Assembly (NCBI GenBank): GCA_028826165.1 | Contig: JAPDFW010000114.1 | Location: forward strand, 558,001 to 622,000 | Source of the DNA: Anaeramoeba ignava BMAN | Lineage: Eukaryota; Protista; Anaeramoebae | DNA: 64,000 nt | Reading direction: 5' to 3' | Shown: positions 1 to 64,000 of the stretch, one piece after another | How positions within the stretch are numbered: position 1 is the first letter of the stretch | Layout: every line of letters starts with the position of its first letter | Position numbers and translations under genes: made by a program | The notes under the pieces: generated by a model | What the model saw: the letters and a program-made list of their open reading frames with translations, nothing else | The model's database searches: none | Told to the model about the DNA's origin: nothing

Positions 1-1165
1 TAAAATTATTATTAAAATTAAATATAAATTTATTATTAAAATTATTATTAAAATTATTATTAAAATTATTATTAAAATTATTATTAAAATTATTATTAAA
101 ATTATTATTAAAATTATTATTAAATTTATTATTAAAATTATTATTAAAATTATTATTAAATTTATTATTAAAATTATTATTAAAATTATTATTAAAATTA
201 TTATTAAAATTATTATTAAATTTATTATTAAAATTATTTTTAAATTTATTATTAAATTTATTATTAAATTTATTATTAAAATTATTATTAAAATTATTAT
301 TAAAATTATTATTAAAATTATTATTAAAATTATTATTAAATTTATTATTAAAATTATTATTAAAATTATTATTAAAAATTATTAATAAAATTTATTATTA
401 AATTTATTATTAAAATTATTATTAAAATTATTATTAAATTTATTATTAAAATTATTATTAAAATTATTATTAAAATTATTATTAAAATTATTATTAAATT
501 TATTATTTAAATTATTATTAAAATTATTATTAAAATTATTATTAAAATTATTATTAAAATTATTATTAAAATTATTATTAAAATTATTTTTAAATTTATT
601 ATTAAAATTATTATTAAATTTATTATTAAAATTATTATTAAAATTATTATTAAAATTATTATTAAATTTATTATTAAAATTATTATTAAATTTATTATTA
701 AAATTATTATTAAAATTATTATTAAATTTATTATTAAATTTATTATTAAATTTATTATTAAAATTATTATTAAAATTATTATTAAAAATTATTATTAAAA
801 TTATTATTAAAATTATTATTAAAAATTATTATTAAAATTATTATTAAATTTATTATTAAAATTATTATTAAAATTATTATTAAAAATTATTATTAAAATT
901 ATTATTAAAATTATTATTAAAATTATTATTAAAATTATTATTAAATTTATTATTAAAATTATTATTAAAATTATTATTAAAATTATTATTAAAATTATTA
1001 TTAAAATTATTATTAAATTTATTATTAAATTTATTATTAAATTTATTATTAAAATTATTATTATAATTATTATTAAAATTATTATTAAAATTATTATTAA
1101 AATTATTATTAAATTTATTATTAAAATTATTATTAAATTTATTATTAAAATTATTATATTTATTA
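1..1165. repeat. 12-bp minisatellite (TTATTATTAAAA / TTATTATTAAAT)n filling an intron of the OTU gene
   Basis: Near-perfect 12-mer periodicity from the window start up to an AG acceptor at 1167-1168. Confidence 0.95.
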
Positions 1166-1168
1166 AAG

Positions 1169-2563
1169 CTATTGCTGATCAAATTTATGGAAAACCGCAA
1201 TCACATAGTAAAATTAGAAAAAAAGTAGTTGAATATATTGTAAAGAATAGAAAGAATTTTGAACCATTTATAACATCAACAACATTTGAAGAAGTAAAAA
1301 AAAAATATTTTAAAAAAATTAAAATATTAAAATTAAAATTAAAATTAAAATTAAATAATTAAACAGTTTATTGGAGAATTAAAAAAAGATGGAACTTGGG
1401 GAGGAAATATTGAAATTCAAGCAATTAGTGAAGCATTTCAAGTAAATATTGTAATTCATAGAGCAAATGAACCTTGTTATAATGTTAGAAACTTTGAAAC
1501 CCCAATTTCAACACTTCATCTTGCTTATGAATTTGGTGATCATTATGCTTCTGTTAGAAATAAAGGAGATCCAGCTGGTGAACCACCAACAGAAATTGAT
1601 TTAGAAGAAAGATTTTCAAAAAAAAATGAAGAATTAATTGAACAAAAAATAAATGAATTAAACGCAAATGCAATTAATGAATTACCAAGAACTTTAACAA
1701 AAAGAGAAAGAAAAAGATTAAATAAACAAAGGAATAGAAATATTAAACCAGAAGAAAATGAGAAAAATTTAAATCAAAATCCAAATCAAAATTCAAATGA
1801 AAGTTTAAATCAAAATTCAAATCAAAAATCAAATCAAAATTCAAATCAAAATTTAAATCAAAATTCAAATCAAAATTTAAATCAAAATTCAAATCAAAAT
1901 TTAAATCAAAATCTAAATCAAAAATCAAATCAAAATTTAAATCAAAAATCAAATCAAAATGTTAAAGAATATTCACCTGAAATTTTCCAACTTAGTGAAA
2001 TTATTGGTTTTCATAATCTTGATTATCTTCAATCACTTTTAGAACAAAATAATTTTAATTTTGATACAACTCTTGAAATTTTACTTTTGACTCCAAAACC
2101 AGAACTTGAAATGATTGAATTAAATTTTCAAAATGAATTAGAAAAAGAAGAAAAAAACCAAAAAGAATTTGAAAACAATTATTGGGAAAAAGAAAAAGAA
2201 AAAGAAGAAGAAAAAAGAAAAAAGAAAGAAGAAGAAAAAAGAAAAAAAGAAGAAGAAGAAAAGAAGAAAAAAGAAGAAGAAGAAAAAGAAGAAAAACAAA
2301 AAAAGCTTCAACAAAATAATAAATTTCCAAAACAAAAACAAAAACAAAAACAATTAAATGCAAAAGAAAGAAGAAAACTTGAAAGATTAGAAAGAAAAAA
2401 AGAATGGAATCAAAAAGAAAGAAAAAAACCAAAAAAAAATGCAAGAAATCAAAATTCAAATCAAAATTCAAATCAAAATCAAAATCAAAATCAAAATCAA
2501 AATTCAAATACAAATTCTGAAACTGATTCTTTAGCAAACAGTCTTCGTTTTTTAGATATTTGA
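1169..2563 (+). CDS. OTU-domain deubiquitinase, OTUD3-like (5' partial; exons 1169-1293 and 1367-2563)
   Basis: Spliced translation AIADQIYG...IRKKVVEYI...|F..ELKKDGTWGGNIEIQAISEAF...LHLAYEFGDHYASVR (OTU W-G-G and HY motifs), then a UBA-like segment and a charged tail ending LRFLDI. GT-AG intron 1294-1366. The catalytic Cys exon lies upstream of the window. Confidence 0.85.
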
Positions 2564-2714
2564 TTATGATTATTAATGATTATTTTTACTTTTTTTGAAT
2601 TATGAATAATTTGAAATAAAAATTAAAAATTAAAAAAATATTAAATTTTGAAAATTGAAAAATTCATTTTTTTCTTTTTTTTCTTTTTTTTCTTTTTGAT
2701 AATTAATTTGAAAA

Positions 2715-5673
2715 ATGACAAAAAATATTAAAAAAAATCCTAAATCAATTTTTATTACTTTTAATCAAACAAATGATTTATTTTGTTGTGGTCTTCATAA
2801 TGGTTTTAAAATTATTAATTGTGATCCATTTGAAGAAAAATTAAATCGAAGTTTGTGTTTTATTTTATTATTTTATTATTAAATTATTTATTAAAATTAA
2901 AAATGGAAAAAAAAACAAAAAATAAAAAACAAAAATTTTTTTTTCCATTTTTAAATAATTTCCTTTTAAATTTATTCCAAAAATAAAAATAAAAAAATAA
3001 AAAAGCTTTTCAAGAAACTGGAATTTCAAAAATTGAAATTTTAAATCGTTCAAATGTTATGGTTTTTGTTGGAGATGGAACATCAACAAATTTTCCATTA
3101 ACAAAGGTTTTTAATCAAATTTACATTTCAAAATCAATTCAAAAATTTAAAATGAATTAGAAAATCAAAATGAAAATCAATTAGAAAATCAATTAGAAAA
3201 TGAAAATGAAAATGAAAATTAAAATGAAAATCAATTAGAAAATGAAAATGAAAATTAAAATGAAAATTAAAATTAAAATTAAAATTAAAATCAATTAGAA
3301 AATTCAAATTCAAATGAAAATGAAAATGAAAATGAAAATGAAAATGAAAATCAATTAGAAAATGAAAATGAAAATTAAAATGAAAATTAAAATTAAAATC
3401 AATTTGAAAAATCAATTAGAAAATTCAAATGAAAATTAAAATGAAAATCAAAATTAAATTGAAAATTCAAATTCAAATTCAAATTCAAATTCAAATTTAA
3501 AATGAAAATCAAATTTAAAATGAAAATCAATTAGAAAATGAAAATGAAAATCAATTAGAAAATGAAAATGAAAATCAATTAGAAAATTCAAATGAAAATT
3601 AAAATGGAAATGGAAATGGAAATGAAAATGAAAATGAAAATGAAAATCAAAATTAAATTGAAAATTAAAATGAAAATGAAAATTAAAATTAAAATCAATT
3701 AGAAAATGAAAATGAAAATGAAAATGAAAATCAATTAGAAAATGAAAATGAAAATGAAAATGAAAATGAAAATGAAAATGAAAATGAAAATGAAAATTAA
3801 ATTAGAAAATGAAAATTAAAATGAAAATGAAAATGAAAATGAAAATGAAAATTAAAATGAAAATGAAAATGAAAATGGAAAATGAAAATGAAAATGAAAA
3901 TGAAAATGAAAATGAAAATCAAAATGAAAATGAAAATTAAATTAGAAAATTAAAATCAATTTGAAAATGAAAATGAAAATGAAAATGAAAATTAAAATCA
4001 AAATGAAAATGAAAATTCAAATTAAAATCAATTAGAAAATGAAAATGAAAATGAAAATGAAAATGAAAATGAAATTCAAATTCAAATTAAAATCAAAATC
4101 AAATTAATTTTAAATTTCAAATATTAAAAATAAAAAAAGGTTTTTCTTTGGGATGATTATGTTTACAAATGCATTTTAAAATTAGAACATGATGAAGATG
4201 TTCTTGGAGTTAAAATTAATTTAGAATATATATTTACTGTTACAAAAAATAAAGCATATATTCATAATTCAAAAACAGGAAGAACAGTTCATACAATTGA
4301 AACATATCCAAATCAAAAAGGATTACTTAGTATTTGTTCAGATACATTTAGTACAGTTATAGCAATTCCTGGTTTAAAAAAAGGAAGTGTTCGTGTTAGA
4401 AATTTTTCACAAGATAATGAATTTGATCAAGAAATTATGTAAAATAAAATTATATTATATTATATTATATTTTTCAATATAGAAAATATTCCAAATTAAA
4501 ATATTATTATTTAAAATATTAAATTTAAGTGCTCATGAACATGAAATTGAACAAATTCAATTAAATTCAGATGGTTCAATGATTGCAACTGCTTCAGAAG
4601 AAGTAAAATAATGAAATATTCTATAAATATTCCAAATCAAATATTTATAAATAAAATATTTAATAAATAAAATATTCCAAATCAAATATTAATAAATAAA
4701 ATATTTAATAAATAAAATATTCCAAATAAAATATTTAATAAATAAAATATTCCAAATCAAATATTTAATAAATATAATAAATAAAATATTCCAAATCAAA
4801 TATTCTAAATCAAATATTTAATAAATAAAATATTCCAAATCAAATATTCCAAATCAAATATAATAAATAAAATATTCCAAATCAAATATTTATAAAATAT
4901 TCCAAATTAAATATTTATAAAATATTCCAAATCAAATATTTATAAATATAATAAATAAAATATTCCAAATCAAATATTTATAAATATAATAAATAAAATA
5001 TTCCAAATCAAATATTTAAAAAACATTTAAAAACATTTAAAAATATTTAAAAATATTTAATAACATTTAATAATATTTATAAATATTTATAAATAAAAGG
5101 GAACTTTAATTAGAGTTATTGAATCTCAAACAGGAAAAGAAATTAAACAATTTAGAAGAGGTGCAAAAAAAGCTAAAATATATTCACTTGCATTTGATGA
5201 AAATTCAGAATTTCTTGCTGCAACTTCTTCTTCAGGAACAATTCATATTTTTAGATTAACTCCTAAAAAAGAAAAAAAACAAAGCGAAAAGAAAAATAAG
5301 TTTGTGATAAAATTAATTTATTTAAATTTTAATTTATTTAAATTTTTTAATTTTTTAATAATAAAAAAAGACGAGGAGAAACAGGAACTGAAAGAAGTGT
5401 TATGAAAACTAAAATTCCTAATAAAGAATATTGTGTTTGTGGTTTTGATAAAAGTTCAAATCTTTTTGGTAAAAAAATTTTATTTTATATATTTTTTTGT
5501 TCCACTTTTTTTTAATTAAATTTTTTTTATTTTAAATTTAAATTTTAGTTGTTACAATTGATGGATCTTTTTATAAATTTTATGTTGACAAAGCTAATCG
5601 ACAAATTAAACAAGTTAAGGAAATGTATAAACAATTTTTAAATATTCATGATGAAAAAGAAAAAGAGAAATAA
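2715..5673 (+). CDS. ATG18: PROPPIN WD40 beta-propeller (ATG18/WIPI family); exons 2715-2850, 3006-3106, 4140-4438, 4530-4602, 5100-5299, 5371-5468, 5549-5673
   Basis: Spliced translation gives FITFNQ..FCCG..GFKIINCDPF, AHEHEI..IQLNSDGSMIATASEEGTLIRV and the phosphoinositide-binding FRRG motif. Six GT-AG introns keep the frame. Confidence 0.88.
3125..4105. repeat. (GAAAAT)n / AATCAATTAGAAAAT degenerate repeat inside ATG18 intron 2 (3107-4139)
   Basis: Direct inspection. Confidence 0.9.
4610..5095. repeat. Mosaic short tandem repeat (AAATATTCCAAATC / ATAAATAAAATATT units) in ATG18 intron 4 (4603-5099)
   Basis: Direct inspection. Confidence 0.8.
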
Positions 5674-5848
5674 ATTCCTAAATTCAAAAAATTTCTAAAA
5701 TTCCAAAAAAAAAAAAAAGAAAAATATAATTTCAATTTCAATTTCAATTCAATTCTTTTAATTCATTTTCTTTTTTTTTTCTTCTTTTAATTTTAATTCA
5801 AAAAAAAAAAAAAGAAATAATTAAAATTTAAATTAAAAAAAATTTCAA

Positions 5849-8800
5849 TCAATTTTTTTGATTATTATTTTTAACATTTTTAGAAATTGAAAAAGAATTT
5901 GGATCAATAGCAATACTTTTAGTACAATTATGAGTTTTATAAATTCCAACTAATCTATCAGCCAATTCAAACATTGAATTTCTCAAACTAATAATAATAA
6001 ATTGAGCATTTTTAGTTCTTTCCTTAATATAATTCCCAACAATAGAAACATTTCTAAAATCCAAAGCAGCATCAATTTCATCCATAACATAAAAAGGGGT
6101 TGGTTTATAATGATGAAGAGCAAAAACCAAAGCAAGAGAACTAAGTGTTTTTTCTCCACCAGAAAGATTAGAAATATTTTTCCAACTTTTTTGAGCAGGT
6201 CTAACAGAAAACAAAATTCCTTCTGAAAAAGGGTCTAAAGAGTCAACCAATTCCAATTCAGCATCTCCTCCAAGTGTAATCATTTGATACATCTCTTTCA
6301 ATTTCATTGTAATTTCTGCAAATCCTGTCATAAATTCTTCAAGTCTGTTTTTTCTTAAGTTATCATAGTTTTCTCTTGCTTTTTCTCTTTCGCTTGTGAT
6401 TTGATCCAGTTTTGTTAGTTTCTCTGAATATTCTTGTTCTTTCTTTCGATATTCTTGAATTGCTGACATGTTTGGTTTTAATTGTTCAAGTGTTTCTTCA
6501 AGAATAGTAATTTCATATTGAACATCTTTTTCTTTGAATTTTTCAAGTTCTTCTTCAGAATTTATAATTTGTAATTCTTCTTCTTCATTCAATGCAATTT
6601 TTCTTTTGAATTGTTTTTGAAGTTTTGCAATCTCTTCTTTGCATTGTTCAGTTTTTTGTGTGTTTGTTTTCATAAATCTTTTGTAATCATCAAGTTGATT
6701 CATGATATCAACTTCAATACTTCTGAAATTACTTAATTTTTGATTCAATTCTTCGTAATCTTTTTGTTGTTTTTTGATTTCTTCCTCTTTTTTATTTAAC
6801 AATTTCTGAGCATTCAAATAAGCTTGTCTAACAACTAGTGCTTCCTTTTCAATTTGACTAATTTCTTCAACAATTTTCTTCTTTTCTTCTCCTACTTTTG
6901 TGTATTCTTTTTTGGTATTTTCAATTGTCTTTTTTGATCTTTCAATTGTTCTTTCTGATGTTTTAATAAGTGCTTTTGATTTTGCAACAATTTTATTTGT
7001 TTCCTCAATATTTGTCTTTAAACTTGAAACCTCCTCTTCTTGTTTTGCAAGTTTAGCTCCTCCAACTTCGCGAATTTTTTGTGATAATTTTTCAATCTCA
7101 GATTCAACTTCATCTCTTTTGGAAACTGATTTTTCAAGTTTCTTTTTAAAATCAATAATTGATTTATTCAGTGTTTGAATTCTTTTTTCATCTTTTGGAT
7201 CTTCTTTTGATTGTGAAACAAATATTGGTATTTGTTGCTCAATTTCTTTATTTTGTGCCAAAAGAGAATCAATAGCCATATTTAGTTTCTTGATTTCTAA
7301 TTGATGTTGTGAAATTTCATCAATCAAGTTTTTGATTTGCTTTTCCATTTCAAGTTTTTGATTTTCAAATTGCTTGAGTTGCTCTTGTTTTTGCAATAAT
7401 TTCTTTTCCATTTCTTGCATTTCTTGTTTAGATAATATTGGAGTATCCATTTTTGTGTTCATTCCTCCTTTTAAAATTTTCTTTCCTCCTCCACTCATTG
7501 TTCCTGATATATCAATTAATTGTCCTTGCAAAGTAACAACTCGATATCTTGTTTTGTAATTGAAAGCAACTCTTTTTGCTTGTGATAAATCTTCTGCAAC
7601 AAGTGTATCTCTAAGTGCATAATAAAATGCAATTTTATAAGAATCTTTTTTGAACTCAATTAAATCAAATAATCTTGGAATATTTTCTGGTGTTTTAATT
7701 GGTGCTTCCATTGCTTTTCTTAAATGTTCAATTTTCTCAAGAATAATACAAGTTGCTCTTCCAAGATTAAATTCTCTAAGAAATTCAATACATTTCTGTC
7801 CATCTTCTGTTGTTTCAAGAACAAGATTATATAAAGCACTACAAGCTGTTGAAATTGCAATATCATATTTTTCATTAATTTTCCCAAGTTCACCAAGTCT
7901 TCCCTAATATAATAATATTAATATTAAATATTAAAAATATTCTTCTATTTTTTTTTTCTTTTACATGAAATCCTGTTAAAACTCCTCTTTTAGATGCTTT
8001 TCGTATTTCATCATATAATTTCCCTTGACTTTTAGTTTGTTCTCTTGCTTTTTTTTCTTCATCAATTTGTGTTGATATTTTTCTCGTTTCATGTTGAAGT
8101 TTTTCAATCTCTTGAGAATTTTTTTCATTCTTCTGTTTTAATGATTCAAGTAATTTTGTTTTCTTTCTTTCTTCTTTTTGATTTTCTTTAATTTTCTTTT
8201 TATTCTCTTCAATTATTTTAGAGTTTTTTTCAAGACTTATTTGAAGATTTTCAAGTTGTTTTGTAATTGATTCTTTTTTTTCAATTAAAATTTTAAGTTC
8301 AGCATCAGCAACTTGTTTTTTAGATTGCCAAAGAGAAACATCTTCATTCAAAGGAATAATTTCTTTTTGTTTCATTTCCAATTCATTTCTTATTTCAGTT
8401 GTTTTATCTAAATTATTTGAAAGAATAATAATTTTTTATTATTAATTTTTTTTTATTATTTTTTTATTAATAATTCAAACCTTGTAATTCTTTATACATT
8501 TTCTCAAGAACTTCTTCTGCTTGAATTAATTTATCACTTAAATCTTGTAATTTCTTTTCTGAATCTTCAATTGCTTTTTTACTTTCTTCTTTAATTTTTT
8601 GATGTTCTTGTTCTTTTTTTTCTTCTTTTTGGATTTTTTTCTCAAGTTTTTTAAATGAAGATTCATTATGTTTAAAACTTTCTTGACATTTTATATCTTT
8701 TCTTTCAAAAATAGCAAAATCAGCTTTACTTCTATTCATTTCGGAAAGAATTTCTTCAAATACTTTTTGACTTTCTTTAAATGTTTTTTCTAATGAACGT

Positions 8801-9869
8801 AATTCATTAGTTCTTTCTTCAACTTTTTTTCTTTCAAATTCCAATTTTTCTTCAAGTTCTAATTTTTTTTCTTCAACAGATTTAATATTTTTAGAAGCTT
8901 TTAAACCTGCTAAATTGATTAAAATTGATTTTTTTTCTAAAAGTTGTTTTTGTTTTGCAAGATAATCTTCAGCTTCATTTTTTGCTCCTTCAAGAGAATC
9001 CTAATTAAAATAATTTATAATTTATAAATAATTTAAATAATTTGAATAATTTTAATAATTTTAATAATTTTAATAATTTGAATAATTTTATTAATTTAAA
9101 TAATTTTAATAATTTTAATAATAATTTTAATAATTTAAATAATTTTAATAATTTGAATAATTTGAATAATTTTATTAATTTTATTAATAAATACTTTTTC
9201 TTTCTCAATAACTTTCACAACATTTAATTGAGCTGAACGTTTTTCATTAAAACTTTCAACTTCTTTTTCTGCTTCTTCAATCAAAGGAATAAATCTATTT
9301 GAACCAATAATATCTTCAAGATATTCCAAAAGTCCTTCTTCATGATCACTTTGAGCTTTAGGTTTCATCAAAGCAATTTGTTCGACTTCTCCTTGTAAAA
9401 TTAAGAAACGATTATGATCCAAATCAATTGCTCTTTCTTTCAATAAGGAAATAACTTCAGTAAAATTTGATTTCTTATCATTTATAAAATAACTACTTCC
9501 TCCTTTTTTTTTAACAACTCTTTGAACCCAAAATTGACTATTTTCAACAACTTGATAAGAATCATCTGATTCATCAATGATTTCTTGAAAATAAACTGTT
9601 ACACTTGCTTGTTTTATATTTTGATGTTGTTCCGAATTATGAATCAATTCGGATAATTTACTTTGTCTTATTTGTTTTGCTCGTTTTCCAAATACAAATA
9701 ACATTGAATCAATAACATTACTTTTTCCACTTCCATTAGGTCCTACTACACTTGTGAAATTTTTGTGGAATGGTCCTATATAATGTTTTCCTGCATAACT
9801 TTTAAAATTATCAACTACAATATGATGTATCATTAATCTTTTTTGATTTAATTTATTTTTTTCATTCAT
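5849..9869 (-). CDS. SMC4: Condensin subunit SMC4; exons 9869-9195, 9000-8481, 8407-7965, 7903-5849 (about 1230 aa)
   Basis: NFKSYAG, Walker A GPNGSGKSNVIDSMLFVFG, IDLDHNRFLILQGEVEQI, hinge GRLGELG, GGDAELELVDSLDPFSEGI, LSGGEKTLSSLAL, Walker B FYVMDEIDAALD. Three GT-AG introns give 3693 nt in frame. Confidence 0.96.
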
Positions 9870-9977
9870 TTTTTATTTTAAAAAAAAAGGAAAATGAAAT
9901 TAGAAAAAAATTAAAAATTAAAAATTAAAAATATAACCGTTAAATTGTTATTTTTATTTTATTTAACGTTTTTATTT

Positions 9978-12900
9978 TTAATTCTTTTTTTTTGTTCTTT
10001 TTAATTTATTTTCTTTTTCTTTTTCTTTTCTTTTTTTATTATTTTTTCTTCTTGATTTTCTTTTTGGAGATTTTAATTTAATTTCTTTTTCAATTTTAAT
10101 TTCATTTTCTTTATTAATTTCTTTTTCTTGTTTTGGTGTTTGATAATGTTTTTCTTCTTCTTTTTGAATTAATAATTTAAAATTATTAAATTTTTTAATC
10201 AATTCTTCATTTGAATAAATTTCTTCTAAATTTGAATTTAATATAATTTCTTTTATAATTTCTTGATTAAATAAATTTTTTAATTTTGATTCTTTTTGTT
10301 CCACTTTTTTTAAATTAAATTTTAATTCTTTTCTTAATGAAATTAATATTAAAATTTTAATTACTTTTTTAAATGAAATTATTATTTTCTTCTTCTTCTT
10401 CTTTTTCTTTTCTTCTTCATTTGAAAATATTTTTTGAAATAATTGATTAAAATTATGAATAAATGAGAAATTATAATTTGAAATTATTCCAATTATTTTT
10501 TGAATTAATTTTGTTAATTCTTTTCTTGTTATTTGTAAAGAAATTATTGAAATGATTCTTGAAATAAAAATATAAAATTCTAAATCAATTTCTTCTTTTT
10601 CCAAATTTTCAAAATTTTCAATTAATTTTTCTAAAAATTCAATTTTTTGATTTAAATTATCTTTTTCTAAAAATTCTAAAAATTGAGAAAATTGTTGGAA
10701 TTTTTGATCAAAAATTTGATTAAATGAATAAATTTTCTTCCAAAATTGATAAATCATCTTAATTAAAATAATAATAGTTTGATTTTTGAAAATGAACTTT
10801 TTCTTTGAATAATTTTGTTTAAAAATTTTGAATGAAAAATATTTGTTAGTAATATTTGAATCAAATTGAAGACAAATCAAATATTTTGAAATTTGTTCTG
10901 GATGAATATATCCATTTTTAGAAAGTTGATAAACAACATTCAAAGCTGAAAATCTAATAAATTCTGATTTATGAATCAATAATTCAATAATTTCTTTTGT
11001 AAATAAAAGAACAACACAAACATTTTCTTTTAAATAGTTTGAATTTTGGATTTCTTTTTCTTCATTTTGAATTAAATATGAAAACATTCTTAATATTTGA
11101 ATTTTCTCTTCATCTTTTGAATCTTTGTTTAATAAAATTGAATTCATTTGATTTTCAAATTGAAATGTAAATTCTGGAGATTTACTAAATAAAAATGTAA
11201 GTGATTCAATTATAACTATTCTAATCTCAATCTCTTCTACATTTTCATAATAGTAGTTTAATAAAGAATAAAGAGAATTAAAAAATGATTCTCTTGAATT
11301 TTCAATTAAATCTTCTTGTTCTTGTTGTTGAATATCTATTAAAAATTGATTTGAATTTCCAAAATATTTACAAAATACTCCAATAATATAAATTGAATGA
11401 ATAATTTGTTTTGAAATTGGATTATTTTTTAAATTTGATTTTTTTATATTATCATCATTAAGGAATATCATTTCTTTTTGAAAAATTTGAACTAATTTTG
11501 AATTAAAATCTTGAGGAAATTGTTTTGAAATTGAATAAAAACATTTTATACTTGATGAAATGAGTATTTTACTTGAATTATTGATAAAATATTGAAGATA
11601 ATCCACAATTTCAAAAATGAATTTTTCTTTTTCAATTATAATTCTTAAAATACTAATAAATTGTTTTATGATTTGAATTTGAATTTCATTTTGGAAAGAT
11701 AAATTATCATTATTCAATTCTTTTTGAATTTTTAAGTAATTAATAATTGTTGAAATGAAAGGAATAATTAATTTGGTTTCTGCTTTTGTAAATACTTTCA
11801 AAGCATGAATAATTTGAAGTTGAATTTCAAGATTATTTTTAATTGAATCAATTTCTTTCAATTTTTGTAATTGATTTTCTTTTTCTTTATAATCAAAAAA
11901 TAAATTAAATAATTGTTTACATAATTTTTGAGAAGATTTAAAAACTTCATTTCTTTGATTTTTCATTAAATCTTGAATTAAATCAATAAGCCATTTTTTC
12001 CTTTTAGAATAATTAGAAAATATTTTAGATTGAAGTAATCCAAAACAATTAACAATTTGGATTACTCTAGACATAATTTGATTATTTTGATTTTGATATT
12101 GATTTTGAATTTGATTTTGATTTTGATTTTGATTTTCTAATTGAATTTCATTTTGATTTTGAATTTCATTTTCTAATTGATTTTCATTTTCATTTTGATT
12201 TTGATTTTGATTTTGATTTTGATTTTCTAATTGAATTTCATTTTGATTTTGATTTTTATTTTCTAATTGATTTTCATTTTCATTTTCATTTTGATTTTTA
12301 TTTTGATTTTGATTTTGATTTTGATTTTCTAATTGATTTTGATTTTGATTTTGATTTTTATTTTCTAATTGATTTTCATTTTCATTTTCATTTTCATTTT
12401 TATTTTGATTTTCTAATTGATTTTGATTTTGGTTTTGATTTTGATTTTTATTTTGATTTTCATTTTGATTTTGATTTTCATTTTCTAATTGATTTTGATT
12501 TTGATTTTGATTTTGATTTTCATTTTCATTTTCATTTTCATTTCCTAATTGATTTTCATTTTCTAATTGATTTTGATTTTGATTTTGATTTTGATTTTGA
12601 TTTTGATTTTGATTTTGATTTTGATTTTGATTTTGATTTTGATTTTGATTTTGATTTTGATTTTGATTTTGATTTTGATTTTGATTTTGATTTTGATTTT
12701 GATTTTGATTTTGATTTATATTTTGATTTTCATTTTCATTTCCTAATTGATTTTCATTTTCTAATTGATTTTCTAATTGATTTTCTAATTGATTTTCTAA
12801 TTGATTTTCTAATTGATTTTCTAATTGATTTTCTAATTGATTTTCTAATTCATTTTCTAATTGATTTTCTAATTGATTTTCATTTAATGAATCTAAAGGA

Positions 12901-15036
12901 GAAAACCATAAATCTCTTATAATTTCAATAGAAAATTTTTTAACTCTTTCATCTAAATCATAAACTCTATTGATTATATTAATTATTATAATTGGAATCT
13001 TTTTATGTTGAGGATAAAGAATACAAATATTTTTTAAACTTTTCAATATTGAATATCTAACATTCCCATTTTTATCTCTAATTCTCCCAATAAAATGATG
13101 AAAAAAATCTTCATTATCAATAAAAATATTTGAAATTTTTTTGTTAATTAAAATTTTTCCAATTAATTCTGTAATTAAAATTCTAACATTTGAAGATGTA
13201 TCATAAATTCTTTCCAAAATTTGTTCTTTAATTTGATTAGAAAATATTATAATTTTAGGTTGAATTTCTATTAAAGAATTTAATATTTTAATTGTAGAAA
13301 TTCTCAATTTGGCTTGATTATTTGTTAAAAGTTGAGAAATTTGATTAAACATTAATTGAGAAATTGATTCAAAAGGAATATTTTTGAATTGGAAATTATT
13401 CCAAAATTTGTTTAAAATTGATAAGTTTTCATTAATTTCTTTTTCTTGAATAATAGTAAATGAATTTGAGTTTTTTGTTAATAAATCATTTATATTTTCA
13501 ATTTCTTTTTGAAATTCTTCCAAAAAATAATTTATTTCTTGTTTTTCTTCTGAAATACATCTAGAAAGGAATAATAAAATAATTGGAGTTGTTTCTATTG
13601 TTTTGTAATCAATTATTTTGGAAAGTTTTTTCAAATATAAATTAATAATCAATTTAGATTTCAAATTTTCTTCTTTTTCCTTATTTGAATTGTTTTGGAT
13701 ATTTTCAATAATTTTAATCAAATTTTGATCTTCATTGATTTCCAAATTAAATTTATTGAGAATTTGATTTTCTTCTTTTGGAATTGATTTGATTTTTTGA
13801 TTTAATTTTTCCAAATAAATCATAATTTCTCCAAATATTTTAATAAGAAAACTTTTCATTTCAACATTTTTTTCATCAGATTTTAATAAAATAATAATTT
13901 CTGATATTATTTTTGTGATAATATTCTCACAAATTGGCCAATCAAATGTAGGAAATAATCTAAATAAATCCTTTATGAAAATTTCCAAAAATTCTCTAAA
14001 AATAAATTGATGAGTTTCAATATTCTTTTCTTCACTTTGTTTAAACATTTCAATTAATATTAATTGAATATTATAAGTGATTTTGTTTGTAATTTTTTTG
14101 TTAAATTCTTGAATTGATTCAAAATCCAAAATTGATTGAGAAGAATTATTTTTCAAGTTTTTTGCTTCAATAATTATAATACTTTTTAATAATGAAATTA
14201 TTAATCTTGTAAAATTTGATTTTTCTGGATAAATTATTTGATCTTCTTTTATAAAGAATAAATTAATTTTTGAAGAAGAATTAATCTCTTTTGAAATGAA
14301 AATGAAAATATCATTAATAATTGAATTTCTTAATTTTTCTTTTTGAATAAAAATTTGAACAATTATTTTAATAGATAAAATATTTAAATTCTTGTTAAAT
14401 TTAGTAATTAAAGATAAAGGAATACTAAATTTAAGAATTTTGGAAATTGTTTCTTCAAGAAAATTAATTTTTTGAATAAGAGAAAATAAAATTTCTAATA
14501 AATTTAATAAATGATTTTGAATAATATCATTTTGATTTGATTTTGGATTTAATAATAAATTGATTAATTTATTAATAAAATGAATAATATTATTGAAAAT
14601 TCCTTCATTTTTTAACTAAAAAAGAAAATGAAAAATGAAAAATGAAAAATTAAAAAAAAATAAAAATTGAGAATTAAAATTAACTTACTTGATAAGAAAT
14701 TGAATTAATATTCATTATTTTTAAAATGATTTGAGAATATTGAATAGAATTTTGAAATGATCCAAAATCTAAATTAATTAATAATTTTTTTTGATTAATT
14801 TGAATAATTTTTGAATTTAAGAATTGAATTAAATTTAATAATAAATCAAAATTAATATTATTAATAAGATTATATTTTTCAATAATATCTAATTGAGATT
14901 TAAAAGAAAGTAAATTTATTTCTTCTTTTTTTTGATTATTTGAAAAAGAAATTATCAAATTAATTCCTTTTTCAAATTTTTCAATTTCTTTTTTATTTTG
15001 TTTTGATAAAGGAAATGAATTATTTTTCTTTTCCAT
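9978..15036 (-). CDS. NIPBL: Cohesin loader Scc2/NIPBL-like HEAT-repeat protein; exons 15036-14689 and 14615-9978
   Basis: KLRISTIKILNSL..ERIYDTSSNVR..ELIGK..IGRIRDKNGNVRYSILKSLKNIC..RVYD.DERVKK..IRDLWFSP parallels the NIPBL Cohesin_HEAT region. IRFSALNVVYQLSKNGYIHPEQ..YLICL parallels Nipped-B_C. GTAAGT..TAG intron in frame. Confidence 0.8.
12080..12885 (-). repeat. In-frame (NQ)n/(ENQL)n low-complexity coding repeat inside Scc2
   Basis: AATCAA / GAAAAT / CAATTAGAAAAT repeats, open in the Scc2 frame. Confidence 0.9.
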
Positions 15037-15228
15037 TTCTTTTTTATTTTCTATTTTTTTAAAAAAAGAAATAAATGAGAATAAAAAATTTGTTTTTGTT
15101 TTTGTTTTTAAATTAAAAAAAAAAGGAAAAAATTGACATTGAAAAAAAAAGAAGAAAAAAATAAATTTTTTTTTTGTTCCACTTTTTTTTTATTATTTTT
15201 TTTTTAAATTTAACATTTTTATTATTTT

Positions 15229-16388
15229 TCAATCTTTTTTTAAATTATTAATTTTTTCTTTTAATTCTTCAATTGATTTTTTAAGTTTAGAAATTAATTT
15301 TTGTAAATTATCAATCATTTCTTTTGCATTTTGTTCTGTTTGCCTATTTGAATCAATTAACGAAGTAAAATTACCAACAAAACCCATATGTCTTAAATAA
15401 AGTCTATTTTCAAAAAATAGAAATAAAATAAAAAATAAAAATAAATTAAATTAAATTAAATTAAATTAAATTAAATTAAATTAAATTAAATTAAATTAAC
15501 CTTTCCCAAAATATTAAATGACGTAAAGAATAACTTGGATAAATTAAACCATCAACTTCTTCATAAACTTCATTTAAAAATTTAATTTTATGATCATAAA
15601 TAAATGTCCATAAAGATGCTGTATTTTGTCTAACACCAATTTGATTTCTTTGCTTTTCATTATTTCCTAAAAACGTTCCAAATCTTAAAGATATTGAATG
15701 TTCATAAATTGTGATTAAAAACTCCTCATTAAATTGGAAAGCATGAGGGAATTGTTGCCAAATTTGATAAACAGAATCGATCCATTGAATAAAAATAGGG
15801 GATCTTTGATTATCATTTGATTTTTCATTAGCATGACCAATTCTTTGTGAGAATTTATGACCAAAACTAATCCAATCCTTTTCAATCAAAACAATAAAAC
15901 CTTCCAATGTTCTATAATAAGGATCACATAATAATTGGATAAGAGTACAAATTTGGGTTGTTCTATCCCAACCATCAGAACAATGAACAAGTAAAGAATA
16001 ATCACTATCAATTAATTTTGCTCCTTTTACTGCCCAATAGACTAATTTTTGGATATGAATAAGCCATCCAGAATTATCTAATTCTGCAAACCATTTTTTA
16101 TCATCATTGAAACTATATAATGCTGAGTTTATTAATTTTGTAAATGATTCTCTCATTGTATGAATATTATCAATCCCAAGAAAAGTCAATTCACTTGTTT
16201 TGTAATTATTCAATGATTCAAATCCTCCTCCTTTTGCTTTATTTGCAACTGCATTTGCTTTAGGTCTACAATCATAAATTTGTAATGGAAGTTTTGATGG
16301 ATTTTTTTGTGATATAACAAGTATTAATTTTTCATCACTTTCATTTTTTGAACGAGCAACTCCTAAATATTAAAATTTAAATCAATCA

Positions 16389-16419
<31 letters not shown>

Positions 16420-18112
16420 AATCAAATATTAATTTAAATCAAATATATATTTAAATTAAATATTTTTGAAATCAACTATTAATATTTAAATCAAATATTA
16501 ATATTTAAATCAATATTAATTTAAATCAAATATATATTTAAATCAAATATTAATATATATATTTATATTTACCAACTTTTGGTTGTGATGAACGACATAT
16601 TGTATTTAATTTTTTTGGATTTCTCCATGTTAAAACTGGTATTCTTTGTTTAGTTCTAAATTTTTTTAATTTTTCAAGATGAGATTGTGATATATTTGAA
16701 GGGATAACAAGATATTTTGGATATGTAGTACAAATTCCAAATTCAGAATTCCAATCAACAATTTTCCATTTACTTTTTTGAGTAGATTCAATTCCTTTTA
16801 AATTTTCAATTCAATTTCAAATTCCAATAAAAAAAAAGTTTAAATAAATAAATTTTATTACCTTGTCTTTTATATTCTTTTAAAGGATCATAAATAAACC
16901 ATCCTAAATCAATAGAAGAATTTGATTTATGAAAAAAAGAAAATGTAAGTCTTAAATCATTTATAAAAGCTCTTTCAACTAATTTGGAAAATATAAATCT
17001 TCTTGAATGATTAACTTTTGGAAAATAAAATCTATAAACTCTAAAATCTTTGCATTTAACTTCAATTCCATATGAATACATCCCTATTATATATATATAT
17101 ATATATATATAAATATATTTTATTAAAAGAGTGTAAATCAATTTAAATTTAAATTTAAATTTTAATTATAAAAAAACCTTTGCTTTTTTGTCCTCCAATT
17201 TTATCAGCTTTATTAATAAAACCTAATGGAATATTTGGAAGTTGTTTTGAAATTTTTTTATCCTTTTAATTTTGAAAGAGAAAATATAATTATAATAATT
17301 AATTGCTTTAATAAAATATTTCCTCTTTTTGTTAAAAAAAATATACATAAAATGTATTATTTTCATTTGGTTGAAAAAATAATCTATAAGATGTTAAATG
17401 TAAATCTCCAATAATATAAAGTGGATCTTTATCAATTTGAGGAATTAATAATGTAACATTTTCTGAAACTGTTAATTCTTGTTCATTTTCAATAAATTCA
17501 ATTGAAGAATAAAAAATTAAATCAAATTCATTTTCATCAAATTGATTAATTTTCTTTTTTTTTGGAATAAAAAATAATATAAATTAAATTAAATTAAAAA
17601 TTTCTTAATAAAATAAGAATACATTTTCAATTTCAATTTCATTTTCATTTTCATTTTCTTCAAAATTATCAGATTGAATATCATTTTGAATAAAAGTATT
17701 TCTAGGAATAATTGGATTTTCAGGTTTTATTTTTGATTTTGGAAAATAATTTTTTTTATAATTTTGATAATTTTCAAGTTGATTTAAAGGAATTTTTTGT
17801 TGAGATTTATTTTTTGATAATTGAAGTGTTTCATTTTCAAAAGAATCATCTTTTTTAATTTGATTTTGATTTTTAATTTGATTTTGATTTTGATTTTTGA
17901 TTTTGATTTTTAATTTCATTTTCATTTTTAATTGGATTTTTAATTGGATTTTTAATAATTTGTTTTTTTATATCTCCCATTGAAACACTTCTTAATAAAT
18001 TTTCATTTTCAGAAAATTGTGTTAAAGTAATTGAACCTCTTTTTTTTAAATTTGTATTAAGTTTAAGATTACGTTTTGAATCTCTAAATCCAAATAAATT
18101 ATATTGTGTCAT
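15229..18112 (-). CDS. Myotubularin-family phosphoinositide 3-phosphatase (PH-GRAM + PTP-like + coiled coil); 7 exons, one apparent +1 frameshift near 17897
   Basis: Active-site VHCSDGWDRT, LIEKDWISFGHKF, SPIFIQWIDSVYQIWQQFP..FQFNE. Exons 18112-17623, 17553-17347, 17262-17178, 17083-16862, 16794-16573, 16362-15501, 15403-15229. Confidence 0.9.
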
Positions 18113-18203
18113 TTTAATAAATTTTTAAAAATGAAAAAAATGAAAAAAATGAAAAAATTAAAAATCATTTTTTTTTCAATTTTTTTTTTATTAAATTATT
18201 AAA

Positions 18204-19764
18204 ATGATAATAGAAAATCAAATGAATGAAGAAAATAATGAAGAAAAAAAAGAAGAAATAAATAGTGATTTTGAGTAAAAAAATTAAAAAATTTAAATTT
18301 AAAAAAATTTTATCTTTATTTTTGTCTTTTTAGATTTGAATATTCAGAAGAATATGATTATGATTCTTTAACAATAAATTTCCACAATCAATATTATTTA
18401 AGCAAATGTAAATAAAAACTTTATCAAAAATAAATATATTTATTATTTAAAAAAAAATTATAAATAAAAAAAAGCTTTAATTGAAGAAGATTATAATTTA
18501 GCAATTAAAGGATTTGAAAAAATACTTGAAATGGAAACAGAAAAAACTGAATGGGGATTTAAAGCATTAAAACAAATAGTGAAATTATATTTTGAAAAGG
18601 GAAATTATTCATTAATGTTAGAAAAATATTATCAACAACTTTTATATATTGATATAGTTACTTCAAATAGATTTGAAAATGTAAAAGAAATGAATAAATT
18701 TAAATTTAAATAAATTTAATTTAAAAAAATTATAAAAATAGTGTGTAAATAGTATTGCATTTAAATTCCAACATTCACAAGATTTAAATTTAGATTTTGA
18801 TTTACTTGAAAATTTTTATAAATCAACTTTAAAAACAATTTCCAAAGAAGAAAATTGGAGACTTTCATTTTCAATCAATTTAAAACTAGGAGATCTTTAT
18901 CTTCAACATAAAAAATTTCAACTTTTAAAAAATTTAATAACAAAATTACATACACTTTGTGAATCTGAAGATGAAACACAAAGCAAACAAACAAAATTAC
19001 TTGAAATATATTCATTAGAATTACAATTATATTCAGAAAATAACGACACAAAAAAATTCAAAACTGTTTACAATAAAGCATTACTTCTCAAAGCACAACC
19101 TCCATTATATATACTTGGAATAATGAATGAATGTAATGGGAAAATGTTTATGAGAGAAAATCAATGGGAAAATGCTTATCATAATTTTTTTGAAGCTTTT
19201 CGTGCTTTTGATGATTGTGGATCAGAACGTAAAATACAATGCTTGAAATATCTTGTTCTTGCTAAAATGCTTTCTAAATCAATGAATGTTGATATTTTTT
19301 GTGCTCCTGAAACTCAAGCTTATGAAAATCATCCAGAAATTTCACTTTTAATTGAATTTTTTAATGAAATTGAAAAAAATAATATTGAAAATGTTGAAAA
19401 AATTCTTGATTTAAATAAAAATTTGATTTTGAAGGATTTGTTTATCAAAAATTATATTGATGATTTATTAACAAAAATTAGAACTAATTCTCTTTTATCA
19501 ATTATAAAACCTTATACAAAAATTAAACTTGAATTTCTTTCTAAAGAATTAAAAATTAATGAAAATGAATTGATTAAATTGATTATTAGATTACTTTTAG
19601 ATGGAGAAATTAAAGGAAGAATTGATCAAATTAATGAATGTTTGGAATTAGAAAATCAAAATGAAAATGAAAATCAAAATGAAAATTTTTATCAAAATAT
19701 TAATAATTTTGCTCAAAATCTTGATAAGATTCATAATTCAATTTTAGGAAAATTATTTAATTGA
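18204..19764 (+). CDS. CSN2: COP9 signalosome subunit 2 (PCI domain); exons 18204-18274, 18334-18407, 18475-18680, 18742-19764
   Basis: NQYY.SK, EKTEWGFKALKQ, ECNGKMFMRE..W..A...FFEAFRAFD..GS...IQCLKYLVLA.ML, PCI motif IKPYTKIKLEFLSKELKI...LLLDGEIKGRIDQIN. Confidence 0.9.
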
Positions 19765-19837
19765 AAAAATAAAAGAAAAATATAAATTTGAAATTCTGTT
19801 CAATTAACTTTTCCATTTTTTTTTTATTATTATTTTT

Positions 19838-22123
<2,286 letters not shown>

Positions 22124-22219
22124 TATTTTTTATTATTTAAAAAAAAAAACCAAAAAAAAAATGAAAAATGGAAAAATTCAAAAAAAAAAATAATTTTTTC
22201 TTCTTCTTTTTCTTTTTTC

Positions 22220-22900
22220 TCATTTCTAATTTCATTTCTAATTTTAATTCCAATTTCATTTCTAATTTTAATTCTAATTTTAATTCTAATTCTAATTCTA
22301 ATTTTAATTCTAATTTTAATTCCAATTCTAATTTCAATTTCAATTTCAATTTCAATTTCAATTTCAATTTCAATTTCAATTTTAATTTCAATTCCAATTT
22401 CAATTTTAATTTTAATTCCAATTTCAATTTCAATTCCAATTTAAATTCCAATTCTAATTTCAATTTTAATTTCAATTTTAATTCCAATTCCAATTCTAAT
22501 TTCAATTTCAATTCCAATTTCAATTCCAATTTCAATTTTAATTTCAATTCAATTTTAATTTCAATTTCAATTTTAATTTTAATTTTAATTTTAATTCCAA
22601 TTCCAATTCCAATTCTAATTTCAATTCTAATTTCAATTTCAATTTCAATTTTAATTCCAATTTCAATTCCAATTTCAATTTCAATTTCAATTTTAATTTT
22701 AATTCTAATTCCAATTTCAATTTTAATTTCAATTTTAATTTCAATTTCAATTCCAATTTCAATTTTAATTCTAGTTCTAATTCCAATTTCAATTCCAATT
22801 TTAATTCTAATTTTAATTCTAATTTCAATTTCAATTTCAATTTCATTTCTAATTTTAATTCTAATTTCAATTTCAAATTAAATTAAATCAAATTAAATCA
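22220..22900. repeat. Degenerate hexamer repeat (AATTTC/AATTCC/AATTTT)n, intergenic
   Basis: Direct inspection; the overlapping ORFs are repeat artefacts. Confidence 0.9.
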
Positions 22901-23125
22901 ATCCAAATAATCTTTTTATTCCAATTTTTTTTGATTTGGATTTTAATTCATTTTTATTTTTTGATGATTTAAAAAAAACAAAAAAAAAAAGGAGAAAAAA
23001 AATATTTAAAAAAAATAAATTTCAAATTCCACTTTTTTTTCTTTTTTTCCTTTTTTTTAATTAATTTTTTTTTTGCTTTTTTTCATTTTTCTTTTCAAAT
23101 TAAAATTAATAAAAATAAATTAAAA

Positions 23126-24250
23126 ATGGATAATTATGAAACTGCACCAATAGTTATTGATAATGGTTCAGGAATGATTAAAGTAGGATTTGCAGGAGAT
23201 GAGGCACCAAAAAAAGTTTTTCCTTCAATAATTGGAAGACCAAAACATTTAGGAGTTATGGTAGGAATGGGACAAAAAGATTCATATGTTGGAGATGAAG
23301 CTCAAGCCAAAAGTGTTATTTTAAATTTAAACTATCCAATAGAACATGGAATAATAACAAATTGGGATGATATGGAAAAGATTTGGAATTATACTTTTTA
23401 TAATGAATTAAGAGTTGCTCTTGAAGAACGCCCAATTTTAATAACTGAAGCTCCATTAAATCCAAAATCAAATAGGGAAAAAATAACTCAAATTATGTTT
23501 GAAACATTTAATGTTCCTGCATTTTATCTTGAAAATTCATCAATTTTACCACTTTATGAATCAAGAAGAACAACTGGAATTGTTATTGAAATTGGATATG
23601 GAGTTACTTCTGTTGTTCCAATTTATGAAGGATATGCTCCACCTCATGCAACACAAACAATGTTTGTAGCAGGAAGAGATTTAACTGATTATTTAATGAA
23701 ATTATTAAATGAAAAAGGATATTCATTTCAAACAACTGCTGAAAGAGAAATTGTTAGAGAGATTAAAGAAAAACTTGGATATGTTGCTTTGGATTTTGAT
23801 GAAGAAATGAAAAAAGAATTAAATTTAATTGAAAAAGATTATGAATTACCTGGTGAAGAATTAATTAAAATTGGAAATGAAAGATTTAGATGTTCAGAAC
23901 CTTTATTTGAGCCTTCTTTACTTGATTTAATCAATGATGGACTTCATGAAATGATTTATAATTCAATTATGAAATGTGATGAAGATATAAGAAAAGATCT
24001 TTTTGGAAATATTGTTTTATCAGGAGGTTCGACATTGTTTCCAGGAATTGATGAAAGAATTAAAAAAGAAATTACTCAATTAGCTCCTCCAAATACTGAA
24101 ATTGAAATTATTGCACCTCCTGAAAGAAAATATTCAACTTGGATTGGTGGATCTATTTTAACTTCTCTTTTTACTTTCCAAAAGATGTGGATTTCAAAAG
24201 AAGAATATGAAGAATCAGGACCTTCAATAGTTCACAGAAAATGTTTTTGA
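23126..24250 (+). CDS. act: Divergent actin, paralog 1 (374 aa; canonical D-loop; Q137S, H161S, D157Y)
   Basis: [62 protein letters not shown]. Confidence 0.95.
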
Positions 24251-24991
24251 AACAAATTTGAAATGAATTTTTCATCTTTCATTTCTTTTTTCAATTTCAA
24301 AATCAAATTAAATTATATTAAATCAAATCAAATTAAATCAAATCAAATTCAAATCCAATTAAATTAAATTTAATCAAATTATATCAAATCAAATCAAATC
24401 AAATCAAATCAAATTAAATTCAAATCAAATTAAATTAAATCAAATTCAAATCCACTTTTTTTTTTCTTTTTTTCTTTTCAAAAATCAAATGAAATCGATC
24501 AAAACACAGAAATCTTTTTATTCCAAATTTTTATTCCAAATTTTTATTCCAAATTATTTTATTCCAATTTTTTTATTCCAAATTTTTTTATTCCAATTTT
24601 TTTATTCCAATTTTTTTATTTCAAATTTGCTTATTCCAATTTTTATTCCTAATTTTTTTATTCCCAATTTTTTTATTCCAATTTTGATTTTTAAAAAGTT
24701 TTTAATGTAAAATGTTAATTGAAAGTAAAATTAAATTTTGATTTTTAAAAAGAAAAAGAAAAAATAAAAGAAAAAATAATAAATCTCTATTTTTAAAAAA
24801 ATTAAAATAATAAAAATATTATAAAAAAAAGAAAAGAAAAAAAAATATAAAAAGAAAAATTTTTTTTTTGGATTATTTTTTCATTCCATTTTATTTTATC
24901 TTTTAATCTTTTTATCTTTTAATCTTTTAATCTTTTAATCTTTTTATTCCTTTTTATTTTTATCTTTTAATCTTTATTTTGAAATTAAAAA

Positions 24992-25636
24992 ATGAATCGA
25001 ACAAAAAAAACAAATGAAAGATCAGATTTTGAATATCATATTGTATGTTTTGGAGCAGGAGGTTCAGGAAAAAGTGCATTAACAATTATGCTTTGTCACA
25101 ATCACTTTGCAGAAGAATATGATCCAACAATCGAAGATTTTTATAGAAAACAAGTTATGGTTGATGAAGAGATTTGTTGGATGGAAATATTAGACACAGC
25201 AGGTCAAGAAGAATATTCAGCAATGAGAAGTCAATATTATCGACAAGGTGAAGGTTTTCTTTTGATTTATGCAATTAATGATAGAAATTCTTTTGATGAA
25301 GTTGGAAAATTTCAAAATGAAATTTTGAGAGCAAAAGATTCTGATTATCAACCAATTGTTCTTGTTGGAAATAAAGCTGATTTGGATTGTGAAAGACAAG
25401 TTTCTTTCCATGAAGGTCAAGATTTGGCTAAAACTTTTGGTTGTTCTTTTATTGAAACTTCTGCGAAAACTTGTATTAATGTTGAAGAAGCTTTTTTTCA
25501 ATGTGTTAGAGAAATTAGAAAATTTAGAAATCAATTTAATTCTATTGATTCTCAAATCCAAAAAAATCCAAATCTTAAAAAATCTAAAAAAAGAGTTGTT
25601 AAGAAAAAAAGAAAAACAAGATGTAGTTTGATGTGA
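24992..25636 (+). CDS. ras: Ras-subfamily small GTPase with polybasic tail and CaaX box (CSLM)
   Basis: GAGGSGKS, effector loop [32 protein letters not shown]. Confidence 0.95.
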
Positions 25637-25784
25637 AAAAAACAACAAAATCAAAAATTAATTTCATTTCTTTTATTGAAAATGATTATTTTTTTTTAAT
25701 TTTGTTTTTAAATTCTTTGTTTGTTTTGTTTTTGAAATAAATTTAAATTTGAAAATTTAATTTTCATTTTTTTTCTTTTCAAAA

Positions 25785-27596
25785 ATGAATGATTGTTTAT
25801 TTTTTGGTTTAAATGAAAACCCAAAACTTATCAAAAATGAACCAAATAAAATAAAAAAACCAATTCAATTTAAATTTGAAAATGAAAATGAAAATGAAAA
25901 AGAAAAACAAATTAAACAAATTTCATCAGGTTATTTTTCAACAATTTTCCTTTTTAAAAATGGAAAAGCAATAGAATACTTATTTAATTCAAATCAAAAT
26001 CCTCAAAAAATCCAAATTGAAAATATTCAAAAAGTAACTGTTGGTGCTAGAAATGAAGCTATTTTAACAATAGAAAGAAATGTATTTGCAAAAGGAAGAG
26101 ATATTAATTCAGATAATCCAAAAGAATTTATCAATATTTCATCATTAATTGAAGATACAAATGATAGAATAATTCAAGATATTGTTTCTGGAGATGGTTC
26201 AATTTACTTATTAACTTCAAATCAAAATGTTTATGGAATTGGTTCTAATAAATATGGTAAACTTGGTTTTGATTCTAAAACACTTCCAAAAACAGAAAAA
26301 CCAATTTTAATGATGAAAAATGTTTCTAAAATATTTTCAGGAAATTATTCAAATCATATTTTTCTTTTAAATTCAAATCAAGAATTATTTGTATGCGGTG
26401 ATAATCAATATGGTCAACTTGGATTAGGAGAATTAAGAAAAGAAAGGGAAATCCGAAAATTAACCAAAATCCAAAATATTCCAAAAGGAGAAATAATTGA
26501 TATTCAATGTGGATATTCTCATTCAATAATGTTGATTGAAAATGAAGATGAAAATCAAAATCCAAAAAGAAAACTTTATTCATGTGGAAATTATCTATAT
26601 AATGGACTTGACAAATATCAAAATACTTATGAATTTACTGAAATTAAATCATCTTTATTTGAAAATGATGATAATATTCTTGATTTTTCTGTTGATTATT
26701 CTCATACTTTGATTTTAACATCTAATTCAAAATTAATAGTATTTGGAGATAATAGATATGGTGAATTAGGAACTGGAAATACAGAAAATCAAATAATTCC
26801 AATTCAAATTGAACTTCCTAAATTAAGATTTAATGAAGAAATTTCCAATTATCATATTTCTTGTGGAGATAATAAATCATTTCTTTATTATTCTCCCCCT
26901 TCTTTTTCTAATCTTGAAGAAGATTTGATAAAACTATTTCAAAGAAAAGAATTTTGTGATATTTCATTTAAAACAGAAAATGGAGAAATAATTGAAGCTC
27001 ATAAATTAATATTAAAATATAGATTAAATCAAAATCAAAATGAAATTGAAAAACTTCAAGAAATTATTTCAAAAAAATCAATTAAAGAATCAAATCAAAT
27101 ATTTGAAATGATTTATTCAAACAGAATAATAAATCCAATATTATATTCTGAAATTAAAGAAATTATAAATTCAAATGAAAAAATTGAAGAAACAATGAAA
27201 AGAATTTATTTAAATGAAAATGAAAATGAAAATGAAAAAGATTTTATAATTGAAAGAAATGAAAAACAATATAAATTTCCTAAATTAATATTAATAATGA
27301 GAAGTGAATTATATCGAGGAATGTTTTTATCTGTAACTGAAGATAAATCTAATAAAGTTACAGATTATAGTGAATTAAGTAATAAATCATTTCAAATATT
27401 TGAATATTGGATTTATTCAAATCAAATTAAAGAAGGAATTCAAATTACACAAGAAATCATTGATGATTTAGAAACAGGAATTGATTATTTTCAATTAAAT
27501 CAAACAAATCCAAATTTATTTGATTTATTAATTAAAAATTTAATAATCAAAAAGAACAATCCAAATCAAAATATAATCCAAATTGGGATTTACTAG
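25785..27596 (+). CDS. RCC1-repeat (RLD) + BTB/POZ domain protein
   Basis: RCC1 repeats (GSNKYGKLG, CGDNQYGQLGLG, CGYSHS, FGDNRYGELGTG) followed by two BTB-like segments (FCDISF...IEAHKLIL; KDFII...FPKLILIMRSELYRGMF). Confidence 0.85.
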   Translation: MNDCLFFGLNENPKLIKNEPNKIKKPIQFKFENENENEKEKQIKQISSGYFSTIFLFKNGKAIEYLFNSNQNPQKIQIENIQKVTVGARNEAILTIERNVFAKGRDINSDNPKEFINISSLIEDTNDRIIQDIVSGDGSIYLLTSNQNVYGIGSNKYGKLGFDSKTLPKTEKPILMMKNVSKIFSGNYSNHIFLLNSNQELFVCGDNQYGQLGLGELRKEREIRKLTKIQNIPKGEIIDIQCGYSHSIMLIENEDENQNPKRKLYSCGNYLYNGLDKYQNTYEFTEIKSSLFENDDNILDFSVDYSHTLILTSNSKLIVFGDNRYGELGTGNTENQIIPIQIELPKLRFNEEISNYHISCGDNKSFLYYSPPSFSNLEEDLIKLFQRKEFCDISFKTENGEIIEAHKLILKYRLNQNQNEIEKLQEIISKKSIKESNQIFEMIYSNRIINPILYSEIKEIINSNEKIEETMKRIYLNENENENEKDFIIERNEKQYKFPKLILIMRSELYRGMFLSVTEDKSNKVTDYSELSNKSFQIFEYWIYSNQIKEGIQITQEIIDDLETGIDYFQLNQTNPNLFDLLIKNLIIKKNNPNQNIIQIGIY

Positions 27597-27611
27597 ATTC
27601 ACTAATTTTCC

Positions 27612-27955
27612 AAAATTAAAATCAAAATCAAAACTAAAATCAAAATCAAAATCAAAATCAAAATCAAAATCAAAATCAAAATCAAAATTAAAATCAAAAT
27701 TAAAATCAAAATTAAAATCAAAATCAAAATTAAAATCAAAATTAAAATTAAAATCAAAATTAAAATTAAAATTAAAATTAAAATTAAAATTAAAATTAAA
27801 ATTAAAATTAAAATTAAAATTAAAAATTAAAATTAAAATTAAAATTAAAATTAAAATTAAAATTAAAATTAAAATTAAAATTAAAATTAAAAATTAAAAT
27901 CAAAATTAAAAATTAAAATCAAAATTAAAATCAAATAATCAAAATTAAAATCAAA
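27612..27955. repeat. (AAAATT/AAAATC)n hexamer repeat, intergenic
   Basis: Direct inspection. Confidence 0.9.
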
Positions 27956-28122
27956 TAATCTTTTTATTCCAATTTTTTTTTGGATTTGATTTAGAAAAAG
28001 GAGAAAAATTACAAAAATTTCCCTATTTATTTAAAATTCTCAATTTTTTTTTTCATTTTTTCGTTTTCTCATTTTTTTTTTACAAATAATCAAAAAACCC
28101 TAATTACAAAAATAAATTAAAA

Positions 28123-29244
28123 ATGGAAAAAGAAATTAAAACAATAGTTATTGATAATGGTTCAGGAATGATTAAAGCAGGATTTGCAGGAGATGATGCA
28201 CCAAGAACAGTTTTTCCTTCAATAATTGGAAGACCAAGAAATTCAGGAGATAAAATTGAAAAAGAAGAAAAAGAATATTATATTGGAGAAGAAGTTCAAT
28301 CCAAAAGAGATATTTTAAGTTTAAATTATCCAATAGAACATGGAATAATAAAAGATTGGGATGATATGGAAAAGATTTGGAATTATACTTTTGAAAATGA
28401 ATTAAAAGTTAAATCTGAAGAACATCCAATTTTAATAACTGAAGTTCCATTAAATCCAAAACAAAATAGGGAAAAAATAACTCAAATTATGTTTGAAACA
28501 TATAATGTTCCTGCATTTTATATTGCAAATTCAGCAGCTTTATCACTCTATATAACGGAAAGAACAACAGGAATTGTTATTGAAATTGGAGATGGAGTTA
28601 CTTCTGTTGCTTCAATTTATGAAGGATATGTTTTACCTCATACAATGAAAAGAGTGGGTTTTGCAGGAAGAGATTTAACTGAATATTTAATGAAATTATT
28701 AAAAGAAAAAGGATATTCATTTCAAACAAATACAGAAAGAGAAGTTGTTAGAGATATTAAAGAAAAACTTGGATATATTGCTTTGGATTTTGATGAAGAA
28801 ATGAAAAAAGAATCAAATTTAATTGAAAAAGAATATAAATTACCTAATGGAGAAGTTATTAAAATTGGAAATGAAAGATTTAAATGCTCAGAACCTTTAT
28901 TTGGCATTTCTTTACTTGATTTTTTATATGAAGGAGTTCATGAAATGATTTATAATTCAATTATGAAATGCGATAAAGATATAAGAAATGATCTTTATGG
29001 AAATATTGTTTTATCAGGTGGTTCAACAATGTTTCCAGGAATTGTTGAAAGAATTAAAAAAGAAATTACTTCATTAGCTCCTCCAAATACTGAAATTAAA
29101 ATTATTGCACCTCCTGAAAGAATATATTCAGCTTGGATTGGAGGATCTCTTTTACCATATGAGAACTATTCCGGAAATATGTGGATTTCAAAAGAGGAAT
29201 ACAAAGAATCAGGAGTTTCAATAGTTCACAGAAAATGCTTTTGA
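28123..29244 (+). CDS. act: Divergent actin, paralog 2 (373 aa; charged D-loop; Q137S, H161S)
   Basis: [46 protein letters not shown]. Confidence 0.95.
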
Positions 29245-29277
29245 AAGAAGTTTGAAATGAATTTTTCATTTCAACTC

Positions 29278-30580
29278 AATTTCAATTCAAATTCAAATCA
29301 AATTCAAATCAAATTCAAATCAAATTCAAATCAAATTCAAATCAAATTCAAATCAAATTAAATTAAATTAAATTTAAATCAAACTAAATCAAATTAAATC
29401 AAATTAAATTAAATTAAATTAAATTAAATTAAATTAAATTAAATTAAATCAAATCAAATTAAATTAAATTAAATTCAAATTAAATTAAATTAAATTAAAA
29501 TCAAATCAAATCAAATTAAATTAAATTAAAATCAAATCAAATCAAATTTAAATTAAATTAAATTAAATTAAATTAAATCAAATTAAATCAAATCAAATCA
29601 AATTAAATTAAATCAAATTCAATTAAATCAAATCAAATTAAATCAAATTAAATCAAATTAAATCAAATTTAAATCAAATTCAAATTAAATTAAATTAAAT
29701 CAATTCAATTCAAATCAAATTTAAATTAAATTAAATTAAATTAAATTAAATCAAATTAAATCTAAATCAAATTAAATTAAATCAAATCAAATCAAATTAA
29801 ATCAAATCAAATCAAATTAAATTAAATTAATTCAAATCAAATCAAATTAAAATAAATTAAATCAAATCAAATTAAAATTAAATTAAATTAAATTAAATTA
29901 AATTAAATTAAATTAAATTAAATTAAATCAAATCAAATTTAAATCAAATTTAAATTAAATTAAATTAAATTAAATTGAATAAAATTAAATCAAATCAATT
30001 CAATTCAATTCAAATTCAAATCAAATCAAATTAAATTAAATTGAATAAAATTAAATTAAATCAAATTAAATTCAATTAAATCAAATCAAATCAAATCAAA
30101 TTCAAATTAAATCAATTCAATTCAATTCAAATTCAAATCAAATTCAAATCAAATCAAATTAAATTAAATCAAATTCAAATTGAATAAAATTAAATTAAAT
30201 TAAAATTAAATTAAATCAAATTTAAATTAAATTAAATCAATTCAATTCAATTCAAATTCAATTCAAATTCAAATCAAATCAAATTAAATTAAATTAAATT
30301 AAATCAAATTAAATCAAATTTAAATCAAATTAAATTAAATTTAAATCAAATTAAATTAAATTAAATTAAATTAAATTAAATTAAATCAAATCAAATTAAA
30401 TTAAATCAAATCAATTCAAATCAATTCAAATCAAATTCAAATTAAATTAAATCAAATTAAATCAAATTTAAATCAAATTCAAATTAAATCAAATCAAATT
30501 TAAATCAAATTCAAATTAAATTAAATCAAATCAAATTAAATTAAATTCAAATTAAATCAAATTAAATTGAATAAAATTAA
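29278..30580. repeat. About 1.3-kb (AAATT/AAATC)n pentamer repeat between actin paralogs 2 and 3
   Basis: Direct inspection. Confidence 0.92.
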
Positions 30581-30757
30581 ATAATTTTTTTATATTCCAC
30601 TTTTTTTTTTGATTATTTGATTTAAAAAAAAAAAGAAAAGGAGAAAAAAAATATTTAAAAAAAATTTAAATTCAAATTCCCCTTTTTTATTTATTTAAAA
30701 TTCTCAATTTTTTTTTTTTCATTTTTTCGTTTTTTTCTTTCAATCTTTTAATTAAAA

Positions 30758-31879
30758 ATGGAAAAAGAAATTAAAACAATAGTTATTGATAATGGTTCAA
30801 GACTGATTAAAGCAGGATTTGCAGGAGATGATGCACCAAGAACAGTTTTTCCTTCAATAATTGGAAGACCAAGAAATTCAGGAGATAAAATTGAAAAAGA
30901 AGAAAAAGAATTTTATATTGGAGAAGAAGCTCAATCAAAAAGAGATATTTTAAGTTTAAATTATCCAATAGAACATGGAATAGTAACAGATTGGGATGAT
31001 ATGGAAAAGATTTGGAATTATACTTTTGAAAATGAATTAAAAGTTAAACCTGAAGAACATCCAATTTTAATAACTGAAGTTCCATTAAATCCAAAACAAA
31101 ATAGGGAAAAAATAACTCAAATTATGTTTGAAACATATAATGTTCCAAAATTTTATATTGCAATATCACCATTTTTACCAATTTATACATCAGGAAAAGG
31201 TTCAGGAATTGTTATTGATATTGGAGATGGAGTTACTTCTGTTATTCCAATTTTTGAAAGATATGCTTTTCCTCATGCAATACAAAGAATGAATTTTGCA
31301 GGAAGAGATTTAACTGATTATTTAATGAAATTATTAAAAGAAAAAGGATATTCATTTGAAACAAATACAGAAAGAGAAGTTGTTAGAGAGATTAAAGAAA
31401 AACTTGGATATGTTGCTTTGGATTTTGATGAAGAAATGAAAAAAGAATCAACTTTAATTGAAAAAGAATATAAATTACCTGATGGAGAAGTTATTAAAAT
31501 TGGAAATGAAAGATTTATATGTTCAGAACTTTTATTTGACCTTTATTTACTTGATTTTTTATATTCAGGAGTTCACGAAATGATTTATAATTCAATTATG
31601 AAATGCGATAAAGATATAAGAAAAGATCTTTTTGGAAATATTGTTTTATCAGGTGGTTCAACAATGTTTCCAGGATTTGTTGAAAGAATTGAAAAAGAAA
31701 TTACTCAATTAGCTCCTCCAAATACTGAAATTGAAATTTTTGCACTTCCTGAAAGAAAATATTCAACTTGGATTGGTGGATCAATTTTAGCTTCTGTTTC
31801 AATTTCCAAAGATCAATGGATTTTAAAAGAAGAATATGAAAAATCAGGACCTACAATAGTTCACAGAAAATGTTTTTGA
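30758..31879 (+). CDS. act: Divergent actin, paralog 3 (373 aa; G15R, charged D-loop, Q137S, H161S)
   Basis: [46 protein letters not shown]. Confidence 0.95.
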
Positions 31880-32096
31880 AAGAAGTTTGAAAGGAATTTT
31901 TCAATTTAACTCAAATTCAATTCAATTCATTTAAATTCAATTCAATTCAATTCATTCTAATTAACTTTAAAATCAAATCAAATCAAATCAAGCAATCTTT
32001 TTATTCCAATTTTATTTGATTTTGATTTAAAAAAAAAGAGAAAGATTAATAAAACAAATCCAAATTCATTTTTTTCTTTCAATTTTTTAATTAAAA

Positions 32097-33216
32097 ATGG
32101 AAAAAGAAATTAAAACAATAGTTATTGATAATGGTTCAAGACTGATTAAAGCAGGATTTGGAGGAGAAGATAAACCAAAAACAATTTTTCCTTCAATAAT
32201 TGGAAGACTAAGAAATTCAGGAGATAAAATTGAAAAAGAAGAAAAAGAATATTATATTGGAGAAGAAGTTCAATCCAAAAGTGGAATTTTAAATTTAAAT
32301 TACCCAATAGAACATGGAATAATAAAAGATTGGGATGATATGGAAAAGATTTGGAATTATACTTTTGAAAATGAATTAAGAGTTAAATCTGAAGAATATC
32401 CAATTTTAATAAGTGAAGTTCCATTAAATCCAAAACCAAATAAAGAAAAAATGGCACAAATTATGTTTGAAACATAATATTCCAAAATTTCATATTTCAA
32501 TATCAACAGTTTTACCAATTTATTCATCAGGAAAAGGTTCAGGATTTGTTATTGAAATTGGTGATGGAGTTACTTCTGTTGTTTCAATTTATGAAGGATA
32601 TGCTTTTCCTGATACAATAAAAAGAGTGGATTTTGCAGGAAGAGATTTAACTGAATATTTAATGAAATTATTAAATGAAAAAGGGAATTCATTTGAAACA
32701 AATATAGAAAGAGAAATTGTTAGAGATATTAAAGAAAAACTTGGATATGTTGCTTTAGATTTTGATGAAGAAATGGAAAAACATCAAAAATTAATTGAAA
32801 CAAAATATGAATTACCTGATGGTTAAATTATTCCAATTGGAAATGAAAGATTTAGATGTACAGAATCTTTATTCCAACCTTCTTTACTTGGATTAGAATA
32901 TTCAGGAGTTCATGAAATGATTTATAATTCAATTATGAAATGTGATGAAGATATAAGAAAAGAACTTTATGGAAATATTATTTTATCAGGTGGTTCAACA
33001 ATGTTTCCAGGATTTGTTGAAAGAATTGAAAAAGAAGTTACTCAATTAGCTCCTCCAAATACAAAAATTAACACCATTGCAGATTCTTTCCGACTAGATG
33101 CAGTTTGGATTGGTGGATCAATTTTAGCTTCCATTTCCACTTTCCAAAATAAATGGATTACAAAAGAAGAATATAAAGAATCAGGAGTTTCAATAGTTCA
33201 CAGAAAATGTTTTTAA
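32097..33216 (+). pseudogene. Actin pseudogene, paralog 4
   Basis: Split over three ORFs. A 2-nt deletion at about 32474 (ACA TAA T vs ACA TAT/TTT AAT in paralogs) and an in-frame TAA at 32824-32826 where paralogs have CAA (PDGQIIPIG). Confidence 0.85.
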
Positions 33217-33360
33217 AAAAAATTAATTTGGAACTTTTTCATTTTTTAATTCCACTTTTTTATATTTTTTTTAATTTAAAAAAAAAAAGAAATTTAAATT
33301 AAGAATTTTTTTTCATTTTCATTTTTTTTTATTTTCATTTTTTTATTTTTATTTTTTTAA

Positions 33361-34524
33361 ATGGAAAAAGAAAAAGAAAAAGAAAAAGAAAATTCAAATG
33401 AAATTGAAAAAGAAATTAAAACAATAGTTATTGATAATGGTTCAGGAATGATTAAAGCAGGATTTGCAGGAAAAGATAAACCAAAAACATTTTTTTCTTC
33501 AATAATTGGAAGACCAAGAAATTCAGGAGATAAAATTGAAAAAGAAGAAAAAGAATATTATATTGGAGAAGAAGCTCAATCCAAAAGAGATATTTTAAGT
33601 TTAAATTATCCAATAGAACGTGGAATAATAAAAGATTGGAATGATATGGAAAAGATTTGGAATTATACTTTTGAAAATGAATTAGAAGTTAAACCTGAAG
33701 AATGTCCAATTTTTATAAGTGAAGCTCCATTAAATCCAAAATCAAATAAAGAGAAAATGGCACAAATTATGTTTGAAACATTTAATGTACCAGCATTTTA
33801 TGTTGAAAATTCAGCAGTTTTATCAATTTATGCATCAGGAAAATATACAGGAGTTGTTGTTGATATTGGAGATGGAGTTACTTCTGTTGTTCCAATTTAT
33901 GAAGGATATGTTTTTCTTCCTGCAATACAAAGAATGGATTTTGCAGGAAGAGATTTAACTGAATATTTAATGAGGATATTAAAAGAAAAAGGGAATTCAT
34001 TTAAAACAAACAATGAAAGAGAAATTGTTAGAGAAATTAAAGAAGAATTTGGATATGTTGCGATGGATTTTAATGAAGAAATGAATACAAAATCAAATTT
34101 AATTGAAAAAGATTATGAATTACCTGATGGTGAATTAATTAAAATTGGAAATGAAAGATTTATATGTTCAGAAATTTTATTCCAACCTTCTTTACTGGAA
34201 ATCGGGCATGAACCTATTCATAAAATGATTTATAATTCAATTCTGGCATCTGACATTTTTTGCAGAAAAGATTTTTTTGGAAATATTATTTTATCAGGTG
34301 GTTCAACAATGTTTCCAGGAATTGCTGAAAGAATTGAAAAAGAAGTTACTCAATTAGCTCCTCCAAATACAAAAATTAACACCATTGCAGATTCTTTCCG
34401 ATTAGATGCAGTTTGGATTGGTGGATCAATTTTAGCTTCCATTTCCACTTTCCAAAATAAATGGATTACAAAAGAAGAATATGAAGAATCAGGAGTTTCA
34501 ATAGTTCACAGAAAATGCTTTTAA
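33361..34524 (+). CDS. act: Divergent actin, paralog 5 (387 aa; EK-rich N-extension, charged D-loop, H73R, Q137S, H161S)
   Basis: [38 protein letters not shown]. Confidence 0.95.
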
Positions 34525-34676
34525 AAAAAATTAATTTGGAACTTTTTCATTTTTTAATTCCACTTTTTTATATTTTTTTTAATTTAAAAAAAAAGAAAGA
34601 AATTTAAATTAAGAATTTTTTTTCATTTTCATTTTTTTTTATTTTCATTTTTTTATTTTTATTTTTTAATTTGAAA

Positions 34677-35900
34677 ATGGGAATAAATCATTCTAAACAA
34701 AAAGAAAATCAAAAACAAATAAATTTATTTAATGAAGAATCTTTGGAATTCATTGAAAAAGGAAATGAAATGGAAAATCAAATTAAAGCAATAGTTATTG
34801 ATAATGGTTCAGGAATGATTAAAGCAGCATTTTCAGGAAGTAATGCACCAAGAGCATATTTCCCTTCAATAATTGGAAGACCAAAATTTTCAAAATTTAT
34901 GATTGGAGCAGGAATAAGAGAATATTATATTGGAGATGAAGCTCAATCCAAAAGTGGAATTTTAAGTTTAAATTATCCAATAGAACATGGAATAGTAACG
35001 AATTGGGATGATATGGAAAAGATTTGGAATTATACTTTTTATGATGAATTAAGAGTTGCTCCTGAAGAATACCCAATTTTAATAAGTGAAGCTCCACTAA
35101 ATCCAAAATCAAATAGAGAAAAAATAACTCAAATTATGTTTGAAACATTTAATATTCCAAAATTTTATATTTCAGTATCAGCAGTTTTATCACTTTATAA
35201 TTCAGGAAGAACAACAGGAGTTGTTGTTGATATTGGAGATGGAGTTACTTCTGTTGTTCCAATTTATGAAGGATATGCTTTACCTCATGCAATACAAAGA
35301 CTTGATGTTGGAGGAAGAGATTTAACTAAATATTTAATTCATGAAAGAATACTAGAAAATTTACTTATAAAAGGAGTTTCACAATCTTCTCAAATGAGAA
35401 TTTATACAGATATTAAAGAAAAACTTGGATATGTTGCTTTGGATTTTGATGAAGAAATGGAAAAACATCAAAAATTGATTGAAACAGAATATGAATTACC
35501 TGATGGTCAAATTATTCCAATTGGAAATGAAAGATTTAGATGTACAGAATCTTTATTCCAACCATCTTTGCTTGGATTAGAATATTCAGGAGTTCATGAA
35601 ATGATTTATAATTCAATTATGAAATGTGATGAAGATATAAGAAAAGATCTTTATGGAAATATTATTTTATCAGGTGGTTCAACATTTTTTCCAGGAATTG
35701 CTGAAAGAATTGAAAAAGAAGTTACTCAATTAGCTCCTATTCATTTTAAAACAAAAATTATTTCACCTCTTGGAAGAAAAACTGCAGTTTGGATTGGAGG
35801 ATCTATTTTGACTTCTCTTTCTACTTCTCAAAAAATGTGGATTACAAAAGAAGAATATAAAGAATCAGGACCTTCAATAGTTCACAGAAAATGCTTTTAA
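34677..35900 (+). CDS. act: Divergent actin, paralog 6 (407 aa) with MGINHSK N-terminal extension (putative N-myristoylation)
   Basis: ATG at 34677 in aaaATG context (the ORF track starts at an upstream TTG); actin motifs through to VHRKCF. Confidence 0.93.
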
Positions 35901-36050
35901 AAAAAATTAATTTGGAACTTTTTCATTTTTTAATTCCACTTTTTTATATTTTTTTTAATTTAAAAAAAGAAAGAAATTTAAATTAAGAATTTTTTTTCAT
36001 TTTCATTTTTTTTTATTTTCATTTTTTTATTTTTATTTTTTAATTTGAAA

Positions 36051-37274
36051 ATGGGAATAAATCATTCTAAACAAAAAGAAAATCAAAAACAAATAAATTT
36101 ATTTAATGAAGAATCTTTGGAATTCATTGAAAAAGGAAATGGAATGGAAAATCAAATGGAAGCAATAGTTATTGATAATGGTTCAGGAATGATTAAAGCA
36201 GCATTTTCAGGAAGTAATGCACCAAGAGCATATTTCCCTTCAATAATTGGAAGACCAAAATTTTCAAAATTTATGATTGGAGCAGGAATAAGAGAATATT
36301 ATATTGGAGATGAAGCTCAATCCAAAAGTGGAATATTAAATTTAGAATATCCAATAGAACATGGAATAATAGCAAATTGGGATGATATGGAAAAGATTTG
36401 GCATCATATTTTTTATAATGAATTAAGAGTTGCTCCTGAAGAACATCCAATTTTAATAAGTGAAGCTCCACTAAATCCAAAATCAAATAGGGAAAAAATA
36501 ACTCAAATTATGTTTGAAACATTTAATATTCCAGCATTTTATATTTCAGTATCACCAGTTTTATCACTTTATTCATCAGGAAGAACAACAGGAGTTGTTG
36601 TTGATATTGGAGATGGAGTTACTTCTGTTGCTCCAATTTATGAAGGATATGCTTTACCTCATGCAATACAAAGACTTGATGTTGGAGGAAGAGATTTAAC
36701 TAAATATTTAATTCATGAAAGAATACTAGAAAATTTACTTATAAAAGGAATTTCACAATCTGCTAAAATGAGAATTTATACAGATATTAAAGAAAAACTT
36801 GGATATGTTGCTTTGGATTTTGATGAAGAAATGGAAAAACATCAAAAATTAATTGAAACAAAATATGAATTACCTGATGGTCAAATTATTCCAATTGGAA
36901 ATGAAAGATTTAGATGCACAGAACTTTTATTCCAACCATCTTTATTTGGATTAGAATATTCAGGAGTTCATGAAATGATTTATAATTCAATTATGAAATG
37001 TGATGAAGATATAAGAAAAGATCTTTATGGAAATATTGTTTTATCAGGTGGTTCAACATTTTTTCCAGGAATTGCTGAAAGAATTGAAAAAGAAGTTACT
37101 CAATTAGCTCCTATTCATTTTAAAACAAAAATTATTTCACCTCCTGAAAGAAAATATGCAGTTTGGATTGGAGGATCTATTTTGGCTTCTCTTCCTACTT
37201 TCCAAAAAATATGGATTACAAAAGAAGAATATAAAGAATCAGGACCTTCAATAGTTCACAGAAAATGTTTTTGA
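36051..37274 (+). CDS. act: Divergent actin, paralog 7 (407 aa) with MGINHSK N-terminal extension; tandem duplicate of paralog 6
   Basis: Near-identical to paralog 6, including the upstream spacer; repeat period 1374 bp. Confidence 0.93.
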
Positions 37275-37472
37275 AAAAATTAATTTGGAACTTTTTCATT
37301 TTTTAATTCCACTTTTTTATATTTTTTTTAATTTAAAAAAAAATGAAAGAAAAATTCAATTTTTATTTTTAGTAAATCAAAAAAGAAGATTAAAAAGTGG
37401 ACTAAGAATTAAATTTGGGTGAATCTTTAGGAGAAGATTAGAGAAAAAAGAACAAAATATAATATATTGTTT

Positions 37473-38585
37473 TTATTTATCAAAATCAATATCTTCCCAT
37501 CCTAAATCATCAATTTCATTGGCTTTCTCTATTTCAGGACTAGCTTCTTGTTGATATTTTTTTAAGCGATTCTTGAAATAAAGGGCAACATGGACAAGAC
37601 CCAACATAACTGGAACTTCGACAAGAGGACCAATTGTAGCTGATAATGATTCATTACTATCCAATCCAAATACTGAAATTGTTGTTGCAATGGCAAGTTC
37701 AAAATTATTACTTGCAGCAGTGAAACTGAGAGTAGTTGATTCCTGGTAACCGAAACCCAAGCGATAAGCAATTAAAAAGGAAATGAAAAACATGAGAAAA
37801 AAATAACATAGTAATGGGATGGCGATCCGTAAAATATCTAAAGGAATTTTGAGAACTTTGTCACCTTTGAGGCTGAACATGACAAAAATTGTGAATAACA
37901 AGAAAATAAATGTTAAAGGTGATATTTTGGGGATCACATGCTTCTTGTACCATTCTTCTCCTTTTGTTTTCACAAATGCTAAATTAGTGACTATCCCCAT
38001 CAAAAAAGGAATTCCGAGATAGATGAGAACACTTATTGCAATATCCTTCATTTTCACTTTCGAACTCACAGCACCCATTTTCATTAATTTTAGCATAGGA
38101 GAAGTAAAGAACCAAGCATAAACAGAATAGAACAAAATTTGGAAAATGCTATTAAAAGCAACTAACGCTGCTGCAATTTCCCGATCTCCAAGAGCAAGAT
38201 CATTCCACACAATCACCATTGCAATGCATCTTGCTAATCCAACAAATATCAAACCTGTCATATAATCTTTGTGATCAGGAAGCATGCCTACTACTAAAAA
38301 AAACATTAAAAATGGACCAATGAACCAATTTTGAACCAAAGAGAACACAAAGAGTCTTCTGATTTTCCATAATTTTTGATGGATTTTTTCATATTTCACT
38401 TTCGCAAGCGGTGGATACATCATCAAAATCAATCCGATGGCAATAGGAACATTAGTTGACCCAATTGTCAATGAGTCCCAGAATTTTGGTATTGCAGAAA
38501 CAAATCTTCCTAACAGAAGGCCTACTACAATTGTTAAAAATATCCACAACGTTAGAAATCTATCTATGAAAGACAAACCTCCCAT
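37473..38585 (-). CDS. acr3: Acr3-family arsenite/antimonite efflux transporter (intronless)
   Basis: LSFIDRFLTLWIF, PIAIGLILMMYPPLAKVKY, QNWFIGP.LMF, GLARCIAMVIVWN (conserved Cys), AFNSIFQ, FTAASNNFELAIA, GPLVEVPVM. Confidence 0.95.
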   Translation of the reverse strand: MGGLSFIDRFLTLWIFLTIVVGLLLGRFVSAIPKFWDSLTIGSTNVPIAIGLILMMYPPLAKVKYEKIHQKLWKIRRLFVFSLVQNWFIGPFLMFFLVVGMLPDHKDYMTGLIFVGLARCIAMVIVWNDLALGDREIAAALVAFNSIFQILFYSVYAWFFTSPMLKLMKMGAVSSKVKMKDIAISVLIYLGIPFLMGIVTNLAFVKTKGEEWYKKHVIPKISPLTFIFLLFTIFVMFSLKGDKVLKIPLDILRIAIPLLCYFFLMFFISFLIAYRLGFGYQESTTLSFTAASNNFELAIATTISVFGLDSNESLSATIGPLVEVPVMLGLVHVALYFKNRLKKYQQEASPEIEKANEIDDLGWEDIDFDK

Positions 38586-38874
38586 TTACTTTCAGAAATT
38601 GAAGTTTGAAAGAAAATGTAAAAGAAAAATCAACTAAAATGAAAATAAAAATGAAAATTCAAAATAAAAAAGCATTTTTCTTTTAAATTTGATCAAATTA
38701 CCATTTAATCCCCCTAATATTTTTTTACAAACTCTCAATAATTCCAATTCAAAAAATTTCTGTTTCTCTCTATCTTTTCTTTCTCAAATCGTAACTATTT
38801 TATTATCAACCAAATGATCCCCCAAAAAAATAAAAAAAAATAAAATAATAAAATAAAATAAAATAAAATAAAAA

Positions 38875-40044
38875 TTAATTTTTATCCATTAAAGAAATTC
38901 CTATTTCTTTGTATTTTTCTTTTAAAATCCATTGATCCTGGAAACTAGAAAGTGAAGCTAAAATTGATCCTCCAATCCAAACTGAATATTTTCTTTCAGG
39001 AGGTGAAATAATTTTTGTTTTTGTTTTTGTTTTTGTATTTGAAGGAACTAATTTAATAATTTCTTTTTCAATTCTTTCAACAATTCCTGGAAATAATGTT
39101 GAACCACCTGATAAAATAATATTTCCAAAAAGATATTTTCTTATATCTTCTTTGCATTTCATAATTGAATTATAAATCATTTTATGAACTCCTGAATATT
39201 CTAATCCAAGCAAAGAAGGCTGGAATAAAAGTTCTGTACATCTAAATCTTTCATTTCCAATTGGAATAATTTGACCATCAGGTAATTCATATTTTGTTTC
39301 AATTAATTTTTGATGTTTTTCCATTTCTTCATCAAAATCCAAAGCAACATATCCAAGTTTTTCTTTAATATCTCTAACAATTTCTCTTTCTATATTTGTT
39401 TCAAATGAATTCCCTTTTTCATTTAATAATTTCATTAAATATTCAGTTAAATCTCTTCCTGCCAAATCCATTCTTTTTATTGTATCAGGAAAAGCATATC
39501 CTTCATAAATTGAAACAACAGAAGTAACTCCATCACCAATATCAACAACAACTCCTGAACCTTTTCCTGATGAATAAAGTGATAAAACTGGTGAATTTTC
39601 AACATAAAATGCTGGTACATTAAATGTTTCAAACATAATTTGTGCCATTTTCTCTTTATTTGATTTTGGATTTAATGGAACTTCACTTATTAAAATTGGG
39701 TATTCTTCAGGTTTAACTCTTAATTCATTTTCAAAAGTATAATTCCAAATCTTTTCCATATCATCCCAATTCGTTACTATTCCATGTTCTATTGGATAAT
39801 TTAAATTTAATATTCCACTTTTGGATTGAGCTTCATCTCCAATATAATATTCTTTTTCTTCTTTTTCAATTTTATCTCCTGAATTTCTTGGTCTTCCAAT
39901 TATTGAAGAAAAAAATGTTCTTGGTGCATCATCTCCTGCAAATCCTGCTTTAATCATTCTTGAACCATTATCAATAACTAATGCTTTAATTTGATTTTCA
40001 ATTTCATTTGAATTATTTTCTTTTTTAGATAAATTTGATCCCAT
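38875..40044 (-). CDS. act: Divergent actin, paralog 8 (389 aa, inverted) with MGSNLSK N-extension, G15R and an aberrant C-terminus
   Basis: [36 protein letters not shown]; ends ISLMDKN instead of VHRKCF. Confidence 0.92.
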
Positions 40045-40205
40045 TTTTGGATTGTTGAAAAAAAAAAATGAAAAAAATAAAAATGAAAAAATTCTTAATT
40101 GAAAATTGCTTTTTTTCTTTTCTTTTATTTCTTTTAATTAAAGAAAAGAAAAGAATTGGAAAAATGAAGTTGAAAGAAAAATGGATTTGTTTTCTTTTTT
40201 TTTTC

Positions 40206-41257
40206 TTAAAGTTTTAAAAGCAATTTTCCTTTTGTTTTTCTTGATTCAAAATCTTTGTGAAATTGAACAATTTCTTCTAAAGGTCTGATTTCTCCAATTT
40301 CAATTTTAAGTTCCTATTTTTGTTTTTAAATTTAAATTTAAATTTAAATTAAAAAAAATTTGGAAAGAAAAATTGATTAAAAAAATTTTTTACTCCTTTA
40401 GAAATCAATCCAAGAATATCATTTGCTCTTTGACAAAATTCTTCACGAGTAAGAAGATGATGAAACAAAGTTGGACGAATAAGAGAAATGGAATTAATTA
40501 ATTGAAGAGGAGAAATAGGATCAACAGGACCAGAAGCATTTCCAAAAGTGATCAAAGAACCTCTAATTTTCAAGCATTTCAAAGACTTCATAAAAGTAGT
40601 TTTTCCGACACCATCATAAACAACATTAACACCATCAGGACAAATCTTTCTCACTTCAACTTCGAAATCTTGTTGAGAATACAAAATGACATGATCCGCT
40701 CCAAAACTTTTAGAAATTTTTGCCTTCTCTTCAGTTGAAGTAGTTGTGATCACATTTGCCCCCAATTTTTTTGCCAGTTGAGTTAAAAGAATACCAACAC
40801 CACCAGCACCTGCATGAATCAAACACCAATCATCTTTTTGGATCGGATAACTTGAATGAACAAGATAATGAGCTGTCATTCCTTGAAGCATTGCAGCAAC
40901 AGCATGTTCAAAAGAAACATTATCAGGAATTTTTACAACATTATCAATTTTCACTTTGGAATATTCGGCATATCCCCCTGAATTTGCTTGAATAAACGAA
41001 ACTCGATCGTTTAATTTAAATTCTTTTTGATCATAATCTTCTGGTAATTCATGAACTGTTCCTGCACCTTCTAATCCTAATGTATGTGGTAATTCTGGAA
41101 CTGGATATAATCCTGATCTTAAATAAATATCAATAAAATTTAATCCTGCAAATGAATTTTTTATAACCATGTATCCTGTTGTTGCTTTTGGAATTGGAAT
41201 TTGTTCGATTTTCATTTTTTCTGCATCTCCTGTTTCGTGAATAACAACTGCTTTCAT
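40206..41257 (-). CDS. qor: NADPH:quinone oxidoreductase (Qor/zeta-crystallin, MDR family); exons 41257-40394 and 40313-40206
   Basis: GLNFIDIYLRSGLYP, LGLEGAG, AAMLQGMTAHYL, LIHAGAGGVG, VVYDGVGK, FGNASG. The spliced tail ELKIEIG...ESRKTKGKLLL completes the fold. Confidence 0.9.
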
Positions 41258-41324
41258 TTTTTTGTTTTGATTAATTGATTGAAAAGAATTTGAATTATTA
41301 TTTTTTTGTGAAATGAAAAATGAT

Positions 41325-42507
41325 TTTTTTTATTTTTAAATTTTTTTAAATATTTTTAATATAAATTAATTTATGAAATAATTATAAATTAATTTAAAAT
41401 TATTTAATATTAAAGAATATAATTTAATCCAAAAATATTATTATTAATAATAATCCAAAAAATTTTAATAATTTAATTCAAAAAAAAATAATTTTTTTTC
41501 CATTTTTTTATTTTTAAATTTTTTTCAATATTTTTAATATAAATTAATTTATGGAATAATTATAAATTAATTTAAAATTATTTAATATTAAAGAATATAA
41601 TTTAATCAAAAATATTATTATTAATAATAATCCAAAAATTTTAATAATTTAATTCAAAAAAAAATAATTTTTTTTCCATTTTTTTTATTTTTAAATTTTT
41701 TTAAATATTTTTAATTTAAATTAATTTATGAAATAATTATAAATTAATTTAAAATTATTTAATCTTAAAAATATAATTTAATCCAAAAATATTATTATTA
41801 ATAATAATCCAAAAATTTTAATAATTTAATTCAAAAAAAAATAATTTTTTTTACATTTTTTTATTTTTAAATTTTTTTAAATATTTTTAATTTAAATTAA
41901 TTTATGGAATAATTATAAATTAATTTAAAATTATTTAATATTAAAGAATATAATTTAATCCAAAAATATTATTATTAATAATAATCCAAAAATTTTAATA
42001 ATTTAATTCAAAAAAAAATTAATTTTTTTTCCATTTTTTTATTTTTAAATTTTTTTCAATATTTTTAATATAATTTAATTTATTAAATAATTATAAATTA
42101 ATTTAAAATTATTTAATCTTAAAGAATATAATTTAATCAAAAATATTATTATTAATAATAATCCAAAAATTTTAATAATTTAATTCAAAAAAATTAATTT
42201 TTTTCCATTTTTTTATTTTTAAATTTTTTTCAATATTTTTAATATAAATTAATTTATGAAATAATTATAAATTAATTTAAAATTATTTAATCTTAAAAAA
42301 TATAATTTAATCCAAAAATATTATTAATAATAATAATCCAAAAAATTTTAATAATTTAATCCAAAAAAAAATTAATTTTTTTTCCATTTTTTTATTTTTA
42401 AATTTTTTTAAATATTTTTAATTTAAATTAATTTATGAAATAATTATAAATTAATTTAAAATTATTTAATCTTAAAGAATATAATTTAATCCAAAAATAT
42501 TATTATT
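41325..42507. repeat. Tandem satellite of about 177-bp units (174-179 bp), about 6.7 copies, almost pure A/T, in a divergent intergenic region
   Basis: Anchor ATG(A/G)AATAATTATAAATTAATTTAAAATT (one copy variant) recurs at 41373, 41551, 41728, 41904, 42082, 42256, 42435. Confidence 0.95.
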
Positions 42508-42551
42508 TTTTTTCATTTTTTTTTCTTTCATTTTTTTTTTCTTTTTCAAAA

Positions 42552-45500
42552 ATGAAAATTCAAGAACTTAGAAAAAAATTTTCATTAAATGAAACTGAAG
42601 TCCTTTTAAATGACTATTCTTGTGCAATTAAAAAGAGTATATTATTTCATGGAAGAATGTATGTTACACAAAACTTTGTGTGTTTCTATTCCAATATTTT
42701 TGGACATATAGAAAAAGTGAAAATATCATTTGATGAAATTGTTCAAATTAAGAAGTCATCAATTTTAAGAATAATTCCTAATTCATTGAAGATTATAACA
42801 AAAGACAACAAGTATTTCTTTGCTTCTTTTGTTTCACGAGATCGTACTTTTAAACTTTTAAAGGAGATTCTTCAAAAACATCAAAAAGAAGCAAAGAAAA
42901 AAAACAAAGATTCAAAAAAAGTTGATTTCCAAACACTTTCATCAACAGAAACAAGAACAAGTGATTTTTCTTCTGATATGGATGAAGACGAAAATGAAAA
43001 TGAGAATGAAAATATGAATTTCATTGAAAATGATAATCAAAATATAAATGAAGAGGATAGTGATTTTGGAGATGAAACAACTCAAATAGAAAGAGATGTT
43101 GAAAATATTCTCACTCTTTCTTCTTCTTCCTCTTCAGAAGATCTTCTTGAATTACCTAATTCACCAAATATTGAAGAAACTGAAACTGTTGGTTTATATT
43201 TTTTAGATAAAATGGAACAAAGAGATTATATTTTTAATGAAATTGAAATTCATGAATCAAATGATTTTTATTCAGATACTCAAAGCGATATTTCAGGTCA
43301 TTTAGTGAAAAAGAATTCTTTCAGCAAACAAATTTCCCTTGCTGAGCCAAGAATTTCACATAGTGGATATTTAAAATTTCAAGTGAATTCATTTATTAAA
43401 TTAAAATTTATTTATTAAAATTAATATTAAAATTTATTAAATTAATATTAAAATTTATTAAATTAATATTCATTTATTAAATTAATAAAATTTATTAAAT
43501 TAATATTAAAATTTATTAATTTAAAATTAAAATTTATTAAATTAAAATTAAAATTTATTAAATTAAAATTCATTCATTAAATTAAAAAGGATAACAAATC
43601 ATCAACTTGGAAAATTCGCTATTTCATTTTAAGAGGAAGTGAATTATCATATTACCATAATGAATATCGTTCAAAAAGACTTGGAATAATCAATGTTTTA
43701 GATTCAAAAATATCTAACAACTTCAAAAGAAATGAATCACCTCCTGGTTACATTTTCAAATTGAAAACTCCAAATAAACAATATCAATTAATTGCTACAC
43801 GAAAAGATGAAATTAGCAGATGGACAACAGCTATCAATAATGTTAAACTTCAAACACAAAGAGTGTTAAGCTTTAGAAAAGGATATCATGATTTTGATGA
43901 AGATGATGAAATTGAAGAAGATGATGAAAATGATGATGATGACAATGATAATGATTTTAATGATTTTAGTCATAATTTTGATGAAAATGAACTTTTGGAT
44001 GATCAAGACGAAGATTTGATGGATGATGATTTGAAAGATAATCAAGACTCTAATTTAGTGCAAGAATTGGATGATTCAGAAGAAAAACAAAAAGGTGAAA
44101 TTCCAGAAAAAGATAAAGACAAAATGAAAGAACAAGATTATTATTCAATTGATTCGGGAATGATTCAATTATTTGAGGATAAAAAATTGATTGAAAATTA
44201 TTGTTCTGAAGAAAAGAAACTTTCATATCAAGATCCAATTGATGTTTTCACAAAATTGATCAATTCAGATATTTTCAGTGCTTTTATTTCGTTATATTAT
44301 TCGAATTCAAGATTGACTACAGAATTTTTTACTGAAATGTCGAGGAAAATATCATCCATTAGCGATTGGGAAGTAGATCAAGATTTTGTTTTGAAAAGAG
44401 AAATTTCATATTTGCAATTGTCGCAATCTTCGCCTGAAATATCTCGGAAAGATCAACACAAACTGCTTGTTTTTTCGGAAAAAAACTTCCAATTAGAAAT
44501 ATCATCAACATTCGAAAACTTAAATAGTCCAGGTTTAAATCAATTAATTATACTTCATGATGTTAATTTTGAATCTGAAAAAGTTACTCGTTTAAAAATT
44601 TATTTAATTCCCAAATTCAGAGCCAATACTGATCAAAAACTACAGATTAAAATCATTGATACAATTAAATTATCAATGCAAAAATGGTTTGAATTTGCAG
44701 AAAAGGAGGTTGAATTGTTTCAGAAAATATTCGAAGGGAAATTACAACAGAAAAAAAAAATTCAAGAAGAAGAAATCAAATCAAAACTTGATAAGGAAAT
44801 TCAATTGAAAAAAAAAGTTGCAATTCAAAGTGAATCAAAAATTCAAACCAAAAATCAAATTGAACAAAAAGACAAAAATATATTGGAATTGTTGGAGAAT
44901 AATCAAAACAACATCTCTTTAAAACAATCCAAAAAAGAAGAACAAAAACAAGAAAAAGAACAACAAAAAGAAAAAGAAAAAGAAAAAGAAAAAGAAAAAG
45001 AAGAAGAAAAAGAAGAAGAAAAAGAAGAAGAAGAACAGAAAACAATTTTAGTTGATGAAAATTCCTTTTTATTTGGAGAAAATAAATTGAACCGATTGAC
45101 AAATCAAGCAAGAGTTCTCATTTTAGTGCTTTTCTTATTGATTTTTATCGGTTTTATTGTTGAAGTTCGATTTTTTAGATTTACAAAAAAACAAGCAAAT
45201 GAAATTTCTTCACTTCAAAATGAATTTAATTTGATTGAGAAAAATTTGATATCTTTTTATGATCAATATGAATATCAATATAAACAATCAAAAGTTAATG
45301 AGATTCCATTGATAGTTACTCAACAATATTTCCAAAATTTATTTCATGTTTGGAAAATAAACCTTCAAGATTTTGTGAAAAATATTCAAGAAATTAATCG
45401 AGGATTAAATAGTTGGGAAATAGAAACATTAAAATTTGATCATTTATTGACAAGTAGTTTTGATGGAAAATTGAATCCTTTCCAAAATTTTTTTGTTGAT

Positions 45501-45749
45501 TCAGAAACTAAAAAATTCCGTTTTCCAAATTATGATTTAAAATTAAAAGAAGATCAAGAAAAGAAAGATGAAAAAGAAACAAAAAATTCCATTTTCAAAA
45601 TTCCATCAAAAACCAAATTTATTTTCTTTGTTTTAGTTTTATCAGGAATTTTTAGTTTTGTTTATTATTTTTCTTCATTTTTAAGAGATATTTTCTTTAT
45701 TTTTTTATCAAAATTTGGAATAATTGAAAAAAATGGAAAAGATGATTAA
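42552..45749 (+). CDS. GRAM + PH + VASt(StARkin)-like + transmembrane protein (LAM/GRAMD1-like lipid transfer protein); exons 42552-43382 and 43590-45749
   Basis: GRAM DYSCAI..ILFHGRMYVTQNFVCFYSNIFG...YFFASFVSRDRTF; PH HSGYLKFQ|..WKIRYFILRGSELSYY...W..AI; VASt-like ISDW...KREISY; two hydrophobic TM segments. Confidence 0.78.
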
Positions 45750-45897
45750 AAAAAAGAAAAAGATGAATAATTATTTTAAATATTTAGTAAAAAGAAAAAA
45801 AATAAAAAAAAATTTTTTTTTCTTTTTAAATTTTTTTTCATTTTTATTTTTTTTTCACTCTTAAAGTACTAAATTTGTACGTCTCAGAACACATTCG

Positions 45898-47308
45898 ATG
45901 TCTGGTGATAGAACGAGAGTGTATTCACAAAGAAAGAAAGATTATCTTATTAGAGTTGGAGAATATCTCCGAAAATATAAAAGAATTATTGTTGCATCAT
46001 GCAATAATGTATCAGCAAATCAAATTCAATCAATTAGAAAAACATTACTTGGCAAAGCAATTCTTTTAATGGGAAAAAATGTAAACAACAACAAAAACAA
46101 CTTAATTTTTATTTTTAATTTTTAATTTTAATTTTATTTTTAATTTCAATTTTATTTTAATTTTAATTTTAATTTTAATTTTAATTTTAATTTTAATTTT
46201 AATTTTAATTTTAATTTTAATATTAATTTTAATTTTATTTTTAATTTTAATTTTATTTTAAATTTTAATTTTAATTTTAATTTTAATTTTAATTTTAATT
46301 TTAATTTTAATTTTAATATTAATTTTAATTTTAATTTTAATTTTAATTTTGATTTTAATTTTAATTTTAATTTTAAATTTAAATTTAATTTTATTTTAAT
46401 TATAATTTTATAAATGAATTTTAATTTTATTTTAATTTTAATTATAATTTTAATTTTAATTTTAATTATAATTTTAATTTTAATTTTAATTTCAATTTTA
46501 GACAATGATGAAAAAAGCAATTCGTGAAAATCTTAATGTAGACCCAAAACTTACTCAACTTTCAACCGTTTTAAGAGGAAATGTTGGATTATTTTTCTCA
46601 GATGAAAACTTAAACGAACTTACAGAACAAATCACATCCTTAACAATATCAGCACCAGCAAAAGCAGGAGCAGTAGCACCAAACGATGTAATTGTCCCAG
46701 CAGGATTAACAGGACTTGAACCAACACAAACATCATTTCTTCAAGCTTTGAACATCAACACAAGAATTACAAAAAGACAAATTGAAATCATAAGTGATGT
46801 CCATTTGATTCGTAAAGGAGAAAAAGTCGGTTCCAGTGAAGCTGCATTACTTTCTAAGCTAAACATCAACCCCTTTATTTACGGAATGAAAGTTCTTTGG
46901 ATTTATGATGGTGGATACTTGTATCATCCAAAAGTTCTCAAAATTACTCCTGACATGATTGGAAATAAACTTCGAAAAGGAATCGAAGACATGACAGCTT
47001 TAGGTCTTGCCCTCAATTATCCCCTTCAAACTTCTGTTCCTTACTTGATTTCAAATACATTCCAAGATATCCTTGCTTTATCTATTGCTACTGGTTTTGA
47101 AATTGAAGAAGCTCGTGAAATTCGTGAATTCCTTGCTGATCCTTCTAAGTTTGTTGTTGAACAAGAACCTGTTGATGAACCAGAAAAAAAAGACGATAAT
47201 GAAGATGAGAAAAAAGATGATGCTCCAAAATCAGATAAATCGGATCAACAAGATTCTGATGATGGAAGTGGTGGTGATCTCTTTGGTGGAGGTGGTTTAT
47301 TCGATTAA
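45898..47308 (+). CDS. RPLP0: 60S acidic ribosomal protein P0 (uL10); exons 45898-46080 and 46502-47308
   Basis: NVSANQIQSIRK.L.GKAILLMGKN|TMMKKAIR, RGNVGLFF, APAKAGAVAP.DV.VPAG.TGLEP.QTSFLQALNI, acidic tail ending GLFD. Confidence 0.96.
46105..46498. repeat. (TTTTAA)n repeat filling the RPLP0 intron (46081-46501)
   Basis: Direct inspection. Confidence 0.9.
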
Positions 47309-47361
47309 ATTTTACTTTTTCATTTTTTCAGTTTAAAAAATTTTCCACAAACAAAACCTTT

Positions 47362-47401
<40 letters not shown>

Positions 47402-47517
47402 TTTTAAAAAAAAAAACAGTTTTGAAGTTACTTTTCTCTTTTGAAATAAAACTTTTTTTTTTTTAAAAAATTTTATTTTTTTTTTCATTTTTTTTTTCAT
47501 TTTAAATTTAAAATTAA

Positions 47518-50250
47518 ATGGGAAATAAACAAGAAGAGAAAATAAGAAATTTTCCTCCTAAAAAAATTAAAAAATTAGCTAAAAGATTTAAAAGATTGGA
47601 TAGAGATAAAAATAATGTTCTTACAATTGATGAATTTTTTGCAATTCCTGAATTTGTTTGCATTTATTAAATTATTTATTAAATTTATTATTAAATTTAT
47701 TATTAAATTTTTGATGAATCATTATTAAATTAATTATTAAATTATTTATTAAATTTTATATTAAATTATTTATTAAATTATTTATTAAATTATTTATTAA
47801 ATTATTTATTAAATTATTTATTAAATTATTTATTAAATTATTTATTAAATTATTTATTAAATTATTTATTAAATTATTTATTAAATTATTTATTTAATTT
47901 TATATTAAATTATTTATTAAATTATTTATTAAATTAATTATTAAATTATTTATTAAATTTATTATTAAATTATTTATTAAATTATTGATAAAATTATTTA
48001 TTAAATTATTTATTAATTTATTTATTAAATTATTTATTAAATTATTTATTTAATTTTATATTAAATTATTTATTAAATTATTTATATTATTTATTAAATC
48101 ATTTATTAAATTTTTGATTAAATTATTTATTAAATTATTTATTAAATTATTTATTAAATTATTTATGAAATTATTGATTAAATTATTTATTAAATTATTT
48201 ATTAAATTATTTATTAAATTATTTATTAAATTATTTATTAAATTATTTATATTAAATTATTTATTAAATTTATTATTAAATTTTATATTAAATTTTTATT
48301 AAATTTTTATATTAAATTATTTATTAAATTATTTATTAAATTATTTATTAAATTATATATTAAATTATATATTAAATTATTTATTAAATTATTGATTAAA
48401 TTATTTATTAAATTATTTATTAATTTTTATATTAAATTATTTATTAAATTATTTATTAAATTTTATATTAAATTATTTATTAATTTTTGATTAAATTATT
48501 TATTTAATTATTGATTAAATTATTTATTTAATTATTGATTAAATTTTTATTAAATTATTGATGAATCATTATTTATTAAATTTTTATTAAATTTTTGATT
48601 AAATTTTTGATTAAATTATTTATTAAATTATTTATTAAATTATTGATTAAATTATTTATTAAATTATTTATTAAATTATTTATTAAATTATTTATTAAAT
48701 TATTTATTAAATTATTGATTAAATTATTTATTAAATTATTTATTAAATTATTTATTAAATTTTTATTAAATTATTTATTAAATTATTGATTAAATTATAT
48801 ATTAAATTTTATATTAAATTATTTATTAAATTATTTATTAATTTATTTATTAATTTATTTATTAAATTATTTATTAAATTATTTATTAAATTATTTATTA
48901 AATTATTTATTAAATTATTTATTAAATTATTTATTATATTATTTATTAAATTATTTATTAAATTTTATATTAAATTTTATATTAAATTTTATATTAAATT
49001 ATTTATTAATTTATTTATTAAATTTTATATTAAATTTTTATTAAATTTTTATTAAATTATTTATTAAATTTTATATTAAATTTTTATTAAATTATTTATT
49101 AAATTATTTATTAAATTTATTATTAAATTATTTATTAAATTTTAGATTAAATTATTTATTAAATTTATTATTAAATTATTTATTAAATTATTGATAAAAT
49201 TATTTATTAAATTATTTATTAAATTATTTATTAAATTATTTATTAATTTATTTATTAAATTATTTATTAATTTATTTATTTATTTATTTATTAAATTATT
49301 TATGAAATTATTTATTAAATTATTTATTAAATTATTTATTAAATTATTTATTAAATTTATTATTAAATTATTGATTAAATTTTTATATTAAATTATTTAT
49401 TAAATTATTATTTATTAAATTATTTATTAAATTATTTATTAAATTATTTATTAAATTATTGATTAAATTATTTATTAAATTTTTATTAAATTATTTATTA
49501 AATTATTTATTAAATTTTATATTAAATTATTTATTAAATTATTTATTAAATTATTTATTAAATTATTTATTAAATTATTTATTAAATTATTGATTAAATT
49601 ATTTATTATATTATTGATTAAATTATTTATTAAATTATTTATTAATTTATTTATTAAATTATTTATTAAATTTTTTATTAAATTATTGATTAAATTATTT
49701 ATTAAATTATTTATTAAATTATTTATTAAATTATTTATTAAATTATTTATTAAATTATTTATTAAATCATTATTTCTCTTTTGTTTTTCAAAAAAGAATG
49801 AAAATCCTTTAAAATATCAAATTTTGAAACTTTTTGATCCTGATTCAGAAGATCCTGATTTAATTCAAGTTGATTTTACAAAATTTATTCAAACAATTAC
49901 AACAATGGTTCTTGGAACAGAAGAAGAAAAATTACATTGTAATTGAACAATTTAAATCTAAATTAAAATCTAAATTTAAATTAAAATTAATTCACCTTCT
50001 TTTATAAACAAAAACAGTTTTATTTAGAATTTTGGATTTAGATGGAGATGGATTTATTGATCAAAATGAACTTTTTGAATTACTTTATTCAATTATTGGA
50101 GATCAAGTTTCTTCAGAAGTTCTTCATGAAATTTGCCAAAATATGATTAAAGAATTTGATTTAGCAAGAAATGATGTAATTTCATTTGAAGAATTTCAAA
50201 TTTTAATGAAAAATGAAAAAATTTCAAAACAAATCCAAATTCACGTTTAA
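47518..50250 (+). CDS. Calcineurin B-like EF-hand protein; exons 47518-47655, 49797-49938, 50018-50250
   Basis: MGN start, KKLAKRFKRLDRDKNNVLTIDEF..IPEF|NENPL..ILKLFD...GTEEEKL.FLFRILDLDGDGFIDQNELF...ISFEEF, collinear with calcineurin B. Confidence 0.85.
47665..49767. repeat. About 2.1-kb 12-bp minisatellite (TTATTTATTAAA)n filling calcineurin-B-like intron 1 (47656-49796)
   Basis: Direct inspection; the IKLF-repeat ORFs are artefacts. Confidence 0.95.
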
Positions 50251-50385
50251 AATAATAAAATAATAAAATTAAATCAAATTATTTTGTTTTGTTTTGTTTT
50301 AAAAATTAAATGTGAAGAAATTTTTGAGAAGAAAAAAAAGAATGAGAAGAAAAGTAAAATGTAAAAAGGAAAAAGTGGAATGTAT

Positions 50386-52071
50386 TTATTTCCTAATTGG
50401 TAAACCATCTAATTTTTGATAAATGCAAAAATAAGCAATATGACCTCTTCCTCCTCCATAAAGTTGTTCAATATCCTTTTCTTCAATTAAAGACACATCA
50501 TCGTCATCAAATTCATACCATTTGTTTGGTTCAGTTTGAGCCTATTATTTAAAAATATTATTTAAAAAATTATTTAAAAAAATTATTTAAAAAAATATTC
50601 AATTTTAAAATTAAATTTTTCAATATCAAACCCAAGCAATATAATGTCCAGAATCTGCAGATAAACCGATATGTGTTAAAACAGAAATTAATTGGTAATA
50701 TCCAGTGTCATTATCAAGAGAAATTTCTTTGATATTATTTTCCTTTTCCTTTTCCTTTTCAATTTCTTGTTTTGGATCTTTTTCGATTGACATTGATTCT
50801 TGTTTTGGATCTTTTTCGATTGACATTGATTCTTGTTTTGGATCTTTTTCATTTGACATTGATTCTTGCTTGGCATCTTCCAATTTTTTTTTTTCTTCAT
50901 TTTCATTTTGTTCATTCAATTCTCGTAATTGAATTCTTTTTTTCTGAATTTTTTTAGAGAGTTGTTCTGAGCAAAAATCAAAAACATCAAGTGTGAAGGG
51001 GAATTTAACAACACGAATAATCTTATTTCGGATTCCTTTATCAGCTTTCCAATAAAAACGGACAAATTGGACAACCAAGAAAGGGGGTAAACGAGACAGA
51101 CGAGATTCTTCATTGTAAACAGCGTTTCTCTGGAGGAATTCAGACTCTTTTTCGACTTGTTGTGAAAGACCCAACTGGACACCTTGAAAAAGAAAATTCA
51201 CATCGCTTGTAATATTACAAAGAAGTTTGTGAGTCTTTTCATAAGAAACACTTGGGAATTCTTTATCGGTTTCTGTGCATGTTCTTGTGACTTGCATCCC
51301 AATTCCAAAAAGCTCCTCAATGGCGTTGTTGAATACTGGTTTGTGCCATTCGGAAACAAACTTGGTTTTTTGATTTGGCAATGTTCCGTTGATTTCTTTG
51401 TTGATATCCTTCTTCTCAATAAGTGCTTGAGAAAGTGTGTTCATCAAGGAAGTCCATGACTCTTCTGCATCCTGTTGAAGAAACATTCCCAACTGATCGC
51501 GCTGAGCAAATGAGGGGTAAATCTGGCGAAACAAGGTGATAAATTTGTATATCGAGGGATTTCCTTGTTGGATTTGATTGAAAAGTGTCTTCAATTCAAC
51601 AGCAAGTTTATGAGGTGCAATTTGATCTTCGCGCAATCCCACAGTGCTTGAATTTATACTCAAAATCTTGTCGCGGAGATCAGGAATGTAATATAAACAC
51701 TGGAGCGTTGAAGCCATGTAGCATGTGTTCCCGATATTTGCCAGTCCAGAAGGCAAATCTTTCTTCTCAATTTCCTTCACCATATCTTCAGGAAGATCTT
51801 CTAAAAAAATGGTTTTTTCTTTTGGTTCTTCAAGTCTTTCATTTGCAGGAGTGCCTAACATCATTAAATTCGCTTTCGCTTTGATTTTGAGTTTATTCCA
51901 GTCGTCGGTATCCTTCACAGTTTTCCCTCTAAACATGATTTTCTGTTTGTCTGGTTCAACTTGAGTCAATGAAAATAATTGTGTTTTGAGTAACAGTGGT
52001 GGTTGATCTAAGGCTAAATTGATCTCGAATTTCTCTTTTTTCCATTTAACAAAGACTGGAATAGTAGACAT
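50386..52071 (-). CDS. USP14: Proteasome-associated deubiquitinase USP14/Ubp6 (UBL + USP); exons 52071-50632 and 50541-50386
   Basis: VKWKKEKF..LKTQLFSLTQVEPDKQKIM (UBL), GLANIGNTCYM (Cys box), QQDAEE, VQFVRFYWK, LTHIG.SADSGHYIAW|...WYEFDDD, LYGGG..HIAY. Confidence 0.93.
50764..50870 (-). repeat. 33-bp coding tandem repeat (KQESMSIEKDP x3) in USP14
   Basis: TTCTTGTTTTGGATCTTTTTCGATTGACATTGA repeated. Confidence 0.9.
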
Positions 52072-52146
52072 GAGTAAAAAAAAATGGAAAGAAAAAAATG
52101 AAATTCAAAAAAATCAAATTCAAAAAAATTTATTTAAAAAAAAATT

Positions 52147-55100
52147 TCAAAATAAATTCTTTAATTTAGAAAGAAGAAATTCATAACCTGATAATGAATG
52201 TTTAAGTAAAATTGATTTTGGAAAATATCTTGGAATTAAATCAAGTATTTGTTTTTCATTTTCATCATTTGGATCAATATAGATTATGAAATTTTTTAAA
52301 TTCAGTTTTTTCATTAAGACAATCTTCAATTTTCATTAATGATTTTTTCCAAAGTGAAAGAAGAATTGGTAAATTAAAATATTCAATCATTTCATTCAAT
52401 TCTTTTTTCTTTTTTTCTGATATTTCCTTTTTGAATTTTTCTGAAATCTTTTCTCTTGGTTCATAAAAATATTCTTCAAAATTTAAATGTAAATTAACTA
52501 AATGTTTTAATTTTAAATTTTGAATTGTTTTTGATCCATTTTTTGTTGAAATTAAATTATTATTTCTTGATAAATGAAGATTTTTTTCTGCAAATTCAAG
52601 GAAATTTAAATTGGGAATATTATGTAAATGAACTGAATCTAATGGAATATTAGAACATGAGAAAACTACTGTTTGAATTAAACTCATACATTGATTTATT
52701 GCATTTGTTTCTTCAAGTTCTTGAATAATTTGTTTCCAAATTTGTTGTGGAATTTTTTCTTGTTGCCATCTTTGATCATTTAATCGTGAGATTCTCTGAT
52801 TAAAATTATCATTGAATATAAAATATTCAATTTTTGATTCAATCCATTTTGGTTTTGTTGTAATATTCAAAAAATCAATTAAATATTCTTTCAAAAGAAT
52901 TACTGAAATTTGATAAATGTTATGATCATTAATAAAATCAATTACTTCTTCAGTATTTAAATGAATAATTTTTGATTTATCAAATTCTTCATAATTTAAT
53001 GGGAAATTAATTGTAAATTTTTCAAAAGGATCAATCAATCTCTTTACTTTTTTTTCCTTTCCATATTCCTTTATCTTTTTCTCTTTCTTTTTATCTTTCT
53101 CTTGATTATCTTTATCTTTATCTTTATCTTTATCTTTATCTTTATCTTTATCTTTATCTTTATCTTTATCTTTATCTTTATCTTTATCTTTATCTTTATC
53201 TTTATCTTTATTATATTTATCTTTATCTTTATCTTTATCTTTATCTTTATGTTTATCTTGATTATCTTTCTCTTTATGTTTATATTTATCTTTATGTTGA
53301 TTATCTTTATGTTGATTATCTTTATCTTGATTATCTTTATCTTTCTCTTTATGTTTATGATTATCTTTATTTTTATGTTTATGTTTTATATTTTTTATCT
53401 TTATCTTTATGTTTATCTTTATCTTTATTATCTTTATCTTGATTATCTTTATCTTTATGTTTATGTTTATGTTTATGTTTATGTTTATGTTTATGTTTAT
53501 CTTTATCTTTATCTTTATCTTTTTATTTTGTTGATTATGGTTATAATTATTATTATAATTATTGTGATTATTTTCCTTTTTCTCTATGTTTTTCTTTTTC
53601 TGTTTAATCAAAAATAAATATTGAATATCTTCATTTCCCATTAATTGATTATGCATTGAAATTGCATATTTGATTAAACTTGGTACGCAAATAAAAACAT
53701 CTTCTTCTCCTGATAAACAAAATGATATTGGAAGATTTTTACTCATTTCAATTTGTTGAAGATAATTAGGTATTTCTCTACATCCAAAAACTCCTTTAAC
53801 ATCTTTCCATGTTAAATTCCAAAATTTTTCAAAATCTTCATACCATTTTTCAATCTTATTGCTTTTATCTTTATTCTTACTTTCTTCATTTTTGATAAAT
53901 TTTTCTATTGTTAAATTTTCAGAATCTTTCTTTGAAATTTTCCCATTTAATGTTTCCATTACATAAGAAGTAAAATTTAAAAATCCTGGAAATAAACTTA
54001 GTGAATATAATTTTTTCCAATTTCTAATAACAAATAAAATAATTGGAGATTTTGGAATTTCTTCATTAACATCTTCTTTAAAAAATGAAAGGAATTGTTG
54101 ATAAGTTTGCCTTTTATATGTAATAGATTGATAAACCGTTCTATAATTATTTAATTCTTTAATAGCGTTTTTGAATTCAATTCCTTGTTTTTCTTTTACA
54201 ATTTCTAATATTTTTTGTTTCTTTTTTTGTAATTGATAACCAAAAAATGCTTCAATTTTTATTCTTTTCTTTTCATCTTTAAATTCATTAACATTTTCTG
54301 AACTAATTAATTTCAATTTATTATCACTTCCTAATTCATTTAGAAAATGATGATAAAAATGATAAGCATCTTCAATTGATAAATTTAAAATTTTTGCTAA
54401 TAAAATAAAATCTTCTTCAACTTTAACTTTTAAAATTTCTTTTAATTCTTGAATATTTTTGGGTTTTTTCATATTTGGATTAATAATATTATTCAAAAAA
54501 TTATTTGCGAAATGATCATTAATTGTTGAAAAACACAAAATAACACAATTTGTTATAATTTTTAAAATCAAATAACAATCATATTTTAAATTTGATCTGC
54601 ATTGTTCATCTTCAATTTCATAAAATGAATGTAAATAACCTAAAGGAGATGAGAAATCTTTTTCTTTGGCTCTTGTTGTTCCATTTAATGGAGAATGATG
54701 TGTTCCTCCAATTTTTTCATTACAAACAGGACAAAATCCAATTTCATCTGGTTCTGCACATTGACCAATATAAAAAACATGATTATTTTTACATTTCCAC
54801 CAAGCTCTTCCTCCTTTCAAATATTCTTTTAATAAAGGATGTCCTGGCATTCCAATCCAATATATTTCTTTCAATTCTTTCATTGTATTGATTGTTGAAG
54901 ATTCTTCATAATTTTGCATCATTTCATTTGAAATTAATTTTTTTAATGGTTCAAAATTAATAGCTTCAATAAATTCAATTGTATGAAATATTATTGAAAT
55001 AATTTCATTTGTAATTTTATTATCTTGAAGTTTCTTTCGAGAAATTGAAGCTATCATTAATGAATATTTTCCACTTTCATATTCTTTTAAATTCTTAATT

Positions 55101-58100
55101 CCTTTCATTTCATTTTGGAAATGTTCTACTAAACTTATTCCTTTTATATTTGGAATATCTATTTTATAATTAAATTCACAAGAAGTTAATTTATCCATTT
55201 TTATATCTGGAATTTTTTTTTGAAGTTTTTGAATATTTTGTGATATAAATTGACTTAATTCTTTTTGTCCTTTTCTTTCATATATTATTTTGCATAAATA
55301 AATAATCCAATTAATTCCAAGTTCATTCTTAAATATTTTTGGATTCTCAATAATCATTTGATTTGGATTTTGAATAGAAAAAGATCTAAAATCTACTAAT
55401 CGACTTATTTTATCAAAAGCTAATGGTTCTGTAATAAAATCTTCAAGAATAATTGCATTTTTTGAATTAGAATTATTGTTATTGTTTGATTTTGAAAATA
55501 TCAATAAATCTTCGTTTTCAATTTTCTCTTTTTCATCAATCAAAATTTCTAAACATGAAAATGTAAGTTGATTATAACCATTTTGAAATAAATAATTTAA
55601 AGAATTATCCAAAATTTCTTTGAAAATTTTCCAAATATTTTTATCTTTTTTTGAATATGAAATTAATTCACGAATCAATGAATTCATTACAAAATTTGAT
55701 TTTATAAAATTTAATCTTCGGATATCTAATATTTTTTTTTCTTTCCCAACTAATATATTTATAAATTGATTAAAGTTTTCTTTTGCCTCATTTTCTTGTA
55801 AATTTGATTCAAATATAATTTTTTGAATTAATATTTTTCCAACATTTTCAAAGTAAAGTGTACAATAACCTCGAATTAAAGTTTGGTTTACTTTCCTTCT
55901 ATGCTCTAATTGTTTTATTATTTCAGATCCTGGATATTTTTTTTTATCTATTTTTTTTTTTGGTTGAGATTCTTTCCAAAATTTAATAAATAGATCAGTA
56001 ATATATTTGTTTAATTCATTTTGTTTCTTGTTTTTTTCATAATTTTTGAATAATTCCAAAATAATTTCTTTTTGTTTTTCTTTTCTTAATTTTTCATTGA
56101 ATGGAAATAATAAGGAAATAAAAATATTTCTTAATATCAAAAGTTTACTCCAATTTTCAATTAATTCTTTGGTTTTTTTCTTTGCTTTTTCATTATTTTT
56201 ATTTTTACAATTTTTAATTAATGATAATAAAATATTTTGAATTTCGAAATTTGATTTTGAAATGATTCCACATACAAACTTTTTTAGACGATTATCTCTT
56301 TCATTAAATAATATATTTCTTAAACTTGAAAAATAATTTTCAAGAAATGAAAATATTGAAAATGTTTTCTTTTTTAATTCTTGTGATGTTTTCAATGTTT
56401 TAAGGATTGTCAATGAATTGAAATAATGTTGAATCAAAAATATATTATCTAACAAAGATTTTATATATTGAAAGAAAGTTGAATGAATTTCTTTTAAAGA
56501 TAATCTAATAATTTTCTTATCATTAAATAATTCAATAAGATTTATTAAATTAATTCGAATTTGATTAAATTTTTCTAAATTTGTTTTTCCTATTGCAAAA
56601 ATAAGGAAATCATTTAAATATCTAGAAAGAATATTTTCAATAAATTTTTCATTTTGATTTTCAATTTCAATTTCAATTTGATTTTGATTTTGATTTTGAT
56701 TTTGATTTTGATTTTTGATTTTGATTTTTTTCATTTTCATTTTCATTTTGATTTTCAATTTGATTTTCATTTTCATTTTGATTTTTGATTTCAATTTCAT
56801 TTTTGATTTTGATTTTGATTTTGATTTTGATTTGATTTTGATTTTGATTTTGATTTTGAATTTGATTAATTTCTTTGAAAAGAGAACATTCACAAAATGG
56901 TAAATTAATTAATTCATTTAAAACCTCCATATCTTTTGAAATAAAACCAAAATCTTCAATAAGTGAATAAATATAGAATGAAAATGGAAATTTTGAATTT
57001 TGAAATTTATCTTTCAAAAAAAATTCATAACATGGAATTTCATATTCTTGTAAAATTGTAATCCAAATTCTTTTAATAATTAATTCTTCTTTTGATTCTT
57101 TTTCTTTGTTATTTAACAATTTCAAATTTTGATTTAAATTTAAATTATTAAGCATTAAACCAAAGATTTTGGAAATTTTTGAAACAAAAATATCAAAAGA
57201 ATAAAAAGTTATTGAATTAGTTCTTTTATAGTTTTGAATATTTTCTTGTATATTCCACTCATATAATTCTAATCCTTCCTTTTCTCCTGAATTAATAATT
57301 TTTATAAGAGATAAGAAAAAAACATTTATAATTTCTTTATCATTCAATAATAAATCAAGAAGTTGATTAAATTCATTAATATAATTTTGATTTAATGGAT
57401 TTGAAATTTGTGAAATTGAAAGAGGTTTAATTTCTTGAATAAATTGATGAAAATTTTCTTTTAAATTATAAATAATATCTTTGAGATTGAAATTTTGATT
57501 TTTCATTTTGATTAGATTAAAATTATATTCTTGTTCCAATTCATCTAGATAATAAAATTCCCAATTATTTTCAAAACAATAATAAAATAAATCATCTTTT
57601 TGAATAGGTGTTAAATGAAGAATAAGCATAATATAAGATTTATGATCTTTCAAACTATTATTCCTTCTTACATTTTCTTTTACATCATTTTGGTTATTTT
57701 TTTTTTTATCATAATTTTCTAAAAGTAAATTTTCAATAAGATATTTAACTTGATAAAACATTTGGAAAGAATTTCTACAGAAATAGTAAAATGAACCTTT
57801 AAAATAAATTTCCTATTATCCATATTTTCAATCCATTTGTCTTTTAAATATTTCTCTAAATCTTTATCAGAATCATAATTTGAAACGTCAATTTGAAGAA
57901 TTTTATATCCTTTTGATAATTTTATGTTTTGTTGTATAATTGATGAATAAGTGAAAATAATAGAATTTTTAATTTTATTTTTTAAAATTTCTTTTTTGAA
58001 TAAATCTTGTAAATTAATATGAAAATTTCTTTTATATTCTGTCAAAAAATTTTCCAACAATTTTTTATTTGATGATCTTAATTTTCCACTTGAAACTAAA

Positions 58101-61100
58101 TCAATTATTTTAAACATTTTATCTATTCTACAAATTCTAATCCATTTTATTCTTGCTTCTTTTTCTATTTGATCCTTTGTTTTTGTTAAATTTTCTGATG
58201 AATTCAGTAATAATTCATTTTGTAATTTTAATGCAAGCGAAGGAAAGAGATCATTATTATAATTGATTATTAAATTCTCTTTTTTAATTTGATAATTTGT
58301 TGCTTTTTCAATTCTTCCCAAAATTTTAGTTTGTTTTTCAATAATTTGTTTTATTTGATCCTGTTTTATAAAATCTTCAGATATAAAAATTTGTTTTTCA
58401 AATCTATTTAAAATTGGTTCTAATTCAAAATCATAAGCTCTTGTTTTATCAATTATAACAATAATCCTAAATTTTGGATCAACAAGAATATTTCGATTAA
58501 TATCCCCAAATGAAAAATGAGCAAAAAGTTTGTTTCCTTCTCTAATATAATTTTGATTTAATAAATCATATAAAGGTTCGTAAAGTTGTTCATTATTATA
58601 TAAAATAATTGTTTGACCTGATGAAACTGCATATTCAACTTTTTTGAGATTTTGAATTATTTTGAATCGACTTTTATCTTCTGCAAAAGATGAACCAAAC
58701 AAAACAATAAAATTATTTTTAATTTGTGAAATTATTAATGGAAGAATAGATAAATTGTTTGATAAAATCATTAAATGCCGAGAGAACTTTTGTGGATTAT
58801 TTAGAAAATTATCTGAAAGTTTTTTGTTTGGGAAAGAATTATTATCAACAATTGAAAATGTTAAGTTTTGTTGTATTAATGAAAAAGTTGAAGGAATATA
58901 TTTAGGTTGATCTATTTCAAGAATTTCCATAATTTTAGGTTGAAGAATTTGAATCAAATAAGGTTTTGAACCAAAATTTCTATATATAATATTCAGAATC
59001 ATATCTGAGTTATTATATTCTATTAAATTACTTGAGAAATTTAATCCAATCATTTTTAAAAAATAATAAAAATCTCTAAGTCCAAAATAATATCTTGGAT
59101 TTTGTTTCTTTTCTTTTTCTTGAATATTAGGGAATTGATTATTAGAAATTAAATAATAAACTTGAGCAAGTTTATTTGCAAATTCTTTTGGGAATTTTGA
59201 ATTAAATGAAAAAAGGATTCTTCGAGCTGTAAATGATAATTCTTCAATACTTGGATCAACTCTTTTCAATAATATTCCTCGATTTGTTTGACTTGGATCT
59301 AATTTCCAATTTGAAACTGATATAATTGAAACAAATACTTCATCTTTTTGAATTAATAAATTTTGTTGTTTCATCAATTTTTTATCTACTTTTTCTAATT
59401 CAAAATGTAATATTGATAATGGAAGATCAGGACTAACTTCTGCAAGTGCAACTTCATCCAAAATAACTACACTAATAACATCTTCAGAATTAAATTTAGA
59501 TGAATATTTCCGAGCTTTTCTTAAATATATTATTGATTTCTGAAGCTTTTGGTTATTGGAGAACATTGAATATAAAATGGTTTTAATGCAGGAAGATTTA
59601 ATTCTTTTAAAATTGGATTGGAATTTTTTGGTGGTTTCAATGTTTGCATTAAAATATTAATTGAAATTGATTTAGAAGAACCTGGTTTGCCAATTAAGAA
59701 TAATGGAATTTGTGTATAACAACAAAAGAAAATCAAAAAAATATTTTCTTTTAATGCTTGATTAATTGCAACATTCCATTCTTTTACATTAATATCCAAT
59801 TCTTTAATCAATTTTTCTTCTATTTCTTCAATAAATTTAAGAATATCATTTTCATTTTTCATTTCAATTTCCTTATTCTTATTCTTATTATTTTCATTTT
59901 CATTTTCATTTTCATTTTCATTTTCCATTTTTCTTATAAAATTTGGAAAATTTTTCATAAAGAATTTTGAAATATGCTAATCTTAAATCTGAATTGAATT
60001 GACAACCAAAAGAAATGAATAATGATATAATAAATGAATCCATAATTTTTTGATTTTGATTGTAGTTTTTTGATGGAAGTAAGAAATCTACATTTGTTTC
60101 TGTTAATAACCAATTAAAAATTTTGAGTGTTTTAGGACAATCTCTTAAAGAAACTGCACTTAATTTATCATTTGAATGATATCGAAGAAAATTAAATGAT
60201 TTAGCTAATAATTCTGTAAATAATTTTGTAAATTTTGTTGAATCAATAAAAATTGATGATTTTTTTGAATTAATTTCATTAATAGAATTTTGGATTATTT
60301 TTTCTATATAAGGTTTTTCTGTTTTTTCTGTTTTTTCTGTTTTTTCTGTTTTTTCTGTTTTTTGTTCTTTTTGTTCTTTTTGTTGTGTTAAATTCCCAAA
60401 ATCAAAAATATCATCAAAAAATGAATCAGAAATTTGATGAACTCTATAAACTTCTTGTCTTAATAATTTCATTTCACCTTGTTTTTCTCCATAATCAAAT
60501 ATTAATCCTTCATCAGTTAAGAAATCTTCATCAATTTTTGTTTTATTCCTTAATCTATAAGGATTTCCAGCTGCAATAAATTTAATTTGAGGAGAAATAA
60601 TTTTTCCATTTAAAGTTCTATCAAAAAGAGATTTCATTAAAATTAAACATTTTTGGGTGCTGTATTGAATTCATCAAAGAAGATAATAATAAATTTTTCT
60701 TCTTTTTGAATTTCTTTTTCTGAATTTTCAATAATTGAATAAATTTCTTTTCTTTTGGTTTTCCCATTAACTAGGAAAAGAATTAATTTTTGTTTTATAA
60801 TTGTTTCACATAAATATTCAACTAATGATGTTTTTCCACATCCAGTTTCTCCAATCAAAATAATAGGAAGATTTGAAAGTAATTTATATTGAATAAATAT
60901 CATTTTCAAAAAATTATCATTCGTTAATACATATTTTGAATTGTTTTCTTTATGAGAAGATATAAGATTTTCGATTTCAATTTGAGATGGAGATAAAGAT
61001 AAAGATTTGAATGAAGAAAATACAAATTCATAATCTTTAGGTTTGGAATATTTTGGAAGAGGTTCATTAAATTTAAATCCATTTTCCTTTAATATTAGTT

Positions 61101-64000
61101 GTAGCTCTGGATCAAAACAATTTATCATTTCTTTTTCATCTGTTCCAAGAAGATTAAATCCACTTAAATATTTTAAATTTTCAACTTTTTCTTGATTTTC
61201 ATTTTTTTTGGTTGAAATTTTAAGAATAAGAATAAATAAATCTCTTTTTTCCCAAGGAAGTATTTCTTTAAAAATTTCACATGATTCCTTTAATTCTATT
61301 AGATTATTATCCAATAATTTAGTCCAATCAAATGAACGATATATTAATTTAATAACTGAAAGGAAATAAGAATCTATGAATTGTTTTTGAAATAATTTGC
61401 CTCTTTTTTCATTTTGGAATAACTGTTTTGCCATTTTTGGATCAAGATACTCATAACCCATTAATAAATTAATATGATATTTCAAAACCATCCAAAAATT
61501 TGATAATAATCTAAATGTTAATTCCCCTGTATTAAAATGTTTTAAAATTAATTTTGAGCTTGATTTGAATATTTTCTTTTGATAAAGTAAAGATTTATCA
61601 TTAAACATTTCAATTCTTTTTTCTTTTTTTTTTCCTTCTAATAGTTTAAATTTTTGTTCATAAAATTCAAATAAATTAGAAACATGAATTAAATCTTGAT
61701 CTTCATATTTTGATATTTCTCCATTTTTTGTTGGAATATAATAATCAAAAGAAAAGAATTTTTTCTTAACTTTGCATTTTTTTTCTTCCAAATATTTAAG
61801 TGTAGGGAATAATATAAAATCTTTTTTTGGTTCGTCTACTCTATAACTTGGAATTTCAAAAATCAAAATTACATTATTTGAAATGTTCCATACAAAATTA
61901 TTATTTGGTAAATATTTGTTTTCGATTGAACCCCACATTATTAAAGTCCAAAGATAATCTGAAATTTCAATTTTTGAAGAATAAGGTAATTCAATATGAA
62001 TATAAATTTTTTCTTTTAAATTTTCATTTAAAATAATATTTGAAAAATCATTAAGTTTTTTGATAATTTCTGATTTTTTTTCTGATGTAATCGTGATATT
62101 ATGATATTTAAAATCTGTTTTTGGATTTTGATTTTGTTCATAACACCATTTCCTTATTTGAAATGTTTTTCCATTTCCTGCAAATTTTGAAGTAAAAACA
62201 ATAAGTTGTTTAGAAAATGAATTAATTTCAATAAATTTGCGATATATATCATAATTATTTAATGCTTTAATATATCCCTTTTCAATTAATCCAGAACGAA
62301 ATGAATAAATCAAATTTTTAGATAGAAACCCTTCTCCTGAAAAGAAAATAATTAATGGATATTTGGTTTCAAAATTAATTGATTGAATTTTTGAGATGAG
62401 GAAACTTTGTTTCTTTTTAGGTAATCTATTTCCATGAACCAATGAAAATAGAAAAGGATTATTATTATTATTTTTTTTAATTTTTTCTTTTTGTTCTTGA
62501 GAAAATTCATTTGAATTATAAAGTTCATAAATTTTCAAAAAATTAGAAATATCATCTTTTTTTGTTTGTTTATCACAAATTAGAATTTGTTCTCTTAATG
62601 GTAATTGATGAGAAAAAATGAAATAAATTGTAGAAACAATATCATAAACATCATATTCAGTTTTTGAAGAATGAATAAAGATTTTTGGATTTGAAATTTT
62701 CCCACTTTTTTGATTGAAACGTTTAATTAACTTATTTTCTATTAATTTATAAGTTACATAATTCAATTCTTCTTTTGGCAAAATGAATATTCTTTGATTA
62801 TCAAAATTTTCCTTTAAAATTTGATTTAAATTATCTGCTAAAGTTTGAATTTTAAAATCTTGAATTGTTTTTAATTTGTTTTTGATAATATTAATTGATA
62901 AATTTTTTGAATAAAGTTTTAATATTTCTGAAATTTCTTTTTCTTTTTCTTTTTCTTTAAATATTGATTTGAAAAATTGAAATAAAACCAAAATTTGATT
63001 TGTTGAAAAAAAGGATAAATAAAAATATTTCTTAAATATTTCCTTTAAATCTAACTTCCACTTCTTTAAATCTTTTTCAAGTTTTTTTCGATATTTTTCC
63101 AATTTATTTTGATAATTTTCATTTTTTCCAAAAATTATTTTGTTTTCATAATTTTCTTTATAAATAAAATGAAGTTTTGAATAAAGTTTGAATAATAATT
63201 CTTTACATTTTTGAATAATTTCAAAAGAATTTAAAAAGGATTGAATAGCTTCAATAGTATTTTCTTCTTCTTTTTTTTCAATTTGAAATGAATTATTTTG
63301 CAATTCAATATCTTTTAGAATTATAAAAAATTCTTGAAAATTATTAAATGAAAATTCTTTTTTTGAATTTTGGATTTGATTTTGATTTTGATTTTGATTT
63401 TCAATTTCATTTTCAATTTGATTTTGATTTTGATTTTGATTTTGATTTTGATTTTGATTTTGATTTTGATTTTGATTTTCTTTTTGATTTTGATTTTGAT
63501 TTGAATTTTGATTTTGATTTTGAATTTGATTTTCAATTTCATTTTCAATTTCATTTTCAATTTGATTTTGATTTTGATTTTGATTTTGATTTTGATTTGA
63601 ATTTTGATTTTGATTTTGATTTTGATTTTGATTTTCTTTTTGATTTTGATTTGAATTTTGATTTTGATTTTGAATTTCATTTTGATTTTGATTTTTAATT
63701 TCATTTTCATTTTGATTTTGATTTTCAATTTTAATTTCATTTTGATTTTGATTTTGATTTTGATTTTGATTTTGATTTTGATTTTTAATTTTAATTTGGC
63801 AAATAAAAAATTGTTTTTGATTTTTAGATATTTGAAATTTGAATTCTGATTTGTTACAAAATATCTCATTAACACTTTTTTTAGCATTTAATTGAGTTGT
63901 TTCTTTTTTATTTTTTATCAATTCTTCGATTTCTGGAAGAAGATTGTGGATTAATTCAAATGAAATTTCTTTTGGATTTTTTTGAAAATTTTTCTTCTTT
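52147..64000 (-). CDS. RNF213: RNF213/mysterin-like giant AAA+ ATPase with RZ-finger E3 module (5' partial; fragmented into seven ORFs by frameshifts)
   Basis: RNF213-type motifs in order: FTSKFAGNGKT, PIILIGETGCGKT..FFDEFNT, FIAAGNPYR, YRVH, VSLRD, IPLFLIGKPGSSKS, QCSP, SVVILDEVALAEVSPDLPL, ISVSNWKLDPSQTNRG, FGLRDFY, SRHLMIL, FGSSF..D, LYEPLYDLLNQNY, ILNRFEKQ, and RZ finger CKNNHVFYIGQC..CPVC..IGGTHH. The frame stays open to the window end. Confidence 0.88.
53100..53525 (-). repeat. (AAAGAT/AAACAT)n KD/KH coding repeat in the C-terminal part of the RNF213-like gene
   Basis: Direct inspection. Confidence 0.85.

Follow-up and report, generated by a model that had tools for sequence, protein, structure and literature searches.

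A lineage-specific tandem array of divergent Anaeramoeba ignava actin paralogs with serine at positions 137 and 161 and a predicted weakness in ATP hydrolysis

Results

Organization of the actin array

Anaeramoeba ignava is an anaerobic amoeba with intracellular symbionts and an elaborate symbiosome. In the window (the whole stretch of 64,000 nucleotides analysed here, from contig JAPDFW010000114.1), positions 23126-40044 hold eight actin copies, here called A to H, and one gene outside the actin family that serves as a landmark within the array:

23126..24250, + strand: actin paralog A, 374 aa; YLENS, GYGVTS (S137/S161)
28123..29244, + strand: actin paralog B, 373 aa; YIANS (S137/S161)
30758..31879, + strand: actin paralog C, 373 aa; YIAIS (S137/S161)
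32097..33216, + strand: actin pseudogene D; HISIS, GVTS
33361..34524, + strand: actin paralog E, 387 aa; YVENS (S137/S161)
34677..35900, + strand: actin paralog F, 407 aa counted from the first ATG; YISVS (S137/S161)
36051..37274, + strand: actin paralog G, 407 aa; YISVS (S137/S161)
37473..38585, - strand: ACR3-family arsenite efflux transporter gene
38875..40044, - strand: actin paralog H, 389 aa; YVENS (S137/S161)

The initial annotation had described a tandem family of eight actins and the eight copies are indeed present, but only seven of them are intact. Copy D is a pseudogene: 2 bp are deleted near 32474, and at 32824-32826 an in-frame TAA takes the place of the CAA of the sister copies. 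It is the only copy with a frameshift or a premature stop, the other seven being open. According to a cluster look-up, the seven intact ORFs, with the same ATG starts, are also the NCBI and UniRef gene models. As the look-up returned these two sources alone even for conventional actin, the gene models are uninformative on expression.

The copies differ mainly in their ends and surface segments. Copy A has a conventional D-loop and R177T, a charged D-loop is found in B, C, E and H, and F has a third D-loop type. N-terminal leaders are present in E (an extension of 14 aa), F (MGINHSK), G and H (MGSNLSK), and F and G, which are tandem twins with 96% DNA identity, share a 3-residue insert. The HRKCF terminus reported earlier for seven of the eight copies (A, B, C, E and F among them) was confirmed, H being the exception with a diverged C-terminus. 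In copies F and G the subdomain-4 segment is replaced by one that resembles paralogs on contig C62 (61%); we considered that it might be a frameshifted stretch and rejected this, as no other frame restores actin sequence.

The array copies are actin-length proteins of the conventional type

All seven intact copies score 427-444 bits against the Pfam actin profile PF00022 in the genome scan, and copy F matches profile positions 3-410 of 410 with 435.7 bits (cut-off 27). Conventional actins are about 375 aa long and can be aligned to solved actins without insertions, and the same is true of the copies, which range from 373 to 407 aa and are 63-72% identical to conventional actin. The HMMER alignment of copy A to the solved actin 1dej_A (E 2e-182) spans residues 5-374 and is almost gap-free, with a single 2-residue gap over 370 residues. 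The 60 best PDB matches were all conventional actins, in agreement with the earlier claim that these are insertion-free actins and not Arps, and the nearest rows by path length, in the tree of 101 family sequences, were other array copies and conventional actins.

Serine replaces both Gln137 and His161

Through Q137 and H161, the polymerisation of actin is linked to the hydrolysis of ATP and to the ageing of the filament. The array departs from conventional actin at this pair, with Ser opposite both residues in all eight copies. The claim had been made from motifs and was borne out by alignment to solved actins (Ser is exactly opposite Q137 and H161 when copy A is aligned to 1dej_A) and again by alignment to the genome's own conventional actin; the motifs listed before (YLENS, YIANS, YIAIS, HISIS, YVENS, YISVS, YISVS and YVENS, with GVTS in all eight) were recovered in the same order. 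In a comparison set of 144 other actins of at most 420 aa, drawn from a database of 5.8 billion proteins, 141 have the Q/H pair and none has S/S, so that the pair is near-invariant.

The two Ser codons, TCA and TCT, are identical in all eight copies, pseudogene included. In a maximum-likelihood tree of 101 sequences the seven that are intact group as a single clade (SH-aLRT 82, an approximate value given the recombination between copies), beside conventional actins with Q/H encoded elsewhere in the genome. The shared codons and the single clade mean that S137/S161 goes back to one ancestral event and was passed on by descent. The previous argument that the invariance of Ser implies selection on Ser did not hold up, since as many as 43% of the ungapped columns show no variation and gene conversion moves segments between copies, so that invariance alone is no proof of selection.

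The nucleotide pocket is conserved above background

Pocket residues are invariant among the copies more often than residues elsewhere (20 of 28 versus 142 of 341, p=0.003), and 15 of them are identical to conventional actin, with which the array shares DNGS..K, G156/G158, K213/E214, G301/G302 and F306. Clade-fixed differences from conventional actin number 22, five of them in the pocket. Individual copies carry further changes: G15R (DNGSR) in the phosphate-1 loop of C, D and H, D157Y in A, D154E in A and B (D154 belongs to the same catalytic network), K336I in B and K336L in E, R206M with R210T in F and G, and H73R in E, H73 being present in six of the seven intact copies. Thus the ATP-binding scaffold that had been described as kept is conserved above background, but not intact in every copy, and nucleotide binding may be impaired by G15R (C and H), D157Y (A) and the changes at K336 (B and E). 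As the pocket is conserved above background, it is reasonable to infer that nucleotide binding has outlasted the loss of both catalytic side chains, and the copies have the pattern of a pseudoenzyme, in which the catalytic residues are lost (Q137S, H161S) and the fold and ligand pocket retained. Outside the pocket, the D-loop and the hydrophobic plug have diverged in most copies.

Gene conversion and coding constraint

The nearest partner of each copy changes along the gene, with identities of 94-100%, which indicates mosaic conversion among copies. Pseudogene D is itself a mosaic, whose segments are 94-99% identical to B/C, H, F/G and E.

Selection was measured by pairwise GY94/F3x4 likelihood, validated on conventional actin pairs. 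Within the array the median omega was 0.46 (range 0.29-0.84; recombination between copies makes these pairwise estimates approximate), about ten times the 0.04 of conventional A. ignava actin pairs and far from the values well below 0.1 that characterize conventional actins; nevertheless, omega=1 was rejected in 16 of the 21 pairs of intact copies. Nei-Gojobori dN/dS values of 0.9-2.2 were rejected as an artefact of the extreme codon composition of the array (GC3 of 6-10%, versus 11-23% in conventional actins). Random substitution at the observed level, simulated without the terminal stop codon, is expected to produce 5-8 premature stops per copy, with a probability of at most 0.003 that a copy stays open, and every indel among the intact copies is a multiple of three. 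The earlier proposal that the substitutions define a clade under purifying selection is therefore supported by tree, ORF integrity and omega: on these data the seven intact copies are real genes under purifying selection, and the constraint on them is strongly relaxed.

Catalytic-residue loss in the actin family of the genome

At least 107 actin matches were found in the genome. Both Q137 and H161 are retained in 11 of 101 full-length ORFs and both are absent in 49; in about 90% of the 100-plus paralogs at least one of the two is absent, so that, judged from these ORFs, loss of catalytic residues is not special to this cluster. Searches with the complete copy A, with 231 aa of B and with a profile of the seven clade sequences revealed no clade member outside the locus among the matches listed, which were drawn from at most 8000 candidates and flooded by conventional actins, so that a diverged A. 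flamelloides relative could be missed. With one pseudogene and no ortholog found outside the locus, the copies give no sign of long-term retention, and the best reading of the array is that it is young and species-specific.

Discussion

We consider it fairly probable that the locus is a lineage-specific tandem array of divergent A. ignava actin paralogs which likely bind nucleotide and hydrolyse ATP poorly. According to this proposal, one ancestral gene gained a remodelled catalytic site (Q137S and H161S together with T155I, S160T, T162V, T303S and S304T) and was then amplified locally to eight copies, between which gene conversion or unequal crossing-over still moves segments. Under relaxed purifying selection seven of them have stayed protein-coding, and one has died. 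The phosphate and adenine contacts are largely kept, but neither of the side chains by which the attacking water is positioned and activated remains, so that the most likely outcome is slow or absent hydrolysis by an actin fold to which ATP or ADP still binds. The initial annotation had spoken of nucleotide-binding but hydrolysis-deficient actins; the loss of the residues and the conserved pocket are consistent with this, although several copies carry damaging-looking pocket changes. D-loop, hydrophobic plug and subdomain 4 are not the same in all copies, and the ability to polymerise or to enter conventional filaments, like the manner of doing so, probably varies as well.

The prediction that hydrolysis is slow or absent is grounded in experiments on engineered mutants in which the same positions were stripped of their catalytic side chains. 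The ATPase activity of Q137A actin is low (PMC10062479, citing Iwasa 2008), hydrolysis by Arp2 and Arp3 is abolished by Q137A and by H161A, and the mutation equivalent to Q137A abolishes the ATPase activity of ParM (PMC3587832). Unlike these mutants, the change in the array is natural, double, to Ser instead of Ala, clade-wide and accompanied by further pocket remodelling. In crystals of Q137A actin two waters fill the space of the Gln side chain, with the attacking water still in place (PMC10062479); as Ser keeps a hydroxyl and waters stand in for Gln in those crystals, residual hydrolysis is possible.

This leads to a different reading, in which Ser137 and Ser161 together with bound waters hydrolyse ATP usefully and the copies are ordinary dynamic isoforms with an altered catalytic dyad. 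Besides the crystals, it would be favoured by the frequency of Ser in the whole family, where it is the most common replacement at position 137 (39 of 101) and is also frequent at 161 (18 of 101), where it has arisen along two or more codon paths (TCT and AGT), which hints at a favoured solution. However, the low or abolished activity of the mutants argues against it, both residues are absent here and D154 is altered in two copies as well, so that we regard it as improbable. Somewhat less improbable, although still unlikely, is that the copies are the surplus of a birth-and-death process, recent duplicates without a distinct function that drift to pseudogenes and carry Ser as inherited baggage. 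The elevated omega and low GC3 would be expected in this case, as would the death of D, a copy without a normal C-terminus, the pocket-damaging changes in several copies and the lack of an ortholog elsewhere among the matches listed. This is difficult to reconcile with seven ORFs that are open despite the stops predicted for each under neutrality, with the rejection of omega=1 in most pairs, with the preferential conservation of pocket residues and with indels that are exclusively in frame.

The catalytic site is known to diverge in nuclear Arps, Arp4 and Arp8 among them, and the copies might thus belong to a known Arp subfamily in which these substitutions are the norm. The identity to conventional actin, the copy lengths, the near absence of gaps, the PDB matches and the position in the tree all speak against this, and we consider it highly improbable. 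Nuclear Arps (Arp4/BAF53 and Arp8; PMC3510490) do resemble the array in their actin fold and in a presumed binding of nucleotide that does not drive dynamics through hydrolysis as in actin, but they are ancient conserved orthologs with large insertions and far greater divergence, whereas the array copies appear young and species-specific and have no insertions.

A more speculative extension, to which we give little credence at present, is that A. ignava runs a large repertoire of natural hydrolysis-dead actins, of which this array would be an actively diversifying module. Gene conversion may then shuffle surface loops (the D-loop, the segment around T148, R177, the plug and subdomain 4) under diversifying pressure. 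The outcome would be stable scaffolds or caps that do not treadmill, and MG leaders of the myristoylation type could anchor some of them to membranes; another possible role, in this host of intracellular symbionts, is that of decoys or sensors for bacterial toxins directed at actin. If true, such scaffolds or decoys would represent a cytoskeletal strategy undescribed in other eukaryotes.

Returning to the array of nucleotide-binding, poorly hydrolysing paralogs that we favour, the closest relative among known systems is conventional actin (A. ignava KAJ5076689.1; solved structures 1dej, 1nlv and 1yag), with which it shares fold, length, Pfam family and the identity given above. It differs from conventional actin in Q137S and H161S, in a remodelled P2 loop (T155I, S160T, T162V), in the D-loop (another sequence in seven of eight copies, or in six of the seven that are intact), and in a hydrophobic plug that is merely 15-53% identical. 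A natural clade with both catalytic residues lost, protein-coding and with a conserved pocket, would be a ready-made experiment on the behaviour of actin filaments or monomers without hydrolysis; if the copies are untranscribed, the finding shrinks to a case study of birth and death in a gene family.

The family-wide result is less expected than the array itself, with at least 107 actin genes and both residues retained in only 11 of 101. It suggests a cytoskeleton of few conventional actins and many catalytically altered paralogs, which could bear on amoeboid motility, phagocytosis and the symbiosome. Actin is not discussed in the main text of the Anaeramoeba genome paper. The non-Act8 actins and pseudogenes of Dictyostelium discoideum offer the nearest parallel, with many intronless genes, some clustered, divergent or pseudogenic (PMC2441452), a shared pattern of birth and death within a gene family. 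The A. ignava family is larger (at least 107 matches versus 41; PMC2441452) and shows a systematic replacement of the catalytic pair; the Dictyostelium paper mentions neither Q137 nor H161.

The actin array

According to the initial annotation this region carries eight tandem actins that have lost both ATP-hydrolysis residues. Eight copies are indeed present between 23126 and 40044, in a window of ~20% GC (contig C104, 558001-622000), as seven intact ORFs and a broken copy (D).

Actin-family copies (A-H) and interspersed genes, in window coordinates
23126-24250, +, copy A, 374 aa
24992-27596, Ras-family GTPase and RCC1-BTB protein genes, between A and B
28123-29244, +, copy B, 373 aa
30758-31879, +, copy C, 373 aa
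32097-33216, +, copy D, broken
33361-34524, +, copy E, 387 aa
34677-35900, +, copy F, 407 aa
36051-37274, +, copy G, 407 aa
37473-38585, -, intronless ACR3-family arsenite efflux transporter gene (TIGR00832, 404 bits), between G and H
38875-40044, -, copy H, 389 aa

Copies D to G are closely packed head to tail, repeating every ~1.3 kb, and the array is broken up by non-actin genes, such as the Ras GTPase and RCC1-BTB genes between A and B. Copy D is a pseudogene: two bp are deleted near 32474, and at 32824-32826 it has TAA in place of the CAA of its sister copies. These lesions are probably real, since polishing of the assembly included Medaka and five Pilon rounds (PMC11550330). The ACR3 gene, a candidate bacterial acquisition, sits in the highest-GC stretch of the neighbourhood (~28%). 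AT-richness is extreme at 1-2000 (9% GC) and 48001-50000 (3.6% GC), and the ORF at 22168-22881 is merely the translation of a low-complexity N/F/S/I repeat.

Loss of the catalytic dyad

The presence of Ser at positions 137 and 161 (S/S) in all eight copies is real. All the motifs originally reported were located in copies A-H. Copy A aligned with the solved actin 1dej_A (HMMER, E 2e-182) gap-free across both sites, with Ser opposite Q137 and H161, and a MAFFT alignment of the whole family, with the conventional actin of this genome (an exact match to Anaeramoeba ignava actin KAJ5076689.1) as its anchor, placed S/S in every copy. The near-invariance of Q137 and H161 in other actins was also confirmed, as 141 of 144 other actins of up to 420 aa retrieved from a 5.8-billion-protein collection have both residues and none has S/S. 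The HRKCF end is retained in seven of the eight copies and gone from H. Furthermore, these are insertion-free actins, as had been proposed, and an Arp identity is disfavoured by their 63-72% identity to actin, the lack of insertions relative to actin in the alignment and the 60 best PDB matches, all of them conventional actins. The array is alike in kind to known divergent actin paralogs, but differs from them in that the whole catalytic dyad is replaced in insertion-free actins.

We have also analysed whether the invariance of Ser reflects selection, as was initially suggested. The codons are identical in the eight copies (TCA at 137 and TCT at 161, which differ by two nucleotides each from CAA and CAT, respectively), and a maximum-likelihood tree built from 101 full-length actin-family ORFs of the A. 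ignava genome groups the seven intact copies in a single clade (SH-aLRT 82). Moreover, the closest partner of each copy switches along the gene, with DNA identity of 94-100%. Copy D, for instance, is most similar to B/C at its 5' end, then to H in mid-gene, to F/G and finally to E at its 3' end. Segments are therefore exchanged between copies through gene conversion or unequal crossing-over. S/S is thus a single inherited event rather than eight independent retentions. Dead copy D also carries it, and 43% of the ungapped columns are invariant among the seven intact copies, so that the invariance of two chosen columns is no evidence for selection on Ser, and the original argument fails.

A genome-wide pattern

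We scanned the A. ignava genome (42.8 Mb, 147 contigs) and found at least 107 PF00022 matches (loci L001-L091), all of which were retrieved and 101 of which, the full-length ORFs, were tabulated. Only 11 of them keep both Q137 and H161, 49 lack both, and 13 have S/S, 7 of these in the array. Position 137 is mostly occupied by Q (40), S (39) or T (8), and position 161 by H (23), S (18), Y (17), Q (14), F (10) or N (8). The S137 codon is always TCN, whereas S161 is TCT in some genes and AGT in others and thus had at least two origins. As to whether Q137S/H161S defines a clade, the seven intact copies group together, and S/S genes are also present in several further clades (loci L056, L033, L050, L060, L041, and L085). 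All these data indicate that the array is a local instance of a pattern that spans the genome: catalytic-residue loss is widespread in this genome and not special to the array. Numerous family members lie in tandem clusters (contigs C73, C62, C68, C11, C136, and C64). The main text of the Anaeramoeba genome paper does not discuss actin, which appears, in the portion of its supplementary table available, only as a PANTHER row that includes many A. flamelloides copies too.

Three homolog searches were carried out, with full-length copy A, with a 231-aa piece of B picked to exclude double-actin fusions, and with a profile of the seven copies. The window's own proteins were the top matches in all three (454-508 bits for pieces), followed by conventional actins at ~340-410 bits, and no further clade member, either of A. 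ignava or of other organisms, was present among the matches listed. This S/S clade thus seems to be confined to this locus, although a diverged relative may lie beyond the candidates covered.

Coding constraint and the nucleotide pocket

A Nei-Gojobori dN/dS of ~1-2 for the array was rejected as an artefact of its GC3 of 6-10%. Using a pairwise codon-likelihood model (GY94, F3x4), omega was 0.29-0.84 (median 0.46) in the 21 pairs of intact copies, and omega=1 was rejected in 16 of them. Pairs of conventional A. ignava actins yielded 0.04, comparison of conventional actin with copies A and G yielded 0.22, and other tandem actin clusters of the genome yielded 0.47-0.68, similar to the array. When the observed number of differences of each copy was placed randomly on the array consensus with the observed substitution spectrum, 5-8 premature stops per copy were produced and the frame stayed open in at most 0.3% of trials. 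In addition, every indel of the intact copies is a multiple of three. Taken together, these results establish that the seven copies evolved as coding sequences under constraint relaxed roughly ten-fold. Purifying selection is therefore detectable but weak (median 0.46 vs 0.04), and one copy is dead. The database sources list no transcript evidence, even for the conventional actin.

The nucleotide-binding scaffold, described as kept, is largely but not entirely so. The alignment to conventional actin revealed G15R in C, D, and H, D157Y in A, D154E in A and B, K336I/L in B and E, R206M and R210T in F and G, and H73R in E. Within the clade, 20 of 28 nucleotide-contact or catalytic positions are invariant versus 142 of 341 other positions (Fisher p=0.003), and 15 of those 20 have the same residue as conventional actin. 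Just 22 positions, mostly conservative swaps, are clade-fixed yet unlike conventional actin; five are in the pocket (137, 155, 160, 161, and 303) and two more adjoin it (162 and 304). What defines the clade is therefore a catalytic site that has been remodelled while the rest of the nucleotide pocket is preserved.

Regarding function, His161 flipping positions the attacking water (PMC10062479, PMC9618068). The ATPase activity of Q137A actin is reported to be low (PMC10062479, citing Iwasa 2008). In Arp2 and Arp3, hydrolysis is lost upon Q137A and upon H161A, and ParM loses its ATPase activity upon the mutation equivalent to Q137A (PMC3587832). By analogy, the products of the intact copies would most likely bind nucleotide and hydrolyse it slowly or not at all. 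Some residual hydrolysis by S/S copies may occur, as Ser retains a hydroxyl and, in crystals of Q137A, waters can stand in for the side chain of Gln (PMC10062479). Pocket conservation and coding constraint make a pseudo-ATPase reading of the array plausible.

Variable surfaces

The D-loop (actin residues 38-52) is of three discrete types, the conventional hydrophobic one in A only, a charged one in B, C, D, E, and H, and a third in F and G, a distribution that fits the pattern of segment exchange. The hydrophobic plug shares 15-53% identity with that of conventional actin, and subdomain 4 likewise differs among copies. In F and G a segment of this subdomain (~residues 190-210; window 35319-35426 in F and its equivalent in G) is replaced by one 3 aa longer, and a frameshift does not account for it. 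This segment shares 61% identity with its counterpart in S137/H161 paralogs of contig C62 (L018:1489-2694(-), L011:7-1161(-)), suggesting inter-locus exchange or shared ancestry. Finally, F, G, and H start with MGINHSK or MGSNLSK (window 34677-34700, 36051-36074, and 40021-40044 (-)), preceding leaders of 13-30 residues, and the Gly2 and Ser6 of these starts resemble, from their sequence, an N-myristoylation signal.

Follow-up and report, generated by a model that had tools for sequence, protein, structure and literature searches.

A conserved putative N-myristoylation signal at the start of full-length actins in Anaeramoeba ignava

Within the 64,000-nucleotide stretch of Anaeramoeba ignava DNA analysed here (the window), a tandem array of actin paralogs (p1-p8) includes three, p6, p7 and p8, whose actin domain is preceded by a leader beginning Met-Gly, and a fourth gene of this type lies on another contig (C122). 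Our favoured reading, which we hold with moderate confidence, is that these genes are a small clade of fast-evolving actins in which an inherited N-terminal stretch, MG-x-x-x-[S/T]-K-(Q)-K-[D/E]-N, leads through a variable linker into the full actin fold, and that their products are probably N-myristoylated. Since the tag resembles a textbook myristate signal, p6, p7, p8 and the C122 protein may represent the first actins made for direct attachment to membranes, as far as can be judged from their sequences.

The earlier note on this DNA had reported actin leaders of the form M-G-x-x-x-S-K, and these are real, each heading a full open reading frame (Table 1). Downstream of the leaders the three proteins contain complete actin domains (Pfam PF00022, E about 1e-130, range 1e-125 to 1e-135, profile positions 3-410), which places them in the actin family; in p6 the match covers residues 35-407 (E 1.8e-130), and the protein aligns end to end with residues 4-375 of Dictyostelium actin 1nlv. 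The proteins p6 and p7 are 93% identical and have the same first 30 residues. Their extension, put at roughly 30 residues by the earlier note, is 31 residues long and is followed by an internal methionine in exact register with Met1 of paralogs 2 and 3. The p6 start context, AAAATG, is common to most of the actin paralogs, and the GC content of its leader (0.20) is intermediate between that of the upstream DNA (0.07) and that of the body (0.28). In p8 the next in-frame ATG after the MG codon is that of Met30, already within the fold, and the ancestral ATG has mutated to ATT. Recombination has made this gene a mosaic, p4/p5-like in some parts and p6/p7-like in others; its first phosphate loop carries a G15R substitution, and its C-terminus is altered, with HRKCF lost.

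Table 1. Positions of the leader-bearing actins, their leader elements and the remainder of the array in the window.
Feature	Position	Strand	Description
Paralog 6 (p6)	34677-35900	+	407 aa, ATG to stop, 31-residue leader; from the ORF list
p6 conserved module	34677-34709	+	codons 1-11, MG-x-x-x-S-K-Q-K-E-N; putative N-myristoyltransferase (NMT) recognition signal
p6 variable acidic linker	34710-34769	+	codons 12-31; from alignments; missing from paralog 8
p6 internal ATG (Met32)	34770-34772	+	ancestral actin start codon, by alignment with Met1 of paralogs 2/3
Paralog 7 (p7, P0010)	36051-37274	+	407 aa, leader as in p6; Pfam Actin
p7 internal Met32	36144-36146	+	
Paralog 8 (p8)	38875-40044	-	389 aa, 17-residue leader; Pfam Actin
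p8 module	40015-40044	-	codons 1-10, homologous to the p6/p7 module by shared codons
Paralog 5 (p5)	33361-34524	+	leader as long as that of p8; codons 2-10 are a (GAA AAA) repeat
Array remainder	23126-33216	+	paralogs 1-4 plus two unrelated genes
Paralog 1	23126-24250	+	short N-terminus, conventional length
Paralog 2	28123-29244	+	short N-terminus, conventional length
Paralog 3	30758-31879	+	short N-terminus, conventional length
Paralog 4 (p4)	32097-33216	+	pseudogene, split into three ORF pieces

The leaders of p6/p7 and of p8 had been taken for two different sequences that both happen to read MGxxxSK. That view was mistaken: identical codons are used at M1, G2 (GGA), N4 (AAT), S6 (TCT) and K7, and K-E-N after K7 is also common to both, so the two leaders descend from one and are not convergent. 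On sequence grounds the modules of p6/p7, p8 and the C122 gene are homologous, and one origin for the whole MG group was not rejected (p-AU 0.20). It is also rare. A DNA pattern for MGxxx[ST]KxK[DE]N found three matches in 42.8 Mb, all of them at actin 5' ends, with none for the reversed control, and among the 108 actin-like ORFs recovered genome-wide the PROSITE-type myristoylation rule admits just p6, p7, p8 and the C122 gene; three other actins, on contig C62, begin MGDD and do not satisfy it. An open stretch of 31 codons has a chance of about 0.04 at this intergenic composition, and upstream in-frame ATG extensions of UTR-like residues occur in about one tenth of the other paralogs.

The fourth gene came from a genome-wide survey for further MGxxxS actins, as the earlier note had proposed, which yielded this one additional and anciently diverged member. 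It starts MGVSATKQKDN, is unlinked to the array, and is recorded at NCBI as 'actin-7-related [Anaeramoeba ignava]', with a public annotation that also starts at the MG (P0121, 402 aa). The body of its protein and that of p6 agree at only 54% of amino acids; dS is about 2.3 (saturated) and omega 0.13, indicating purifying selection. Across that divergence M1, G2, K7, Q8, K9 and N11 of the leader are identical and positions 3 (I/V), 6 (S/T) and 10 (E/D) are conservative, with the approximately 20 leader residues after the module being unalignable. At the DNA level the module is about 73% identical to that of p6 (hand count) and the body about 70-72%; since the two are alike, nothing points to a recent transfer. 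The leader has a body-like GC content (0.32, versus 0.14 upstream), and no other ATG precedes the first beta-strand and phosphate loop.

Outside this genome, leader word searches with p6 and C122 yielded nothing but proteins of A. ignava itself. When metagenomes were scanned with residues 1-60 of the C122 protein, 61 loci matched, and the best 18 of the 61, nearly all on high-GC contigs, were conventional actins when translated; apparent leader matches at metagenome loci were rejected as translated 5'UTR repeats. The missing leader homolog is weak evidence against our reading, because the closest species with a sequenced genome is very distant and orthologs of A. ignava and A. flamelloides have a mean identity of only 37.3% (PMC11550330).

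The suggestion that the leaders are NMT-type substrates was borne out as far as the substrate rule, the persistence of the module in C122 and the presence of the enzyme can take it. The PROSITE-type rule calls for Met1-Gly2, a residue 3 that is not charged, aromatic or proline, one of S/T/A/G/C/N at position 6 and no proline at 7, and p6, p7, p8 and the C122 protein all conform to it. They also carry the preferred Ser or Thr at 6 with Lys at 7, as S6-K7 in p6-p8 and T6-K7 in C122, and K7 of the substrate forms a salt bridge with aspartates of NMT (PMC7048800). The genome contains two complete NMT genes, each with PF01233 and PF02799, in agreement with the Supplementary Data of PMC11550330, which list two for one strain of Anaeramoeba with the gene-ID prefix M0811. 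The charge of the leaders differs among the members. The C122 tether is strongly basic, with 8 K/R versus 1 D/E and a net charge of about +7 over 33 residues, those of p6/p7 have a net +2 in the first 15 residues and are acidic overall, and that of p8 has a net charge of 0. Because the p6-p8 leaders have neither a basic patch nor a cysteine that could take a second lipid, a monomer would bind membranes with low affinity.

One rival reading is that the leaders are translated with the module serving some other role, such as a binding motif, a degron or, in the basic C122 leader, a nuclear-import signal, and that the likeness to NMT substrates is incidental. A basic patch or a second lipid site, found in most myristoylated proteins that bind membranes stably, is missing from p6-p8; the C122 leader, rich in K/R/T/N/P, could pass as a bipartite basic signal; and conservation runs past what NMT needs, to Q8, K9, D/E10 and N11. 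Yet the positions kept across saturated divergence include exactly those that NMT reads, G2, S/T6 and K7, with 4-5 varying freely, and an exposed Gly2 with S/T6 and K7 would very likely be acylated wherever NMT is present. We regard such a role as quite unlikely.

A second rival is that translation does not begin at the MG codon, or that the genes themselves do not work: p6 and p7 would be read from Met32, their leader would be 5'UTR, p8 would be decaying, and the module would be a relic kept by gene conversion between neighbouring genes. The survival of the ancestral ATG means that the leader could be 5'UTR in p6/p7, and gene conversion and mosaicism are pervasive across the array; p6 and p7 show zero nucleotide differences from 69 nt upstream of the ATG through codon 30 (about 160 nt) and 3.7% elsewhere. 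The array also evolves fast, with maximum-likelihood (ML) omega values of 0.3-0.55 versus 0.00-0.07 in conventional actins, and this, together with the adjoining p4 pseudogene and the G15R and lost HRKCF of p8, suggests that some copies may be decaying. Against this, omega is below 1 for every pair (ML with F3x4, calibrated on conventional actins), and Nei-Gojobori dN/dS values above 1 were discarded as an artefact of a GC3 of only 7-11%. The p8 ORF remains intact over 389 codons despite the loss of its ancestral ATG, in a genome where intergenic frames meet a stop every ~10 codons, and the C122 gene, unlinked, under purifying selection and with no alternative ATG, still keeps the module; we count both as support for the MG start. 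On balance we consider a non-working start or gene unlikely.

Elsewhere in the array, p5 has the sequence NSNEIE in common with p8 and a MEKEKEK-type start instead of MG, as the earlier note had said. Its ancestral ATG is also ATT, as in p8, and its (GAA AAA) repeat means that Gly2 has been lost, making it a natural G2-less relative. The two unrelated genes, for a small GTPase and an RCC1-BTB protein, sit between paralogs 1 and 2.

The actin bodies combine conservation with change. Compared with conventional actin (Dictyostelium major actin, PDB 1nlv; A. ignava P0116), the leader actins of the window are 65-69% identical and the C122 protein 54-62%. All have the full-length fold, and p6, p7 and C122 keep the phosphate loops (D11, S14-G15, D154, G156-D157-G158, with T14 in C122), H73 and most of the C-terminus; p8 departs from these in its G15R and its C-terminus. 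Unlike conventional actin, they have leaders of 17-34 residues in place of a short acidic acetylated N-terminus and a rewritten D-loop region, and in p6/p7 a segment of subdomain 4 is replaced. This segment and the p8 tail were considered as compensated frameshifts, which was rejected, no other frame giving back actin sequence. An AlphaFold2 model of p6 from a 25-sequence alignment had a mean pLDDT of 35 and was unusable. The ATP-hydrolysis residues Q137 and H161 are both replaced by Ser, in p1-p3 and p5-p8 as well as in the C122 gene. This pair of changes is not special to the leader actins: only 10 of the 91 full-length actins of the genome keep both residues. The A. ignava genome holds more than 100 actin genes, and losses of the Q137S/H161S type are common across them. 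The proposal of a static coat, nucleation seed or symbiont compartment found no support.

Returning to N-myristoylation as the favoured reading, we infer start-codon use, lipidation, membrane binding and polymerisation from the features above. Translation would start at the MG codon, methionine aminopeptidase would expose Gly2, and one of the two NMTs would add myristate co-translationally. The lipid would then sit on a flexible tether of 17-34 residues attached to actin subdomain 1, the outward-pointing face in the filament. Myristate with a basic patch is the classical arrangement for acidic membranes, which the basic tether of C122 would match. For p6, p7 and p8 the tether is neutral to acidic and a lone myristate would bind weakly, so these proteins would have to oligomerise or polymerise to stay attached stably, through avidity. 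In p6/p7, a start at Met32 could also yield a short unlipidated form. Taken furthest, these would be directly lipid-anchored, hydrolysis-impaired actins using the conserved module as a tether and polymer avidity for attachment, with long anchored and short free forms of p6/p7, forming an adaptor-free membrane lattice, possibly at plasma membrane pockets or the symbiosome; this extended scheme we think rather improbable.

The closest parallels come from two directions. The membrane tag of c-Src is MGSNKSK (PMC2199243), and the start of p8 resembles c-Src MGSNKSKPK, sharing MGSN-SK, six of the first seven residues, with the c-Src SH4 among the 'myristate plus basic' tags (MGSNKSKPKDASQR). The C122 leader is like these tags in pairing its MG module with a large positive net charge. 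Unlike c-Src, the putative tag is on an actin and not a kinase, p6-p8 are without the basic cluster, and lipidation is predicted. The other parallel is tActin, which according to the account in PMC3414384 (citing Utsumi et al. 2003) is a C-terminal piece of actin, 15 kDa in size, that caspase cleavage releases and that is then myristoylated and sent to mitochondria. By that account it is likewise an actin-derived, membrane-directed polypeptide with an N-terminal myristate (putative in our case), but its modification is post-translational, on an internal Gly bared by proteolysis, and the fragment is unable to polymerise, whereas here the leader is encoded, the actin is whole and the modification is predicted to be co-translational.

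Full-text literature searches turned up no full-length actin or actin-like protein reported as myristoylated, and the sole myristoylated actin species in the literature searched was the caspase-generated fragment. To our knowledge, actin reaches membranes only via adaptor proteins or via lipids that bind its regulators. If our reading is true, an actin of full length that carries an inherited and conserved NMT signal would couple the cytoskeleton to membranes in a new way, and the leader actins would offer a concrete handle on the purpose of the actin expansion in Anaeramoeba.

Translation of the open reading frames gave exactly the N-termini that an earlier note had read for paralogs p5, p6/p7 and p8 of the tandem actin array. 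N-myristoyltransferase (NMT) prefers Gly2, an uncharged residue 3, free positions 4-5, Ser/Thr6 and Lys7, and the myristoylation-type signal proposed in that note is supported by G2, residue 3 I/S/V, S/T6 and K7 in p6, p7 and p8 and in a gene on another contig, C122. The latter came from a survey for further actins of the MGxxxS type, in which the assembly (42.8 Mb, 147 contigs) was searched for ATG-GGN in which codon 6 is of the Ser/Thr type and a DNG motif follows within 135 nt; p6, p7 and p8 were recovered together with the C122 gene, named 'actin-7-related [Anaeramoeba ignava]' at NCBI.

Actin genes and neighbouring features (window coordinates unless a contig or locus is named)
Feature	Position	Strand	Description
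p1	23126		actin paralog
p2	28123		actin paralog
p3	30758-31879		actin paralog
p4	32097-33216		actin pseudogene, three ORF pieces
p5	33361		actin paralog
p6	34677		actin paralog, MG leader
p7	36051		actin paralog, MG leader
SBF/ACR3-type transporter gene	37473-38585	minus	Pfam PF01758; between p7 and p8
p8	40044 to 38875	minus	actin paralog, MG leader
C122 gene	C122:164263-165468 = L027:1501-2706	minus	402 aa, P0121; pattern search
Acidic-aromatic N-terminal extensions	L016, L033, L037, L038, L042, L057, L061, L023/L029 and others		divergent actin paralogs

Behind each window leader lies a complete Pfam actin domain (E about 1e-130), which starts at residue 35 of p6/p7 and at residue 18 of p8, and p6 aligns end to end with Dictyostelium actin 1nlv. 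The view that p6/p7 and p8 carry two different leaders did not hold: M1, G2 (GGA), N4 (AAT), S6 (TCT), K7 (AAA) and the following K-E-N use identical codons, and GAA AAT CAA ATT AAA GCA right before the first beta-strand is common to both, so the leaders are homologous and not independent inventions. The leader of p6/p7 is lengthened by an acidic insert of some 17 codons. Leaders of p5 and p8 are equal in length and, as had been noticed, share NSNEIE; codons 2-10 of p5 are a (GAA AAA) repeat, and Gly2 has thus been lost. Many divergent actin paralogs have N-terminal extensions with a recurrent acidic-aromatic motif (NFEDF, LNFEDL, NFEEI), which part of the p6/p7 insert (window 34722-34751) resembles.

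The C122 gene opens with MGVSATKQKDN; next come a linker rich in K/R/T/N, with 8 K/R against 1 D/E, and then a complete actin domain. Its actin body is 54% identical to that of p6, with a saturated ML dS of 2.3 and an omega of 0.13, and this gene, unlinked to the window, is under purifying selection. Within the N-terminal module M1, G2, K7, Q8, K9 and N11 are identical to p6 and I/V3, S/T6 and E/D10 are conservative; the roughly 20 leader residues that follow are not alignable.

The module is rare. MGxxx[ST]KxK[DE]N occurs three times genome-wide (p6, p7, C122) and never in the reversed control, a PROSITE-type myristoylation rule is passed only by p6, p7, p8 and the C122 gene among 108 actin-like ORFs, and one of 69 non-actin ORFs examined has an MG start. 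Three actins of contig C62 begin MGDD and fail the rule because acidic residues follow Gly2. Loci L011 and L014 (G000:C62:504630-510302) form a separate near-conventional actin array with starts MGDD.. or MGDDDD... A 381-aa actin from a JGI metagenome (P0107) reads MGTQLT and then a normal MEDSIAALVVDNGSG start, and would be a further actin with an MG extension unless the extension is an artefact of gene calling.

Use of the MG codon differs in certainty among the four genes. In the alignment Met1 of p2/p3 falls on Met32 of p6/p7, which by sequence could use either ATG. This ancestral ATG is replaced by ATT in p8 and p5, and as the next Met of p8 sits inside the fold, p8 would have to start at MG. 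The C122 gene has no other ATG ahead of the fold, and its MG start is used in the public annotation. Spurious-looking upstream in-frame ATGs occur in about one in ten other paralogs, with UTR-like residues (F/K/N/I); the p6 leader is not UTR-like in this composition, and its GC is intermediate.

Module DNA identity between the C122 gene and the window (about 73%, hand count) matches that of the body (70-72%), so a recent transfer of the module between them appears unlikely. The simplest history would be a single gain before the C122/array split, followed by losses in p5 through repeat replacement and in p1-p4 through use of a downstream ATG. In a leader-trimmed tree one clade (UFboot 94, SH-aLRT 98) united the window array with the C122 gene and five further paralogs; branching within it was poorly settled, and constraining the four MG actins together was not rejected (p-AU 0.20). 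Within-array trees should not be over-read, since recombination has made p8 a mosaic whose first two thirds resemble p4/p5 and whose last third resembles p6/p7. The repeat units of p6 and p7 show no difference in their first 160 nt and differ by 3.7% elsewhere; gene conversion would fit the 5' identity as well as selection. The middle part of p4 is 96-99% identical to p8, pointing to recent gene conversion between these two inverted copies.

The eight paralogs lie in a window of about 80% A+T (published genome, 80.65%; PMC11550330), which covers positions 558001-622000 of contig C104, and a six-frame search gave at least 103 actin matches genome-wide. A conventional actin of the assembly is 100% identical to P0116, 'actin [Anaeramoeba ignava]'. 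Array orientation switches at the transporter gene, between p7 and p8. Spacers of about 150 nt 5' of p5, p6 and p7 (33217-33360, 34608-34676, 35901-36050) are nearly identical, and promoter, UTR and terminator must all fit within them. An RCC1-BTB gene (window 25761-27689) adjoins p2 and two tandem copies (L090:2-3625, C122; 87-88% nt identity) lie directly beside the C122 MG-actin, so the RCC1-BTB/actin neighbourhood recurs; the actins of the two neighbourhoods are far older duplicates (72% nt).

Several features weaken the case for myristoylated actins. The array evolves quickly, with ML omega of 0.3-0.55 versus 0.00-0.07 among conventional actins, and it holds a pseudogene. In p8 the C-terminal HRKCF is lost and the first phosphate loop carries G15R, which should disturb nucleotide binding. 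This Arg (DNGSR) is found in p3, p4 (32097-32477) and p8, and altered phosphate loops also occur in many full-length actins of the genome. Between GRDLTKYL and DIKEKL in subdomain 4, p6/p7 have an unrelated segment (35313-35408, 36687-36782), 3 residues longer than in other paralogs, and a compensated frameshift was ruled out. Searches dependent on shared words found no leader homologs in other organisms, which is not evidence of absence as A. ignava and A. flamelloides orthologs average 37.3% identity (PMC11550330).

The earlier note had also suggested that the leaders, combined with Q137S/H161S, may form a membrane-bound static actin coat or nucleation seed, for example around a symbiont-containing compartment. 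Ser137 and Ser161 are present in the C122 gene as well as in every intact array member, but in the whole genome just 10 of 91 full-length actin ORFs keep both Q137 and H161, the remainder showing many combinations (SS, QQ, SH, QY, SF and others); the loss is therefore a genome-wide theme and not leader-linked. The Anaeramoeba symbiosome paper contains no discussion of actin.

The N-terminus of actin lies at subdomain 1, on its outward side, and a lipidated tether there would be geometrically compatible with filament formation. In human NMT1 structures the only specific salt bridges at position 7 are formed by Lys7 (PMC7048800), and p8 agrees with the c-Src membrane tag MGSNKSKPKDASQR at 6 of the first 7 positions (PMC2199243). 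Two NMT genes are present in the genome, and both Pfam domains occur in each; a published gene-family table likewise lists two for an Anaeramoeba strain whose gene IDs have the prefix M0811. No cysteine for palmitate is present in the p6, p7, p8 or C122 leaders, among which only that of C122 has a basic patch; p6/p7 carry +2 over the first 15 residues and are acidic overall, and p8 is neutral. The C122 gene is the cleanest candidate for an actin that combines myristate with a basic patch, and its product may bind acidic membranes as a monomer; p6-p8 would need multivalency for membrane binding. On balance, we lean slightly towards some or all of the four proteins being myristoylated in vivo. 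Full-text literature searches turned up neither a full-length actin nor an actin-like protein that is myristoylated, the only myristoylated actin case being tActin, a caspase-generated 15-kDa fragment. These leaders would represent a lipid-anchor signal of a known kind on a carrier where it is not expected, actin.
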